A stretch of 64,000 nucleotides of DNA, from positions 288,001 through 352,000 of the forward strand of contig CAVVXN010000003.1 of the NCBI GenBank assembly GCA_963752285.1, read 5' to 3'. The stretch is from an uncultured Planctomycetota bacterium (GTDB lineage Bacteria; Planctomycetota; PLA2; JAEUHO01). The position numbers and the translations under genes were made by a program. This document shows positions 1 to 64,000 of the stretch, piece by piece (the first letter of the stretch is position 1; every line of letters begins with the position of its first letter). The notes beneath the pieces are model-generated. The model did no database searches and was not told where the DNA came from. It was given only the letters and a program-made list of their open reading frames with translations.

Positions 1-201
1 TGGCGTCGCACGGGCACGCTGTGGGCCGACGTGGGGATCCACGCGGGCGCGGTGTTCGTCCTCAAGTGCTACGGCGCCGCGACCACCCGGGACCCGGAAT
101 GGACCTGGGCCGGATCGAAGCACCTCTTCGACGGCCCTCCCGGCTGGATCGTGATGGGCCTGGCCCTCGTGGGGACCCGCTTCGTCCGGCCCCGCCGTTG
201 A
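1..201 (+). CDS. 3' end of a probable CPBP/Abi (CAAX-like) intramembrane metalloprotease (partial)
   Basis: Frame 1 reads WRRTGTLWADVGIHAGAVFVLK...GWIVMGLALVGTRFVRPRR*. The RTGxLW...GxHAG pattern is the C-terminal His motif of this family. Confidence 0.65.
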   Translation, partial: WRRTGTLWADVGIHAGAVFVLKCYGAATTRDPEWTWAGSKHLFDGPPGWIVMGLALVGTRFVRPRR

Positions 202-295
202 GGCGGGGCCTCGCGGGTCCGCGCGGCCTTCCCCGCGCGTGCCCGAGCCTATGATGGAGCTTCGAGCCCCACGGGACGTCCGGAGGCCGGTCGCG

Positions 296-2485
296 ATGGC
301 GGAGAGCGGAAGAGGACGAGGGGCCTTTCCGTCGCGCCTCGCCCGCGCCCTGGGGCGCGGGCGGTGGCTCGTCCTCGGCCTCGCGCTGCTCGCCGTCGTC
401 TACTTCGCCCGCGACACGGGGCTCCTCGGCGGCGACGCGCTCGACCGTGCGGACGACCCGGTCGCGGGCTCGTCCTTGGACGCGCGGACTCTGGTGCACG
501 CGCCGGCCGGCGGGCCCGAGGAAGGGCCCCGTCTCGCGGGGCGCTTCGTGGCGGGGGACGACGCCTTCGGTCCCGGGGCCGGCGGCGCGGCAGGCGAAGG
601 CCAGGCGACGATCGGGGGCGCGGGGGCGGCGCGCGCGCGCGGCCTCGTCACGATCGGCGGCGTCGTCCGGGACGAGCGGGGACAGCCGGTGGCCGGGGCG
701 ACGATCTTCACGCGGGGCGGGGGGGCCGAGACCCAGGAGGACGGTCGGTTCACGCTGTCCCTCGCGCCGGGCCGATACGCCCTCGTCGTCCACAGCGCGA
801 AGGGCGCGCTCCTCCTCCCCTCGTTCCTCGTGGACGGCGCGACGGGCACGGAGCTGGAGCTCGTCCTGCTCCCTGCTGTTCGGCTCGAGGTCCACGTCAC
901 GCACGTGGGGCGGGTGGTCGCCGAGGCGCAGGTGGCGCTCGCGGCCGCGCGCGCCGACGAGGTCACCTGGAACGCCGAGCCGACGGACGACGGAGGCATC
1001 GCGGTCTTCGAGAACCTCTTCCAGGGACGGTACGACATCACGGTCACGATGCCCGACGGGCGCGAGGTGAAGAAGCCCGTCTCGCTCCACGCGGACGCCG
1101 TCGTCGAGGTGGACGTGCCCGCGGGCGTGCGGATCCACGGCCGCGTGCTCGAGGCCGAGCGCGGGGACGGCGTCGCCGGCGCACGCGTGGTGGCCGACGT
1201 CCGGACCGGGACCGGGCTCGCCGTCGAGGTGGAGGGCACGAGCGACGACGCCGGCGGATACGACCTGGACGTTCCCCGAGGGCACGTAGACGCGATCGCG
1301 GTCACCGCCGACGGGTTCGCGCCCTGGCCGTCGAATCGCGAGCGCGGCAAGGTGCTCCGCGCGTTGAGGCCCCTCACGTTCGGGAAGGAGGTCTCGCTCG
1401 ACGCGAAGCTCGTCCAGGGCCTCTCCGTCCACGGCACGGTGACCGACCCAGAGCACCGTCCCGTCCCGGGCCTCATCGTGGACCTCGTCCCCGTGCGCGG
1501 CGCGCCGCAGTCCGCCACGAGCGACGACGACGGCCGCTTCGAGATCGCGGGCCTCACGCGTGGTCGCTGGCGCGTCTCGATCGAAGGCGAGGCGTGGTTC
1601 CCCGAGGCGTACGCCGTCGTCGACGTGCCCGGTCTCGCCCCCGGCGCGTCGTTCGAGAAGAACCTCGTCGTGCACCGCGCGCTCGACGTCTCCGGGCGCA
1701 TCGTGTACTCCGACGGGAAGCCCGCGGCGGCCGCGCGCGTGTGGGCGACGGGCGGGGGCGGGCTCGTCTCGGCGGCCCACCGCGCGGGGCGCACCCTCGA
1801 GACCTTCAGCGACGACGACGGCCGCTGGCGCCTCGTCGACCTGCCCGCCGACGTGTCGTTGGTCTTGCGGGGGGCCGTCGGCTCGCTGGAGGCGACTCCA
1901 CGAGGCGTTCGCGCCTCCGCGCTCACGACGACCGAGATCGTGCTCGAGCTCGCGCCGACGGTCACGGTGCGCGGACGCGTCGAGGACCTGCGGACGCACG
2001 AACCCGTCGGGCACGCGACGGTCACGATCCGCCCGAAGGGCGACCCGGGCGGACGCCCGGCCCGTCGCCTGACCGCCGACGTGGAAGGCCGCTTCGAAGC
2101 GGCCGAGCTGATCCCCGGGACGTGGACGTTCCAGCCGTCGTACGCGAGCTACCTCCCCGCGGAGGCGACGGAACGCACGCTCGCCGGCGGTCGCGACGTC
2201 GTCGTGAACCTCGAGCTCGACCCCGGCCTGGCCGTCGGCGGCGTGGTGCTCGACGCGGCGGGCCGCGCCCTCGACCGGGCGCGCGTCGTGGTGAACGGGA
2301 CGACGCGCGCCGGGGGACGCGTGTCGCGCTCGGGCCGGACGGACGCGCGCGGCCGCTTCCGACTGATCGGGTTCCTCCCGGGCGCGTACGTGCTCTACGC
2401 GGGGCACCCGGGCTATCGGAACGCGAAGGTCCCCGACCTGACGGGCGGCGAGGAGTGGATCCAGGTGGAGCTCCGCCCACGCTGA
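296..2485 (+). CDS. Membrane-anchored protein with multiple carboxypeptidase regulatory-like (beta-sandwich) repeats
   Basis: GGAGG precedes ATG 296, followed by an N-terminal TM segment (WLVLGLALLAVVYF). There are repeated G.V.D..G.PV.GA.V...T..DGRF..L.PG.Y units. Confidence 0.8.
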   Translation: MAESGRGRGAFPSRLARALGRGRWLVLGLALLAVVYFARDTGLLGGDALDRADDPVAGSSLDARTLVHAPAGGPEEGPRLAGRFVAGDDAFGPGAGGAAGEGQATIGGAGAARARGLVTIGGVVRDERGQPVAGATIFTRGGGAETQEDGRFTLSLAPGRYALVVHSAKGALLLPSFLVDGATGTELELVLLPAVRLEVHVTHVGRVVAEAQVALAAARADEVTWNAEPTDDGGIAVFENLFQGRYDITVTMPDGREVKKPVSLHADAVVEVDVPAGVRIHGRVLEAERGDGVAGARVVADVRTGTGLAVEVEGTSDDAGGYDLDVPRGHVDAIAVTADGFAPWPSNRERGKVLRALRPLTFGKEVSLDAKLVQGLSVHGTVTDPEHRPVPGLIVDLVPVRGAPQSATSDDDGRFEIAGLTRGRWRVSIEGEAWFPEAYAVVDVPGLAPGASFEKNLVVHRALDVSGRIVYSDGKPAAAARVWATGGGGLVSAAHRAGRTLETFSDDDGRWRLVDLPADVSLVLRGAVGSLEATPRGVRASALTTTEIVLELAPTVTVRGRVEDLRTHEPVGHATVTIRPKGDPGGRPARRLTADVEGRFEAAELIPGTWTFQPSYASYLPAEATERTLAGGRDVVVNLELDPGLAVGGVVLDAAGRALDRARVVVNGTTRAGGRVSRSGRTDARGRFRLIGFLPGAYVLYAGHPGYRNAKVPDLTGGEEWIQVELRPR

Positions 2486-2551
2486 CGACCCGCCCGGGCG
2501 GAGGCGCGAGGGAACCGGCCCGGGTCGTGGGCGCGCGCGGCGGCCGTCGCG

Positions 2552-3202
2552 TCAACGCGATCCGACGCGGGCGAGGCTCCGGCGCGCGCCGAGGTGGCGG
2601 GGATCCGATCGGAGCGCCTCTTCGAAGCGCCGGCGGGCGTTCGCAAGATCGCCGGCCGCCATCGCCTGGAGGCCCAGCAGGTACGACGCGTCCGCGCACG
2701 CCGGGTCCAGGGCGAGCGCGCGGAGCCACGCCGCGCGCGCCTCGGGCGCGGTCTCGGCGGCGCGACCTCTCGCGACCCAGCGCGCGGCCTCGGCCCGCGC
2801 GGGATCGACGGTCTTCACGCCCCCCACGTAGCCGCCCTCGGACCAGGTCGTGGCGCCCGCCGGGACGGTGGTGGGGACCGCGCCCGGCACCTGGCTCGTC
2901 GCCTGCGGGTACGGCGCGTAGGCCGGCCCGACCGCGGCGGGCTGAGCCCCGGGGCGACCGTACGCCTGCTGGTACGCCGCGCGCTCGCGCTTGTCGGCCA
3001 TGTAGTCGCCGACGAGATAGCCCGTGACGCCGCCCGTCACGCCCCCCAGGATGACGCCGAGCGCGGAGCCGCTCGTGAGCCCGCCGATCAGCGCGCCCCC
3101 CGCGGCGCCGAACGCGGCGCCGGTCATCCGTTCGTTCATCTGGCAGGCGGGCAGGACCGCCACGGCGGACGCCAGGACGACGACGGCGGCGGTTCGGCGC
3201 AT
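2552..3202 (-). CDS. Glycine-zipper lipoprotein with C-terminal TPR-like helices
   Basis: Lipobox LPAC, glycine zipper GAAFGAAGGALIGG...GGVTGGVTGYLVG, and a TPR-like segment ALALDP..ADASYLLG...FEEALRSDP. Confidence 0.8.
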   Translation of the reverse strand: MRRTAAVVVLASAVAVLPACQMNERMTGAAFGAAGGALIGGLTSGSALGVILGGVTGGVTGYLVGDYMADKRERAAYQQAYGRPGAQPAAVGPAYAPYPQATSQVPGAVPTTVPAGATTWSEGGYVGGVKTVDPARAEAARWVARGRAAETAPEARAAWLRALALDPACADASYLLGLQAMAAGDLANARRRFEEALRSDPRHLGARRSLARVGSR

Positions 3203-3206
3203 GGGA

Positions 3207-3260
3207 CCTCCTCGGCACGCCTCTTCAGCGCGCCTTCCTCAGCACGCTTTCCTCAGCACG
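3207..3260 (-). repeat. Four imperfect 13-14 bp direct repeats in the leader of the glycine-zipper lipoprotein gene
   Basis: Minus strand reads CGTGCTGAGGAAAG CGTGCTGAGGAAGG CGCGCTGAAGAGG CGTGCCGAGGAGG TCCC ATG. Confidence 0.75.
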
Positions 3261-3380
3261 ACGGGACGTCCCCTCCGCAGACGGGAGGCCCCGTCCCCTG
3301 GGATCGGCCCGACGGGCGCCCCTCCTGACGGAGACCCGCGCGCCCGGGACGCACGGCGGCGGGTGTACGCTCCCTCCGTC

Positions 3381-4271
3381 GTGCGAAGGCCCCTCCTGCT
3401 CCTCGCCCTCTCTGGCCTCCTCCTCTCCCTCACGGCGTGCGCGGAGCTGGACGAGGACCTTCGCCTCGATCCCTCGGGCGGCGGCACGTACCGGGTTCGG
3501 ATCTCGTGGGACCAGGACCTCCTCCGGCAGGTCGCCGAGTCGGTGCCGCGCCCGGTCGTCGCCCGATTCGCCGCGCGCCTCCCCCCGCTCGACGCCGCGA
3601 CGTGGCGGGACACCGTCGCGGGCGTGCCCGGGCTCCGCCTCGTCCGGGCCGAGGACCTCGCGCCGTCGGGCGGGCGCCGCGGGGTGGAGGTCGAGGTCGC
3701 GTTCGACGACCTCTCGTCGCTCCTGGGCTGGGAGCCGTTCGCGCGCCGACCGCTGGTCGTGGCGCGACGAGGCCCGGACGGGAGCCCGGCCCCGGAGGGG
3801 CCCGCGCGGGCGGGCGACGTCACGACGCTCGAGATGGACCCCCTCGTCCGGATCCCCCTCCTGGACGGGGTCGCCGACGCGCTCCGCCGGGTCGCCGACG
3901 GATCCCGCGGCGACCCCCGAGCCGGCCCGGCGCCCGGGACCGGAACGCCGCCCGCGGCCGGAGCCGCGGCGGGTGACCTGGACGACCTGGGCCTGGACCC
4001 TTCGACCGCTTCGCTCCTCGCGAGGATCGTCCGGGCCCGCCTCGACGAGGCGCACCTCGTGTTTCGCGTCACGACGCCGGGCGCGGTCCGCGCGGCGCCC
4101 GGCGCCCGGGAGCGCGGGGACCGGCAGGCGACCTTCACGTTCGGCGCCGAGCGGCTCGGGACCGCGCGCGACCGGCGGCTCTCCGTGTCGTGGGAGGCCG
4201 CGCCTTCGGAGGGGCTCTCGACGCTCCGCCACGCGGGCGACGCGCCCGTGCCCGAAGCCTGCTTGCGGTAG
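3381..4271 (+). CDS. Hypothetical lipoprotein (LppM-like pattern)
   Basis: GTG start, signal peptide with lipobox LTAC, then C.ELDEDLRLDPSGGG. Confidence 0.7.
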   Translation: MRRPLLLLALSGLLLSLTACAELDEDLRLDPSGGGTYRVRISWDQDLLRQVAESVPRPVVARFAARLPPLDAATWRDTVAGVPGLRLVRAEDLAPSGGRRGVEVEVAFDDLSSLLGWEPFARRPLVVARRGPDGSPAPEGPARAGDVTTLEMDPLVRIPLLDGVADALRRVADGSRGDPRAGPAPGTGTPPAAGAAAGDLDDLGLDPSTASLLARIVRARLDEAHLVFRVTTPGAVRAAPGARERGDRQATFTFGAERLGTARDRRLSVSWEAAPSEGLSTLRHAGDAPVPEACLR

Positions 4272-4283
4272 ACTCCCTCCGAC

Positions 4284-6536
4284 GTGACCGAAGGACCCGA
4301 CGAGAAGGAGCGTCCGGACGACTCGGGCCCCCCCGGCGAGCTGGAGGCGCGTCTCGCCTCCATCTTCGGCGGCGAGGACGAGGACGGTTCGGAGGAGACG
4401 ACGCCCGAGCCCGAGGGCGGACCGCGCCTCCGGCTCGACAAGACGGGCGCGCTCGCCGACCGCCCCAAGCTCCAGCCCCGAAAGCCCTATGCGCGCCCCG
4501 GCGCGCCCGGGCCGGAGCCGGCGGTCCCCGCCCTCGGCGGCCCGGGCGCGCCGGGCGCCGCGCCCCGCAAGGCGAGCCTGCCCCCGCCCATCGGCCGGAT
4601 CCCCCCCCTCGGCGGCGAGGCACCCCAAGACGCCCCGCCCGACGACGAGATCGAGATCCCCGCCGGGAGCTTCCTCTACGGCGAGGACAAGACGCCCCGG
4701 GATCTCCCCGCGTTCCGGATCGACCGGCGGCCGGTCACGAACGGCGACTTCGCAGCCTTCGTGCGCGCGACCGGGCACCGGCCTCCCCTCTACTGGCCGG
4801 ACGGCCGGGTGCCGGGGGAGCTCGCCCGTCACCCGGTCGTGGGCGTGGACTACTTCGACGCGCTCGCGTACGCGCGGTGGCGCGGCAAGGACCTGCCGTA
4901 CGAGGACGAGTGGGAGCGCGCCGCACGCGGCACGGACGGCCGCGCGTACCCGTGGGGCAACGACCCCGAGCCGACGCAGGCCAACACCGCCCGCCTCGGC
5001 TTCAAGATGACCGTCCCCGTCGGCTGGCACGAGATGAACGTGTCGCCGGACGGCATGACCGACGCGGTGGGGAACGCGTGGGAGATCACCCACTCCCCGG
5101 CGCCCGGCGGCGGGATCGTCGTGCGCGGCGGCTCGTGGTTCGACTTCGCGCTCTACGCGAAGGTGTGGTTTCGCTTCGCGTCGCGACCCGAGGCGCGGAA
5201 CGGAACGATCGGGTTCCGGTGCGTGCGCCGCGCGAAGCCTCGGCCCGCCGAGCCGCGCGAGGTCCCGCCGCGCGACGCCGACGCGGCGATCGCGGAGCGC
5301 CGCGGGCCGCAGCCGACGGTGGACCCCGGCACGTTCAGCGCCGAGCAGCGTGACCTCGTGCCCGACCTGAGGCGCCTGCGCCAGATGACCCAGGAGCGCG
5401 AGGCGGAGACCCTGTCCCGCCGCGAGCAGGTGTTGATCGGGCGCACCGGCGGCGGTTCGCGCCCCACGCTCGCGCCCGTGAAGGCCACGCCGCCGCCGCC
5501 GATCGCGCGCGCCAGGCCCGCGCCCGCGTCCCCTCCGAAGCCCGAGCCCGCGACGGCGGCCGCCGAGGAGGCCACGCCGGCGCGACCGTTCGCGCCCGAG
5601 GGGGCGACCCGCGCGGCGCCGGCCGCCGCGGAGCGCCCGGCGTCCTCGCCGGTCCCGCCCAAGCCCCGTGCGCCCACGCCGGCGCCCGAGGTCTCGCCGG
5701 CGCGCGAGAAGGAGCCCGCGCTCGACCGCGCGTCGCTCCGCCACGCCGCCGACATGGCCACGAAGGGCGCGGTCGGGAGCGCCGAGCCCGCACCGGAACG
5801 GCCCGAGACCGCGATGCCGCTCGGCTACTGGATCGCCGTCGGCTGCGGGATCGCGCTCGTGGTGACGCTGCTGGTGCTCCTCGTGACCGGCATGGTCGAC
5901 TCCTCGTCGAACGCGACGCCCTGGCTCGCCCGGGGAGGCGGGACGGCCGCGGGCGAGAAGCCCCCGCACTTCGTCGCGCCGCCGCCCGCGCCCACGCCTC
6001 CGCCCGACGAGACGGGCGGTCTCCCGGCGCCGCCTGCCTCCGACCCGCGCGACGCCGACCCGCCCCGCTGGATCGACGCGGCCCGACCGGACGACGTCGA
6101 GACGGTAGAGGAGGGCGTCTGGCTCCTCGTCTTCGCGCACGTGCCGAGCCCCGACGGATCGCGCACCGTGCGCACGGTGGACCAGGTCCACCGCCGGCTC
6201 CGCGACACCGCGGCGCACGTCGCGGTCGTGCTCCCGCGCGGCTACTTCGTGAACGAGGGCGAGGGCCGCCTCGTCACGGAGCGGATCCGGACGCAGCGCC
6301 TCTTCAGCCTCGGCGCCCACACCGACCTCGAGGTCGTGCTCGACCCGCCGGACGGGACCTCCTTCGACGGGGTCCTCCGATCCCGGTACGCCGTCCAGCG
6401 CCCCGAGTCGGCGATCCTCCTGGTGGACGGCCGGATCGAGGCTCGGACCGACCTGGCCGAGGGCGGGTTCACCCTCCCCGCGCTCTCGCGGCTCGCCGCC
6501 CGGGCCGCGGAGATCCGCTCGCGAAACGCTCGCTGA
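4284..6536 (+). CDS. FGE-sulfatase (SUMF1/EgtB/PvdO) domain membrane protein with Pro-rich linkers
   Basis: IPAGSFLYG, FRIDRRPVTN, HPVVGVDY.DA.AYARW.G..LP.E.EWE.AARG..GR.YPWG, GNAWE, RGGSW and IGFRC motifs. A TM helix and a C-terminal extracytoplasmic domain follow. Confidence 0.85.
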   Translation: MTEGPDEKERPDDSGPPGELEARLASIFGGEDEDGSEETTPEPEGGPRLRLDKTGALADRPKLQPRKPYARPGAPGPEPAVPALGGPGAPGAAPRKASLPPPIGRIPPLGGEAPQDAPPDDEIEIPAGSFLYGEDKTPRDLPAFRIDRRPVTNGDFAAFVRATGHRPPLYWPDGRVPGELARHPVVGVDYFDALAYARWRGKDLPYEDEWERAARGTDGRAYPWGNDPEPTQANTARLGFKMTVPVGWHEMNVSPDGMTDAVGNAWEITHSPAPGGGIVVRGGSWFDFALYAKVWFRFASRPEARNGTIGFRCVRRAKPRPAEPREVPPRDADAAIAERRGPQPTVDPGTFSAEQRDLVPDLRRLRQMTQEREAETLSRREQVLIGRTGGGSRPTLAPVKATPPPPIARARPAPASPPKPEPATAAAEEATPARPFAPEGATRAAPAAAERPASSPVPPKPRAPTPAPEVSPAREKEPALDRASLRHAADMATKGAVGSAEPAPERPETAMPLGYWIAVGCGIALVVTLLVLLVTGMVDSSSNATPWLARGGGTAAGEKPPHFVAPPPAPTPPPDETGGLPAPPASDPRDADPPRWIDAARPDDVETVEEGVWLLVFAHVPSPDGSRTVRTVDQVHRRLRDTAAHVAVVLPRGYFVNEGEGRLVTERIRTQRLFSLGAHTDLEVVLDPPDGTSFDGVLRSRYAVQRPESAILLVDGRIEARTDLAEGGFTLPALSRLAARAAEIRSRNAR

Positions 6537-6650
6537 CGCCCGACCGGTCGCCCCGCCCGCATCGAACGCCCGCTTGCGCCCGAGCCACGCCTCGGCCGAG
6601 AATCGCCGGGCGTGGGCGGCGGCACGACGCGCCGCGAAGAGGAGGACGCG

Positions 6651-7112
6651 ATGCGCGAGCAGAGAGCGGATCCCGAGGGCCGGAACGAGGGGAGGCCCAC
6701 GCGCCGCGTGGGCCTGTTCCTGTCGTTCGTGTTGCTGGCCGCCTTCCCGATCGTCGGTTCGGGCTGCGGAGGCGAGTCGGCGAAGGCCCCGGACGAGATG
6801 GACGCCGTCGACACGACGTGGCTCGTGTACCAGGAGGGCACGGGCCCGACGGTCCTGGAGCTCTCCGCGAGCATCCTGAAGAGCGCGAGCGACGCCTACA
6901 AGGGCACGACCGACAAGGACGTCCGGGCCTCCATCCTGAATGCGGTGAACGAGCTCCACGACTGCATGGCGGGCCCGCACACGAAGAACGGGAACCCGAA
7001 GGACGGATACAAGGCCCTCCAGACGGCCGAGTCTCGCGCCGCCAGCGCCGCGAGCAAGAAGGACTGGGACGCGGTCGACGCCAGCGACGCGCTGATGCAC
7101 GGACACAGCTGA
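6651..7112 (+). CDS. Hypothetical exported/lipoprotein, predicted helical
   Basis: GAGGA RBS before ATG 6651, then a hydrophobic signal and GSGC lipobox-like motif. Confidence 0.65.
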   Translation: MREQRADPEGRNEGRPTRRVGLFLSFVLLAAFPIVGSGCGGESAKAPDEMDAVDTTWLVYQEGTGPTVLELSASILKSASDAYKGTTDKDVRASILNAVNELHDCMAGPHTKNGNPKDGYKALQTAESRAASAASKKDWDAVDASDALMHGHS

Positions 7113-7115
7113 CCT

Positions 7116-7141
7116 CGGCGCCGTTTGAACGGCGCCGTCTT
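7116..7141 (+). terminator. GC hairpin between convergent genes, possible intrinsic terminator
   Basis: CGGCGCCGT-TTGA-ACGGCGCCG followed by TCTT. Confidence 0.4.
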
Positions 7142-7197
7142 GCCGGCGCCGTCTCGCCGGCGCCGCGGGACCGGGGCCGGCCTGCCGGGGCGGGGCG

Positions 7198-8514
7198 TCA
7201 GGGGAAGAGGGCGCGGTGCAGCGCGCGGACCGTGCTCTCGAGGCGGTCCTCCGGAACGACGAGCTGGAGGTTCGTCTTCGTCGCGCCGTACGAGATCGCG
7301 CGGAGCGGAACGCCCTCGCCGCTCACCGCGCCGAACACCGTCCCCGCCAGGCCGTGTGCGCTCCGCATGCGCTCGCCCACCACGGCGATGAGCGCGTTCC
7401 CCTCCTCGACGTCCACCTGCGCGATCGAGGAGAGCTCGCTGACGACCCGTCCGAGCCCATCGCGCCGGTCCACCGACACGGTGATCGACACCTCGCTCGT
7501 GGCGACGAGGTCCACCACCACGTCCTGCTGGCGGAACGCCTCGAAGACCGAGGCCATGAAGCCCGACTGCCCGAGCATGCGTCCCGACACGATGTTCACG
7601 AGGTGGATGCCGCGTTTGCTCGCGATGCTCGCGACCGTCGCGGCGCCGCGCGCCGGCGGTTCGGGAGCGATCAAGGTCCCGGGGGCCTCGGGCTCGAACG
7701 TGTTGAGGATGCGGACGGGGATCCGCCGCTCGACGGCGGGCTGGATCGTCAGGGGGTGGATCACCTTCGCGCCGTAGTACGCGAGCTCGCCCGCCTCGGC
7801 GTACGTGAGCTGGTCCACGGGCCGCGCCTCGGGCACGATGCGCGGGTCGGCCGTCAAGACGCCGCTCACGTCGGTCCAGATCTGGACCTCCTCGGCCCCG
7901 ATCGCGCGGCCCACGATCGTCGCCGTGAAGTCCGAGCCCGACCGACCGAGCGTCGTGACGTTTCCGTCCCGGTCGCGGCCGATGAACCCCGTCACGACGG
8001 GCGTCCCCTCGACCTCGCGAAGCGCCGCGGCCAGGTTCGCGTACGCCTCCTCGAGCGGGTTCGCCCGCGTGAAGCGGTTGTCCGTCACGAGCCCGGCCTT
8101 GTCGGCCTCGACGGCGACGGCGGGGATGTCGTTCGCCGTCAGCAGCGCCGCGATCGCCTTGACCGACATGCGCTCGCCGAACGCGGCGACCGCGTCGAGG
8201 CTCCGTGGCGTCAGCTCGCCGAGGAGCGCGAGGCCGCGGTACATCTGGTCCAGTCGGTCGAGCTCGGCTTCGACCAACGTCGTGCGAAGTCCGATCGCGC
8301 GGAGCACGTCCTGCTCGCGACGGACGACCGGACCCAGGTCGGGCTTGCCCGCGGCCGCCGCGCGCGCGCCGTCGAGGAGCAGGTCCGTGACGCCCGAGTG
8401 CGCCGAGCACACGAGAACGGGCTGGCGGGGGAGCGCCCGGCGAACGAGGCCCACCACGGTCTCGATGCGCTCGCGGGTCCCGAGCGACGTCCCGCCGAAC
8501 TTCATCACCAGCAC
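7198..8514 (-). CDS. lysC: Aspartate kinase
   Basis: VMKFGGTS, TTLGRSGSDFTA, IWTDVSGVLTADPR and GAKVIHP motifs, plus two C-terminal ACT domains. Confidence 0.95.
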   Translation of the reverse strand: MLVMKFGGTSLGTRERIETVVGLVRRALPRQPVLVCSAHSGVTDLLLDGARAAAAGKPDLGPVVRREQDVLRAIGLRTTLVEAELDRLDQMYRGLALLGELTPRSLDAVAAFGERMSVKAIAALLTANDIPAVAVEADKAGLVTDNRFTRANPLEEAYANLAAALREVEGTPVVTGFIGRDRDGNVTTLGRSGSDFTATIVGRAIGAEEVQIWTDVSGVLTADPRIVPEARPVDQLTYAEAGELAYYGAKVIHPLTIQPAVERRIPVRILNTFEPEAPGTLIAPEPPARGAATVASIASKRGIHLVNIVSGRMLGQSGFMASVFEAFRQQDVVVDLVATSEVSITVSVDRRDGLGRVVSELSSIAQVDVEEGNALIAVVGERMRSAHGLAGTVFGAVSGEGVPLRAISYGATKTNLQLVVPEDRLESTVRALHRALFP

Positions 8515-8559
8515 GGGAAGGCGGCCTCCGCGGGCGGACCGCGCACGCCCCGGACGGAC

Positions 8560-8702
8560 CGCCTCCCCATGGGTCGGACGAGGTCGCCGTCGGGTTGCGC
8601 GGATTCCGGCGTTCGCCTGCTCGAAGGCCCGGAGGTTTCGGTGGTGTTCCCCCCCTCAAGGCGGTCCCCGGGGGAACCGACCTCGAAGCCGGTCGGGAGG
8701 CG
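8560..8702. ncRNA. Candidate structured RNA / cis-regulatory leader between divergent lysC and the CAP gene
   Basis: Nested complementary segments: CGCCTCCC(8560)/GGGAGGCG(8695), CGAGGTCG(8579)/CGACCTCG(8678) and GTTCCCCC(8646)/GGGGGAAC(8670). No family assigned. Confidence 0.3.
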
Positions 8703-8711
8703 AGGCGCGCC

Positions 8712-9632
8712 ATGCGTGATTCTCTGTGGGTCGTCCCGCTCGCCCTCGCAGCGCTCGCGGTGGCGGGGTGCGCGCGGGACTTCTGGGACCGCGGCCCGCG
8801 CGTCGCGGCCCGCACCGAGACGGCCGCCGCTCTGTCGCCCGGCGCGTACGCGGGCGCGGCGACGCCCGCGCCGGCCCCGTACCCGAGGGTCCCGGCGCCG
8901 GCCGTCCCCGAGTACGCGGCGCCCGCCCCCTCCGTCCCCGCCCCGTACGCGTCCGCCGCGGCGCCAGACGATCGGGCGCCCTCCGTCGAGGAGTCCGAGG
9001 TCCTCGCGCGCGTGAACCGGATCCGCGAGGGCCGGGGCCTCCGCCCGTTCGGCTTCGACGCGAGCCTGTACCGCGCGGCGCAGGACCACAGCGACGAGCA
9101 GAACCGATACGGCTACATGGGGCACGGCTCGCCGGACCCGGCGCGCAACACGCTGCTGCAGCGCGTGCACGCGGCGGGGTGCACGGGATCGGTCTTCGGC
9201 GAGGTCGTGGCGTGGGGCTACGAGTCTCCCCAGGCGGTCGTCGAGGGGTGGATGAACAGCCGCGACCACCGCGCGATCCTCGTGGACCCGGACCTGACGC
9301 ACGGCGCGTTCGCGCGCGCCGGAGCCACGTGGACCGGCGACTTCGGCTCGCCGCTCTCGATCCCCGCCCCGCGTCCGTGGCCGGCCCCGCCGGCGGTGCC
9401 CGCCCCTTCGCCGCGGCCGGCGCCGACGCGGCCGGCCCCGATCGTGCGCGACGTCCCTCCGGGCTACGCGGCTCCGTCCGCGCCGCGTCCCTCGTACGTC
9501 GTGCCCGCGGCGCCGGCGTACCGGGCTCCGGCGGCGCCCGCGCCCGCGTCGCCGGGCGCGTCGGTCTACTTCCGGCCGGCGCCGTCCCCGGCGCCCGCTC
9601 CGGCGGCTCGCCCCGCGCCGCGCGGCGGCTGA
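8712..9632 (+). CDS. CAP (SCP) domain lipoprotein with Pro/Ala/Tyr-rich flanks
   Basis: Lipobox VAGC and motifs VLARVNRIR..GL, AAQDHS, GEVVAWGY.SP..VVEGWMNS..HRAIL. Confidence 0.85.
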   Translation: MRDSLWVVPLALAALAVAGCARDFWDRGPRVAARTETAAALSPGAYAGAATPAPAPYPRVPAPAVPEYAAPAPSVPAPYASAAAPDDRAPSVEESEVLARVNRIREGRGLRPFGFDASLYRAAQDHSDEQNRYGYMGHGSPDPARNTLLQRVHAAGCTGSVFGEVVAWGYESPQAVVEGWMNSRDHRAILVDPDLTHGAFARAGATWTGDFGSPLSIPAPRPWPAPPAVPAPSPRPAPTRPAPIVRDVPPGYAAPSAPRPSYVVPAAPAYRAPAAPAPASPGASVYFRPAPSPAPAPAARPAPRGG

Positions 9633-9727
9633 GGCGTCTGAAGCGCCCCGTCGGGGCGCTCCCTCTCCGCCCGTGCCCTCCGGAGGCGCCGCATCGCCCC
9701 CGAGACCGGCCGGGGTACCGTCTCGCC

Positions 9728-10591
9728 GTGAGCGCGGCCGTCCGTCGGGTCCCGATCTTCCAGCTCGACGCGTTCGCGCGCCGGCCGTTCGAGGGGAACC
9801 CCGCCGCGGTCTGCGTGCTCGAGCGGTGGCCGTCGGACGAGACGCTGCAACGGGTCGCGGCCGAGCAGAACCTCTCCGAGACGGCGTTCCTCGTGCGCGA
9901 GGGGCCGCGGTACCGCATCCGCTGGTTCACGCCGCGCGTCGAGGTGGACCTCTGCGGGCACGCGACGCTCGCGTCCGCGTGGGTGGTGCTCCACCACTTC
10001 GAGCCCGCGTGGCCGTCGGTCGAGCTCGAGAGCCGGAGCGGACCGCTCTTCGTGCTCCGCGACGGGGCCCGGCTCGTGCTCGACTTCCCCGCCCGCCCGG
10101 CCGGCCCGCTCCCCGCGCCCGACGACCTGGTTCACGCGATGGGGGGGCCCCGACCCGGCTCGAGCGCGGCCTCGACCCGCGACTGGCTCCTCGTGTACGC
10201 GAGCGAGGCCGAGGTACGTCGCCTCGCGCCGGACCCGCGCGCGCTCTCGCGTGCGGCGCCGCGCGGCGGCGTCATCGCGACCGCGCCCGGCGACGAGGTG
10301 GACTTCGTCTCGCGCTTCTTCGCCCCCGCCGTCGGCGTGGACGAGGACCCCGTGACCGGCTCCGCGCACACGGTCCTGGTCCCGTACTGGTCGCGGCGCC
10401 TCGCGCGTACGACGCTTCGGGCGCGACAGGTCTCCCCGCGCGGCGGCGACCTCTGGCTCGAGGACCGCGGTTCGCGGGTGCGGATCGGGGGGTACGTCGT
10501 GCCTTGGCTCGAGGGTACGATCGCGCTTCCGGAAGAAGGGGTGTCGAACGATGCCGACCCGGCCGAAGCTCCACACCTACGAGGGCCGTGA
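9728..10591 (+). CDS. PhzF family isomerase
   Basis: QLDAF...FEGNPAAV, NLSETAF, IRWFTP..EVDLCGHATLA and EDPVTGSAH motifs. Confidence 0.92.
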   Translation: MSAAVRRVPIFQLDAFARRPFEGNPAAVCVLERWPSDETLQRVAAEQNLSETAFLVREGPRYRIRWFTPRVEVDLCGHATLASAWVVLHHFEPAWPSVELESRSGPLFVLRDGARLVLDFPARPAGPLPAPDDLVHAMGGPRPGSSAASTRDWLLVYASEAEVRRLAPDPRALSRAAPRGGVIATAPGDEVDFVSRFFAPAVGVDEDPVTGSAHTVLVPYWSRRLARTTLRARQVSPRGGDLWLEDRGSRVRIGGYVVPWLEGTIALPEEGVSNDADPAEAPHLRGP

Positions 10592-11216
10592 CGTCGTCGT
10601 CTACTACGACCTCGGTCGGTGCATTCACGCCGCCGAGTGCACGCACGGGCTGCCCCGGGTCTTCGACACCGCGTCGCGACCCTGGGTCCAGCCCGACGAG
10701 GCCTCCGCCGACGAGGTCGCCGACGTCGTGATGCGCTGCCCCACGGGGGCGCTCACGTACGAGCGGAAGGACGGCGGGCCGCCGGAGACGGTCCCGGAGC
10801 CGAACGCGGTCGTCGTGGAGCGGGACGGCCCGCTGCTCCTGAGGGGCGACCTCGTGCTCGAGGACCCGTACGGCGAAGTGCTCCTCGAGACCACGCGAAT
10901 GGCTCTCTGCCGCTGCGGCCACACGCGCGCGACGCCGTTCTGCGACGGCAGCCACGCCGAGAGCGGCTTCACCGACCCGGCCCGGATCGTCGCCGTGACG
11001 TCCGAGGCGATCAACCAGACGCCGACCGACGGTCGCGTGTTCGTCGTGGCGAAGCCGAGCGGGCCGATGCTCCTCCGCGGCTCGTTCGACGTCGAGGGCG
11101 AGGTGGGGAAGATCGCGTTCCGCGAGGGGCGCGGGGCGTTCTGCCGTTGCGGTCACTCGAAGAACAAGCCGCTCTGCGACGGCTCGCACAAGGAAGCCGG
11201 CTTCCGCGCGCCGTGA
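10551..11216 (+). CDS. Fe-S protein: divergent 4Fe-4S monocluster (YjdI-like) domain plus two CDGSH domains
   Basis: CIHAAEC...CPTGAL, LCRCGHT...PFCDGSH and FCRCGHSKNKPLCDGSH motifs. Confidence 0.9.
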   Translation: MPTRPKLHTYEGRDVVVYYDLGRCIHAAECTHGLPRVFDTASRPWVQPDEASADEVADVVMRCPTGALTYERKDGGPPETVPEPNAVVVERDGPLLLRGDLVLEDPYGEVLLETTRMALCRCGHTRATPFCDGSHAESGFTDPARIVAVTSEAINQTPTDGRVFVVAKPSGPMLLRGSFDVEGEVGKIAFREGRGAFCRCGHSKNKPLCDGSHKEAGFRAP

Positions 11217-11249
11217 GGGCCGGCCCCGCCGCGCGCCGCGCGGCGCGTC

Positions 11250-14200
11250 TCAGCGGCCCTCGAACTTCTTCTTCAGCTCCTCGAGCTTGCGCTTCATCAG
11301 CTCTTCCGGCGACAGGTCCTCGGCCGGCGTCGTCGTCTCCTCGGACTGGTCGGGATCGAGACGGATCGTGCGCGGCGCGCCGCGGTCGAAGTCGCGCCCG
11401 CGACGGTCGAAGATGTCGCTGACGCCGCCGGGTCCGAACTTCCCCGGCCGGCTCGGGCCGCCGCGCTTCCGCCCGCCGCCCTGACCGCCCGACGTGGGCC
11501 GTCCGCCGCCTCGCGCGCCGCCCCGGCCGGCGGGGCGCCCCTCGCCGTCGCCGCGTCCGCGTCCGCGGTCGCCGCCGCGCCCGCGCGGTCCCTGCCCCTC
11601 GTGGCGGCCACCGCCGCGCGGCGCCTCGCCGTCCCGGCTCGGGAACCGGGAGACGCCTCCGCGCGGTCCGCCCCGCGGCCCCCCCCGCGACTCGAACACG
11701 CGGTCGCGGCGCATCGTCAGCGTGAGCCGGCGACGCTCGGGCACGACCTCGAGCACGCGCGCCTGCACCACGGCGCCCACGGGCGCGATCGTCGCCGGGT
11801 CGACGCCAGGGTGGTCGCCGATGTGGGCGGTCGGGACGAGCGCGTCGGTGCCCATGCCGACGTCCACGAACACGCCGAACGGCATGGCGCGGACGACGCG
11901 ACCCTCGAGGATCAACCCCGGCTGGAGCGTCGCGAGCGTGAGACCCGGAGGGGGCGGGATGGGCGTCGCGAACCGCGGGCGCGGGTCCTCGTGCCCGGCC
12001 GTCGCCTGGTAGAGCACGTACCTCAGGAGCGGGAGCGGCGCGTCGGGGGTCTCGAGCTCGCCGAGGCGCACCTGCGCTCGGAGGCCGGGCTCGCGGAAGA
12101 GCGCGTCCACGTCGGCGCCGACCTGCGTGGCCATCTTCTCGACGAGCGTGTACTGCTCGGGATGGAGCTGCGTCGTGTCGCGCGGGTCGTCCGCGTCGCC
12201 GAGGCGGAGGAACCCCACCGCCTGCTCGGCGACCGACGTCCCGACGCCGGGGACCGCGGCGAGCGCGGCCTTGTGACGCAGGGCTCCGTGCTCCGCGCGC
12301 CAGAGGTGGAACGCGGTCGCGGAGGCGCGGTCGAAGCCCGGGACGCGCGCGAGGAGGTCCACCGACGCATGGTTCGGGTCGATCCCGACGTACGCGACGC
12401 ACGACTGCACGGTCTCGTCGAGGAGCCTCCGCAACCGGCCCTGGTTGACCTCGTGCAGGTGGGGGCCGAGCGCGAGCGCCTTCGGGTCGATCGTGACGAG
12501 CTCCGCGAGCGGATCCTGGAACCGGCGGCCGAGCGACAGCGCGCCGCGGCACTCGGCGGGGACGACCGGACGCTCGTCGAGCTCGAGCGGGCCCTGCGAC
12601 TCGAGCACGTGGGTCCCGCCGTCGGGCACCACGGTGACGTCGATCGCCGGGTCCCGGCCGCGCGCCGCCTCCTCGGCCAGCGAGAGCGCCTCGCTGCGCC
12701 CGCCGCCCGAGCCGACGGCGATCGCGGTGACCTCGTACGTCTTGATCACGTCGCAAAGCTCTGCGAGGCAGGGCTCGCGTCCCGCGGTGCCCTCGTGGGG
12801 AAGCGTCCCGGAGCCCGAGGGCAGACCGTCCGCGTCGAGCGCGCACCACCGGTGCCCGTTCGTCACGTCCGGACGCAGGCCGAGAACGGCGCGGCGTCCG
12901 CCGACGGGGCCGAGCAGCCGGTGACGCAGGTTGCGCTCGAACGTCTCCAGCGCCGCGAGGTCGGCGCGCTGTTTCAGCTCGACGCGGATCTCGGCCTGGA
13001 AGAGGGGCTTCAGGATCCGGCGGTACCCGTCCTCGATCGCCGCGCGCAGGAACCCCGCGTGCGGGTGGTCGTCGGCGCACGCGCTCTGCTGGAGGATCTC
13101 GAGGACCGAAGTCTCGGTGGGCTCGATGGAGGTGGTGACGACCCGCTCCTTCTCCGCGCGGCGGAGCGCGAGGAACTTGAGCGGCTGTACCTGGGCGATC
13201 GGCGCCCGGTATCCGACGAGGGTCTTGTGCGGTCCCGGGTCGCCCTTCCGCTCCGAGCGGAGGCTCGTCTCGAGGACGGCCTCCTTGCGGAACGTCTTCC
13301 TCAAACGCGCCCTCACGTCGGCGCCGAGACACATCTCCTCGGCGAGGATGTCGCGCGCGCCCGCGATCGCGGCGTCGAGCGAGGCGGGCTCCTGGCCCTC
13401 CTTCACGAACGGCTTCGCGAGGTCGGAGAGCACGGTGCCCGGGGCGGCCTCGCGGATCGCCCGCGCGAGGCCTTCGAGGCCGAGCCCCCGCGCGACCGTC
13501 GCGCGTCCCGCGACCACGGGGAGGTGCGCGGCCGCGACGTCCTCCATGGCGGGGATCGTCGCCGCGCGCTCCAGCCGGTGCTCGGTCTTCTCGTCGAGCG
13601 CGCCGTGGCTGCGGAGCATCTCGCGAAGCTCGATGCGCCGCTCCTCCTCGCCCAGCGCCTCCTCCCAGCGCTCGCGAAGGGCGGCGAGACCGCGCTCGTC
13701 CATGCCGCCGGTCTCGACGCGACGGAACCGACCGGCGAAGACGATGCTCTTTCCGTCCGAGACGATGTCGAGCGCCGCCTTCGCCTGCTGGGGCTCGCGA
13801 TGGGCCTGCGCGAGCAGGCGCTCTTTCGTGCGCTCGCGCGCCTCGACGCGCTGCTCGAACGTCAGGGGAACCCGGTGCGGCTTCGGGGTCGGGCGGCGCT
13901 CCCGCCGCCGCTTCGCGCCACGATCCGAGGGCGCGGACGTCGGCGTCTCGCCCTCGGCCGGCGCGCTCGTCTCGACGTCGCCTCCACCCGCGCCTTCGTC
14001 GGAGTCCGTCGTGTCGGTCGACTCGTCGGCGTCGCCGTCCTCGTCCCTCGCGCCGGACGCGTCGTCGTCCGTCGTCCCCTCGTCCGAGGCGTCGGCGCCG
14101 TACGCGTCGCTCGCCGCGTCGTCGTCGTCGCCGCCGTGGTCATCGCTCGTCGTCTCGTGCTCGTCGGACGTCGAGGGCTCCTCGTCCACGGCGGGCTCCG

Positions 14201-14368
14201 ACGACTCGTCGGTCGTCGCCGCCTCGTTCCCGGCGCCGACCTCGGTCTCCGCTCCGCCTCCGTCTCCGTCTCGACGTCCACGACGGGCGTCGTCCCTTCG
14301 GGCGCGGGGTCGTCGCGCGCCGGAGTCTCCTCCGCGTCGGACGGTGCCGGGAACGAGGGATCGGACAT
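11250..14368 (-). CDS. tex: Tex-like (YhgF/Spt6-related) RNA-binding protein with a 1-nt frameshift near 14251
   Basis: Tex features GARDILAE, GALSLGRRFQDPLAELVTIDPK, HhH region (EQAVGFLR, LHPEQY) and a C-terminal S1 domain (PFGVFVDVG). The likely start MSDPSF (ATG 14368, GGAG RBS) lies in a different frame from the body. Confidence 0.8.
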
Positions 14369-14507
14369 GGGGGGCTCCACCGGGGGTGGGGGGGACCGGC
14401 GCGGGGCGCCGGAGGAGACCGACGTCGAGACCGAGGATTGCACCACACCCCCGGCCGGGGCTCAAGCCGACCCGCGGTGCTGCGGGCAAAACGTCACGAG
14501 CCCCGGT

Positions 14508-15338
14508 CTACAGGCCGGAGAACGTGCGCCGGAGGAACCCGATCGCGTCCGCCGCCGTCGCGGGCGCCGTGGCCGAGTGACGGCTCAGCTCGACCTCCAA
14601 CGGGCCCGAGAATCCCGTCTCCGCGACCGCCGCCGCCACCCGGCGAAAGTCGATCTCGCCGTCGCCGAACGCCCGGTGGTCGTGCACGCCGCGAACGTGG
14701 TCGTCCAGCTGGATCACGAGGAGGTCGGCGGCGTGGGCGCGCACGAGGTCGGCGGGATCGCCTTCGTCCATCGCGAGGACGTGGCCGACGTCGAGCGTCA
14801 GCCCGAGCGCCTCGTGTCCCACGGCGTCGCGGATCGGGGGCCACCCGTCCGTCCGCTCGACCGCCATGCCGGGCTCGGGCTCGAACCCCACGCGCACGCC
14901 GCGGCGTGCGGCGTGTTCCGAGAGCCGACGAAGGCCCTCCACGAGTCGGCGACGGGCTTCCGCGGGGTCGAGGCCTGCAGGTCCCGAGCCCGACCACACC
15001 GTGACGACCGGCGCGCCGAGGTCGTGGGCGAGGTCCGCGCATCGGAAGAGCAGTTCGAGACGTCGCGCCGCCTCGTGGGGCGGGTCGAGCAGCGAGGGCC
15101 GGTGCTTCCTCCGTGGATCGAGCACGAAGCGCGCGCCCGTCTCCACCACGATCTGTAGACCGCGCGCCTCGAGGAGGCGCCGGAAGCTCCGCACGTCGTC
15201 GCGCGAGGCGCGGAGCGGGTCGAGGTGGTGCACGTCGGGCGTCCACGCGACGCCGTCGTACCCGAGCTCGGCGAGGATGGTGACCGCGTCGTCGAGGCGG
15301 TGGAACGCGAAGCCGTTCGTGTTGTAGAAGAAGCCCAG
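14508..15338 (-). CDS. Sugar phosphate isomerase/epimerase (xylose isomerase-like TIM barrel) of the type seen in ebo-like clusters
   Basis: YNTNGFAFHRLDDA..ILAELGYDGVA, VETGARFVLDP, FEPEPGM, LDVGH and VELSRH motifs. The frame is open 5' of the GTG in the ORF track, and the start is probably CTG at 15338. Confidence 0.85.
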   Translation of the reverse strand: MGFFYNTNGFAFHRLDDAVTILAELGYDGVAWTPDVHHLDPLRASRDDVRSFRRLLEARGLQIVVETGARFVLDPRRKHRPSLLDPPHEAARRLELLFRCADLAHDLGAPVVTVWSGSGPAGLDPAEARRRLVEGLRRLSEHAARRGVRVGFEPEPGMAVERTDGWPPIRDAVGHEALGLTLDVGHVLAMDEGDPADLVRAHAADLLVIQLDDHVRGVHDHRAFGDGEIDFRRVAAAVAETGFSGPLEVELSRHSATAPATAADAIGFLRRTFSGL

Positions 15339-15351
15339 GGCGAGTCCGCGT

Positions 15352-15933
15352 TCAGCGGCGGCGCTGCTTCTGGATGTCGTGGAGCCGCGAGGTCGCGCGC
15401 CGGATCGTCTCGGCGTCCTGCCCGAGGTAGTGGTTCGCGACCTGCTCCTCGTCCCAGTCCTGGTTCGTGGGCATCTCGCCGAGGATGTCGTTGTAGCGGT
15501 CGAGGATCTGGTGGAAGACCTGCGCGGCCTCCTGGAGCTTGTCCTCCCAGACCTGGTCGTTGCCCTTGTCCTTGGCGGCGATCGCCTCGTCGTAGATCGC
15601 CTCGCCCTGCTTCGCGAGGTCCGGAGCCTCTTTCGCGAGCTCGGCCACCTCCGTGCGGATGTTGTCGGGCAGCGGGGGCGGGGGGAGCTTCGGCCGTTCC
15701 TGCGGGACGGTCGTCGTCGGGGGCGTGTTGGCGGCGTGCGGGTGGGCCATCACGTCGTCGGACGGCCGCTCGGTCTTCGTCTTGGACTTCTGGCCCGACA
15801 TCACGACGATCATCACGACCACCACGACGAGGACCACCACGACCGCGACGATCGTCGGACCCGCGCTCGACTTCCTCGGCGGCGCGTACCCCCCGCGCGA
15901 CGACGAACGGGCCGACCGGTAGCGCTGCGCCAT
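15352..15933 (-). CDS. Hypothetical single-pass membrane protein with helical C-terminal domain
   Basis: MAQRYRS... basic N-terminus, poly-Val TM helix, Pro-rich linker and a helical domain. Confidence 0.75.
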   Translation of the reverse strand: MAQRYRSARSSSRGGYAPPRKSSAGPTIVAVVVVLVVVVVMIVVMSGQKSKTKTERPSDDVMAHPHAANTPPTTTVPQERPKLPPPPLPDNIRTEVAELAKEAPDLAKQGEAIYDEAIAAKDKGNDQVWEDKLQEAAQVFHQILDRYNDILGEMPTNQDWDEEQVANHYLGQDAETIRRATSRLHDIQKQRRR

Positions 15934-16088
15934 GGCTCCACCTCGCAGGGGACTCGGGCTCGCCGGCGCGACGCCGCCTCGTCCGAGGGCCGTGTCCTCG
16001 GCCCGATGCGGGCCCGCGGGGCGGCCGGCCGTTGTAGCACGATCGGCGTGGAGCGGGTGCCGGCGAGGGAGGAGGGTACAAGGGCGCC

Positions 16089-17450
16089 GTGAAGCCCTCG
16101 CCGAGCGCCCGGGACCTGGCCCTGGACGTCCTCCTCGGGGAGGCGCGGGGCCACGGCTTCGTCCGCGACCTCCTCCCCGCCGCGCGCGCCCGGGCCGCCA
16201 GCCCACGCGAGCGTGCGCTCGTGACCGAGCTCGCGTACGGGGTCGTGCGCCGCCGCGCGACGCTGGATCGGATTCTCGCGGCGTCCTCCGCGCGCGGGCT
16301 GGACCGGGTGGACCGCGCGGTGCTCCAGGCGCTTCGCCTCGCGCTCTACCAGGTCGTGTTCCTCGACCGCGTGCCCGCGTACGCGGCCGTGGACCACGCG
16401 GTCGGCTGGGTCCGCCACCGGGTCGGTGCGCGCGCCGCCGGCTTCGTGAACGGCGTGCTCCGCGCGGCGACGCGCGCCGGCACCGGTCTCGCGACGGGCC
16501 CCGAGGACCCTCGGCGCGACGTGCCGCGCGAGGACGGATCGGCCGTCCGGCTCGACGCGCCGCTCTTCCCCGACCCGTCCTTCGACCTCGCCGAGAACCT
16601 CGCGCTCCGCTACGCGTGCCCGCGGTGGCTCGTCGAGCGGTGGCTCGCGCGCCTCGGCCTGCCGCGGACGCGGAGCGTCCTCGGCGCGGGCATCGGGACG
16701 CCGCCGCTGGCGCTTCGTGCCCGGCGCGACCCCGAGAAGCTCCTCCACGCCCTCGTCGCGGAGGGCGTGCCGGCGCGACCGGGTCCCGTGGCGAACGCGG
16801 TGCTCGTCGAAGCGGGCGGCGAGGCGAAGGCGCTTCGCCACGTCGGGAACGGCGAGGCGTGGGTGCAGGACGCGACGGCGCAACGCGTCGCGCCACTTCT
16901 CGACCCGACGCGCGAGGGACGCTGGCTCGACCTCTGCGCGGCGCCCGGAGGAAAGACGCTCCACCTGGCCGACCTGCTGCCGGGCCGCGGAACCATCGTG
17001 GCGTGCGACGTGGACGAGAGGAAGCTCGCGCGACTGGAACGCGTGCGCGCGTACGTGCCCGAGGGCGTGCGGCTCGAGACGCGGATCGTCCCCGCGGACG
17101 GTCCGCTCCCGTTCGACCGGGCGTCGTTCGACGGCGTGCTCGTGGACGCCCCCTGCACGAACACCGGCGTGCTGAGACGCCGCGTCGAGGCGCGCTGGCG
17201 GCTCGCGCCCGAGGACGTCCTCGCGCTCGCGCGCGTCCAGCGCGCCCTGCTCGACCGCGCGTGGCCCCTCGTGAGACCGGGGGGGCGCCTCGTGTACGCC
17301 ACCTGCTCGCTCGAGCCCGAGGAGAACCAGGAGACGGTCGCGAGCCTCACGGAGGCGCAGCCCGACGCGACGCTCCTCCGAAGCCTCGAGGTGCCGCCCG
17401 GCCGCGACCAGGACGGGGGCTTCGCCGCGGTGCTCGTCCGGGGGGGGTAG
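16089..17450 (+). CDS. rsmB: 16S rRNA m5C967 methyltransferase (RsmB/Sun)
   Basis: NusB-like N-terminus, VQD, LDLCAAPGGKT, VLVDAPCTNTG.LRR and VYATCSL.PEEN motifs. Confidence 0.92.
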   Translation: MKPSPSARDLALDVLLGEARGHGFVRDLLPAARARAASPRERALVTELAYGVVRRRATLDRILAASSARGLDRVDRAVLQALRLALYQVVFLDRVPAYAAVDHAVGWVRHRVGARAAGFVNGVLRAATRAGTGLATGPEDPRRDVPREDGSAVRLDAPLFPDPSFDLAENLALRYACPRWLVERWLARLGLPRTRSVLGAGIGTPPLALRARRDPEKLLHALVAEGVPARPGPVANAVLVEAGGEAKALRHVGNGEAWVQDATAQRVAPLLDPTREGRWLDLCAAPGGKTLHLADLLPGRGTIVACDVDERKLARLERVRAYVPEGVRLETRIVPADGPLPFDRASFDGVLVDAPCTNTGVLRRRVEARWRLAPEDVLALARVQRALLDRAWPLVRPGGRLVYATCSLEPEENQETVASLTEAQPDATLLRSLEVPPGRDQDGGFAAVLVRGG

Positions 17451-17785
17451 CGCGACCGGGGCGGCGACGCCCTCACGAGGGGGCCGCGCTCGTCGTGGCG
17501 CCGGCCCGCCCGCCGTCCCGGTGCGCCCGCGAGACGGCGGGGCACGCGCGCCGGGAGACCCGGTGGACGGGGAGGAGCCCGCGAGCCCGTGCCGCGCGGG
17601 GGGATCTCGTCCCGCGGGGGCTCCCGGCGCCCTCCGAGCCCGCCGGGTGCGCCGCACGTCCGAGAAGGGCGCATCCGAGGAGGTCCTCGCCGCTCCGGCG
17701 GAGGTGCGGGAACCGGCGCCGGCCGTTCCGGGTGAACGGGACGTCGTGTCCGATCCGCCGGACGGCGTCGAGCCCGGGACGCGCG

Positions 17786-18526
17786 TCAGAGCGCGGTGGT
17801 CGCGCCTCCGTCCACGAGCACGTCCGTGCCCGTCACGTAGGTGTTCGCGGCCGAGAGGAGGAACGCCGCGACGCGGCCCAGCTCCTCGGGCTCGGCGAGG
17901 CGCCCGAGCGCCGTCGCCTGCTTCATCGAGGCCACCACGCTCGGTCCGAGCTCGTGAAGGCGCGCGGTGTCCACGGGGCCGGGGAGGAGGTTGTTCACGA
18001 GGATGCCCGAGGGCCCGAGCTCCTGGGCCAGGCCCTTCGCGAGCGCCGTCAGGCCGGCCCGGAACGTGCTGCTGACGGTGAGCCCCGGGATCCACTGGCG
18101 GGCCGCGCTCGAGGTGACGGTCAGCACGCGCCCGAAGCGCCGCGCGCGCATGTGCGGCGCCGCCAATCGGACCTGGAGCAGCACGCTGCGCACGAGCGCG
18201 CGGTACCCGCGGTCCCAGGCATCGAGCGTCACCTCGTTCGGCGCGCCCGGCGCGGGGCCGCCCACGTTGTTCACGAGCGCGTCCACGCCTCCGACCCGGC
18301 CCCAGAGCGCCCGGACGGACGCCTCGTCGAGCAGGTCCACGGTCTCCCCGCGCACGCGGGGCGAGGTCGTCGAGAGGCGCGCCACGGCCGACGCCACGCG
18401 GTCCGGGTCCCGGCTCGCGACGATCACGGTCGCCCCCTCTCGGGCCAGACACGAGGCGATGCCGAGCCCGATCCCCGAGCTCCCGCCCGTGACGAGGGCC
18501 GTCCTGCCTTCGAGTCCGAGGTCCAT
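17786..18526 (-). CDS. SDR family oxidoreductase
   Basis: ALVTGGSSGIG, LVNNVGGP.PG and GILVNNLLPG motifs. The atypical SSTFR replaces YxxxK. Confidence 0.92.
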   Translation of the reverse strand: MDLGLEGRTALVTGGSSGIGLGIASCLAREGATVIVASRDPDRVASAVARLSTTSPRVRGETVDLLDEASVRALWGRVGGVDALVNNVGGPAPGAPNEVTLDAWDRGYRALVRSVLLQVRLAAPHMRARRFGRVLTVTSSAARQWIPGLTVSSTFRAGLTALAKGLAQELGPSGILVNNLLPGPVDTARLHELGPSVVASMKQATALGRLAEPEELGRVAAFLLSAANTYVTGTDVLVDGGATTAL

Positions 18527-18615
18527 GGCAGCCTCCCGCGCGTTCGCCGGCCCGCCTTCGAGACGCCGGTCTCCCGAATCCCGTCCCCGCCTGCCCCGCC
18601 GCGCACGATACGCCG

Positions 18616-20040
18616 GTGAGGACGCGCCGCGCGATCGTCGTCGGCTCCGGGCCGAACGGCCTCGCGGCCGCCGTCACCCTGGCCCGCGCCGGGGTCCGGG
18701 TCACCGTGTACGAGGCCCAGCCGACGATCGGCGGCGGCGTCCGCACGATGGAGCTGACGCGCCCCGGGTTTTGGCACGACGTCTGTTCCGCGATCCACCC
18801 GCTGGCCCTCGCGTCGCCCTTCTTCGCCGGTCTCGACCTCGCGCGCCGCGGCGTCGAGTGGGTCCAGCCCGAGGTGCCCCTCGCCCATCCGCTCGACGAC
18901 GGCGAGGCCGCGACGCTCCTCCGTTCCGTGGACGAGACCGCGGCGGGACTCCCGCCCGACGAGGACGCGTACCGGCGCCTCCTCGCCCCGCTCGTCCTAC
19001 GATCGGAGCGGCTCTTCGACGACCTGCTCCGGCCGCCGCTCCACGTGCCGCGGCACCCGGCCACGCTGCTCCGCTTCGCGCTTCGCGCGGGCGCCTCCGC
19101 GCGGACGATCGCCGACCGCGCGTTTCGCGGCGAGGCCGCCCGGGCCCTCCTCGCCGGGCTCGCCGCGCACGCGGTCCGGCCGCTCGACGACCTGCCGACC
19201 GGCGCGTTCGGCCTGATGCTGGCCGTCCTCGGTCACGCCGTGGGCTGGCCCTTCCCGCGCGGGGGCGCCGACCGGATCGCGCGCGCCCTCGTGGCGATCG
19301 TCGGCGAGCACGGCGGCGAGGTGGTCCTGAACGCGCCCGTCCGCGCGGTGACCGACCTCCCGCCCGCCGACGCGGTCCTGCTCGACCTCTCGCCGCGGGG
19401 CGTCGTGCGCGTCGCCGGCGACCTGCTCCCGCGGCGATACCGCGACCGTCTGCTCGCGTTCCGCCACGGTCCCGCCGCGTACAAGGTCGACTGGGCGCTC
19501 GGGGAACCGATCCCGTGGCGCGCGCCCGCGTGCCGGCGGGCCGGAACCGTCCACGTGGGCGGCACGTTCGAGGAGATCGCGCGGGCCGAGTCGGAGGTGG
19601 CGCGGGGGCGGCACCCCGAACGCCCGTTCGTCCTCGTCGCGCAGCACACGGTGTTCGACCCGAGCCGCGCGCCCGCCGGCCGTCACACGGGATGGGCGTA
19701 CTGCCACGTGCCGGCCGGGTCCACCTTCGACATGACCGCGCGCCTCGAGGCGCAGGTCGAGCGATTCGCGCCGGGCTTTCGCGACACGATCCTCGAGCGG
19801 AGCGTGCTCGGGCCCGCGGCGCTCGAGCGTCACGACGCGAACCACGTCGGCGGCGACGTCACCGGCGGCGCGGCGTCGCTTCGGCAGGTCCTCGCGCGGC
19901 CGGTCGCGAGCCCCGACCCCTACCGCACCCCGCGCCGGGGGCTCTATCTCTGCTCGAGCTCGACGCCGCCGGGCGCGGGCGTCCACGGCATGTGCGGGTA
20001 CCTCGCCGCGCGTTCCGCGCTCCGCAGGCTGGGGCGGTGA
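18616..20040 (+). CDS. Phytoene desaturase-like NAD(P)/FAD-dependent oxidoreductase
   Basis: VVGSGPNGLAAA, HDVCSAIHP and LYLCSSSTPPGAGVHGMCG motifs. Confidence 0.9.
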   Translation: MRTRRAIVVGSGPNGLAAAVTLARAGVRVTVYEAQPTIGGGVRTMELTRPGFWHDVCSAIHPLALASPFFAGLDLARRGVEWVQPEVPLAHPLDDGEAATLLRSVDETAAGLPPDEDAYRRLLAPLVLRSERLFDDLLRPPLHVPRHPATLLRFALRAGASARTIADRAFRGEAARALLAGLAAHAVRPLDDLPTGAFGLMLAVLGHAVGWPFPRGGADRIARALVAIVGEHGGEVVLNAPVRAVTDLPPADAVLLDLSPRGVVRVAGDLLPRRYRDRLLAFRHGPAAYKVDWALGEPIPWRAPACRRAGTVHVGGTFEEIARAESEVARGRHPERPFVLVAQHTVFDPSRAPAGRHTGWAYCHVPAGSTFDMTARLEAQVERFAPGFRDTILERSVLGPAALERHDANHVGGDVTGGAASLRQVLARPVASPDPYRTPRRGLYLCSSSTPPGAGVHGMCGYLAARSALRRLGR

Positions 20041-20133
20041 CGCGGCCGCCGCCGTCGAGCGGCCTCCTGCCGTGTCGTCCCGGGTCGGCGCCCCGGTCGT
20101 CGGCCGGATACGACGCCGCGGCGCGGCGTCCGG

Positions 20134-21654
20134 TCAGCGCACGACCTCCACGTCCCCGCCGTTCTCGCGCGCGAGCCGGGTCATGAACTCGATCGCCCTC
20201 TTCTCGTCTTCCGTGCCGGCGTACGCGGTGGGCGGATCGCCGATCACGAGGGCGACGGAGAGGATTCGGACGCGCCGGTAGCGGTTGTCCGCGCGGATCG
20301 TGGCGAGGATCCGGTAGGGGTCCACGATCGGGCCCGTGCTCGGCGTGCCGTCCGAGAGGAAGTAGACCGTGTCCGCGTCCGGATCGGCGAGCGCGAGGCG
20401 CAAGGCGTCGTACACGTCCGTGCCGGCCTGCGGGCGGAGTCGCTCCACGAAGGTCTTCGCGCGTGCGATCGTCCCCTTCGTGGCGGGCGTGATCTTCTTC
20501 TGCCACGCGGAGACGCCGTCGCTGTACACGACCACGTTGAACGACGTGGTCTCGGGCAGGCTCCCGATCACCTTGATCAGCTCCGCCTTGGCGCGGTCGA
20601 GCCTCCCGTTCCAGCCCATGCTCCGGCTCGTGTCGATCACGAACACGACGCGGCTCGAGTGGATGCGGAACCCGTAGTACGGGATGCCGGGGACCGTCCG
20701 CTCGCCGGGCGGCATCTCTCGCCGGTGGAACGGCGAGAGCTTGACCGTGCTCCACCAGTCGGCCCACGCCGCGGCGTCGTAGCCGAACCGCTCGCCGGTG
20801 ATCTTCTCGATCGCCGCCTCGATCGCGTCGGCCGTGCGGAGGTCCGAAGGGTACGTCGTACGGAGCCGTGCGATCAGCGCCTCGATGCAGCCGGGGTCGT
20901 CGATGGCCGCGAGCGCGTTCGCCGCCGACTCCACCACGCGCGGCGCCTCGTCGTCGAGCGCGTGGCAGAGGAACGGGACGGCGGCGGGGTCCTTCAGCAG
21001 ACCGAGCGTCTCCGCCGCGACCAGGCGCACGCGCGCGTCGCCGTCCTTCAGGAACACGGCCACGGGCAAGACGGCCCTCGCGTCGTGGAGCCGCCCGACG
21101 GCGTGGAGCGCCTCCGTGCGGATCTCCGGGTCGCCCTCGGCGGCGAGCCGGAGCAGCACGGGCAGCGCCGGCGCGTCGGCGAGGAGCCCGAGCGCGCGGA
21201 CGATCTGGGCGCGCACCGGCGGGGTCGAGCGGGCGAGGGCGTCGCCCCGGAGGTACGTCCGCGCCGTGGGGCTCTCCGTGGCCCCGAGCGCGTCCCCGAG
21301 CTGCTGCATCACGAGCGGGTCGCGCTGCTTCTCGACCCAGCGGATCGCGTCGTCCACGTCCTTCGGGCCCGCGTGGCGGAGCAGCGCGGAGAGGATCATC
21401 CCCGCCCGCCGCCAGTCGTCCGCCGCCCACCGGTCGCGGAGTCGCTCGAGCGTCTTCCGGGCCTGGGGTGTCGAGACGTCCGCGATCTGCCGGAGGAGCT
21501 CGGCCTGTCGGGCGACCCCGCGCTCGTCCGAACGCTTGGCCACGACCCCGAACTCCTGCTCGAGCAGGTCGAGGTCCTCGGCCGCCCGCGCGCCCCCGGC
21601 GAGCGCGAGCGCGACCGCCAGGCCGACGATCCCGAACCGGTGGCGTGTCGTCAT
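20134..21654 (-). CDS. Secreted HEAT-repeat + vWA domain protein
   Basis: Signal peptide, PBS-lyase-type HEAT repeats, and MIDAS residues VIDTSRS, GTDVYDAL and FLSDG. ATGA overlap with the upstream gene. Confidence 0.88.
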   Translation of the reverse strand: MTTRHRFGIVGLAVALALAGGARAAEDLDLLEQEFGVVAKRSDERGVARQAELLRQIADVSTPQARKTLERLRDRWAADDWRRAGMILSALLRHAGPKDVDDAIRWVEKQRDPLVMQQLGDALGATESPTARTYLRGDALARSTPPVRAQIVRALGLLADAPALPVLLRLAAEGDPEIRTEALHAVGRLHDARAVLPVAVFLKDGDARVRLVAAETLGLLKDPAAVPFLCHALDDEAPRVVESAANALAAIDDPGCIEALIARLRTTYPSDLRTADAIEAAIEKITGERFGYDAAAWADWWSTVKLSPFHRREMPPGERTVPGIPYYGFRIHSSRVVFVIDTSRSMGWNGRLDRAKAELIKVIGSLPETTSFNVVVYSDGVSAWQKKITPATKGTIARAKTFVERLRPQAGTDVYDALRLALADPDADTVYFLSDGTPSTGPIVDPYRILATIRADNRYRRVRILSVALVIGDPPTAYAGTEDEKRAIEFMTRLARENGGDVEVVR

Positions 21655-23414
21655 CGACCGCCTCCGCCGGTCGTGGCGTGCCACGCCTCGGGCGCGAGCA
21701 CGGTCGCCTCGATCAGCTCGTCGCACACCTCGAGGCGGTCGATCACGTCGAGGCCGGAGAGCACCTGACCGAAGCACGTGAAGTCCTGGTCGTCGAGCTC
21801 CGGGCGCGCGCCCACGAGGACGAAGAACTGGCAGCCGTTCACGAGCGCCGCCTGGCGCGCGAAGCCGAGCGCGCCCCGCCAGAACCCGTGGCGCTCGTTC
21901 CGCTCGACCGGGGCCGTCAGGGGGCCGGCGCTCCGGCCTGCCGCGCTGCAGTCCTCGCGGCTCACGGGATCGCCTCCCTGCACGAGGTACTCGCTCTCCA
22001 CCCGGTGGAACCGGGTCCCGTCGTAGAAGCCGCGGTCGCCCTCCCGTTGGCGGACCAGGTCCAAGAAGAGTCCGGCTCCTTTCGGAACGTCGTCCGTGAA
22101 GACCTGCACGAGGACGTCGCCGCGCGTCGTGCGGAGCCGGACGACGGGGAGGTCCGCGCGCCGCGCGTCCTCGGCGCGCCGGGCCGCCTCCACCGCCCAG
22201 GCCTTCGCACGTTCCTCGGCGCGCGTCGCCATGGTCGCGTACTGGGGCCCGAGGTCGCCCGGCGCGAGCGCCGCCAGCCGCGACCACGCGTGGGCGGCCT
22301 CCTCGAAGCGTCCGTCCATGTCGAGCGTCCGGGCCCGCTCGTAGACGAGACGGAACGACCCGTTCCACGCGGGGTCCACGGAGAGGGCATCGAGCTCGGC
22401 GAGGGCGGCGGCGCGCCGGTTGAGGAAGCGGTCGGCCTCTGCGAGGGCGAGGACGTCGGTCGGCGTGAGCGGCTCCCGCTCCGCGATCCAGCGGAAGTTC
22501 TCCGCGACCGCCGCGTCCACCTCCTCGTCCTTCTTCTCGACCCGCCCCGACTCCGTGATCGCCATCGCCTCGGCGTGCGCGGCCGAGCCGCGGCGGGCGA
22601 TCTCCGCGTCCTCGTTCGCCAGCGCCTCCCAGGTGGGCGTGGCGAGGCCCTCGGGCCCGCCGGCTTCCTCCCCGCGGGCGTCCTTCCAGCCCGAGAGGCG
22701 GGCCCAGGCCCCGTCCCCCGCGAGGCCCGGCGGCGGGCGGCCCGCGGGACCGGAGAGGTCGAGTCCCTCGGGCCACGTCGCGCGGCCGCGCTCCCGCCCC
22801 TGCATCCAGACCAACGCGAAGCGCAGGTCGGGCTTCCGCTCGGCGTCCACGCCGAGGGCCGCGAGCCGGACCGCGACCTCGACGCCGCTCGCGACCGCGT
22901 CGGGCGTGGACCGCGCGACCGCGACGCCCGAGAGGGCGCGTTCGCCGCCGGACTCGGTCGCGAGCGCCAGGAGGTGCGGGCGGTTGTGCTCCCGGGGCTC
23001 GTAGTCGAGCCGGAGCGCGCCGTCCTCGTAGAGCCCGTGCCCGGCCGACCCATCGCTTCGGAACACGAGCCAGAGGCTCGCGCCGCGAGCCCAGGGGCCG
23101 GGCCCCGTCACGCCGAGGAACAGCGTCCCCTCTTCCTCGGCCAGCCGGAGGGTGGCCCGGCCGCCGTCGAAGGTCCGGACCGCCGCCCCGGACCACTCCG
23201 CGGGGGCGAGCTTCCCGTCCACCCGGATCGGGCCGCCGGTGACGACGGGCACCGCGACGTCGCGGGCCTCGTCCGCGGCGGCCGCGTCCGCCCCTCGCTC
23301 CGTTCCGCGCGGTCCCGGGCCGAGGACCACGAAGGCGAGCACCACCAGCCCGAGGGTTCGGACCGCGCGGCGTCGCCGCGGCCGGCGGACGAGGGGAGGC
23401 GCCATGCCGGCCAT
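21651..23414 (-). CDS. Secreted multidomain cyclophilin-type peptidylprolyl isomerase
   Basis: C-terminal FYDGTRFHRV...VQGGDP, QFFV and FGQV.SGLDV motifs. N-terminal I.VDGKL..EW (CBM9/DOMON-like) pattern and TPR-like helices. Confidence 0.85.
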   Translation of the reverse strand: MAGMAPPLVRRPRRRRAVRTLGLVVLAFVVLGPGPRGTERGADAAAADEARDVAVPVVTGGPIRVDGKLAPAEWSGAAVRTFDGGRATLRLAEEEGTLFLGVTGPGPWARGASLWLVFRSDGSAGHGLYEDGALRLDYEPREHNRPHLLALATESGGERALSGVAVARSTPDAVASGVEVAVRLAALGVDAERKPDLRFALVWMQGRERGRATWPEGLDLSGPAGRPPPGLAGDGAWARLSGWKDARGEEAGGPEGLATPTWEALANEDAEIARRGSAAHAEAMAITESGRVEKKDEEVDAAVAENFRWIAEREPLTPTDVLALAEADRFLNRRAAALAELDALSVDPAWNGSFRLVYERARTLDMDGRFEEAAHAWSRLAALAPGDLGPQYATMATRAEERAKAWAVEAARRAEDARRADLPVVRLRTTRGDVLVQVFTDDVPKGAGLFLDLVRQREGDRGFYDGTRFHRVESEYLVQGGDPVSREDCSAAGRSAGPLTAPVERNERHGFWRGALGFARQAALVNGCQFFVLVGARPELDDQDFTCFGQVLSGLDVIDRLEVCDELIEATVLAPEAWHATTGGGGR

Positions 23415-23501
23415 CCTACGCCCGCCGATCGCTCGCCCGCCCGGCCGGCACCCGGGCCGGGGGTGGGGCGGACGCCCGGACCGTCCCTATGCTGGCGCCC
23501 G

Positions 23502-24830
23502 ATGCCGACGACGACCCACGACCTGTCCGTCCTCCGCGCCGACTTCCCCGCCCTCGCGCGGCGACGGAACGGGATGCCGCCGATCTACCTGAACAACGCG
23601 TGCTCGACGCTCAGGCCGCGCCCGGTCATCGACGCGATCGTCAGGTCGTACGAGCTCTTCCCGACGTGCGGCGGCGGGCGCGCGATCCCCGGCACCAAGC
23701 TCCACAACTGGTTCCAGGAGGAGCTCGGCGAGGAGGAGGCGGGCGCCCGCGAGGCGGTGGCGAAGCTCGTCGGGGCCTCGTGTCCCGAGGAGATCGTGTG
23801 GACGCGCAACACGACCGAGGCGATCAACCTCGTGGCCCGGTCGTTCCCGTTCGCGCCCGGGGACGAGGTCCTCGGCGGCGAGAACGAGCACAACTCGAAC
23901 CTCGTGCCGTGGCTCGAGCTCGAGCGCCGGCTCCGCGCGGGGAGCGGGCGCCCCGACCTCGTCGTGCGTCGCTGGTTCCCCTACGACGAGGACGGCGTGT
24001 TCGACGTCGGCCGCGCCCTCGCCGCCGTCACGCCGCGGACCCGGATCGTCTCGATCGCGCACACGAGCAACCTCGACGGCGCGGCGGTCCCCGACGCCGA
24101 CGTGCGCGCGCTCGCCGACCGCGTACACGCGGTGGGCGGGGTCCTCCTCCTCGACGCGGCGCAGAGCGTCCCGCACCGCCCGATCGACGTGAAGGCGCTC
24201 GGCGCGGACTTCCTCGCGTTCTCGTTCCACAAGATGTGCGGTCCCACGGGCATCGGCGTGCTATGGGGTCGGCGCGAGCGCCTCGCGGCCCTGGAGCCCT
24301 TCCTCGTCGGCGGCGACACGGTCGAGGACACGTGGCTCGACCGCGCGGAGCTGAAGCCCCCGCCCGAACGCTACGAGGCGGGCGTCCAGCACTACGCCGG
24401 GATGATCGGCGCCGCCGCCGCGGTCCGCTACGTGACCGAGACGGCCGGCCTCCTCGCGATCGAGGAGCACGAGCGCGCGCTCGCGGAGCGCACCCGGGCG
24501 CGGCTCGCCCCGCTCGAGAACGACCACTTCTGGCTTCGCGGGCCCAAGGACGCCTCCCGCCGGACCGGCGTCGTGACCATGGCCTCGAGCGTGGGGGCGA
24601 TCGTGAACGCGATCGAGCGCCTCGCGGACGAGGAGTCGAACGTGATGCTCCGCAAGGGCATGTTCTGCACGAACGCCTTCCTGCACCACCGATACGACCG
24701 CGCCGCCAACGCGAAGAACAACCTCCGGGCGTCCTTCTACCTCTACAACACCGAGGCCGAGTGCGACGTGCTCTGCGACGTGGTGGAGCGCGTCGTGAGA
24801 GATCCCCTCGCCTTCCTCGACGACGAGTGA
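23502..24830 (+). CDS. Class V PLP aminotransferase / SufS-like cysteine desulfurase
   Basis: LRADFP.L, NTTEAINLVA, EHNSN.VPW, DAAQSVPH, SFHKMCGPTGIG (PLP Lys), RKGMFC and RASFYLYNT motifs. Confidence 0.88.
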   Translation: MPTTTHDLSVLRADFPALARRRNGMPPIYLNNACSTLRPRPVIDAIVRSYELFPTCGGGRAIPGTKLHNWFQEELGEEEAGAREAVAKLVGASCPEEIVWTRNTTEAINLVARSFPFAPGDEVLGGENEHNSNLVPWLELERRLRAGSGRPDLVVRRWFPYDEDGVFDVGRALAAVTPRTRIVSIAHTSNLDGAAVPDADVRALADRVHAVGGVLLLDAAQSVPHRPIDVKALGADFLAFSFHKMCGPTGIGVLWGRRERLAALEPFLVGGDTVEDTWLDRAELKPPPERYEAGVQHYAGMIGAAAAVRYVTETAGLLAIEEHERALAERTRARLAPLENDHFWLRGPKDASRRTGVVTMASSVGAIVNAIERLADEESNVMLRKGMFCTNAFLHHRYDRAANAKNNLRASFYLYNTEAECDVLCDVVERVVRDPLAFLDDE

Positions 24831-24841
24831 GAGGAGGCACC

Positions 24842-25315
24842 GTGGCCGTCTCCCCCGCGGTACGCCGGTACTACGCCGAACGGATCTTCGCGAAGAGCAC
24901 TCGGGACCGCGCGCCCGAGAGCTTCACCCCGCTCGACACCGCGCCGACGGGCGTCGCGACCGTGGAAGGGTGCCGGGGCGGCGGAAAGAACGTCCTCGAG
25001 GTGTTCCTCGTGGGACACGACGGTCGGATCGAAGACGTGCGTGCGTCGTGCGGCCTCTGCAACCCCGCGATGTACGTCGCGGCCGACCTCGTCGTGCACT
25101 GGGCGCGCGGGCGCGCGTTCGACGAGGTCCTCGCGCTCGACCCGTTCCGACCCGGCGCGCTCGATCCGTTCTTCGAGCGCCTCGGCGACACGGACCGCCC
25201 GGAGGACGCCCGGGAGAAGCTCCAGTACGCCCTGCTCGCGCTGCACCGCGCGGTCCACGCGCACCAGGGGACCGAGGCGCCCGACTTCCCTCCGGTCCCG
25301 CCCCCGGCCGACTGA
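24842..25315 (+). CDS. Divergent IscU/SufU (NifU-N)-like protein
   Basis: EGCRGG..VLEVFL...GRIEDVRASCGLC.PAMYVAADL...ARGR.FDEVL layout, directly after the desulfurase with GAGG RBS. Confidence 0.6.
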   Translation: MAVSPAVRRYYAERIFAKSTRDRAPESFTPLDTAPTGVATVEGCRGGGKNVLEVFLVGHDGRIEDVRASCGLCNPAMYVAADLVVHWARGRAFDEVLALDPFRPGALDPFFERLGDTDRPEDAREKLQYALLALHRAVHAHQGTEAPDFPPVPPPAD

Positions 25316-25352
25316 CGCGCGGCGTCGCCTTGCGGATACGATCGCCCTTCCC

Positions 25353-26792
25353 ATGCCGCTTCGCGTCTACAACAGCCTCTCCCGCCGCGTGGAGGACTTC
25401 GAGCCGCGCGACCGCGCCCGCACGACCGTCTACGGCTGCGGTCCGACGGTCTACAACCACGTCCACATCGGGAACTGGTCCACGTTCCTGTTCTACGACG
25501 TGTTCGTGCGCTGGCTGCGGGCGTCGGGCTACGGGGTCCGCTACGTCGTGAACGTCACCGACGTCGAGGACAAGATCATCCGGGACAGCCGGGCCGCGGG
25601 CGAGGACCGCGCGTCGTTCGCCGCGCGGTGGACGCAGGTCTTCTTCGACGACCTCGATCGTCTCGGCTGCGTGCGCGCCGACGCGTATCCCCGTGCGACC
25701 GATTACGTGCCCGAGATGGCGGCGATGGTCCAGACCCTCCTCGACGGGGGACACGCGTACCTCTCGCGAGACGAGGACGGCACGGAGTCGGTCTACTTCC
25801 GCATCCGTTCGTTCGAGACGTACGGCGAGCTCGCGAACCTCTCCCGGGCCCAGGTGATGGCGGGGGCGTCCGGTCGCGTGAAGGCCGACGAGTACGAGAA
25901 GGAGGAGGTCGGCGACTTCGCCCTCTGGAAGGGGTGGTCCCCCTCCGACGGCGACACCTTCTGGGAGCCGGAGCTCGTGGTGGACGGCACGCGCCGCGTC
26001 CTGAAGGGCCGCCCGGGCTGGCACATCGAGTGCTCCGTGATGTCGTCGGCCCTCCTGGGCCCGCAGATCGACGCGCACCTGGGGGGCGAGGACCTCCGGT
26101 TCCCGCACCACCAGAACGAGATCGCGCAGTCCGAGGCCGCGACGGGGAAGCGTCCCTTCGTCCGGTACTGGATGCACCGGCGCCATCTCACGGTCGAGGG
26201 GCGCAAGATGTCGAAGAGCGCGGGCAGCTTCTACACGCTCCGCGACCTCGAGGAGCGTGCCGGCCCCTTCTCCGCCCGCGCGTTCCGCTACCTCGTCGCG
26301 TCGAGCCACTACCGCACGCCGATCTCGTTCTCGTGGGAGGGCCTCGACGCCGCGGGCCGCACGCTCTTGAACCTCGACGACGCCTGGCGCCGCCTCGCGC
26401 GGCACGCGGGCGACGCGGTCCCGTCCGACTTCGCGGCCGGGGCCGACGCGGCCTTCCGGCGCGCGATGGACGACGACCTCGAGACGAGCGCCGCCACCGC
26501 GGCGGTCCACTCCCTCGTGGGCGAGGCGAACCGCCGTATCGAGGCCGGCTCGCTCGCGCCGGGCGACGCGGCCTCCGCCCTCGCGCTGCTGCGCCTCGCC
26601 GACGACGTCCTGGGCCTCGGCCTCGCGCGGAACCAGGCGCTCAGCGCCGAGCAGCAGACGCTCCTCGGCCGGCGCGAGACCGCCCGCGCCCGGCGCGACT
26701 GGGCGGGGGCCGACCGTCTGCGCGCCGAGCTCCGGGCGCTCGGCGTGATCGTGAAGGACACGAAGGAGGGCCAGGAGGTCACGCTCCTCTGA
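25353..26792 (+). CDS. cysS: Cysteine--tRNA ligase
   Basis: CGPTVY..VHIGN, DFALWK, GRPGWHIECS, FPHHQNEIAQ and KMSKS motifs. Confidence 0.96.
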   Translation: MPLRVYNSLSRRVEDFEPRDRARTTVYGCGPTVYNHVHIGNWSTFLFYDVFVRWLRASGYGVRYVVNVTDVEDKIIRDSRAAGEDRASFAARWTQVFFDDLDRLGCVRADAYPRATDYVPEMAAMVQTLLDGGHAYLSRDEDGTESVYFRIRSFETYGELANLSRAQVMAGASGRVKADEYEKEEVGDFALWKGWSPSDGDTFWEPELVVDGTRRVLKGRPGWHIECSVMSSALLGPQIDAHLGGEDLRFPHHQNEIAQSEAATGKRPFVRYWMHRRHLTVEGRKMSKSAGSFYTLRDLEERAGPFSARAFRYLVASSHYRTPISFSWEGLDAAGRTLLNLDDAWRRLARHAGDAVPSDFAAGADAAFRRAMDDDLETSAATAAVHSLVGEANRRIEAGSLAPGDAASALALLRLADDVLGLGLARNQALSAEQQTLLGRRETARARRDWAGADRLRAELRALGVIVKDTKEGQEVTLL

Positions 26793-26839
26793 CCCCGGGC
26801 CCCGTCGTGCGAGGCGGCATCCGCCGCCGGGAGGCTTCG

Positions 26840-28450
26840 ATGCGTGGTGCGCTGCTCTCGCTCCTGGTCCTCGCGCTCCTCACCCTCCCCGCCGTCGGCG
26901 GGGAGGAGCCGCCGGACCTCCAGTCCCGCGTCCGGGCGTGCGTGCAGGCGGAGAACGGCGCCGATCGGCTCGCGCTGGCGCTCGCGCTGGCGGACGACGC
27001 CGACCCCGAGGCGGTGCTCGACGCGCTTCGCGGGGCGTGGTCGTGGCCGGCGGATGCGCCGAAGGGCGAGGTCACGACCTGGACGCGCCGGACCCCCGAC
27101 GGCACGACCCACACGATCCTCGCGTACGCCCCGTCCACGTACGCACCCGACCACGCGTGGCCCGCGCTCGTCTGGCTCCACGGCGCCGTCGCGCGCGACG
27201 AGGACGGCGGCGGCGGAATCGGCATCGAGATGTTCCGGGACGAGGCCGAGAAGAAGGGGTTCGTGCTGATCGCGCCGTCCACGCAGAACGGCGCGCACTG
27301 GTGGTCCCCCTCCGGCGCGGCGCTGATCCGCGGCGCGCTGCTCGACGCGAAGCGCCGGTGGCGCATCGACGCCGACCGCGTCGCGCTCGCGGGCTTCTCG
27401 GACGGCGGGAGCGGCGCGTACCATCTCCTCGCGCACGACCCGACGCCGTACGCGTGCTTCCTGCCGATGATGGGGAACCCCCTCGTCTCCCGGATCCTCG
27501 GCGGTCCCGTCTGCGGGCCCAACCTCGCCTCGCGTCCCGTCTGGGCCGTGAACGGCGGCCAGGACCCCCTCTACCCGTCCGAGAAGATGAAGCCGGTCGT
27601 CGACGCGATGCGCGAGGCGGGCGCGGACATCCACTGGATCGACGAGCCCGAGTCGAGCCACGAGCCGTCGTTCCTCGAGCGCCGGTGGGAGGAGGCGTGG
27701 CAGTTCGTCACGGAGCACCCGCGGGTCGCCCTGCCGAAGGACGTCCGCTGGGCGTCGGCCGCGCCGGACGTGGACGGCCGCTTCTCGTGGGTCGAGATCG
27801 TCGCCCTGGACCCGCACGCGCCGGCCGACCCGGCGCTCGAGCCGGCGGCCGTGCTGCCGGTCCCGGACCTCACCCCGTCGCCGCGGCTCGGGATCGTGCT
27901 CGACCCGCGCTTCGACGGCGACGGCATCCGCGTCGGCGAGGTGCAGGACGGGACGCCGGCCGCGGAGGCCGGTTTCCAGGCCGGCGACGTCATCGTGAAG
28001 GTGGGCGACTCGAAGCTCGAGGGCGACGAGCGGTTGGGCGTGCTCCGGACGTACCTGAACGTCCTCTCGGGAGGGACCACCGACGGCACCTTCGTCGTGC
28101 GGCGCGGCGACGAGGAGGTCGAGGTCCACGCCCGCCCCCGCGTCCTCGACATGGACCGCGCGCCCCAGCCGGCCGAGCTCGGGTACGGCGTCGAGCCGGG
28201 GATCGTCCACGCGAAGCTCGCGGGCCCCGGCACGATCGAGGTCGGTACGCGCGGCGTCTCGCGCCTCCGGCTCCACCTCGCGCCGGAGCTCGTGGACCTC
28301 TCGAAGGAGCTCGTCGTCACCGTGAACGGGGCCGAGCGCTACCGGGGCGTCCCCGTGCTCGACGTGGCGACCCTCCTCGGCGAGGCGTGCGAGAGGGGTC
28401 CCGGCGCGCCGCGGTACGCCGCGGTCCTCGATTTCGCGGTGAAGCCCTGA
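26840..28450 (+). CDS. Secreted alpha/beta-hydrolase (esterase-like) with PDZ insertion
   Basis: Signal peptide, WLHG, GFSDGG nucleophile elbow, NGGQDPLYP, and a PDZ segment (LGI..VQDGTPAAEAGFQAGDVIVKVG). Confidence 0.82.
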   Translation: MRGALLSLLVLALLTLPAVGGEEPPDLQSRVRACVQAENGADRLALALALADDADPEAVLDALRGAWSWPADAPKGEVTTWTRRTPDGTTHTILAYAPSTYAPDHAWPALVWLHGAVARDEDGGGGIGIEMFRDEAEKKGFVLIAPSTQNGAHWWSPSGAALIRGALLDAKRRWRIDADRVALAGFSDGGSGAYHLLAHDPTPYACFLPMMGNPLVSRILGGPVCGPNLASRPVWAVNGGQDPLYPSEKMKPVVDAMREAGADIHWIDEPESSHEPSFLERRWEEAWQFVTEHPRVALPKDVRWASAAPDVDGRFSWVEIVALDPHAPADPALEPAAVLPVPDLTPSPRLGIVLDPRFDGDGIRVGEVQDGTPAAEAGFQAGDVIVKVGDSKLEGDERLGVLRTYLNVLSGGTTDGTFVVRRGDEEVEVHARPRVLDMDRAPQPAELGYGVEPGIVHAKLAGPGTIEVGTRGVSRLRLHLAPELVDLSKELVVTVNGAERYRGVPVLDVATLLGEACERGPGAPRYAAVLDFAVKP

Positions 28451-28604
28451 GACCCCGGCGGTCACGGGCCTCGGCGCCCCGGGGAGCGCGTGACGAGACC
28501 GGCGGTAGATGGGACGGGAGCGCGCGCCGAGGCCGCCGGCCGATCGACCCGTCCCCGGGCCGGGATCCATACGCGGGCCCGGGCCCCGGGCGGGCGGCGC
28601 GGGG

Positions 28605-29834
28605 GTGAGCGCCCTTCCCCCCGGGGCCACGGGCGCCACCGACGACGCGCGGGCGGCGGACCGCGGTCGCGGCGCGTCGGGCGCCGAGGGGGGCGCGGGC
28701 GCCCGCGGCGCGCGCGGGCTCGACGTGCTCCACGCGACGACCGCCCGCTCGTGGCGCGGCGGCGAGGCGCAGGTGCTGCTCCTGATGGAGGGCCTTCGCC
28801 GTCGCGGGGTGACGGAGCTCCTCTTGGCCCCACCGGCCTCCCCGCTCGCGGCCCGCGCGCGCGCCGCGGGCCTCCGGGTCGCGCCGTGGCGCGTCCGGAA
28901 CGAGGCCGACCCCTTCGCGCTCGGGCGGCTCCTGGACGTCGCGCGCGCGGTCCGTCCCCGCGTCCTCCACCTCCACACGTCGCAGGCGCACGGACAGGGC
29001 GCGCTCGCCGCGCGTCTCCTCGGACGTCGGCGGCCCGCCGTCGTGGTGACGCGCCGTGTCGAGCACTCGATCTACCGCCATCGCTTCCTCGGCCTCGACC
29101 GATGGAAGATGGACCCCGGCGCCGACGTCGTCTGCTGCGTGAGCGAGCGGACCCGCGCCGTGCTCCTCGAGGACGGCGTCCGCGCCGCGCGGCTCCTCAC
29201 GGTCTCCGACGGCGTGGACGTGGCGCACTTCGCCACGAACGCGGCCGACCGGTCCGCGGCCCGACACGCCCTCGGCCTCCCCGAGGGCCGGCCCGTCGTG
29301 GGGCAGGTGGCGCACGTCGAGCCGGCGAAGGGGCAGGACGTGCTCCTCCTCGCGGCCCGGCGCCTCGCGGACGCGGGACGGGACCTGACGGTGGCCATCG
29401 TGGGCGGCGGCCGGGTGGACGACGTCCGCGCGCGCGCCGCGGACCTCGGGCTCTCGGACCGTGTCCGCGTGACGGGCTTCACCGAGGACGTCCGCCCGTG
29501 GCTTCGCGCGATGGACGTGTTCGCGTTCCCTTCCCGAAGCGAGGGGCTCGGGAGCTCGCTCCTCGAAGCCATGGCCGCGGGCGTCCCCGTCGTGGCGTCC
29601 TCGACCGGCGGGATCCCCGAGGTCGTGGTGCACGAGGCGACCGGCCTCCTCGTGCCGGTGGGCGACGCGGCGGCGCTCGCGGAGGGCGTCCGGCGTCTCC
29701 TCGACGACCGTCCCCTCGCGACCCGTCTCGCCGACGCGGCGCGCGCGCGGGTCGCGGCGCGTCACGCCGCGCGGCGAACCGTGGACGGCACGCTCGAGGC
29801 GTACCGGCGCGCGGCCCGTCAGCGACGCTCGTAG
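28605..29834 (+). CDS. Glycosyltransferase family 4
   Basis: WRGGEAQV, KGQDVLL, DVFAFPSRSEGLGSSLLEAMAAGVPVVAS..GGIPE motifs. Start uncertain (28509 or 28605). Confidence 0.9.
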   Translation: MSALPPGATGATDDARAADRGRGASGAEGGAGARGARGLDVLHATTARSWRGGEAQVLLLMEGLRRRGVTELLLAPPASPLAARARAAGLRVAPWRVRNEADPFALGRLLDVARAVRPRVLHLHTSQAHGQGALAARLLGRRRPAVVVTRRVEHSIYRHRFLGLDRWKMDPGADVVCCVSERTRAVLLEDGVRAARLLTVSDGVDVAHFATNAADRSAARHALGLPEGRPVVGQVAHVEPAKGQDVLLLAARRLADAGRDLTVAIVGGGRVDDVRARAADLGLSDRVRVTGFTEDVRPWLRAMDVFAFPSRSEGLGSSLLEAMAAGVPVVASSTGGIPEVVVHEATGLLVPVGDAAALAEGVRRLLDDRPLATRLADAARARVAARHAARRTVDGTLEAYRRAARQRRS

Positions 29835-30265
29835 GTCCCGACGAGCTGCGCCTCGGCGATCACGTGACCCTCGATGTCCCGGAGGAGCTCCTCCTTCGTG
29901 AGGCCGGCGGGGAGGGCGCCGGTGCGGTCGAGCGCGAAGAGGCGGAAGTGGTAGTGGTGGACGCCGTGTCCCTTCGGAGGCAGGGGACCGCCCCAGCCCA
30001 CGCGACGGAAGTCGTTCGTCCCCTCCCGGCCGCCGCCCTCGTCGCCTTCGTCGAGGGACGTGAGGTCCGCCGGGAGGTCGTAGAGCACCCAGTGGACCCA
30101 CGGCACGTCGCGCGGCGCGTCGGGATCGTCCACGACGAGCGCCAGCTCGGCCGCCTCCGCGGGGACGTCCTCGAAGGCGAGCGGCGGCGACACGTCGACG
30201 CCTTCGCCCGTGTACCGCTTCGGAATGGGGGCTCCGTCGTCGAACGCCGAGCTCGTGATCTTCAT
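29819..30265 (-). CDS. YbhB/YbcL family PEBP (Raf kinase inhibitor-like) protein
   Basis: ITSSAF, DVSPPL, DDPDAP, WVHWVLY and GPLPPKGHGVHHYHF motifs. Confidence 0.93.
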   Translation of the reverse strand: MKITSSAFDDGAPIPKRYTGEGVDVSPPLAFEDVPAEAAELALVVDDPDAPRDVPWVHWVLYDLPADLTSLDEGDEGGGREGTNDFRRVGWGGPLPPKGHGVHHYHFRLFALDRTGALPAGLTKEELLRDIEGHVIAEAQLVGTYERR

Positions 30266-30435
30266 CCAGGCACCTCCGTGCCGTGTACATCTTGGGGCCC
30301 GCGAGGTCCCGTCAAGCCGCGCCTCGGCGGCCCGCGGCGAAGGCCCCGTGACGCGGCTGCGCGGGGGCCCGCCGTCGGGGGTTGATGCGGCGGGGCGTCC
30401 ACGCCGAGAATGCGGACGTCGGCGGGAGGCGTTCG

Positions 30436-31296
30436 ATGCGGCACGTTCTCGGCGCGGCGTGGGTCCTGGGACTCGGCATCCTCCTCGGCGGGGGCGCCCG
30501 GGCGGACGACCCGCCCCCCGTCGCTCCGGGCCAGGAGGGGCTCGTGCGCTCCCGGCGGGACGTGCTCGTGGCCGCGACCGACGACACGACCGTGGAGCAG
30601 GTCGCCGTCGCCGTCGGGGACCGCGTGAAGTTCGGCGACCCGCTCGTGCAGCTCTACCGGTCCGACGCGCTCCTCGGGGCGAGCCTCGCCGAGATCGAGT
30701 CCGCCATCGCGGAGGTGGACGTGGACCTCGCGAAGTCGCGGCGGGACGGGCAGCAGCGGATCGTGGACCTGCGGAAGAAGCAGTACGACCAGGCGCACGT
30801 GGAGGGACCCGCGGGCCGCGCCTCGCCGGCCGAGGTGACCGCGGCCGCCCTGGCGCTCGAGCAGGCCAAGTCCGAGGCGGAGCGCGGGGACGCCGCGTTC
30901 CGTCGGGCCCGTCGCGTCGCCGACCACGCCAAGCTCCAAATGGAGGTCGCCCGACAGCGGCTCGACCGCCGCACGGTCCGCGCGCCGTTCGCCGGGGTCG
31001 TGGCCGAGGTCCTCGTCGCGCAGGGCGACGCCGTCCGCGCGCTCCGGACGCCGCTCGTCCGGCTCGTGGACCCGGACGCGCTGGACATCGAGGTGCCCGT
31101 GCGTGCCGAAGAGGCCTCGGCGTGGCCGCCCGGACGCGCGGTCTTCGTCGAAGGCGCCGACGGGACGGGGCGCGTTCGGTCGGTCGGCCCGGTGGTGGAC
31201 GAGGCGACCCAGCGGGTCACGGTCCTCGTCGAGCTCCCGAGCGGCGCCGCGCTCCGCCCCGGCGCGCGCGTGCTCGTGCACCTCGCGCGCGAGTAG
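30436..31296 (+). CDS. RND/HlyD-type periplasmic adaptor (membrane fusion protein)
   Basis: Signal peptide, V.VGDRVK.GDPLVQL lipoyl half, coiled coil, VRAPFAGVV, PVVDEATQRVTV and LRPG motifs. Confidence 0.82.
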   Translation: MRHVLGAAWVLGLGILLGGGARADDPPPVAPGQEGLVRSRRDVLVAATDDTTVEQVAVAVGDRVKFGDPLVQLYRSDALLGASLAEIESAIAEVDVDLAKSRRDGQQRIVDLRKKQYDQAHVEGPAGRASPAEVTAAALALEQAKSEAERGDAAFRRARRVADHAKLQMEVARQRLDRRTVRAPFAGVVAEVLVAQGDAVRALRTPLVRLVDPDALDIEVPVRAEEASAWPPGRAVFVEGADGTGRVRSVGPVVDEATQRVTVLVELPSGAALRPGARVLVHLARE

Positions 31297-31343
31297 CGCG
31301 GTGGACGGCGCGCGCGAGCCGCACGGCGCGGCCCGTGCGCGGC

Positions 31344-34052
31344 CTAGGCCGGCGCCGCCATCTCGCGGACGAGCTGGGTCAGGGTCTTCGGCGTGAACGG
31401 CTTCGACAGGAACCGGACGCCCGTGGGCACCGGCCCGCCGAACTTCAGGCGCACGTCGGCCTCCAGGTCTCCGCTCACGAGCAGCACGGGGATCGCCGGG
31501 GCGAGCGTGCGGAGGCGCTCCACGAGCGCCGCGCCACGGAGCCCCTCGAGATTCGCGTCGAGCACGACGACGTGCGCGGCGCCCCCCGCGGCCTCGAGCG
31601 ACGTGATCGCCTCCTCGCCGCTCGCGGCCTCGATCACGTTCTGGTCGTCGAACTCGAGCGCCTGCTTCATCATGTCGCGCACGCCCTCCTCGTCGTCCAC
31701 GACGAGGACGGTGGCGGGCGGCCCGGGGCTCGGCGGTTCGGGAGTCATGGGGTCCTCCGTCGGGGATGGCGCGGACGGGAGCAGCACCTGGAACGTGGTC
31801 CCGGCGCCGGGCCGGCTGTCGAGCCGGATGGCGCCGCCGTGGACACGGATGATGCCCAGGACGGCGGCGAGTCCCAACCCGCGCCCGGCCGGCTTCGTGG
31901 TGAAGAACGGGTCGAAGATGCTCTGCTGCGTCTCGCGGTCCATCCCCACGCCGTCGTCCCGGACCTCGAGGACCGCGTACCGGCCCGGTTGGCGCCCCTC
32001 GCCGAGCCACGAGCCGAGGAGCCACGACGCGTCCACGTCGGCGCCGCGGACGCGCACCGTCACGTGGCCGTGGCCGGGCGGGCACGCCTCCGCCGCGTTC
32101 TGTACGAGGTTCAGCACGAGCTGACGGACCTGTCCGGGGTCCGCCTCGATCGACGGCGTCGCCTCGATCTCGAAGCGGAGGCGCGCGTCCCGGGCCACCG
32201 TGGACTCGAGCACGCCGGACATCTCCCGGACGAGCTCCGCGAGGTCGAGACGCCGGATCGCGGTCCGGCCCCGCCCCGCGTACGCCAGGAGCTGTCGGGT
32301 CAGGTCCGCCGCCCAGCGTGCGGCCTGCTCGATCCGCTCGACGATCGGGCGCGCGGGGTGACCCGGCTCGAGACGGGCGAGCGCGAGGCCCGCGTTGCCC
32401 ATCACGCCGGTCAAGAGGTTGTTGAAGTCGTGGGCGACCCCGCCCGCGAGGAGACCGAGGCTCTCCAGCTTCTCCGCCTGCCGCACGCGCTGCTCGAGCC
32501 GCTCTCGCTCGCGCTCGGCGCGGCGGCGTTCGGTCACGTCCACGAACGTCCCGATCAGCGAGAGGAGGCGTCCGGCCGGGTCGCGGATGGGGGCCCCCGA
32601 GACGACCACCTGCCGCGACTCGCCCGTGGCCGCGCGCAGCGTCGCCTCGTAGATGCCGGCCTGTCCCTCGGCGCGCCGCGCCTGCTCGCGCCGGATCGCC
32701 TCGAGGCCGTCGGGCGTGAAGAAGCGGTGAAACGTCGTTCCCGCGAGCGACTGCTCGTCGGGCAGCCCGAGCAGGCCCAGCATGGCCGGGTTCGCGTAGA
32801 TCGTGTAGCCCTCGGGGGTGATCTGCCAGATGCCGACCGCGCTGTGCTCCGCGAGCGCGCGGTACCGGGTCTCGCTCCGGCGGACCGCGCGCTCGGCCGT
32901 GCGCCGCTCCGTCACGTCCCATGCGACGCCGATCACGCCGGTCACGCGACCCCCCGTCTCGGCGATGGGCGCGAACCGCGACTCCCACTCGAGACCGCCC
33001 ACGGTCACGCCGCACTCGACCGTCTCGCCCGCGAGGGCGCGCCGGATCGCGTCGCCGACCTCGGGGACGTCGGCGTACAGCGCGTAGACCGACCGTCCCA
33101 CCACCTCGCCCGGCAGGAGGCCGAGCTTCTCGAGGCCGCGACCCTCCGAGAACGTGAACGCGCCCTCCGCGTCCACCGCGAAGAGCACGACCGGCGCCGC
33201 GCCGATCGTCGCGCGGAGACGCCGCTCGCTCTCCGCGAGCTGGCGCTCCGCCTCCTGTCGCGCGCCGGTGTCCCGGAGCACGACCATGACGCGTCCGTCC
33301 TCGAGGAGCCGCGCGACCATCTCCGCCGTCACCCGGTGCCCGTCGCGGCGCCGGAACACCCGCGTCAGCCGGACGGTGCGTCCCGCGCGGATCTCGTGGA
33401 GCCGGAGCGGGTTCTCGACCAGGTCCTCGGGCGCGATCAGGCTCACCACGTGGCGCTCGATCAGCTCGTTCGCCGGGACGCCGAGGAGGCTCTCCGCGCT
33501 CGGGTTCGCCTCGGTGATGGTGCCGTCCGGTCGCGTGAGGAGGATCGCGTCGGCGGCGTTGTCCACCAGGACCCGGTACCGCTCGACGCTATCGCGGAGC
33601 GCGGCCTCCGCGCGCTTCTGGCGCGTGACGTCGTGCGAGAGGGCCTCGACGGCCCAGGGGCGCCCGTCCCGCTCGAGCCGCACGAGCCGCGCCTCGACCC
33701 ATCGCGTGGTGCCGTCGGCGTGCCGCAGGCGGATCTCGAGCGGCGGGAGGGTCTCGCCCCCGGCGACCCGCAGGAAGAGCTCCTCGAGCCGCGGGACGTC
33801 TTCCGGGAAGAGCGGGCCGAGCTCCCGGATGTGGTGGCCCACGATCGCGTCCCGGGGACGGCCGTGCGCCGCGAGGGACGCGGGGTTCGCGTCCATCACG
33901 CGGCCGTCGAGACTGAGGAGCGCCACGCCGAAGGGGGCGTGGAGGAAGACCTCGCGCGCCCCCGGCGGGCCCGGACCCGGCTCGGGAGGCGGACCGGGAG
34001 GTGCGTCCCTCGCTCCCCCCTCCTCGATCTCTCTCGACGGTCGCTCCGTCAC
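31344..34052 (-). CDS. Hybrid sensor histidine kinase with four PAS domains and a C-terminal receiver
   Basis: PAS repeats, GGVAHDFNNLL (H box), NLVQNAAEA, DDGVGM, IFDPFFTTK..GRGLGLA, and a receiver VLVVDDE...VVLD...KPF. Confidence 0.93.
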   Translation of the reverse strand: MTERPSREIEEGGARDAPPGPPPEPGPGPPGAREVFLHAPFGVALLSLDGRVMDANPASLAAHGRPRDAIVGHHIRELGPLFPEDVPRLEELFLRVAGGETLPPLEIRLRHADGTTRWVEARLVRLERDGRPWAVEALSHDVTRQKRAEAALRDSVERYRVLVDNAADAILLTRPDGTITEANPSAESLLGVPANELIERHVVSLIAPEDLVENPLRLHEIRAGRTVRLTRVFRRRDGHRVTAEMVARLLEDGRVMVVLRDTGARQEAERQLAESERRLRATIGAAPVVLFAVDAEGAFTFSEGRGLEKLGLLPGEVVGRSVYALYADVPEVGDAIRRALAGETVECGVTVGGLEWESRFAPIAETGGRVTGVIGVAWDVTERRTAERAVRRSETRYRALAEHSAVGIWQITPEGYTIYANPAMLGLLGLPDEQSLAGTTFHRFFTPDGLEAIRREQARRAEGQAGIYEATLRAATGESRQVVVSGAPIRDPAGRLLSLIGTFVDVTERRRAERERERLEQRVRQAEKLESLGLLAGGVAHDFNNLLTGVMGNAGLALARLEPGHPARPIVERIEQAARWAADLTRQLLAYAGRGRTAIRRLDLAELVREMSGVLESTVARDARLRFEIEATPSIEADPGQVRQLVLNLVQNAAEACPPGHGHVTVRVRGADVDASWLLGSWLGEGRQPGRYAVLEVRDDGVGMDRETQQSIFDPFFTTKPAGRGLGLAAVLGIIRVHGGAIRLDSRPGAGTTFQVLLPSAPSPTEDPMTPEPPSPGPPATVLVVDDEEGVRDMMKQALEFDDQNVIEAASGEEAITSLEAAGGAAHVVVLDANLEGLRGAALVERLRTLAPAIPVLLVSGDLEADVRLKFGGPVPTGVRFLSKPFTPKTLTQLVREMAAPA

Positions 34053-34151
34053 GCGATCTCCCGGGCGCCCACCGTACGGGGCCCGGGGGGCGCGGGGAGG
34101 AGTGATACGCGCCGAGGGGGGCCCCCCGCAACGGCGCGGCCATCGTCCCCG

Positions 34152-34199
34152 TAGAATCCCGCCGAGAGACCCCGGAGAAACGGCCCGGGGGGGAAGGAG
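34152..34199 (+). promoter_or_regulatory. Putative -10 element (TAGAAT, 34152-34157) and SD (AAGGAG, 34194-34199) for the large secreted protein
   Basis: Rare AT-rich hexamer in a GC-rich intergenic region, with an SD 5 nt upstream of an in-frame CTG. Confidence 0.45.
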
Positions 34200-34204
34200 A
34201 GGCC

Positions 34205-37200
34205 CTGCGACCGGCATGGCTCGCGTCGCTCGTGGTCCTCGTGGTGTGCACGGGGGCGCTCCCCCGGCCGACCGCGGCGGGCGAGGACCCGGCGGCCGGG
34301 AGCGAGGCCCGCCGCGCGGGTCAGAAGGCCCTGGAGGCGGGCGACGCGAAGGCCGCCGAGCGTCACTTCCGCCGCGCGCTCCGCGAACACCCGCGATCGC
34401 TCCTCCTGCTGGGCGACCTGCTCCGCGCGACGAAGGACGACCCGGACGTCCGGACCTTCTGGGCGCACCAGTACGTCGCCGCGGCGTCCGACAAGAACGG
34501 CTCGGCCCACCCCCGGCGGGAGGACGCCGCGCTCCTCCCGGCGAAGGACCCCGAGCTCGACCTCGTCCGGCGGGCGCGCGCGCGGGCCGCGGAGGACCTC
34601 GCGCGGGCCGTCGCCTCGACGCGCGGACCGGGCGCGTCGTTCCTGGTTCGCTCGCTCCACCGCGTGTTCCGCCGCGTCGCCGACGCGTCGCCCGCGCTCG
34701 AAGAAGCGTACGCGCCGGCCTTCGAGAAGGCCGAGGTGGGGGCGGTCCCGACGGTGGACCGCGCGCTCGCCGATCTCGTGGCGCACGCACGTCGCGTGCG
34801 CGTGACGCTCGAGGACGCGGGCGACGCCCTCGCGCTCGGTCGCGCGTGCCTCGGCCTCGCGGACCAGGCTGAGCAGGACGTGCCCGACCGGCCGGCGCAC
34901 GCCGTCCCCGGCCTGGCGGAGACGGGGCGTCGCCTCGAGGCCGACGCGGAGGCCGCCCTGGCCGCGCGCCAGATGGAGCCCCTCGCCGCCTCGGCGCTCG
35001 ACGCGATGGGCCCCGACGAGGTACGACGCTTCAACGAGGCGCACACCGACGTCGCGACGCCGGGCCGCGCGCTCTCGCCCCACGGTCGCTACCGGATCAC
35101 GACGCCGTGCGGGCACGGGACCCTCGCGGCCGCGGCGCGCCTCGTGGAGCCCGTGCACGCCCGCCTCGTCCGCTGGTTCGGGGAGGACCCGTTCGCGTCG
35201 GAGCGGGGCGAGATCCGGATCTTCCCCGAGTTCTCGGACCTCGAGGCCGAGGCCGCGCCCTGGTGGTGGGCCGACGGCTTCCAGGGCGGGCGGACGACCA
35301 CGGTCCGCTTCGCGCTGGGCAGCATCTGGGACCTGGCGCCCCTGCTCACGCACGAGTTGACGCACCGCTTCGACGCGGCGGTCCACCCGGCGATGCCGGC
35401 GTGGCTCCGCGAGGGCCGCGCGGTGTTCACCGCGGTCGCGTGGCAGGGGATCGACGATCCCGCGTTCGTCGCGCGGGCCGCTGACGTCGAGCGCATTCGG
35501 AACGCCTGGCACACGTGGTACGGGACGCCGGAGGGCCTCGCGAACCTGCTCCGAGACGGTGCGAAGGAGTACCGCGACTACTACTCCGCGGGGCACGCGC
35601 TCTGGGTCTACCTGCTCGTCGGGCCGAATCCCGAGGAGGACCCGCTCTTCACGGATCGTGTCGGCCCCTGGCTCGCGGGGATGACGCGTCCCGACAAGGA
35701 CCCGGTCGGCACCTTCACGGCGGCCTTCTGTGACGGCCGGGAGGGTCGTCCCTCGAGCCTCGACGCGTTCGCGTCCGGGTTCATGCGCTTCCTCCTGGCG
35801 TTCCGGGGATCCTCGCCGCCGTCGTGGGTCTCGGCCCTCGACGTCGTGCGCCCGCACACGGACGCGAGCCGGATCTACGACGCGCCCACGGTGTCGCGCT
35901 CGCGCCGTCGCGAGCGACCGTCGTTCGGGCAGGACCAGCTCCTCGCGGCCGCGCGGTCGTTCGCCGCACTCGGCGACCCGGAGGTCGCCGTGACCCTCCT
36001 CGAGTGGGCCGTCGCGTACGACGAGCCGGACGCCGGCGACGCGCGTCTCGCCGAGCGGCTCCTCTCGACGCTCGGCGCCGCCGACGCCGCCCGCGCCGCG
36101 CACGTGGAGGCCGTCCGCCGCGGCCCGCGCGAGGGCGAGGTCCCCTCGCGGCCCCTCGCGGCGCCGCGTTCGGTCTCGGCGTACGTGGACGCGCTCGCGA
36201 ACGCCGCGTCCGACTACGCCCGGCGGGGTCTCGTGGAGACCGCCTGTTGGTTCCAGGACGAGCAACAGGTGCTCGCGCGTCTCGTCGGGACGGAGCCGCT
36301 CTCGCTTCCGGGGCTCGCCTTCCCCGCGGAGCCCCGCGTGCCCTTCACGGGGGCGGGGGAGGCCCTCGCGTCGTCCGGGTGGATCCCGGACGAGCTCACC
36401 TGGAACGACGGTCCCCGCGATCCCGACCAGTGGCTGATCACGCCCGAGGGCCACCTCGTGCTCGGGACCAAGAAGCTCGAGACGCTGGAGACCGAGCACC
36501 GCGAGGAGTTCCGGTCGGTGTTCGTCCGGAGCCCGCAGCGGTTCGAGGCCGGCTACTGGCTCGCGGTCCGGATCCGCCTGCTGACGCCGTACGTGCGCGC
36601 CGCGGTCGTGCTCGCCGACGCCCGTCGCGACCGGAACGTGTGCGTGGAGGTGGGGGCCGGGGACACGCCCGATCCCGACCGCGGGCCCCAGGCGGTGACG
36701 AACCACGCGCAGGTCTTCCTGGGCGTGGACGGCCTCCGGCCGTTCGACGAGTGGGCGCCCCCGGTCGGGGGGGGCGTCGTCGATCTCTCCGACGAGGACG
36801 CCGCGAACACCGTGGACCTCGGTGTCTTCGTGGACGGGTGTCGGCTCGACGTGTACGTGAAGCGGAAGTGGGTAGGCCGGTACGTGGACCCGCGCGGCCT
36901 CCCGCTCGACGGCGCGATCGGCTTCGCGACGAGGGGTGGCGCCATCCGGGTCGAGTCGCCCGTGGTGTTCCTGCTCCGGCGTCGCGACGTGTACCTCCGA
37001 CCGCTCGAGTCGGGGCTCGACCTCGCCCGCGCGACCCGCCCGGCGGGCGGGTGGGCCTACGAGCACTTCCTCTCGGGCTTCCCGACGTCGCCGAACGGTC
37101 TCTTCGCGCTCTGGTTCCCGCCGGCGCCGCACGGCGCCGAGGTCCGTCCGGACGACGTCTCGGACGAGGCCGGGCGCGTGGTGGACCCGCTCCTCCGCGC

Positions 37201-37564
37201 GCTGGACGGCCTCCACGACGGCGCGCGGGTCGTCGTCGCGCTGCCGGCGGGCTGGCCCGCGCCCGTCGAAGCCGCGGTCCGGGCGCGGGTGAAGGCGCTG
37301 CCCGACGGCCGTGTCGAGGTCGTGCGGCACGCCGAGGCGCCCGCGCCGGCGCCGCCGGCGCCGCCGGCGCCCTCGGGAGAGACGCCGGTGTCGCCGGGAA
37401 CGCCGGGAACGCCGGTGGCGCCCACGAAGACGCCGCCGAAGCGGCCGAGCGCGCGCCTCTTCTTCGCGGACGCGTGCGGCATCGTCCGCGGCTACGCGGA
37501 GTCCGACCTCGAGGACGCGCTCCGCACGTGGTCCGTCTGGCTCCGGCTCACCCGGGGCTTCTGA
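34205..37564 (+). CDS. Large secreted multidomain protein with TPR-like N-terminus and HExxH gluzincin-like domain
   Basis: Signal peptide, LTHELTH...PAWLREGRA motif and a beta-rich C-terminal region. The start is likely CTG 34205 (ORF track uses GTG 34232). Confidence 0.75.
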   Translation: MRPAWLASLVVLVVCTGALPRPTAAGEDPAAGSEARRAGQKALEAGDAKAAERHFRRALREHPRSLLLLGDLLRATKDDPDVRTFWAHQYVAAASDKNGSAHPRREDAALLPAKDPELDLVRRARARAAEDLARAVASTRGPGASFLVRSLHRVFRRVADASPALEEAYAPAFEKAEVGAVPTVDRALADLVAHARRVRVTLEDAGDALALGRACLGLADQAEQDVPDRPAHAVPGLAETGRRLEADAEAALAARQMEPLAASALDAMGPDEVRRFNEAHTDVATPGRALSPHGRYRITTPCGHGTLAAAARLVEPVHARLVRWFGEDPFASERGEIRIFPEFSDLEAEAAPWWWADGFQGGRTTTVRFALGSIWDLAPLLTHELTHRFDAAVHPAMPAWLREGRAVFTAVAWQGIDDPAFVARAADVERIRNAWHTWYGTPEGLANLLRDGAKEYRDYYSAGHALWVYLLVGPNPEEDPLFTDRVGPWLAGMTRPDKDPVGTFTAAFCDGREGRPSSLDAFASGFMRFLLAFRGSSPPSWVSALDVVRPHTDASRIYDAPTVSRSRRRERPSFGQDQLLAAARSFAALGDPEVAVTLLEWAVAYDEPDAGDARLAERLLSTLGAADAARAAHVEAVRRGPREGEVPSRPLAAPRSVSAYVDALANAASDYARRGLVETACWFQDEQQVLARLVGTEPLSLPGLAFPAEPRVPFTGAGEALASSGWIPDELTWNDGPRDPDQWLITPEGHLVLGTKKLETLETEHREEFRSVFVRSPQRFEAGYWLAVRIRLLTPYVRAAVVLADARRDRNVCVEVGAGDTPDPDRGPQAVTNHAQVFLGVDGLRPFDEWAPPVGGGVVDLSDEDAANTVDLGVFVDGCRLDVYVKRKWVGRYVDPRGLPLDGAIGFATRGGAIRVESPVVFLLRRRDVYLRPLESGLDLARATRPAGGWAYEHFLSGFPTSPNGLFALWFPPAPHGAEVRPDDVSDEAGRVVDPLLRALDGLHDGARVVVALPAGWPAPVEAAVRARVKALPDGRVEVVRHAEAPAPAPPAPPAPSGETPVSPGTPGTPVAPTKTPPKRPSARLFFADACGIVRGYAESDLEDALRTWSVWLRLTRGF

Positions 37565-37608
37565 GGGCGCGCACGCGCGCCTCGATCTCGCGCGATAGAC
37601 TCCGGATC

Positions 37609-38937
37609 GTGTGGCGGCGCGCGATCCCGTTCGGTCTCCTCCTCGCGTTCACGGCGGCGGCGGGTGCGGGACCCGCGCGGTGGGACCGGAAGGCGGTCGA
37701 GCGCATCGCCGACCGCTGGTTCGAGGCCCGTCCGAAGACGCGCTTCGAGACGTGGGACGGGACGAAGCGCCGCGCGCTCCTGGCCGAGGCGGAGGCGTTC
37801 GGCCCCCTGCCCGAGGGCGCGCTCGACGACGTGCGGGACGTCTGCTTCAAGGCCGCGCGGAGGCAATGGCCCCGCGCGCCGAAGCACGAGATCGAGACGC
37901 CGTACGGCACGGCGGCGTGGGACGAGTCGGGACGGGGGGGGCCTCGCTCGGGCCTGATCCTCGGCCTCCACGGCGGCGGCGAGGGCCAGGGCGACAAGGG
38001 CGAGGCGAAGGGCACCTGGACGATGAAGGGCTGCCTCGGCGTGTACCCGCAGGGCATCCGCCTCGTGGACGACACGTGGAACACCGTCCAGGGCGAGGCC
38101 TTCTGCCTCACGCTCGTGGAGCGGGCGAAGGTCGTGGACGAGATCGACCCGGACCGGGTGTACGTGGCGGGCTTCTCCATGGGCGGGACGGGCTCCATGT
38201 ACCTCGCGTGCCGCCATCCCGACCTCTTCGCCGGCGCGATCCCGGCGCACGGCGTGATCATGGCGTCGCCGAAGATCAAGGTGAAGCGCGCCGAGGAGGT
38301 CGGGCAGATCCAGTACGGCCTCCTGCCCAACCTGAGGAATCTCGCCGTCTACTTCTACACGGGCAGCGACGACGACCACTGCGAGCCGGGCACGTTCCTC
38401 TACGCGTGGAACGCGATCCAGGGCTACCGGAAGGACGATCCCGAGGGCTACGGCGAGATTCGCTTCCAGGAGTTCCCGGGCGTCCGGCACACGTACCCGC
38501 CCGGCGAGCCGCACGCGGGGATCGAGTGGATCTCGAAGCAGCGTCGGAACCCTCTCCCCGAGAAGCTCGTGTGGGAGTACGCCACCGACCCGTTTCCGCT
38601 GCCGGACGCGGAGGACCCGATCGCGCGCCCGCAGAAGCAGTGGTTCTACTGGCTCCGCTCGGTGCGGCCCGCGGACGCCACGTTCGTGACCGCAAGGCGC
38701 GCGGGGAACGAGATCGACGTGGACGTGTCGAGCGGCGCGCCCGAGGACTTCGTGGTGTACCTGAACCCGAAGATGATCGACGTCGAGAAGGACGTGGTCG
38801 TGCGCGCGAACGGGAAGGAGGTGTACCGGGGGAGGCCCGTTCCCGACCTCGCGACCGTCCTCGAGAGCCTCGACGCGAAGCTCGACCGCTCGCTCGTGTT
38901 CGACCGGAAGGTCCCGCTCGGAGAACCGCTCAGGTGA
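37609..38937 (+). CDS. Secreted alpha/beta-hydrolase (esterase/peptidase-like)
   Basis: Signal peptide, GLHGGG, IDPDRVYVAGFSMGG, HPDLFAG, YTGSDD and GVRH motifs. Confidence 0.82.
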   Translation: MWRRAIPFGLLLAFTAAAGAGPARWDRKAVERIADRWFEARPKTRFETWDGTKRRALLAEAEAFGPLPEGALDDVRDVCFKAARRQWPRAPKHEIETPYGTAAWDESGRGGPRSGLILGLHGGGEGQGDKGEAKGTWTMKGCLGVYPQGIRLVDDTWNTVQGEAFCLTLVERAKVVDEIDPDRVYVAGFSMGGTGSMYLACRHPDLFAGAIPAHGVIMASPKIKVKRAEEVGQIQYGLLPNLRNLAVYFYTGSDDDHCEPGTFLYAWNAIQGYRKDDPEGYGEIRFQEFPGVRHTYPPGEPHAGIEWISKQRRNPLPEKLVWEYATDPFPLPDAEDPIARPQKQWFYWLRSVRPADATFVTARRAGNEIDVDVSSGAPEDFVVYLNPKMIDVEKDVVVRANGKEVYRGRPVPDLATVLESLDAKLDRSLVFDRKVPLGEPLR

Positions 38938-39835
38938 GGCCGGGCCACGACGCGCCGAGCGCGGCGAACCGCTCGCGATACCGGCGGACCTGCTCGGCGG
39001 GGAGCGGGCCCCTCGCCACGTCGTCCGCCAACCCGAGGACGTGCCCGAGGTCCCCGCTCCCCACGAGCGCCGCGCTGACGCCCGGCTGGTGCGCCGCGAA
39101 GCGGATCGCCACCTCGAGCCAGGGGCGGCCGCCCGCGTCCACGGACTCGAAACCCAAGGTCCGCCAGCGTTCGTAGTACGGCGCGGCGTACGCGTCGTCC
39201 GGGGCCGAGGTGCGCCCGACGACCGCGTTCGCGATCGAGCGCTTCAGGAGGACGCCGAGGCCGCGCTCCGCCGCCCGTCGGATGGTGTCGGTGTTCGCCT
39301 GGTCGAGCAGGCTGAACGACGTCTCCACCGCGTCGAGATCGTCGCGCTCGACCGCGTGCCGGAGCGCGGCGTTGTCGCCCGAGTAGCCGACGAATCTCGC
39401 CTTTCCCGCGCGCTTCGCCGCGAGGAGGGCCTCGAGGACCTCGCCCCGCCTGAGCGTCTCGAGGTCGCACGAGTGGAGGAGGAGGAGGTCCACGCGGTCG
39501 GTCCGGAGGCGGCGGAGCGACCGCTCCACGCTCGCGAGGATCTCGGGAGCCGACCACTGGGGCCGCCAGCCCTCCCCCTGCCCCGCCTTCGTGACGAGGA
39601 ACACGCGGTCGCGTCGGGCCGGGAGCCACCGCCCGATCGCCTCCTCGGCCCGGCCGTACGCGGCGGCGGTGTCGAGGAGGTCGATGCCGCGGCCGAGCAG
39701 CCCGTCGAGCAGGCGGTGCGCGTCCGCCTCCGCGTATCCGGGCCGGCCGATCGGGACGGAGCCGTAGCCGAGGGCCGGGACCTCGGCGCCCGTGTTGCCG
39801 AACGGACGGCGCGGCAGGGGGGCGGGATCAGTCAC
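38930..39835 (-). CDS. Aldo/keto reductase
   Basis: LDTAAAYG.AEE.IG, LVTKAG, SVERSLRRLRTDRVDLLLLH and GKARFVG.S motifs. Confidence 0.92.
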   Translation of the reverse strand: MTDPAPLPRRPFGNTGAEVPALGYGSVPIGRPGYAEADAHRLLDGLLGRGIDLLDTAAAYGRAEEAIGRWLPARRDRVFLVTKAGQGEGWRPQWSAPEILASVERSLRRLRTDRVDLLLLHSCDLETLRRGEVLEALLAAKRAGKARFVGYSGDNAALRHAVERDDLDAVETSFSLLDQANTDTIRRAAERGLGVLLKRSIANAVVGRTSAPDDAYAAPYYERWRTLGFESVDAGGRPWLEVAIRFAAHQPGVSAALVGSGDLGHVLGLADDVARGPLPAEQVRRYRERFAALGASWPGLT

Positions 39836-40505
39836 CTTCGCCTCCTCGGGGGCGGCTCTTCAGCAGCCCGAGCGCGCGCGCGAAGACGGCGTTGGCCGTC
39901 GCGGCCTTCGTCCGCGAAGGGAGGGGTTCGGGCGGACCTTCGCGCGGCACCCAGACCACGGGCCCGCCGCCCCGGTCGAAGCTCGCGGGCGTGTTCCACA
40001 CGATCGCGTCGAAGCGCTTCTTCGACATCTTGGCCCGCGCGCGGGCGAGGCCGGGCTTCGTCTCGAGCGAAAAGCCGACGTGCACGCGTCCGTGCTTCGT
40101 CCGGCCGAGCGCCGCGGCCACGTCGTCCGTCGGGACGAGGTCCAAGGTGAACGCGCCGCCCTCGCGGGGCGGCTTTCCCTTCCGACGTCGGCGGGGCCGC
40201 CAGTCGGACGGCGCGGCGGCGAAGAGCACGAGGTCGGCGTCCTCGGACGCGGCCCGCGCGGCCTCTAGCAGCTCCCTCGTCGTCGTGACGTCCACCACGC
40301 GAACGCCCGCGGGGACGGGCAGGGTCCCGGGTCCCCGCACGAGCACGACCCTTGCGCCGAGACGCGCGGCCTCGCGCGCGAGGAGGTGCCCCATCCGTCC
40401 CGTGGAGGGGTTCGAGAGGAACCGCACGTCGTCGAGCGGCTCGCGCGTGGGGCCCGCCGTGACCAGGACGCGGACCCCGCGTGCGGACCTCGTGCCTCGC
40501 GCCAT
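39828..40505 (-). CDS. coaB: Phosphopantothenate--cysteine ligase (stand-alone CoaB/DFP domain)
   Basis: VLVTAGPTREPLDDVRFLSNPSTGRMG, AAAPSDWRP and VGFSLET motifs. No CoaC flavoprotein domain. Confidence 0.88.
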   Translation of the reverse strand: MARGTRSARGVRVLVTAGPTREPLDDVRFLSNPSTGRMGHLLAREAARLGARVVLVRGPGTLPVPAGVRVVDVTTTRELLEAARAASEDADLVLFAAAPSDWRPRRRRKGKPPREGGAFTLDLVPTDDVAAALGRTKHGRVHVGFSLETKPGLARARAKMSKKRFDAIVWNTPASFDRGGGPVVWVPREGPPEPLPSRTKAATANAVFARALGLLKSRPRGGEGD

Positions 40506-40543
40506 GCCCCGAGGGTACCCGCGCGCGGGGTAGCATGCGGCCG

Positions 40544-42193
40544 ATGAGCGAGCCCGAGTCGGTCCCGAACGACGTGGCGGCACCGCCCGGCCCCGCTGCG
40601 GTCGAGGCCCGGATCCCGATCGAGGCGCTCATCGCGGCGCTCTCGCGTCCCGAGGCCTTCGGCGTCGAGGGCCCCGTCGAGGTCGTGCAGACCCACGTGA
40701 GCGCCGTCTTCCTCGCGGGCGACCGCGCCTACAAGGTGAAGAAGCCGATCCGCCTCTGGGGCTTCCTCGACTACGGGACGGTCGCCGTGCGCGAGCACTG
40801 GTGCGAGACGGAGGTCCGTCTCAACCGGCGCCTCGCGCCGGACGTGTACCTCGGCGTCGAGCCGATCGTCCGGCGCGCGGACGGCGCGATCCGCGTGGGG
40901 GGGCCCGGCGACGTGCTCGACCACGCCGTCGTGATGCGCCGCTGGGCTCCCGGCTCGACGTACCTCGACCGCCTCCGCGCCGGGACCCTCGCCCCCGAGG
41001 ACGTGCGCGCCGCGGCGCGGGTCCTCGCCTCGTTCCACGGCCGGTGCCGCCTCGCGCCCGAGGACGCGGGCTTCGCCCGGCCGTCGGGCATCGGCCGGGT
41101 GGTCCGCCAGAACTTCCTCTCCACGCGCCGGGAAGTCCCCGAGCTCTTCCCCGCCGCGGTCCACGAGGGCATCGCGCGGCGCACGGCGGGGCGGCTGTGC
41201 GCGGTGCGCGGACTCGTGCGCGCGCGGGTGGCGGCAGGCCGCATGGTGGACGGACACGGCGACGTCCGGCTCGAGCACGTCCTCTCGCGCGACGGACGGG
41301 TCGAGATCGTGGACGCGATCGAGTTCTCCGAGTGGATCCGCCACGTGGACCCGCTGAACGACATGGCCTTCCTCTCGATGGACCTGACGGACCAGGGCCG
41401 ACCCGACCTCGCGCGCGTGCTGGAGGCGAGCTATCTCGAGCACGCCGGCGAGGACGAAGCGGTGGCCGCGGCGCTCCTGCCCCTGTACCGCGCGTACCGC
41501 GCGCACGTCCGGGCGAAGGTGGACGCGCAGACCTACCGTTCGCCCGAGGTGCCCGAGGCCGTTCGCCGTGAGAAGGCCGTCGGCGCGCGGCGGTACCTCG
41601 CGCTCGCCTGGCGCTACGCACGCGAGGGCGAGACCCCGCCCGTCGTCGTGCTGCGCGGACCCTCCGGCGTGGGGAAGAGCGTCCTCGCGAGCCGCGTCGC
41701 GCCGCTCCTCGACGCCGGCGTCGTACGAAGCGACGTGGTCCGGAAGGAGCTCGCGGGCCTCGGCCCGACCGACCGCGTCGAGGGCGCGGCGGTGGCCGCG
41801 CTCTACGGCCGCGCGATGTCGGAACGCACGTACGCGCGCCTCATCGAGCGCGCCGAGGAGGTCGTGGAGGCCGGTCGGGCGGCGATCCTGGACGCCACGT
41901 ACCTCCGTCGGGACGCCCGGCTCGACGCGCGGATGCTCGCGCGGCGCCTCGGCGCGCCGTTCGCGATCGTGGACGTGACGGCGAACGACGCGGAGGTCCG
42001 GAGGCGGCTGTCGGCGCGCACGGCCGCGGCGACGGACGCGAGCGACGCCGACGCGTCGGTCTACGAGATGCAGCTCCGAGAGGCCGAGGCGATCACGGAG
42101 GACGAACGGGCGTTCACCGTGCCGTACGACTCGGAACGCCCCGCCGAGACGGCCCTGCTCCCCCTCCTGGAGGTCCTCGAGCGGGGACCGTAG
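40544..42193 (+). CDS. Bifunctional APH-like kinase / AAA_33 P-loop protein
   Basis: QTHVS.VFL.G..AYKVKKP, LNRRLAP, HGD.RLEH, DAIEF, Walker A GPSGVGKS and ILDATY motifs. Confidence 0.9.
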   Translation: MSEPESVPNDVAAPPGPAAVEARIPIEALIAALSRPEAFGVEGPVEVVQTHVSAVFLAGDRAYKVKKPIRLWGFLDYGTVAVREHWCETEVRLNRRLAPDVYLGVEPIVRRADGAIRVGGPGDVLDHAVVMRRWAPGSTYLDRLRAGTLAPEDVRAAARVLASFHGRCRLAPEDAGFARPSGIGRVVRQNFLSTRREVPELFPAAVHEGIARRTAGRLCAVRGLVRARVAAGRMVDGHGDVRLEHVLSRDGRVEIVDAIEFSEWIRHVDPLNDMAFLSMDLTDQGRPDLARVLEASYLEHAGEDEAVAAALLPLYRAYRAHVRAKVDAQTYRSPEVPEAVRREKAVGARRYLALAWRYAREGETPPVVVLRGPSGVGKSVLASRVAPLLDAGVVRSDVVRKELAGLGPTDRVEGAAVAALYGRAMSERTYARLIERAEEVVEAGRAAILDATYLRRDARLDARMLARRLGAPFAIVDVTANDAEVRRRLSARTAAATDASDADASVYEMQLREAEAITEDERAFTVPYDSERPAETALLPLLEVLERGP

Positions 42194-42199
42194 CGGCGA

Positions 42200-42844
42200 C
42201 TAGACGCGCGACCCGAGGTCCGTCAGGAGCTGCGCGAGGTCGTCGGCGTGCTCCTCCTCCTGCGCCAGGATCGACTCGAGCATCCGCCTCGTCGTGGAGT
42301 CCTTGTCGCCGATGAAGGCGATCATCTCGCCGTACGACTCGATGGCGATCCGCTCGGCGACCAGGTCCTCGCGGAGCATCTCCTCGAGATTGCTTCCCTC
42401 CACGTACTCGGCGTGGCTCCGCGTGAGGATCCCCTCGGGCGAGAAGTTCGGCTCGCCGCCGAGCTGCGTGATCCGGCCTGCGATCTGGTCCGCGTGAACC
42501 TGCTCGTCGTTCGCGTGCTGCAGGAACTCCTGCGCCGCCACGTCGCCGCGCACGCCCTGCGCCATGAAGTAGTGGCGCTTGTAGCGGAGCACGCACACGA
42601 TCTCGGTGGCGAGCGCCTCGTTCAGCAGCCTCAGGACGACGGGGCGGTCCGCGCGGTAGCCCTCGATGACCGCGCCCTCCTCCATGTGCCTCCGGGCCCG
42701 CGCGCGGATCGCCTGGATGTCGGAGACGAACGCGCCGACCGGCGCCTCGTGCCCGGTCGTCGCCGCCTGCGCCCGGCCGGCCTTCCCCGCGTCCTTCTTC
42801 CCGTCCCTCTTCGCGTGCTTCGCGCCGTCGTGATGCTTGCTCAT
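42200..42844 (-). CDS. Ferritin-like di-iron protein (bacterioferritin/DpsL-like)
   Basis: LNEALATEIVCVLRYKRHY, EQVHAD, EDLVAERIAIESY and EEEHADDL motifs. Confidence 0.9.
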   Translation of the reverse strand: MSKHHDGAKHAKRDGKKDAGKAGRAQAATTGHEAPVGAFVSDIQAIRARARRHMEEGAVIEGYRADRPVVLRLLNEALATEIVCVLRYKRHYFMAQGVRGDVAAQEFLQHANDEQVHADQIAGRITQLGGEPNFSPEGILTRSHAEYVEGSNLEEMLREDLVAERIAIESYGEMIAFIGDKDSTTRRMLESILAQEEEHADDLAQLLTDLGSRV

Positions 42845-42904
42845 GACCCGCCTCCGCCGGCACCGGGACCCGTGCGCCCAGGATCGTCGCCGGACCGGCC
42901 CAGC

Positions 42905-43672
42905 CTACGCGCGCGCGAGGGCCTCGAAGAGGTCGCCGAGCGGCGGCGCGAACGCCTCGCCGAGGAGGTCGTAGCGCTCGACGGGCGGGCGGAAGACCCG
43001 GCCGCCGGGGTCGCCCTCCACCAGCGTGACCATCGCGTCGTGGACGCGGAGACACGCCTCCTTCGCCTCCGCCTCGGTGGGAGAGAGGTCGAGCACGACG
43101 TCGATCTCCGCCTCGGGCGTGGGGAAGAGCAGGCGCGGGCGGAGCGCCTCGGCCGTCTCCGGCGGGTACGCGACCATGGCGAGGCGGGGCGCGGGAGCCG
43201 CCTGCTCGATCGCCCGCCGGACCGCCCAGTGCGTCGCCACGTGGTCGGCGTGTCCGTTCACGCCGCGCGGGTCGTGGGCGAGCACGACGTGCGGGCGAAA
43301 GCACCGGACCGCGCGGAGCACGGGCGCCGCGACCCGCTCCAGCGGCTCGCGCGCGAGGCGACCGTCGGGGAGGCCGGGCAGGAGCAGCGCGTCGAGTCTC
43401 ACGATCTCGCCTACGCGCACGAGGCGCGCCTCGCGCCGCGCGGCGATCTCGTTCCTCGTGAGGCCCTCCCGCGCCATCACCGACGACGCCTCGCCGCGGG
43501 TCAAGCAGAGGAGCGCGACCGCGGCGCCCGGATCGGCGCCCGCCCGCGCGAGCGCCCCCGCCGAGCCGTACGCCTCGTCGTCGGGGTGCGCGAACACGGC
43601 GAGGAGGCGCCTCGCCCGCGTGCCGGCGATCCGGGCGAGCGTCGCGTCGTCGGGGTTCACCAGGGTCGTCAT
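42905..43672 (-). CDS. PIG-L family deacetylase
   Basis: AVFAHPDDE, TRGE and GHADH motifs. Confidence 0.9.
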   Translation of the reverse strand: MTTLVNPDDATLARIAGTRARRLLAVFAHPDDEAYGSAGALARAGADPGAAVALLCLTRGEASSVMAREGLTRNEIAARREARLVRVGEIVRLDALLLPGLPDGRLAREPLERVAAPVLRAVRCFRPHVVLAHDPRGVNGHADHVATHWAVRRAIEQAAPAPRLAMVAYPPETAEALRPRLLFPTPEAEIDVVLDLSPTEAEAKEACLRVHDAMVTLVEGDPGGRVFRPPVERYDLLGEAFAPPLGDLFEALARA

Positions 43673-43712
43673 GGCGGCTCGTGGGGGGAGGTCCGGGAGG
43701 CGCCCGGCGGGC

Positions 43713-44783
43713 TCATGCCGGGAGCTGCTGGCTCAGGCAGTGGAGGGCGCCCAGCCCCTCGACGACGCGCGTCGAGCACAGCCCGACCACGTCGCGACCG
43801 GGGAACGCGCGGCGCAGGGTCCGTAGCGCCTTCTCGTCCTTCCGGCCGCCGAACGTGGGGACGACCACGGTGCAGTTCGCGACGTAGAAGTTCGCGTAGG
43901 AGGCCGGGAGACGGCGGCCGTCCCGGCCGAAGAGGGGGTCGGGCATCGGGAGCGTCCCGACCTCGAGCGGCACGCCGTCCTGGTCGGCCATCGAGCGAAG
44001 TCGCCTCGCGTCGTCCGCGAGCGGAGCGTGGTTGAGGTCCGACGGGTCGTCCTCCTGCGCCACCAGCACGTGCCGCGGGCCGACGAACCGGGCGACGTCG
44101 TCCACGTGCCCGTCGGTGTCGTCGCCCGCGATGCCCTCGCCGAGCCAGAGCACGTGCGTCGCGCCGAGCGTCTCGCGGAGCACCTGCTCGATCTCGGTGT
44201 CGAGGAGCGCCGGGTTCCGGTTGGGGTTCTTGAGGCACTGCGCGCTCGTGAGCAGCGTGCCGCGGCCGTTGCCGTCGATGCTCCCCCCTTCGAGAACGAC
44301 GTCCACGCGCCGCGTCGGCAGACCGTGGATGCCCTGGATCCGCCGCGGGACCCCGTCGTCGGGGACCAGGTCCGGGTACTTCCCGCCCCAGGCGTTGAAC
44401 CGGAAGTCGAGCGCGAGGCGCTCGCGTGTGCGGCCCCGGCCGCGGGCCACGACGATCGGGCCGTAGTCGCGGATCCAGGCGTCGTGCGTCGCGACGCGGT
44501 GGATCCGGACGCGGCGCGCCCCCGCCTCGGCGAGGCGGAGACGGGCCCGCGCCTCCACGGCGGCGTCCCTCGCGAGGACGTGCACCGTCTCGCCGCGGCC
44601 CACGGCCTTCGCGAAGAGCGCGAACACGCCCTCCACCTCCGCGAGGCCGTCGGCCCACGTCACCGGGTCGTGCGGCCACGCGAGCCAGGTCGCCTCGTGA
44701 CGCTCCCACTCGGCCGGCCACCGGTAGCCGAGCGCGCGCGGCGTGGGCCGCGCGAGACGGGCGCCCGTCCGTTCAGCGGCCAC
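43713..44783 (-). CDS. aguA: Agmatine deiminase
   Basis: PAEWE.H.ATWLAWP, DAWIRDYGP, FNAWGGKY, LEGGSI, DDTDGHVDD, SYANF and GALHC motifs. Confidence 0.93.
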   Translation of the reverse strand: MAAERTGARLARPTPRALGYRWPAEWERHEATWLAWPHDPVTWADGLAEVEGVFALFAKAVGRGETVHVLARDAAVEARARLRLAEAGARRVRIHRVATHDAWIRDYGPIVVARGRGRTRERLALDFRFNAWGGKYPDLVPDDGVPRRIQGIHGLPTRRVDVVLEGGSIDGNGRGTLLTSAQCLKNPNRNPALLDTEIEQVLRETLGATHVLWLGEGIAGDDTDGHVDDVARFVGPRHVLVAQEDDPSDLNHAPLADDARRLRSMADQDGVPLEVGTLPMPDPLFGRDGRRLPASYANFYVANCTVVVPTFGGRKDEKALRTLRRAFPGRDVVGLCSTRVVEGLGALHCLSQQLPA

Positions 44784-45660
44784 CGGCGTCGCCGTCCCGG
44801 TAGCGGCGGAGCAGGTCGCCGTACGCGTCGATCCTCCGGTCGCGGAGGAAGGGCCAGCCGCGCCGCGCGCGGTCCACCGCGGTCATGTCGAGGTCGAGCA
44901 CGAGCACGGCCTCGTCCTCGCCCGCCTCCGCGAGGACCCGGCCGTCGGGCGCGACGACGAACGAGTGGCCCCAGAACCGGAGCTCGCCCTCCTGGCCGAC
45001 GCGGTTCACGGCCGCGACGTAGACGCCGTTCTCGATCGCGTGGGCGCGCTGGACCGTCCGCCACGCGTCCCGCTGCGTCTCGAGGAGGTCGAGCTCGCCC
45101 GTCCAGGTCCCGATGGCGGTCGGGAACACGAGCAGCTCCGCGCCCGCCAAGGTGACGAGGCGGGCCGCCTCCGGGTACCACTGGTCCCAGCACACGAGTG
45201 GGCCCACCCGGCAGCCGGGGCCGTCGAACGCGACGAATCCGAGGTCGCCGGGCGCGAAGTAGAACTTCTCGTAGAACCGCGGGTCGTCGGGCACGTGCAT
45301 CTTGCGGTAGAGGCCCGCGACCCGGCCGTCGGGACCGATCAGGACCGCCGTGTTGTGGTGGAGCCCGGCCGCGCGCCGCTCGAACAGGCTCGCGAGGACC
45401 GTGACACCCCGTGCCTTCGCGAACGCCGAGAGCGCCTCGGTCGTGGGCCCCGGGATCGGCTCGGCGAGGTCGAAGCACCGGGCGTCCTCGACCTGGCAGA
45501 AGTAGGGCGTGCGGAACAGCTCCTGCGTCGCGAGGAGCGTCGCGCCGCCGTCCGCGGCGCGACCGAGCAGGCCGAGGGTGCGGTCGAGGTTGTCCACCGC
45601 GTCCTCGGACGCGTGGGTCTGGACCAGGCCGACCCGGACGGGTGCGCGGCTCTCCTGCAT
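44773..45660 (-). CDS. aguB: N-carbamoylputrescine amidase (carbon-nitrogen hydrolase)
   Basis: QELF, YRKMHVPDDPRFYEKFYF.PGDLG, VCWDQWYPE and WPFLRDRR motifs. Adjacent to aguA. Confidence 0.92.
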   Translation of the reverse strand: MQESRAPVRVGLVQTHASEDAVDNLDRTLGLLGRAADGGATLLATQELFRTPYFCQVEDARCFDLAEPIPGPTTEALSAFAKARGVTVLASLFERRAAGLHHNTAVLIGPDGRVAGLYRKMHVPDDPRFYEKFYFAPGDLGFVAFDGPGCRVGPLVCWDQWYPEAARLVTLAGAELLVFPTAIGTWTGELDLLETQRDAWRTVQRAHAIENGVYVAAVNRVGQEGELRFWGHSFVVAPDGRVLAEAGEDEAVLVLDLDMTAVDRARRGWPFLRDRRIDAYGDLLRRYRDGDAGGR

Positions 45661-45701
45661 CGACGACCTCCCGGGGCGCGTTGTACCCCGCCGCGTTCCC
45701 C

Positions 45702-46199
45702 TCAGGCTCGGCCGAGCGAGGGGAGGATGCCCGGGAGGAACGACGGGTCCACGATCCGGATCGCGAGGAGGAGCCCCACGAGGCCCGCCGCGAGGATCAG
45801 GAAGACGTCCACCGCGAAGAGGGTCTGCACGAGGAGCCAGGCGAGGTCCAGGAGGAACGACAGCGGCAGCAGGAGGACCCGCGTCGCGAGGCCCTTCTGC
45901 CGCCAGCGCGCGCCCACGTCCCGGAGGCCCGACGAGGCGTGGTGGAACGCGGGCAGGGCGCCCCAGGCGAGGACGGCCATGGCCGCGAACGCCGCGCCCG
46001 CGGCCAGGGCGCGGCCGCCCGCGCCCGGCGGGATCTTCTCGAGGAGGCGCGCGCGGTCGTCGGCCGGCATGAGCAGGAGGTAGCCCGCGGCCCCGGCCGG
46101 GACGACGCTCGCGAGGAGGAAGACGCCGAGGCCGCCCCGCCCGCGCCCCCGGGGCCGGCGCGCGCGGCGATCGCCCTTCGGCGTGCGGTCAGCGCCCAC
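45702..46199 (-). CDS. Hypothetical multi-pass membrane protein
   Basis: Three to four hydrophobic segments. The GTG start overlaps the upstream stop. Confidence 0.65.
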   Translation of the reverse strand: MGADRTPKGDRRARRPRGRGRGGLGVFLLASVVPAGAAGYLLLMPADDRARLLEKIPPGAGGRALAAGAAFAAMAVLAWGALPAFHHASSGLRDVGARWRQKGLATRVLLLPLSFLLDLAWLLVQTLFAVDVFLILAAGLVGLLLAIRIVDPSFLPGILPSLGRA

Positions 46200-47265
46200 C
46201 CGAGAGCACCTCGCCCCGTACGTGGATCTCCGTCGTCTCCTCGCCCGGCACCTCGCTCTTGACCAGCACCGTGTCGTCGATCGGTCCCTTCGGCGCAGTC
46301 GCGGGGACCGAGAGCACGACGCGCCACCAGCCGTCGTGGTCGGGGTCCTTCTCCGCGCGGGCGGTGACCCGCGTGCTCTCGGTGGCCACCGACACGGCCC
46401 CGAGGTGGGTCTTCTCGTCGTACGGCCGGACGAGCACCGTCGTGGTTCGCTCGCCACCCTTGGGGATCCAGCCGAGCTCGACCCGCCTCGTCTGCACCCA
46501 CACGCGGCCCGTCACGTTCGCGGTGAGCGGCACGAGGATGCGCGGGTAGTCCGGGTGGTCGGTCGTGACGAGGGCCGTGGCGGAGAGCATCCCGAGCGGC
46601 GGCGGCTTCTTGAACGCGATCGTGATCTCGGTCCCCTTCCAGGGACCGTCCTCGTACGGCGCGGTCGAGATCTCGAAGTCCTGGCCCGGTACCTCCACCT
46701 TGTTCACCTGAAACGGGTGGCCCGCGCCCTCGTGCCACTTGAGCACGATCTTGCCCTTCGGCTCGGTGCCGACGAGGACGTCCCCGAACCACAGGTGTCC
46801 CGGCTCGACCACGATGCCGTCGATGACGTCGAGGTGGAGCCGGACCATCACGCCGTGGAGCGGCCCCCCCTCGTAGTACACGCGGAGCCGTTTCGTCACG
46901 CTCCCGCTGAACTTGAGCGTTCGAAACGAGATCGAGAGCGCGCCGGTCTCGCCGGGGTCGAGGGCGTCCTTCGAGAGCGAGATCCCGTAGCAGCCGCAGT
47001 CGCCCACGGCCTTGAGCCCGGTGATGCGGGCGTCGCCGGCGTTTCGGTACGTGAGGGACGCCGCGAGGTCCTGCTCCTGCGCCGCGCGCCCGAAGTCGTG
47101 CCGCCAGGAGCCGTCGGGGGCCGCCTCGACCCCGTCGAAGACCAGCGCCGCGCTCTCGTCCGCGAGCGCCGGACCCAGCCCCGCGCCGCCGCCGACCGCC
47201 ACCGCGAGAAGCGAGGCGAGCACGGTCCAGAACGCGCGAGCGAGAGGCGTCACGGGCCCGAGCAT
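46189..47265 (-). CDS. DUF1573-like Ig-fold exported protein
   Basis: HDFG, YRNAGD..I......CGC and LDPGETG.L motifs, followed by further Ig-like repeats. Confidence 0.82.
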   Translation of the reverse strand: MLGPVTPLARAFWTVLASLLAVAVGGGAGLGPALADESAALVFDGVEAAPDGSWRHDFGRAAQEQDLAASLTYRNAGDARITGLKAVGDCGCYGISLSKDALDPGETGALSISFRTLKFSGSVTKRLRVYYEGGPLHGVMVRLHLDVIDGIVVEPGHLWFGDVLVGTEPKGKIVLKWHEGAGHPFQVNKVEVPGQDFEISTAPYEDGPWKGTEITIAFKKPPPLGMLSATALVTTDHPDYPRILVPLTANVTGRVWVQTRRVELGWIPKGGERTTTVLVRPYDEKTHLGAVSVATESTRVTARAEKDPDHDGWWRVVLSVPATAPKGPIDDTVLVKSEVPGEETTEIHVRGEVLSGGR

Positions 47266-47360
47266 AGCGCGCCCCACGGCTACGCCGGGAAGGACCTCCG
47301 GGCCGGCGTCGTCCCTTCCCGGGGCGGATCTCGCCCCGTCGCGGGGTACCTTTCCTCCCC

Positions 47361-48317
47361 ATGCGCGCACTCGTGACCGGAGGAGCCGGGTTCGTCGGGG
47401 GGCACCTCGCCCGCGCCCTCCTCGCCGCGGGCTTCGAGGTCGAGGTGCTGGACGACCTCTCGACCGGGCGCCGGGATCGCGTGCCGAGCGGGGCCCGGTG
47501 GACCCCCGCCGACGTCCGCGACGTCGCCGCGGTCGAGGACGCCGTGTCGCGCGCGGACCTCGTGCTCCACCTGGCCGCCGCCGTCGGTGCCGAGATGGTC
47601 GCGCGGGACCCCGCGGGCACGTGGTCGCGAAACGTCCTCGGCACGGCGGCCGTGCTCGACGGGTGCGCGCGGTACGGGCGCCGGGTCCTCCTCGCGTCGA
47701 GCAGCGAGGTGTACGGGCTCGGGGCGCGCCCGCCGTTTCGCGAGGACGACCCGGCCGCCCTCCTCCCGACGGGGCGGCGCGACGTCTACGCCGTCTCGAA
47801 GGTCGCGGGCGAGGCGTACGCGCTCGCGCTCTGCCGGACCCGGCTCCTCCCCGTCACGGTGGTCCGTCTCTTCAACGTGGTGGGGCCCGGGCAGTCCGGA
47901 CGCTACGGCATGGTCCTGCCGCGCTTCGTCGAGGCGGCGCGCGCGGGCCGTCCGCTGACGGTGTACGGCGACGGGTCGCAGCGGCGCTGCTTCCTCCACG
48001 TGGACGACGCCGTCCGCGCGCTGCTGGCCCTCGCCTGCGAGGCGCGCGCGGAGGGCGAGGTGGTCAACGTGGGCAGCCGAGAGGAGGTCTCGATCCTCGC
48101 GCTCGCGCGCCTCGTGCTCGAGGAGGCGGGCGGCGGCGACGACGTGGAATTCGTCCCGTTCGAGCGCGTCTACGGCGAGGGGTTCGTCGATCCCCCGCGG
48201 CGGGTGCCCGACGTGTCGCGACTGGAGTCCCTCGTCGGCTTCGCACCGCGGCGGTCGGTCCGCGACGCCGTGCGGGACCTGCTCCAGCGCCCCGTCCCCG
48301 AGCGGATCTGCGAGTAG
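47361..48317 (+). CDS. NAD-dependent nucleotide-sugar epimerase/dehydratase
   Basis: LVTGGAGFVG, LAAAVG, ASSSEVYG, YAVSK, RLFNVVGPGQ and VYGDGSQRRCF motifs. Confidence 0.93.
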   Translation: MRALVTGGAGFVGGHLARALLAAGFEVEVLDDLSTGRRDRVPSGARWTPADVRDVAAVEDAVSRADLVLHLAAAVGAEMVARDPAGTWSRNVLGTAAVLDGCARYGRRVLLASSSEVYGLGARPPFREDDPAALLPTGRRDVYAVSKVAGEAYALALCRTRLLPVTVVRLFNVVGPGQSGRYGMVLPRFVEAARAGRPLTVYGDGSQRRCFLHVDDAVRALLALACEARAEGEVVNVGSREEVSILALARLVLEEAGGGDDVEFVPFERVYGEGFVDPPRRVPDVSRLESLVGFAPRRSVRDAVRDLLQRPVPERICE

Positions 48318-48358
48318 GCGGAGCGGGTCCGCCGCGCGCCGCGCCGGCACGGCGGGGG

Positions 48359-48826
48359 TCAGGACGCGCCGGCCCCCGCGTCCGTCGCCGGGAGCAGACC
48401 GCCGAAGCTGTCGGCGATTGCGCGCAGGATGCAGCGGTCCACCTCGCCGAACGCGCACGCGTCGGGCGATGACAGCGTCAGGAGCCCGACCGTCCGCCCC
48501 ATCGACCGGATGCGCACGACGAGGTGGCTCTCCCTCTCCCGGCCCGCGTCGTCCGCGTCGCCCACAGCGTCGGGGCGGGGGGTGACGGCGTCCTTGTCCT
48601 CCTCCACGACCCGTTCGAGGACGCCCCGCTCGCCCTCCGCCTCCGCGCCGCGCGCGGGTCCCGCCGCCAGCTCCTGTCCCCGGCGCCACCAGATCGCGAG
48701 CCGGCGGGCGCGCGGCACCGCTTCCTCGAGCTTCTCGATCAACGTCGCGCCGAGCGCCTCCGGGTCCGAGGTCTCGAGCGCCTTCGCCTGAAGCGCTTGC
48801 AGCACGGCGGACGCGTCGCACGACAT
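48359..48826 (-). CDS. Small GAF-domain protein
   Basis: G..G...V, SHLVVRI...GRTVGLLTLSS....AF.EVD..IL..IA pattern. Confidence 0.7.
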   Translation of the reverse strand: MSCDASAVLQALQAKALETSDPEALGATLIEKLEEAVPRARRLAIWWRRGQELAAGPARGAEAEGERGVLERVVEEDKDAVTPRPDAVGDADDAGRERESHLVVRIRSMGRTVGLLTLSSPDACAFGEVDRCILRAIADSFGGLLPATDAGAGAS

Positions 48827-48950
48827 GTGGGAATTCTAGCCCGCAAGGCCCATGAACCGGCGCGAATCGCGCGCCCCTGGACACGCGAGGACCTCGACGA
48901 GAGCCGCCCGGCTCGGGCCGCGGCCTCCCGCGCGGACGGCGGGCCGAGAC

Positions 48951-48987
48951 GAAAGAAGGGCGTCGCACACGGGTGCGACGCCCTTCT
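48951..48987 (-). terminator. Intrinsic terminator downstream of the histone gene
   Basis: Perfect 15-bp stem AGAAGGGCGTCGCAC / GTGCGACGCCCTTCT with a 4-nt loop. The minus strand ends in ...TTCTTTC. Confidence 0.75.
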
Positions 48988-49092
48988 CGATCGACAGGTC
49001 TCGGGGTCGGGCCTCGCGGGCCGGGGCCGCGCAGGATCGTGCGCGGCGCGCCGACGTCGCCAGCGACCCGGAACCGAGCCGTGCGTGTCCGG

Positions 49093-49329
49093 CTACAGGT
49101 CCTGGGGCCGGACGGTGCCGCGGTTGTTCGCCGAGCAGCGATGGACCGCGGCGGCGATCATGTCGTGCACCTTCGCGTTCAGCGCGTCGCCGAAGTCGCC
49201 GGCCATGCGCACGCCGCGCGACTTGATGGCTTCCTTCACCTTCGACGCGACGACGACGTTGGACGCCGGCTTGGCGCGTCCCGCCTTGCGCGCGGCCTTC
49301 TTCGCGGTCTTCTTCTTCCTTGCGGCCAT
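49093..49329 (-). CDS. Bacterial histone-fold protein with basic N-terminal tail
   Basis: VVASKVKEAIKSRG.RMAGDFGDALNAKV..MIAAAV.RC.AN.RGTVRPQDL matches the histone-fold pattern of Bdellovibrio/Leptospira-type bacterial histones (VVxSKVK start, RxTV..xD end). AGGAGG RBS. Confidence 0.88.
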   Translation of the reverse strand: MAARKKKTAKKAARKAGRAKPASNVVVASKVKEAIKSRGVRMAGDFGDALNAKVHDMIAAAVHRCSANNRGTVRPQDL

Positions 49330-49429
49330 GAGCTGTCTGCCTCCTGTGGGGACAAGCCGGCTCCGAGAGCCGGACCATCGGGTGTGAAATACCGGGCGTA
49401 AACCTGCCCTGGAACCCGTTCGTTGCTGG

Positions 49430-49438
49430 AATCTACCA
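49430..49438 (-). promoter_or_regulatory. Putative extended -10 promoter (TGgTAGATT) of the histone gene
   Basis: Minus strand reads TTGGTAGATT, about 100 nt upstream of the ATG in a relatively AT-rich spacer. Confidence 0.4.
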
Positions 49439-49612
49439 ACGTCCCCCGGCGGCGACGCACAAGAAAAACCGCCCGGAAGGGCAGAATCCGTCGGTTTCGA
49501 GGCTCCGGGACGCCCGCTTCACCCCTCCCGGACACCCCCGTCGGGGCCCTTTCGGCTCCTCGTGTCGGTCGCCGCTGATAGGTTTCCTCGGTCTTCCGGG
49601 GCTCGCTCCACC

Positions 49613-51220
49613 ATGGTCGCCTCCTCCGAGATCACCACCGCCGAGCTGGACGTTCGACTCGTCAACGCGTTCGCGCGGCCGTTCGAGAACGCCGTCGCGA
49701 CGGCCAGGACCTGCTACTCCTCGCGGGGCATCGTGACCGAGGACGAGGTGTCGGGGAGACCGGACCTCTCGGAGGAGGACCGGGCCCGGAAGGCGGAGGT
49801 CCGCGACCGGATCGCGCGGTCGGTCTACGAGGCCGGACACCACACGACCCTCCAGCACGCGCACTTCCAGTTCGCCCTGAGCGGGGTGTCGCGGCAGTTC
49901 CTGTGGACCTTTCTCCACAGCCACCCCTTCTACAACTCGGAGCAGGTATCCCAGCGGTACGTGACCGTGAAGCCGGAGCACGTGGTGCTCCCGCCGCTGG
50001 AGGGGGAGGCCCGCGCGGTCTTCCTGGACCGCGTCCAGGGCCAGATGGCCGAGTACCGGGACCTGATCGAGCGCCTCGTGCCGGTCGCGGGTCGGGCCTA
50101 CTTCGCGCGCTTCCGGGCCCGCGCCCGGCGCCCCGAGCGGTACGAGAAGGAGATCCGGAAACGAGCGCAGGAGGTGGCCCGGTACGTCCTGCCCCTCGCG
50201 ACGGCGGCGTACCTCTATCACACCGTGAGCGGCCTCACGCTGCTCCGGTACTGGAGGCTCGCCGAGACGTACGACGCCCCGTTCGAGCAGCGCCGCGTGA
50301 TCGGGCGCATGGTCGATCTCCTGCTCGAGGCCGACCCGCTGTTCGGGCGGATCCTCGAGGAGCCCCTTCCGATCGAGGAGACCCCGGAGCACGCGTTCTA
50401 CCTGGCCGCCGGTCTCGGCGACGCCGGGGCGCCTCGCGAGCGCGACCAGTGGGCGGCCGAGTTCGACCAGGCGCTCGGCGGTCGTGTGAGCCGTCTCGTG
50501 GACCACAAGACGCGGAACGAGGAGACCGTGGCGCAGGCCGTGCGCGACGTATTCGGCGTCCCGTCGGCCCGGCTCTCGGACGACGAGGCGATCGACCTCG
50601 CGCTCGACCCGGCGAGGAACCGGATCCTCGGCGAGACGATGAACGTCACGACGCTCGACAAGCTGTCGCGGGCGCTCGTCCACGCGACCTACACGTTCCG
50701 GAAGCGCCTGTCCCACACCGCCGACAGCCAGGACCAGCGACACCGGATGACGCCCGCCTCGCGGCCCTGCCTCCGCGCCTACCTGTCGGACGCGCCCGAC
50801 GTCGTGACGCCGCGCCTGGTCCTCGAGGACGAGGGCTGCCGCCGGGCGTTCGAGGAGAGCATCGCGCGGACGTGGGAGGCGCTGGGTCGCCTCTCCGCGC
50901 TCGGCGCGCCGGACGAGATGCGCGCCTACCTCCTCCCGAACGCCGTCGCCCTCCGGTTCACCGAGTCGAGTGACCTCCTCAACCTGCACCACAAGCTCAA
51001 GATGCGGCTCTGCTACAACGCGCAGGAGGAGATCTGGCGCGCGAGTCGGGACGAGGCGGAGGAGGTCGTCCGCGTGAACCCGCGCCTCGGCCGCCACCTC
51101 CTCCCGCCGTGCACGCTGCGCCACCGCGCGGGCCGCGCGCCGATCTGTCCGGAGGGGACGCGCTACTGCGGCGTCCGCGTCTGGACGCTCGCGCCATCGG
51201 AGTGGGAGCGCGGGATCTGA
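49613..51220 (+). CDS. thyX: FAD-dependent thymidylate synthase with tandem Thy1 domains
   Basis: AARTCYS-like start, GHHTTLQH, SQRY and QEVARYVLP motifs. The second domain has QRHR, YLLPNA, LNLHHKLKMRLCYNAQEEI and CPEG. Confidence 0.9.
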   Translation: MVASSEITTAELDVRLVNAFARPFENAVATARTCYSSRGIVTEDEVSGRPDLSEEDRARKAEVRDRIARSVYEAGHHTTLQHAHFQFALSGVSRQFLWTFLHSHPFYNSEQVSQRYVTVKPEHVVLPPLEGEARAVFLDRVQGQMAEYRDLIERLVPVAGRAYFARFRARARRPERYEKEIRKRAQEVARYVLPLATAAYLYHTVSGLTLLRYWRLAETYDAPFEQRRVIGRMVDLLLEADPLFGRILEEPLPIEETPEHAFYLAAGLGDAGAPRERDQWAAEFDQALGGRVSRLVDHKTRNEETVAQAVRDVFGVPSARLSDDEAIDLALDPARNRILGETMNVTTLDKLSRALVHATYTFRKRLSHTADSQDQRHRMTPASRPCLRAYLSDAPDVVTPRLVLEDEGCRRAFEESIARTWEALGRLSALGAPDEMRAYLLPNAVALRFTESSDLLNLHHKLKMRLCYNAQEEIWRASRDEAEEVVRVNPRLGRHLLPPCTLRHRAGRAPICPEGTRYCGVRVWTLAPSEWERGI

Positions 51221-51227
51221 CCCGTCA

Positions 51228-51333
51228 GGCGGGGACGCCCACCGTGGCGTCGTGGGCGGGTACGCCCACCGTGGCGTCATGGGCGGGGACGCCCACCGTG
51301 GCGTCGCGGGCGGGGACGCGGACCCTGGCGACG
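51228..51333. repeat. 27-bp tandem repeat (3 copies plus a degenerate fourth) with internal palindrome
   Basis: GGCGGGGACGCCCACCGTGGCGTCGTG at 51228, 51255 and 51282, with a degenerate copy at 51309. It starts 7 nt after the thyX stop. Confidence 0.9.
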
Positions 51334-51770
51334 GAGGAGGTCGGGCCGGGCCCTTGCGGGCCCGGCCCCCACACCACGAGGGGAGCCTGGGGAGGGTTGG
51401 GCAGGAGGAGGGAGGTTGGCTCAACCCCCGCTGATGCACACTTTCATACGCCGGGGACGGCCGGGAGTTGGAGCCGCAGGACGGTTTTTTGCTAGGCTGC
51501 CGAAACCCGTTGGGCCGGAACGACTTGTGCCGTCGGAGCCGGGTGGGGGCGGCCGGGCCCGCGAGGCCTTCTCGCGCCGCGCTCTCGCCGCCGCGCGGGG
51601 CGGCTCGCGCCGTGCCGCGGCCCTCGGCGGGGTCCCCGGCCGGGCCCCTCCCGCCCCTCCCCGACCGGCCCGCCGGGGACGAGGCTCCGGGGACTGTCCC
51701 CGGGGGGGCCTAGACTCCTGCCCCCAAGGCGGAGGAGGCCTTGGGGACGAGCGCGGGCCTCCCCTCGGGC

Positions 51771-51817
51771 CCACGATCGGTTGTGGCGAGATCGAGGGCT
51801 TCCACGAGATATAGTGG
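51771..51817 (+). promoter_or_regulatory. Tandem NrdR boxes upstream of nrdJ
   Basis: CCACGATCGGTTGTGG (51771-51786) and CCACGAGATATAGTGG (51802-51817) are 31 bp apart and resemble the consensus acaCwAtATaTwGtgt. Confidence 0.75.
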
Positions 51818-51997
51818 TTCAGGTCGGCCTCCAGCTCCGGAGCGCGCGGGCCCCCGACGCGGGCCTCCCCTTCCGGTCCGAGGCGGCCGGCCCGCCCCGA
51901 AGGAAGACCCCCGGACGGTAGTTCCCGGACAGCCGGTCGGCGAGGCGCGCGCTCGAGGAGGGGTGCCCGCGCCCCGCCGACCCGAGAAGGAGTGGGC

Positions 51998-54900
51998 ATG
52001 CGGATCCCGCGTCGGTTCACGGTGGCCGGGAAGGACCCCTACGAGGGCCTCGAGTGGGTGGAGCGGACCTCCCAGATCCGGAATCCCGACGGGACGGTCG
52101 TGTTCCACCTCGACCGCGTCCGGGTCCCGTCGGGTTGGTCCTCCGTGGCGACCGACGTCCTCGCGCAGAAGTACTTCCGGCGGGCCGGCGTGCCCCAGGG
52201 CGAGGGCGCCGAGGCCCCGGGCGGGCTCGGCGGCGAGAGCGACGCCCGTCAGGTGTTCCACCGCCTCGCGGGCTGCTGGACCCACTGGGGCCGACGCTAC
52301 GGCTACTTCGACGGCGAGGACGACGCGAAGGCCTTCTACGACGAGCTCGTCCGGATGCTCGCCGACCAGCGCGCGGCTCCGAACAGCCCCCAGTGGTTCA
52401 ACACCGGTCTCCACTTCGCGTACGGCATCGACGGCCCCCCGCAGGGCCACCACTACGTGGACCCCGAGACGGGCCGACTCCACAAGAGCAAGAGCGCGTA
52501 CGAGCGTCCGCAGCCGCACGCTTGCTTCATCCAGCGGGTCGAGGACGACCTCGTGGGCCCGGGCGGGATCATGGACCTGTGGGTGCGCGAGGGGCGCCTC
52601 TTCAAGTACGGGTCGGGCACCGGGACGAACTTCAGCGCGCTCCGCGCCGAGGCGGAGCCGCTCTCGGGCGGCGGGAAGTCGTCCGGGCTCATGTCGTTCC
52701 TGAAGATCGGCGACCGCGCCGCGGGCGCCATCAAGTCGGGCGGGACGACGCGCCGGGCCGCGAAGATGGTCTGCCTCGACGTGGACCACCCGGACATCGA
52801 GGCCTTCATCGACTGGAAGGTGATCGAGGAGCAGAAGGTCGCCGCGCTCGTGAGCGGCTCCCGCATGCTCGCCCGGTGCCTCGACGCCGTGATGGCGGCC
52901 TGCCACGCGGGGCCCGACGCCGACACGCGGTTCGACCCGAAGCAGAACCGTCGTCTCGCGGACGCGATGCGCGACGCGCGGCGTTCGATGGTCCCGGCGA
53001 GCTACGTGCAGCGCGCCATCGCGCTCGCCGGCCAGGGGCACACCTCCATCGAGATCCCGACGTACACGACGGACTGGGACGGCGAGGCCTACCTGACCGT
53101 CTCGGGCCAGAACAGCAACAACTCCGTCCGACTCTCGAACGGGTTCATGCAGGCCGTCCGCGACCAGGCGCCGTGGCCGCTGATCCGTCGGACCGACGGC
53201 GAGGTCGCCGACACGGTCCCCGCGCGACGGCTGTGGGACAAGATCGCGTACAGCGCGTGGGCCTGCGCCGACCCGGGCGTGCAGTTCGACACGACGATCA
53301 ACGAGTGGCACACGTGTCCGAGGGACGGGCGCATCAACGCGTCGAACCCGTGCTCCGAGTACATGTTCCTCGACGACACGGCGTGCAACCTCGCCAGCCT
53401 GAACCTCGTCACCTTCCTCGACCCCGCGACGGGGCGCTTCGACGTCGAGGGCTACCGCCACGCGATCCGGCTGTGGACGATCGTTCTCGAGATCTCCGTG
53501 CTGATGGCCCAGTATCCGAGTCGCGAGATCGCCCGACGCTCGTACGTGTACCGCACGCTCGGTCTCGGGTACGCGAACGTCGGATCGCTCCTGATGCGCC
53601 TCGGGATCCCCTACGACTCCGACGAGGGACGCGCGTGGACGGGCGCGCTCACGGCGATCCTCACCGGCGAGGCGTACGCGACCTCGGCCGAGATGGCCGG
53701 CCGGCTCGGGCCCTTCGAGGCGTTCGGGCGAAACCGCGAGGACATGCTCCGGGTCATGCGCAACCACCGCCGCGCCGCGTACCACGCGACGAAGGGCGAG
53801 TACGAGGGCCTGACCGTGGCCCCGCAGGGCCTCGACCCGACCCACGTCCCCGAGGACCTGCTCTACGCCGCCCGCGACGCGTGGGACCGCGCGCTCGATC
53901 TGGGCGAGCGTCACGGGTACCGCAACGCGCAGACGACCGTGGTGGCGCCCACCGGCACGATCGGGCTGGTGATGGACTGCGACACGACGGGCATCGAGCC
54001 GGACTTCGCGCTCGTGAAGTTCAAGAAGCTCGCGGGAGGTGGGTACTTCCGGATCATCAACGGTGCGGTGCCCGCCGCGCTCGCGCGTCTGGGCTACGCG
54101 AAGAGCCAGATCGACGACATCGTCCGGTACGTGAAGGGCAGCGGCACGCTCGTGGGCGCCCCCGAGATCGACGACCAGGCGCTCCGGCGCCGGGGCTTCG
54201 ACGACGAGGCGATCTCGAAGATCGAGGCCCAGCTCCCCGCGGCCTTCGACGTGGGCTTCGTGATCAACCGCTGGTCGCTCGGCGACGCGTTCCTCCGCGA
54301 CCGCCTCGGGATCGCGCCCGAGGTCTTCGAGGCGCCCGACTTCGACCTGCTCCGCCACCTCGGGTTCACGAAGGACCAGGTCCGACGCGCGAACGACGCG
54401 ATCTGCGGCACCATGACCGTGGAGGGGGCCCCGCACCTCCGGGACGAGCACCTCCCCGTCTTCGACTGCGCGTCCAAGTGCGGCCGGTACGGCAAGCGCT
54501 CGATCCACTGGATGGGGCACATCCGGCAGATGGCCGCGGCGCAGCCGTTCGTCTCCGGGGCGATCTCGAAGACGATCAACATGCCCAACGAGGCCCTGGT
54601 GGAGGACGTCGAACACGCGTACGAGACGTCCTGGCGCTCGATGCTGAAGGCCCTGGCCCTCTACCGGGACGGCTCGAAGCTGAGCCAGCCGCTGAACGCC
54701 GTGACCGACGACGACGACGACGCCGACCTCGCGGGGTCGGCGGAGACGCCGACCGCAGGGGGGAAGGTCGCCGAGGTGGCCCGCCAGGTCGCGGAGCGCG
54801 CGGTCGTCCGCTATCTCCGCGAGCGTCGCCGCCTCCCCTCGCGCCGGGGCGGGTACACCCAGAAGGCCACGGTCGGCGGCCACAAGGTCTACCTCCGGAC

Positions 54901-55747
54901 GGGCGAGTACGCGGACGGTCAGCTCGGCGAGATCTTCATCGACATGCACAAGGAGGGCGCGGCCTTCCGGAGCCTCATGAACTGCTTCGCGATCGCCGTG
55001 TCGCTGGGTCTCCAGTACGGCGTTCCCCTCGAGGAGTTCGCGGACGCGTACGTCTTCACGCGGTTCGAGCCGAACGGGATCGTGGACGGCAACGACCGGA
55101 TCAAGCTCTCCACGTCGATCATCGACTACATCTTCCGCGAGCTCGCCATCACGTACCTCGACCGCAAGGACCTCGCCCAGGTCACGAGCGAGGACCTCCA
55201 GCCGGACGTCGTTCGCCGGGACCCGGGGTCGGGCGGCGAGGAGCCGGCCGAGGGCGAGGAGCGCCCCGTGGAGGCCGAGACCGCGGAGGGCGAGCCCGTG
55301 GAGGCGCGGCCCGTGCCGAGGGTTTTCGCGCCGGAGACGATCCACCCGGTGAGCCGGGGCCTCGCGGGCGAGAACGGCCGGGCAGGGAACGGGAACGGGA
55401 ACGGGAACGGGAACGGCAAGAGCAACGGCAACGGCCACGCACACGGGAGCGGGCACGAGTCCGGCGGCGGCGCGGTCCCCGTCACGCCCGGACGGGAAGA
55501 CGTCGTCGCCGACGCGACCGCGCGGGTCCGCGGGTTCGCCCTCACCCCCGCGGGCGAGGCGGCGCGCGCCGCCGTGACGACCCCCGCCACGAACGGGCGA
55601 CGCGTGACGCTCTCCCACCAGGCCGTCCAGGCCCGGCTGAAGGGCTACACGGGCGACGCGTGCTCCGAGTGCGGCTCGTTCACGATGGTCCGGAACGGGT
55701 CGTGCCTCAAGTGCGACACGTGCGGCGGCACGAGCGGCTGCTCGTGA
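51998..55747 (+). CDS. nrdJ: Class II (adenosylcobalamin-dependent) ribonucleotide reductase
   Basis: [39 protein letters not shown] and ISKTINMP motifs, a TSCPD-type domain, and a C-terminal CSECG...[21 protein letters not shown]. Confidence 0.97.
55385..55414 (+). repeat. In-frame (GGGAAC)x5 microsatellite encoding (Gly-Asn)5 in the nrdJ linker
   Basis: Direct reading of the sequence. Confidence 0.9.
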
Positions 55748-55878
55748 GGCAGGCGGAGCCACCATCGGGGGGGCGGGGAGGCCGGGGCGCGCGAGGCGAC
55801 GTGGTAGCATTCGCGCCCTGGCGCGCCGGCCTCGCGGTGCCCGACGGTGCGACCCCGTCCGGAGAGCAGGACCTCGGC

Positions 55879-57060
55879 ATGTCCGTTCCTCGCGTGCTCA
55901 TCGTGAGCTCCTCCGCGGGGCACGGCCACGTCATGGCGGCCCACGCGCTGTCCGCCGCGCTGCGGCGCCGGCACCCCGTGCTCGACGTGACCGAGGTGGA
56001 CTGCCTGCGGTTGATGGCGCGGTGGTTCGGGAAGACGTACCGGATCGTCTACCTGGGGATGGCGGACCGCGCGCCGACCGCCTGGCGCGTCCTCTACGAG
56101 TCCACCGACCGGCAGACCTCGCAGGGGGGGCACGGGCTCGCGCGCTTCGCGGGGCGCCCGTTGATCCGGGCCTGCCTGCGCTGGAAGCCCCACGTCGTCC
56201 TGGCCACGCACTTCCTCGCGCCCGAGATCCTCACGCCGGCGATCCTGGCGGGGAAGCTCGACACGCGCCTCCACCTCGTCATTACCGATCACGACGTCCA
56301 CCGGATGTGGCACTGGCCGGTCGTCCACCGCTACTACGTCGCGTCGGAGCTCGTGAAGGCCCGCCTCTCCCTTCGTTTCGGCGTGCCTGAGGAGAAGGTG
56401 CTCGTCACGGGCATCCCCGTGCGCCGGCCGTTCACGCAGCCGGTGGACGTGGACCGGGTCCGCGCCCGCTACGCGCTCGACCCGCGGCGGCCCGTGGTGC
56501 TCTTCATGTCGGGCGGGTTCGCCGCCGGGCCGATCCGCCAGTCGATCCTCGGACTCTGGCTGGAGCGCCGCGACGTCCAGGTGATCGCGGTCACGGCCCG
56601 GAACACGCGCCTCAAGCGGGCGATCGAGCGCCTGCCCCGGCCCGAGGGCGCGACGCTCCACGTGCTCGGCTTCGTGGACCGCCCCTGGGAGCTCATCGCC
56701 GCCGCCGACCTGGTCGTGACGAAGAGCGGCGGCATCACGACCGCGGAGTGCCTCGCGCTCGGGAAGCCGATGCTCCTCTCCACCGGGATCCCCGGCCAGG
56801 AGGAGCGAAACGCCGACGCGCTCGTCGAGGCCGGCGCCGCCTTCAAGGCCCCGACGTCGGAGGAGATCCGCTGGCGCACCGTGCGCCTCCTCGACGACCC
56901 CGCGAAGCTCCTCGCCATGTCCCGCGCCGCCCGCGCGTTCGCCCGCAGCGACGCCGCCGACGTGATCGCCGACCGCGTGGCGGAGGAGGTGGAGGAGCCG
57001 ATCGTCTACGGCCCGCACTTCCACGGCGCGCGCGGCCCCTCCCGCGTCCTCGGCGGCTGA
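55879..57060 (+). CDS. MGDG synthase / UgtP-like diacylglycerol glycosyltransferase (GT28)
   Basis: SAGHGH..AA.AL, THFL, VITD, VTGIPVR, TKSGGITTAE and IPGQEERNA motifs. Confidence 0.9.
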   Translation: MSVPRVLIVSSSAGHGHVMAAHALSAALRRRHPVLDVTEVDCLRLMARWFGKTYRIVYLGMADRAPTAWRVLYESTDRQTSQGGHGLARFAGRPLIRACLRWKPHVVLATHFLAPEILTPAILAGKLDTRLHLVITDHDVHRMWHWPVVHRYYVASELVKARLSLRFGVPEEKVLVTGIPVRRPFTQPVDVDRVRARYALDPRRPVVLFMSGGFAAGPIRQSILGLWLERRDVQVIAVTARNTRLKRAIERLPRPEGATLHVLGFVDRPWELIAAADLVVTKSGGITTAECLALGKPMLLSTGIPGQEERNADALVEAGAAFKAPTSEEIRWRTVRLLDDPAKLLAMSRAARAFARSDAADVIADRVAEEVEEPIVYGPHFHGARGPSRVLGG

Positions 57061-57142
57061 GAGCCCGCGTCCGGCCCCGACCCTCGGCCGAATGTGAAGG
57101 GCGACCGTCATGCCGGCCCGGGCTTCGGGTCGATAGGACGCC

Positions 57143-58798
57143 GTGCGAACACCCGCCCGCCCCTGGTTCCACGCGCGCGTCGTGGTGCCGCTGACGGGAC
57201 GCGAACCTCTCCTCGGGAGGCTCGCGACCCGCCTCACCGGACTCGGTCCGGGCTGGGGCCAGGTCCGTCTCGTCGGACCGCGCGGCGCCGGCGCCACGCG
57301 GATCCTCGTCGAGGCGCTCCGAAACCAGTTCCCGCCCGCCGGCGTCGCCGGCCCCCTCTTCGTGGGCCTCGCGCCGGCCGACGCGCCACCGCTCGAGCCG
57401 CTGCGCCGCGCGCTCGAGCGACGCCTCGCGGCCACGACCCGGCAAGAGGCCCGGGTTCGTCTCGAGGACGCCCTCGACCACGACGTGCCCCTCTCGGGTC
57501 GCGCGCTCCGTTGGATCTACGACGGTCCCGGCGCGGGCGCCGTCGCTCCCGAGCCGGACCTCGTCCATCGACTCCTGCGCGGGCTCGTGCCCTCGGGCCC
57601 CCTCATCGCCGAGGACCTCGAACGGCTCGACCCGCTCACCACGAGCGTGCTCCTCGCGGAGTCGGGGCCGGACGGCCTCGGCCTGCTCGCCGTCTCGAGC
57701 GGACCCGAGTCGGGGGACCTCTCGCACTGGCCGATCCCGCCGCTCGGCGCCGCCCAGGTGGACCTGCTGCTCCGGCGCTGGCTCCGCCACCCGATCACCG
57801 CGCGACGCCTCGCCCCGGTGGTCCAGGACCTCTACGAAGGATGGCCCGCCCGCACCGTGCGCGCGCTGCGGGATCTCGGTCGCGCGGGCGCGCTCGTCCG
57901 CGAGCGGCGCGGCGTCGCGATCCAGGTCTGGCCGCTCCCCTGGCCGCCCCGCTCCGGCGCGCCCGCCGACTTCACGGAGTTCTCGACGGGCCTCCCGCCC
58001 GCGGAGCGCGCCGTGCTCGATGTCGGCGCCCTCGCCGCGGAGGAGGGCGACGCCGGGATCCTCTCCGGCGCGGCCGGCGTGAAGCCCCACGTCGTCGAAG
58101 ACCTGCGCGCGGAGGTCGCGGAGCGATGGCCGTGCGCCGGCGGCGACCTGTTCCCGTCCCGCGCCGAGCGCCTCGCGTACGCCCGGTCCCTGGACGCCCG
58201 GACGCGCCGCCGCGCCGCGGAGCGACTGCTCGCGGCCTGGTCGCGTCGGCCCGGCGCCCGCGATCGCGGCGCGCGCGACGCGATCGCGCGCCTCGAGGTC
58301 GCCGCGGAGGCGGGCTCCCGCGAGGACGTGAAGCGCGCGGCGGCGAACCTCGCCGCGTTCGACGTGGACCGCGCGGCCCTTGGCGACGAGCTGCGGGCGC
58401 TGCTGAGCCCCGCCCCGCGACCGGCGGGGGCCCCGGCGGCCCCGGGGCTCGCGCGTGCCCGCGCGTACCTGCTCGCTGGCGACGTCCGCGCCGCCTCCGA
58501 GACGTTCGACGCGGTGGCCGCGAACGAGGCCGTGCCGATTCCGGTGCGCGTGGAGGCGCTCGCGCGGCTCGCCCACGCGCGGCTCCGCGTGGGGGACGAG
58601 GCCGGCGCACGCCGCGCCGCGCGCCGGGCCTCCGCCCTGCTCGAGGCCCTCGGGCGCGGGCCGGGCGAGGACCGGCGGCTCCACCGCATCCTCGCGGCCG
58701 CGTGGGGCTGGCTCGGAGAGCCGGGACCGGCGGCCCGGCACCGCCACGCCTCGCGTCGCCGGTCCCGCCGCGACGGAACGGTGAAGGTCGTCGTTTAG
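57143..58798 (+). CDS. Degenerate STAND/AAA-like protein with helical C-terminus
   Basis: LTGRE.LL, LVGPRGAGAT (Walker A without Lys), LIAEDLERLD.LT (Walker B-like), IPPL and G.P motifs. Confidence 0.55.
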   Translation: MRTPARPWFHARVVVPLTGREPLLGRLATRLTGLGPGWGQVRLVGPRGAGATRILVEALRNQFPPAGVAGPLFVGLAPADAPPLEPLRRALERRLAATTRQEARVRLEDALDHDVPLSGRALRWIYDGPGAGAVAPEPDLVHRLLRGLVPSGPLIAEDLERLDPLTTSVLLAESGPDGLGLLAVSSGPESGDLSHWPIPPLGAAQVDLLLRRWLRHPITARRLAPVVQDLYEGWPARTVRALRDLGRAGALVRERRGVAIQVWPLPWPPRSGAPADFTEFSTGLPPAERAVLDVGALAAEEGDAGILSGAAGVKPHVVEDLRAEVAERWPCAGGDLFPSRAERLAYARSLDARTRRRAAERLLAAWSRRPGARDRGARDAIARLEVAAEAGSREDVKRAAANLAAFDVDRAALGDELRALLSPAPRPAGAPAAPGLARARAYLLAGDVRAASETFDAVAANEAVPIPVRVEALARLAHARLRVGDEAGARRAARRASALLEALGRGPGEDRRLHRILAAAWGWLGEPGPAARHRHASRRRSRRDGTVKVVV

Positions 58799-58851
58799 CA
58801 GAGGGGCCCGTCTCCCTCGACCTCGCGGTCGGGAGCCCCCCGGAACGACCG

Positions 58852-59913
58852 ATGCGCGCTCCGCTCCTCTCGCTCTCCCTCCTCGTCGCTCTCGCCCTCG
58901 GTGCCGCGGCCGCGGCCCGCGCGGACGACGTCCCCGGGTTTCTCGTGCGCCACGCGGCGGACCCCTACCAGGTCGCGCGCGGTCCGATCGAGGTGCGCGA
59001 CGAGTACATGCCTGCCCAGGTCCGCCTCACCCTCCCGGCGACGACGCCCGACCCGCTCGGCTGCGGGTGCTGGCGGGCGACCTTCCAGGTGGACTGGGGG
59101 AACGACTTCACGTTCAACCAGGAAGGGCCGGCGGAGAGCCCCTTCGCCGACCGCCACTTCATCGTGGACGGCGAGCACCGCACGTTCGCGCTGAGCGTGG
59201 AGCGTGGCGTGCGACCCGACCTCGACGTCGGCGTCCGCGTCCCGATCCACTGGCGGGGCGGCGGCATGCTCGACTCGATCATCGACTGGTGGCACCGGTG
59301 GACCGGGACGGCCGACAACGCGCGCCCGTTCTTCGATCGGGACCGCTACCGGGTCGAGGGCTCGAGCTCGTCGGGGCGTAGCTTCGACTGGGACGGCGAG
59401 CGCGGGATCGGCCTCGGCAACGTGGAGGCCTGGGTCCGCTACGCCTTTCGCCGTCCCGCCCGGCGTTCGGACTGGCGCGCGGCGCTCGTCGGCCGGCTCT
59501 CCGTGCCCACCGGCACCGGTCCGTTCGAGACCGGGAGCGTGGACCTCGGCGCCCAGGTGGTCGCCGCCAAGCAGCTTCGCCGCAGGTGGGACGTGTACAT
59601 GGGCCTCGGCGGGACGTGGTTCTCGAAGGAGGAGATCCGCGGCTGGCGCTACGAGCACGTCCGCGCCGCGGCGTTCCTCGCCGCCGAGTGGCGTTTCCTG
59701 CCCACGATGAGCCTCCTCGTGCAGAGCGACGCGGCCAGCCGTCTCGTCACGGACGTCCGCGACCACCCGGGCCTCGAGTGGTACGCCGAGGTCGGCGTGA
59801 AGTGGGACGTCTGCCGCCCTGCGCGCGTGTTCGTGGGCTTCACCGAGAACATCATCGACCAGGAGTCCACGCTCGACGTCGGCTTCTGGGCGGGCATCGA
59901 GACGCGCTTCTGA
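58852..59913 (+). CDS. Outer-membrane beta-barrel-like protein (DUF3187-like)
   Basis: Signal peptide, VDGE, GGGMLDS.IDWWH, G.G..., VPTG....TGSVDLG, TEN and a terminal Phe. Confidence 0.75.
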   Translation: MRAPLLSLSLLVALALGAAAAARADDVPGFLVRHAADPYQVARGPIEVRDEYMPAQVRLTLPATTPDPLGCGCWRATFQVDWGNDFTFNQEGPAESPFADRHFIVDGEHRTFALSVERGVRPDLDVGVRVPIHWRGGGMLDSIIDWWHRWTGTADNARPFFDRDRYRVEGSSSSGRSFDWDGERGIGLGNVEAWVRYAFRRPARRSDWRAALVGRLSVPTGTGPFETGSVDLGAQVVAAKQLRRRWDVYMGLGGTWFSKEEIRGWRYEHVRAAAFLAAEWRFLPTMSLLVQSDAASRLVTDVRDHPGLEWYAEVGVKWDVCRPARVFVGFTENIIDQESTLDVGFWAGIETRF

Positions 59914-59937
59914 TCGCCGGGCGGGTACCCTTCGGGA

Positions 59938-61182
59938 ATGCGGCTCGAAGGACCCGGCGGCGCGTGCTGGCTCGGCTACGGGATGAACGTGCACCCGGGC
60001 GGCGGCGTGGAGACGACGGTTCGGGCGCTCGACGACACCGCGACACCGCTCCGCGAGGCCCTCGGCCACACGGGGCCCTTCGGGCTCGGGCTCCGCCTCG
60101 ACGGCGCGGCCGTGACGAGGCTCCACGGCGACGCCGCGCTCCGCGCGGACCTCCGCGACCGGTTGGCGGGGGGCGGCTTCGTGCCGTTCACCGCGAACGG
60201 GTTCGTGGTGGGCGACTTCCACGGGCGCGCCCTGAAGGCGGAGGTCTACCGCCCGTCCTGGCGCGAGCCGGCGCGCCTCGCGTACACGACGGCGCTCGCC
60301 GAGGTGATGGCGGACCTCGCCGGCGCCGCGGGGCTCTCCCGCGTGTCGATCTCGACCTCGCCCCTGGCGTGGCGGGCGGGGACCGACGCCGAGCCCGAGA
60401 CGCGCGAGGGCGCCGCCGCGCTCGCGCGGGCCGCGCGGGGCCTCGTACGACTCCGGGAGGCGACCGGGGTCCGGGTCGCCCTCGCGATCGAGCCCGAGCC
60501 GGGCTGTCTCCTCGAACGGACCGCGGACCTGGTCCGGTTCTTCGAGGGCCCGCTCGCCGAGGCGCTCGGCGACGACGCCGAGGCGAGGTCGCACCTGGGC
60601 GCCTGCTTCGACGTGTGCCACCAGGCCGTGATGCAGGAGGACGCCCGCGCGTCGCTCGACGCCCTCGGCCGCGCGGGGATCGCCGTCGAGAAGCTGCAGG
60701 CGTCCGCGGCGCTCGAGGTCCGGGCGCCCGAGGACCCGGGGCGACGCCGCGCGCTCCTCGCGTTCGACGAGCCCGTGTACCTCCACCAGGTCGGCGCACG
60801 GGGGGACGACGGCCTCGCCCGCCTCGCCGTGGACCTCGGCCCGGCGTACGAGGACGGTTCGCCCGTGCGCGGTCTCGACCCCTGGCGCGTCCACTTCCAC
60901 GTACCGGTGTTCCGGGACGAGCTCGCGGGCGGCCTTCGCACGACCCGGCGGGTCCTCGACGAGGCCCTCCGACACGTCGCCTCGGGCGGCGTCACCGAGC
61001 ACGTCGAGATCGAGACGTACGCGTTCTTCGTCCTGCCCGAGTCCGAGCGCGACGCCTCGGGCCGCGCCCTCGTGGAGGCGCTCCGCCGCGAGTACGAGCA
61101 CGTGCTCGGCGTCCTCGCGTCCGCGGGCTCGACCGTCGTCGCCCGCGAGGCCGCGGAAGGCGGCCCGGGGAGGCCGGCTTGA
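59938..61182 (+). CDS. eboE: EboE-family TIM-barrel protein
   Basis: LGYGMNVHPG, FGLGLRL, NGF..GDFH...K..VY.P.W, EPEPGC.LE, CFDVCHQAV, YLHQ, WRVHFHVP and EIETY motifs. Confidence 0.88.
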   Translation: MRLEGPGGACWLGYGMNVHPGGGVETTVRALDDTATPLREALGHTGPFGLGLRLDGAAVTRLHGDAALRADLRDRLAGGGFVPFTANGFVVGDFHGRALKAEVYRPSWREPARLAYTTALAEVMADLAGAAGLSRVSISTSPLAWRAGTDAEPETREGAAALARAARGLVRLREATGVRVALAIEPEPGCLLERTADLVRFFEGPLAEALGDDAEARSHLGACFDVCHQAVMQEDARASLDALGRAGIAVEKLQASAALEVRAPEDPGRRRALLAFDEPVYLHQVGARGDDGLARLAVDLGPAYEDGSPVRGLDPWRVHFHVPVFRDELAGGLRTTRRVLDEALRHVASGGVTEHVEIETYAFFVLPESERDASGRALVEALRREYEHVLGVLASAGSTVVAREAAEGGPGRPA

Positions 61183-61694
61183 CCCATCCCGCGCTCCTCG
61201 TCGTCGTGAGCGACCGCGCCGCGGCCGGGACGCGCCCCGACCGGACCGCCGACCTGCTCGCGCCGGTGATGGCCCGCGCGGGGTTCGCGCTCCTCGAGAC
61301 GCGGGTCGTCCCCGACGAGGTGGACGCGATCTCGGCCGCCCTGGTGGAGGGGTGCCTCCGCGCGCGGCTCGTGCTGACCACCGGAGGCACGGGCGTCGCG
61401 CCCCGAGACGTGACCCCGGAGGCCACCCGCGCGATCCTGGACCTGGAGGTCCCGGGTCTCGGCGAAGAGATGCGGAGGGCGAGCCTCGGAACGACCCCGA
61501 AGGCGATCGGGAGCCGGGCCCTCGGGGGGGTTCGCGGCCGGGCGGTCGTCCTCAACCTGCCGGGCCGGCCCGAGGGCGCCGTCGAGTGCTTCGAGGCGGT
61601 GGCCGGCGCGCTCGGGCACCTGGTGGCGCTCCGAGGCGGTCCGGTCCCCGACGACGCCCACGGTCCGGGGGGAGGGGCCCCCGGGCCGGCGTGA
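61179..61694 (+). CDS. MogA/MoaB molybdopterin adenylyltransferase family
   Basis: VSDR..G.R.D, VVPDE, TTGGTGVAPRDVTPEAT, SR..GG and NLPG.P motifs. TTG start overlapping the eboE stop. Confidence 0.92.
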   Translation: MTHPALLVVVSDRAAAGTRPDRTADLLAPVMARAGFALLETRVVPDEVDAISAALVEGCLRARLVLTTGGTGVAPRDVTPEATRAILDLEVPGLGEEMRRASLGTTPKAIGSRALGGVRGRAVVLNLPGRPEGAVECFEAVAGALGHLVALRGGPVPDDAHGPGGGAPGPA

Positions 61695-61771
61695 GGCCCG
61701 GAGGGGTGGGGGCGAGGCGGCGGGCGTCCGCTTCGCCGTACCATGTCGTCCCGCCGTGGAGGTCCCCCTCG

Positions 61772-63601
61772 ATGTGGTGTCGCCGACTCTGTCCGCGCTG
61801 GCTGGTCCTCAGCTCGCTGCTGCTCCTGGTCGCCGCGTGCGGGGTGGGGTCGGTCGAGGAGGACTCGTTCGTCTTCGGCGTGATGGGCCCCGAGGGCGGC
61901 GTGATCGACACGGGCGGCCTCCACCTCGTGATCCCGGCCGGCGCGCTCGCGGGCCCGACGAACGTGAGCGTCCTGCCCGAGACCACGCCCTACCCGATCC
62001 TCGCGCCGGCGAACGACCCGTGCACGTACCAGATCCTCGGCTCCCAGTGGTGCTGCGGGCCCCGCGGCCTCCCGCTCCTCGTGAACGGCTCGCTCGTCGT
62101 CCACTACGACCCGGCGCTCCTCCCCCCGGGGGTGACCGAGGACGACCTCGTCCTCCTGCTCTGGGACGAGGCGACGCTCTCCCTCGTGCCGGACCCGAAC
62201 GCCATCGTGGACGGGACCTCGAACACGATCTTCCTGTCCCAGCTCCCGCTCCTCGGCCACCTCGCCGTGGGCTACCGGACCTGCCAGGTGGTGACGACGC
62301 GCTTCGTGTTCACGGGCGTGCTCGCGACCGGCAGCCACGCGCTGCGGACCGGGCTCGCCCCGGTCGGCCAGGAGGGGCTCTACCAGGCGACCGTGGACGG
62401 CAGCGAGGCGCCCGTCCTGCTGTCGACCCCGTCCCTCCCGCCGGTGTTCCAGCCGTCGCCGGACGGGACCCGGGTGCTCTTCGAGGGCGAGGGCATCGTC
62501 GGTGGGGCGGACTTCCCCTCCCTCCAGCTCTACACGGTCGCCGCGGGCGACACCGACCCCCTTCTCGTGGCCGGCGAGAACGAGGATCTCGTTTCCTACG
62601 ACCCGCTCCACGGGTGGATGCGCGACGGCCAGCGCGTGTTCTTCCAGGAGTTCATCCTCGGCGGGCAGTCCGCGGGCGTGAGCAGCGACCCCGACCGCAC
62701 GGTCTTCGGCACGGTTCCCGGCGACCAGGTGGCGACCCCGACCGAGCTCTACGAGATCGGCGCGTACCCCTACGTGTACGACGTGCGCCAGTCGCCCGAC
62801 GGCTCGATGGTGCTCATCGTGTACTTCGACCAGTCCGAGTCCACGTACGTGGACGTGTTCGACGCGGTCACCGGCGACCCGATCTCCCAGGGCGTGATCC
62901 CCGTCGGCGGCGGCCAGTCCACGCCGCGGTGGCTCCCGGACTCGAGCGGCGTGTACGTGATCGACGAGGAGACGCAGGCCGAGGTGGACCGGTACGACCC
63001 GGACGGATCGAACCCGGGCGTGCTCTTCGACCTGCCGCCGGGCCAGGGCAGCCTGAAGGACTTCGCCCTGGCGCCGAACGGCGACGACTACGCGTACATC
63101 GCCGACCTCGTGCTGGCGGTAGAGGCGGGTCCCGACGCGGCCGTGATCGGGCAGCAGGGCGGGGGCGACGGGCTCTACGTCGGCTCCCTCTCCGGCGGTC
63201 CTCGGGGTGTCCAGGACCTCGGGACGAGCACGTACTACGACGAGCTGGTCTTCCACCCCGACGGCCAGAACGTCTTCCTCTCTTCCTACGACCTCGGGTG
63301 CGAGATCTTTGGCGCGAGCGACGCGACGCCCGGCCCCGTGCTCCCCGTGAACGGGATCAGCCAGGTGGACGTGAACAGCCTCGACGGCCGGTTGCTCCTC
63401 GTGACCGGACCGTACCTCGGGCGGGGCGACGCGACGCTGCCCACGGCGCAGACCGCGCCGGGCGGCCTCTACGTCGCCGACTCGGACGGCTCGAACCAGA
63501 CGCCCGTGAACCTGCCCTCCGACCTCCAGGTCGTGGATGCGCGGTGGCTCCACTCGACGCGGACCGCGCCGTGCATGGGGTACGTGAACCTGGTCCGCTG
63601 A
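61772..63601 (+). CDS. Lipoprotein with ZU5-like N-domain and TolB-like beta-propeller repeats
   Basis: Lipobox VAAC, GPEGG.I..GGL.L.IPAGAL, and repeated SPDG/WLPDS/FHPDG motifs. Confidence 0.75.
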   Translation: MWCRRLCPRWLVLSSLLLLVAACGVGSVEEDSFVFGVMGPEGGVIDTGGLHLVIPAGALAGPTNVSVLPETTPYPILAPANDPCTYQILGSQWCCGPRGLPLLVNGSLVVHYDPALLPPGVTEDDLVLLLWDEATLSLVPDPNAIVDGTSNTIFLSQLPLLGHLAVGYRTCQVVTTRFVFTGVLATGSHALRTGLAPVGQEGLYQATVDGSEAPVLLSTPSLPPVFQPSPDGTRVLFEGEGIVGGADFPSLQLYTVAAGDTDPLLVAGENEDLVSYDPLHGWMRDGQRVFFQEFILGGQSAGVSSDPDRTVFGTVPGDQVATPTELYEIGAYPYVYDVRQSPDGSMVLIVYFDQSESTYVDVFDAVTGDPISQGVIPVGGGQSTPRWLPDSSGVYVIDEETQAEVDRYDPDGSNPGVLFDLPPGQGSLKDFALAPNGDDYAYIADLVLAVEAGPDAAVIGQQGGGDGLYVGSLSGGPRGVQDLGTSTYYDELVFHPDGQNVFLSSYDLGCEIFGASDATPGPVLPVNGISQVDVNSLDGRLLLVTGPYLGRGDATLPTAQTAPGGLYVADSDGSNQTPVNLPSDLQVVDARWLHSTRTAPCMGYVNLVR

Positions 63602-63622
63602 TCTTCGCGAGAGGCCGAGCCG

Positions 63623-64000
63623 ATGACCGCTCCCGACCCCGGCGCCGTGGCCCGCGAGACCCCGGCCGCGCCCGCCGCGGGCGACCGGCCTCGGGCGCGC
63701 CCGCGACGCGCCGAGCCCGCGCGGCCCTACGCGCCGCGCCACGCGCTGCGCTTCGTCACGGCGGCCTCGCTCTTCGACGGGCACGACGCGGCGATCAACA
63801 TCATGCGACGGATCCTGCAGGACTCCGGCGTGGAGGTCGTGCACCTCGGCCACAACCGCTCGGTCCACGAGATCGTGGAGGCGGCGATCGAGGAGGACGC
63901 GCAGGCGATCGCGATCTCCTCCTACCAGGGCGGCCACATCGAGTTCTTCCGCTACGCGAAGGACCTGCTGCGGGAGCGGGGCGCCTCGCACGTGAAGATC
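63623..64000 (+). CDS. icmF: Fused isobutyryl-CoA mutase/GTPase IcmF, N-terminal B12-binding domain (partial)
   Basis: [38 protein letters not shown]...SSYQGGH.EFF. Runs off the window end. Confidence 0.9.

Follow-up and report, generated by a model that had tools for sequence, protein, structure and literature searches.

A planctomycete gene for a predicted FtF histone with a basic N-terminal tail

A short open reading frame in the genome of an uncultured Planctomycetota bacterium has been described, from sequence alone, as encoding a bacterial histone with a eukaryote-like basic tail. This raises the questions of what type of histone it encodes, whether the tail is translated, and whether there is anything eukaryotic about it. 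We analysed the ORF within a stretch of DNA of 64,000 nucleotides, hereafter referred to as the window. In brief, the planctomycete histone is a clean example of an already described type and not a eukaryote-like oddity. Our overall reading, to which we assign a probability of roughly 0.72, is that of a face-to-face (FtF) histone that would wrap DNA as a tetramer, carries a translated tail of electrostatic function and is expressed from an autonomous cassette.

The gene and its histone fold

The ORF is located on the minus strand at 49093..49329 and, according to the ORF list and its translation, encodes 78 aa between an ATG start and a TAG stop. Long spurious ORFs are plentiful on both strands because the G+C content of the window is 74.9%. 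The histone ORF has a GC3 of 0.95 and a GC2 of 0.50, the codon-position signature of the real genes of the window. At E <= 1e-3 it has 90 homologues, the query included, and 360 in the representative library. It is confirmed as a genuine gene encoding a histone. The product consists of two parts:

49261..49329, minus strand: basic disordered tail, codons 1-23, delimited by composition, pLDDT, conservation and synonymous codons
49096..49260, minus strand: alpha3-truncated histone fold, codons 24-78, with alpha1 at 28-37, alpha2 at 46-67, a one-turn alpha3 at 75-77 and the FtF signature R64 N68 R70 T72 D77

The preliminary description had proposed a histone fold for residues 24-78, and this is borne out by sequence, model and structure search alike. 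When compared with sequences of solved structures, residues 23-77 match 9qt0_A, HLp of Leptospira perolatii, best (E 9.7e-10), followed by the archaeal FtF histone HTkC (9f2c, 3.3e-4), whereas Bd0055/HBb is marginal (0.07). The AlphaFold2 monomer model was built on an alignment, A1, of 71 of the 90 homologues. Its mean pLDDT is 79.8, with block means of 90-94 across the fold and values below 50 for residues 1-17, and it shows one helix spanning 28-37, a second of 22 residues spanning 46-67 and a helical turn of 3 residues, 75-77. A Foldseek search against the PDB put HLp on top, with a TM-score of 0.94 on the target and an rmsd of 0.8 A over 55 columns at 47% identity. HTkC scored 0.89, HBb 0.81-0.85 and nucleosomal histones 0.4-0.6. 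By E-value as well as TM-score, tetrameric Leptospira HLp is thus a better comparator than Bd0055, which had been put forward earlier.

Domain databases were less informative. Pfam gave a sub-threshold match to DUF1931 only (E 0.025; 15.2 bits against a cut-off of 21.8) and NCBIfam gave nothing. A pseudodimeric DUF1931 histone (PF09123) was rejected on this score, and also because only residues 44-78 are matched and there is just one fold in the protein. The nucleosomal histones (CBFD_NFYB_HMF/Histone) were rejected as well, there being no Pfam match to them even at E <= 10, in addition to the TM-scores given above.

FtF histones are defined by a torus-shaped tetramer, as set out in the family description by Schwab et al. 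(2024, PMC11390915). The strongest conserved positions of their FtF profile are given as R48, N52, R54, T56 and D61 together with K16, and the 'bacterial dimer' histones are described there as being without R48 and N52. These six positions correspond to R64, N68, R70, T72, D77 and K32 of the planctomycete histone, with identical spacing. The first five of these residues make up half of the ten invariant columns of A1 (71 homologues), in which K30 is also invariant and K32 nearly so. Going through the features of the family, the AlphaFold2 model has the shortened alpha2 and an alpha3 of 3-4 residues. The pair R48/N52 of the dimer-dimer contact (R49/N53 in HLp) is found as R64/N68, spaced +4, and the RxTxxxxD motif with its RD clamp (R54, T56, D61; R55-D62 in HLp) as R70, T72 and D77. 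The alpha1 lysine K16, with further lysines at 14 and 20, is represented by K32, K30 and K36. Every feature of FtF membership that can be tested at the sequence level is thereby present. Judged by these residues, the planctomycete histone is an FtF alpha3 histone, and its predicted tetramer would rest on conserved positions.

HLp allows this to be followed residue by residue, with an offset of +15 from HLp to planctomycete numbering. According to the structural account of Hu et al. (2025, PMC12701072), R49, N53 and R55 of HLp carry tetramer contacts, R55-D62 being the RD clamp, and DNA is touched by A13, S14, K15, K17, K21, T27, G29, T56 and T57. The three tetramer residues are R64, N68 and R70 here. 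Seven of the DNA contacts, A13, S14, K15, K17, K21, G29 and T57, are identical (A28, S29, K30, K32, K36, G44 and T72), while T27 is replaced by M42 and T56 by G71. HLp (PDB 9QT0/9QT1/9QT2) and the planctomycete histone also share the same truncated alpha3 and the same RD clamp. HTkC of Thermococcus kodakarensis (PDB 9F2C) has the same fold and FtF signature.

We consider it unlikely that the protein is a dimer-only histone like HBb/Bd0055, bending or coating DNA and not wrapping it as a tetramer. HBb of Bdellovibrio bacteriovorus (PDB 8CMP, 8FVX, 9EZZ) is a significant structural match too, and it shares the alpha3-truncated fold, the RD clamp and the alpha1 lysines. Furthermore, three of the six dimer-dimer contacts of HLp are changed in the planctomycete histone (S52 to A67, T61 to Q76 and F63 to L78). 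However, HBb has S and D at the positions of R64 and N68. The two residues that the bacterial dimer histones reportedly lack (Schwab et al. 2024) are present here and invariant in 71 homologues, and the E-values favour HLp over HBb by about 8 orders of magnitude. We therefore do not place the protein in the bacterial dimer class and retain the FtF tetramer as the predicted form.

The histone gene was the sole match when the family profile was run against the 524 stop-to-stop frames of the window, and no second histone-fold ORF was found among them. P0122, a match of 765 aa with nine stretches in the search of the representative library, was considered as a poly-histone and rejected; it is a degenerate repeat protein. 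Neither HU nor IHF turned up in the scan of 49 window ORFs, eleven of which are small or doubtful ORFs without a Pfam match.

Expression signals and neighbouring genes

The elements surrounding the histone gene, and the closest genes on either side, are the following:

48359..48826, minus strand: stand-alone GAF-domain protein, 155 aa, downstream (Pfam GAF E 5.8e-5, 24.1 bits against a cut-off of 22.4)
48988..48953, minus strand: terminator-like hairpin with a 16-bp perfect stem, dG -30.6 kcal/mol, 104 nt after the stop
49345..49340, minus strand: Shine-Dalgarno sequence AGGAGG, 10 nt before the ATG
49373..49357, minus strand: 7-bp stem-loop CCGGCTC-TCG-GAGCCGG in the presumed 5' UTR, read from the sequence
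49438..49430, minus strand: extended -10-like motif TGGTAGATT, 109 nt before the ATG, conserved in relatives
49484..49459, minus strand: GC hairpin and T tract CTGCCCTTCCGGGCGG TTTTTCTTGT, terminator-like in the terminator scan though upstream of the gene
49562..51220, plus strand: double-domain ThyX, flavin-dependent thymidylate synthase of 552 aa, upstream and divergent (Pfam Thy1 1.2e-48, 2 stretches)
51992..55747, plus strand: NrdJ, B12-dependent ribonucleotide reductase (NCBIfam NF005736, 1939 bits against a cut-off of 1737)

The NCBIfam thyX model scores 85 bits on 49562..51220, just below its cut-off of 87.9.

For comparison, species-representative genomes were scanned. The scan matched 243 stretches, 174 of which encode a relative of the histone, and the best 80 were kept. 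The 260 nt upstream of the start were surveyed in 28 planctomycete sequences, i.e. the window and 27 loci from the best 80 of 174 relatives. The pattern TGnTAnnnT occurs exactly once in 23 of the 28, at 71-192 nt from the ATG, and is missing from the other five. It turned up in 4-32 of 200 mononucleotide shuffles per sequence, and among relatives it aligns in register. The candidate extended -10 of the preliminary description thus stands as a conserved motif, but a sigma-70 two-hexamer scan of 48700-49700 returned 0 promoters. We did not find this motif upstream of planctomycete histone genes in print. The T tract of the element at 49484..49459 begins 30 nt upstream of the TG of the motif, and a run of at least four T starts 22-40 nt upstream of it in 15 of the 23 motif-bearing loci. 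This element may be UP-like, or it may be the terminator of an upstream transcript.

The strong AGGAGG ribosome binding site noted earlier is indeed there, and an SD of 4-6 nt precedes the homologous start in 15 close planctomycete loci. The leader hairpin is kept at the same place in three relatives (L001-L003) with some two-sided changes, a weak comparison of 4 sequences only. A search of the whole window with Rfam at gathering thresholds gave 0 matches, indicating that there is no known leader RNA or riboswitch near the histone gene. As to the terminator, said to be of 15 bp, the hairpin exists and its stem is of 16 bp; its T tract (TTCGTCTC), however, is weak, and the terminator scan does not list it. 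By raw counts, hairpins of dG -18.9 or stronger lie downstream in 12 of 16 loci examined, and 6 of the 16 have a stem with a GGCGTC...GACGCC core, after which comes a tail containing T.

With the conserved promoter-like motif, the strong SD and the hairpin after the stop, the histone gene looks like a transcription unit of its own and is probably monocistronic, in agreement with the preliminary description. The autonomous cassette that we propose would consist of an extended -10-type promoter, a leader of about 95 nt, the SD and the hairpin. We infer that the protein would be abundant.

The genes flanking the histone gene in the window were searched for by tblastn in the 80 loci (the best 80 of 174 relatives). 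In these, thyX adjoins the histone gene divergently in 12 loci and nrdJ adjoins it in 15. One or both do so in 25 of the 27 planctomycete loci among the best 80 of 174, upstream and divergent in 24. In one of these loci, L034, the histone gene alone is inverted, with nrdJ downstream on the same strand and the upstream motif kept. The adjacency is absent from all Actinomycetota, Myxococcota and other non-planctomycete loci among the best 80 of 174 relatives, and a full-text literature search did not find it in print. A homologue of the GAF protein lies beside the histone gene in 14 of the 80 loci, all of them from Planctomycetota (again the best 80 of 174). It should be noted that HLp has other neighbours, as its gene in Leptospira is found with SMC and MetAP.

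One might conclude that the histone is a specialised replication-linked factor tied to the dNTP supply through thyX and nrdJ, and not a global nucleoid protein. The frequency and divergent arrangement of the pairing in Planctomycetota would agree with this, as would the solitary inversion in L034. However, Actinomycetota and Myxococcota have the same histone at loci without these neighbours, and no NrdR-type box was found in the window, the shared intergenic region included, using a 16-nt consensus with at most 3 mismatches. One ancestral histone-thyX-nrdJ order suffices to explain the adjacency, which may simply have been inherited. Besides, characterised relatives are reported to show no sequence preference in binding DNA (Hu et al. 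2025, PMC12701072). We regard such a specialised role as very unlikely and prefer a gene order inherited by a general DNA-binding histone.

Other neighbours conserved in the best 80 of 174 relatives are an epimerase (11 loci), a DUF1573 protein (15 loci) and a putrescine pathway pair (11 and 9 loci).

The basic N-terminal tail

The tail, MAARKKKTAKKAARKAGRAKPAS, contains 8 Ala, 7 Lys and 3 Arg among its 23 residues and zero acidic residues. It has ARK at residues 3-5 and 13-15 and KAARK at 11-15. The Lys and Arg counts and the motifs are as first described, but the terms in which the tail was presented need correction. An N-terminal extension is found in all 90 homologues, the query included, with a length of 13-67 aa (median 24 aa). 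The conservation survey that had been called for thus finds basic tails throughout, with a median K+R of 45% and any acidic residue in only 10 of 90. A low-complexity Lys/Ala/Arg tail of a kind found on 90 of 90 homologues is not specifically 'eukaryote-like'. Nor is it unusual, as positive tails on bacterial FtF histones are already in print. In the survey of Schwab et al. (2024, PMC11390915) tails are described as common and mostly positive on bacterial FtF histones, Planctomycetota included, and archaeal FtF histones as generally without them. The planctomycete histone belongs exactly to that class, an FtF histone with a positive tail. A statement by Hocher et al. (2023) that most bacterial singlet histones are without long tails makes the general literature, as far as these two sources go, less explicit on tails than Schwab et al.

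HTkC, HBb and HLp differ from the planctomycete protein in this respect. HTkC has no tail and HBb no long one. HLp has 63 aa, the first six or seven of which are unseen in the crystals, whereas the planctomycete tail has 23 residues, 10 of them basic. Low-complexity basic extensions of the same kind are reported for the C-terminal region of mycobacterial MDP1/HupB and, as PAKKA repeats, for Ku (PMC5974015, PMC3553676). They are C-terminal and sit on unrelated folds, while the planctomycete tail is N-terminal and sits on a histone fold. The tails of eukaryotic core and Asgard nucleosomal histones are likewise N-terminal, disordered and basic, and emerge beside the DNA contact of the fold. However, those histones form nucleosomal heterodimers, whereas the planctomycete histone is alpha3-truncated, a predicted homotetramer, and carries a low-complexity Lys/Ala/Arg tail.

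The resemblance to histone H3 rests on KAARK, the 5-mer that surrounds H3 K27, and on ARK. Only 6 of the 90 homologue tails contain KAARK. In 200,000 shuffles of residues 2-23 the probability was 0.040 for KAARK, 0.038 for at least two ARK and 0.32 for at least one. As the 5-mer is scarce among homologous tails and arises in 4% of shuffles, we reject the H3 likeness as compositional, a chance likeness to the K27 context in a Lys/Ala/Arg-rich peptide. The preliminary description had itself allowed for low-complexity coincidence, and rightly so. A eukaryote-type tail would be recognised by conservation of a motif for modification, the surroundings of H3 K27 being an example; no such motif was found, and the H3-like 5-mer is not conserved among the 90 homologues. 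Since the resemblance is compositional, it has no bearing on the origin of eukaryotic histone tails.

It could still be argued that this is a eukaryote-like regulatory tail, in which dedicated enzymes would add and remove marks at specific lysines, e.g. that of KAARK, in the manner of H3. Conservation is strong over the first seven residues, beyond what charge alone requires: MAARK opens 47 of the 90 homologues and MAAR[KR]K matches 50, M1 is invariant and A2 nearly invariant in A1, and within the planctomycete clade the opening MAARKKK is conserved. By the specificity of MetAP, Ala at position 2 predicts removal of the initiator Met, and this would expose an A-A-R-K end. On the other hand, the low frequency of KAARK in homologues and its 4% occurrence in shuffles both count against such a tail, and beyond the opening neither its length (13-67 aa) nor the order of its residues is fixed. 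The 49 window ORFs scanned (38 + 11) yielded no SET, GNAT, sirtuin or HDAC domain, nor did the 11 neighbour genes checked for conservation; window matches to PIG-L and PAD_porph represent a thiol/sugar deacetylase family and agmatine deiminase. H3-like regulation by dedicated enzymes is in our view highly improbable, and a plain electrostatic role is the most likely one for the tail. Even so, the near-invariant processed N-terminus A-A-R-K-K-K could serve as a specific recognition or modification site, beyond mere charge. A broader speculation, which we consider decidedly unlikely, combines this with the cassette being kept by thyX/nrdJ and the motif being kept in the inverted locus L034: histone supply would perhaps be coupled to replication, with A-A-R-K-K-K perhaps as a recognition or modification site. 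If true, the coupling of histone and replication would be a bacterial counterpart of the co-expression of S-phase histones and RNR.

The preliminary description had also left the start of translation to be checked. The frame runs open from 49518 and contains no ATG, GTG or TTG ahead of the ATG at 49329. The next in-frame starts are a GTG at codon 31 and an ATG at codon 42, both within the fold, and starting at either would remove the invariant S29-K30. The 15 closest planctomycete loci all share the start context ATGGC and use a number of different Ala and Arg codons for M-A-A-R/K. Such synonymous codon variety indicates selection at the protein level. A start downstream is thus not supported, and the first ATG, the SD and the synonymous codons all back the tail. 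That the tail is an annotation artefact is next to inconceivable: over-extended starts do occur in the histone family, since the authors of HLp rejected a longer database form on the position of the SD (Hu et al. 2025, PMC12701072), but the same test has the opposite outcome here, with the SD preceding the long form, no in-frame start between codons 1 and 31, and a tail conserved at the protein level through synonymous changes. We conclude that the 23-aa tail is translated, disordered and strongly basic.

Predicted DNA binding and distribution of relatives

By analogy with HLp, two handshake dimers would close into a rigid, ring-shaped homotetramer via R64, N68, R70 and the C-terminal turn. 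HLp is described as a tetramer that wraps about 60 bp, binds DNA without sequence preference and reorganises the nucleoid when present in E. coli (Hu et al. 2025, PMC12701072). By homology, the planctomycete ring would bind DNA irrespective of sequence around its positively charged rim and wrap about 60 bp.

By sequence, 9 basic and 5 acidic residues give the fold a net charge of +4, and the tail adds +10, making +14 per monomer. Four tails would therefore add about +40, so that the charge of a tetramer would rise from about +16 to some +56, compared with about 120 phosphates in 60 bp. In HLp the residues equivalent to A28-S29-K30 are reported to contact DNA as 'paired ends of helices' (Hu et al. 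2025, PMC12701072). As the tail leaves the fold just before this contact, it should lie on, beside or between the bound DNA duplexes. Based on this position and on the charge, we suggest that the tail acts electrostatically, by raising DNA affinity and neutralising charge, and perhaps by bridging.

The relatives show how such tails are distributed. The best 80 of the 174 comprise 27 Planctomycetota MAGs, Nitriliruptorales (Actinomycetota), Myxococcota, three Iainarchaeota archaea and a few others. Most of the Myxococcota among these 80 are Nannocystaceae, including Paraliomyxa miuraensis and Plesiocystis pacifica. None of the 80 best relatives (of 174) has a core identical to that of the window histone, the closest (L001) sharing 80% identity. 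Starts of the relatives were set by an SD/ATG heuristic that clearly errs at a few loci; it made L025 too short, for which reason this locus was left out of the tree, and probably over-extended L061. Built on 55 columns, the tree of 80 cores leaves 41 of 72 inner branches unresolved and is weak. It groups the window histone with L001-L003 and an actinobacterial clade (SH-aLRT 92, not starred). With so few columns and so many unresolved branches, clustering by lineage is supported and no firm transfer scenario is.

To our knowledge, HLp (bacterial) and HTkC (archaeal) are the only FtF histones studied at the bench. The planctomycete histone adds a well-defined, tail-bearing planctomycete member to this family, together with some modest new leads in the MAARKKK opening, the promoter-like motif and the thyX/nrdJ adjacency. 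Tail length follows lineage in the best 80 of the 174 relatives:

Iainarchaeota: 3 aa
Myxococcota: mostly 7-18 aa, plus the doubtful 55 aa of L061
Planctomycetota: 13-28 aa
Actinomycetota (Nitriliruptorales): mostly 47-81 aa with AKKT/AKKA repeats, the exceptions being L020 (9 aa) and L049 (3 aa)

This is a natural series of tail lengths on nearly the same fold, and the role of prokaryotic histone tails is thereby directly testable in vitro.

Genes and elements upstream of the histone gene

The histone gene is adjoined by genes of deoxynucleotide supply, which in the window are arranged as follows.

49562-51220, + strand: thyX, adjoining the histone gene, upstream and divergent
51992-55747, + strand: nrdJ, a dNTP-supply gene beyond thyX

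Among the best 80 of 174 relatives (L denotes a locus holding a relative of the window histone), thyX and/or nrdJ adjoin the histone gene in 25 of the 27 planctomycete loci, within L001-L035, and in none of the loci of other phyla. In 24 of the 25 adjacent loci these genes are placed upstream of, and divergent to, the histone gene. In L034 the histone gene alone is flipped with respect to its neighbours, and the upstream motif is retained. The ThyX of the window is 552 aa long and contains two Thy1 stretches, in a fused double-domain form; the usual length of ThyX is about half of this. The double-domain form is present in 12 loci of the same best 80 of 174 relatives, with identities of 66-78%.

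A terminator-like element lies 5' of the promoter-like motif of the histone gene.

49459-49484, - strand: GC hairpin followed by a T run

No gene on the same strand was found upstream of this hairpin, the intergenic region there being divergent. Hairpin-plus-T elements were seen by eye at the corresponding place in the alignment of several relatives.

Two further elements were observed around thyX and nrdJ. Between them, at approximately 51233-51320 (+), is a tandem array of three to four units, each about 27 nt long and each holding the inverted repeat GACGCCCACCGTGGCGTC. An AT-rich palindrome, CCACGAGATATAGTGG, is found at 51803-51818 (+), approximately 190 nt 5' of nrdJ. Judged by eye, it has four mismatches to the NrdR-box consensus, and a search of the window for NrdR boxes allowing up to 3 mismatches did not pick it up.

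Putrescine and ferritin-like genes

The following genes are found on the same strand as the histone gene.

42203-42844, - strand: ferritin/Dps-like protein, 214 aa (Pfam Ferritin, 1.8e-25)
43716-45660, - strand: putrescine-synthesis pair, agmatine deiminase and N-carbamoylputrescine amidase (each the top NCBIfam match, under cut-off)

Among the best 80 of 174 relatives, agmatine deiminase is kept within a few kb of the histone gene in 9 planctomycete loci, and N-carbamoylputrescine amidase in 11. The Pfam name PAD_porph should not be taken to denote an enzyme that deiminates histone arginines.

For the ferritin/Dps-like protein, the bfr and Dps models of NCBIfam all scored under cut-off. Its N-terminus is extended by about 65-70 aa, and this extension opens with a Lys/His-rich stretch. 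The protein is a candidate for a second DNA-associated factor, its gene lying 6 kb from that of the histone; no counterpart was found in the histone loci of the best 80 of 174 relatives.

Histone relatives in other lineages

Relatives from Nitriliruptorales (Actinomycetota) have the same fold as the window histone and N-terminal tails of 47-81 aa, built of AKKT/AKKA-type repeats with 14-27 Lys+Arg per tail (L015, L019, L022, L026, L027, L029, L043, L046, L053, L054, L056, L059 and L071; in most of these the histone match lies near position 6001). In the 55-column tree, which is weakly supported, they cluster with the clade of the window histone, a grouping that may reflect inter-phylum transfer and subsequent tail expansion.

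The archaeal histones of Iainarchaeota (L063, L075 and L080) have no tail and, set against L004 and L005, are nested in the planctomycete part of the tree; this nesting has an SH-aLRT of 95, on long branches. Transfers between archaea and bacteria are a topic of discussion in Schwab et al. (PMC11390915), and the tree position of the Iainarchaeota sequences is in line with such transfers.

Three homologous proteins from the representative library, P0092, P0096 and P0101, are 148-175 aa long and have a doublet histone fold, the cores of which are Myxococcota-like. Their N-termini are hydrophobic and resemble signal peptides, which would be odd on a DNA-binding protein.
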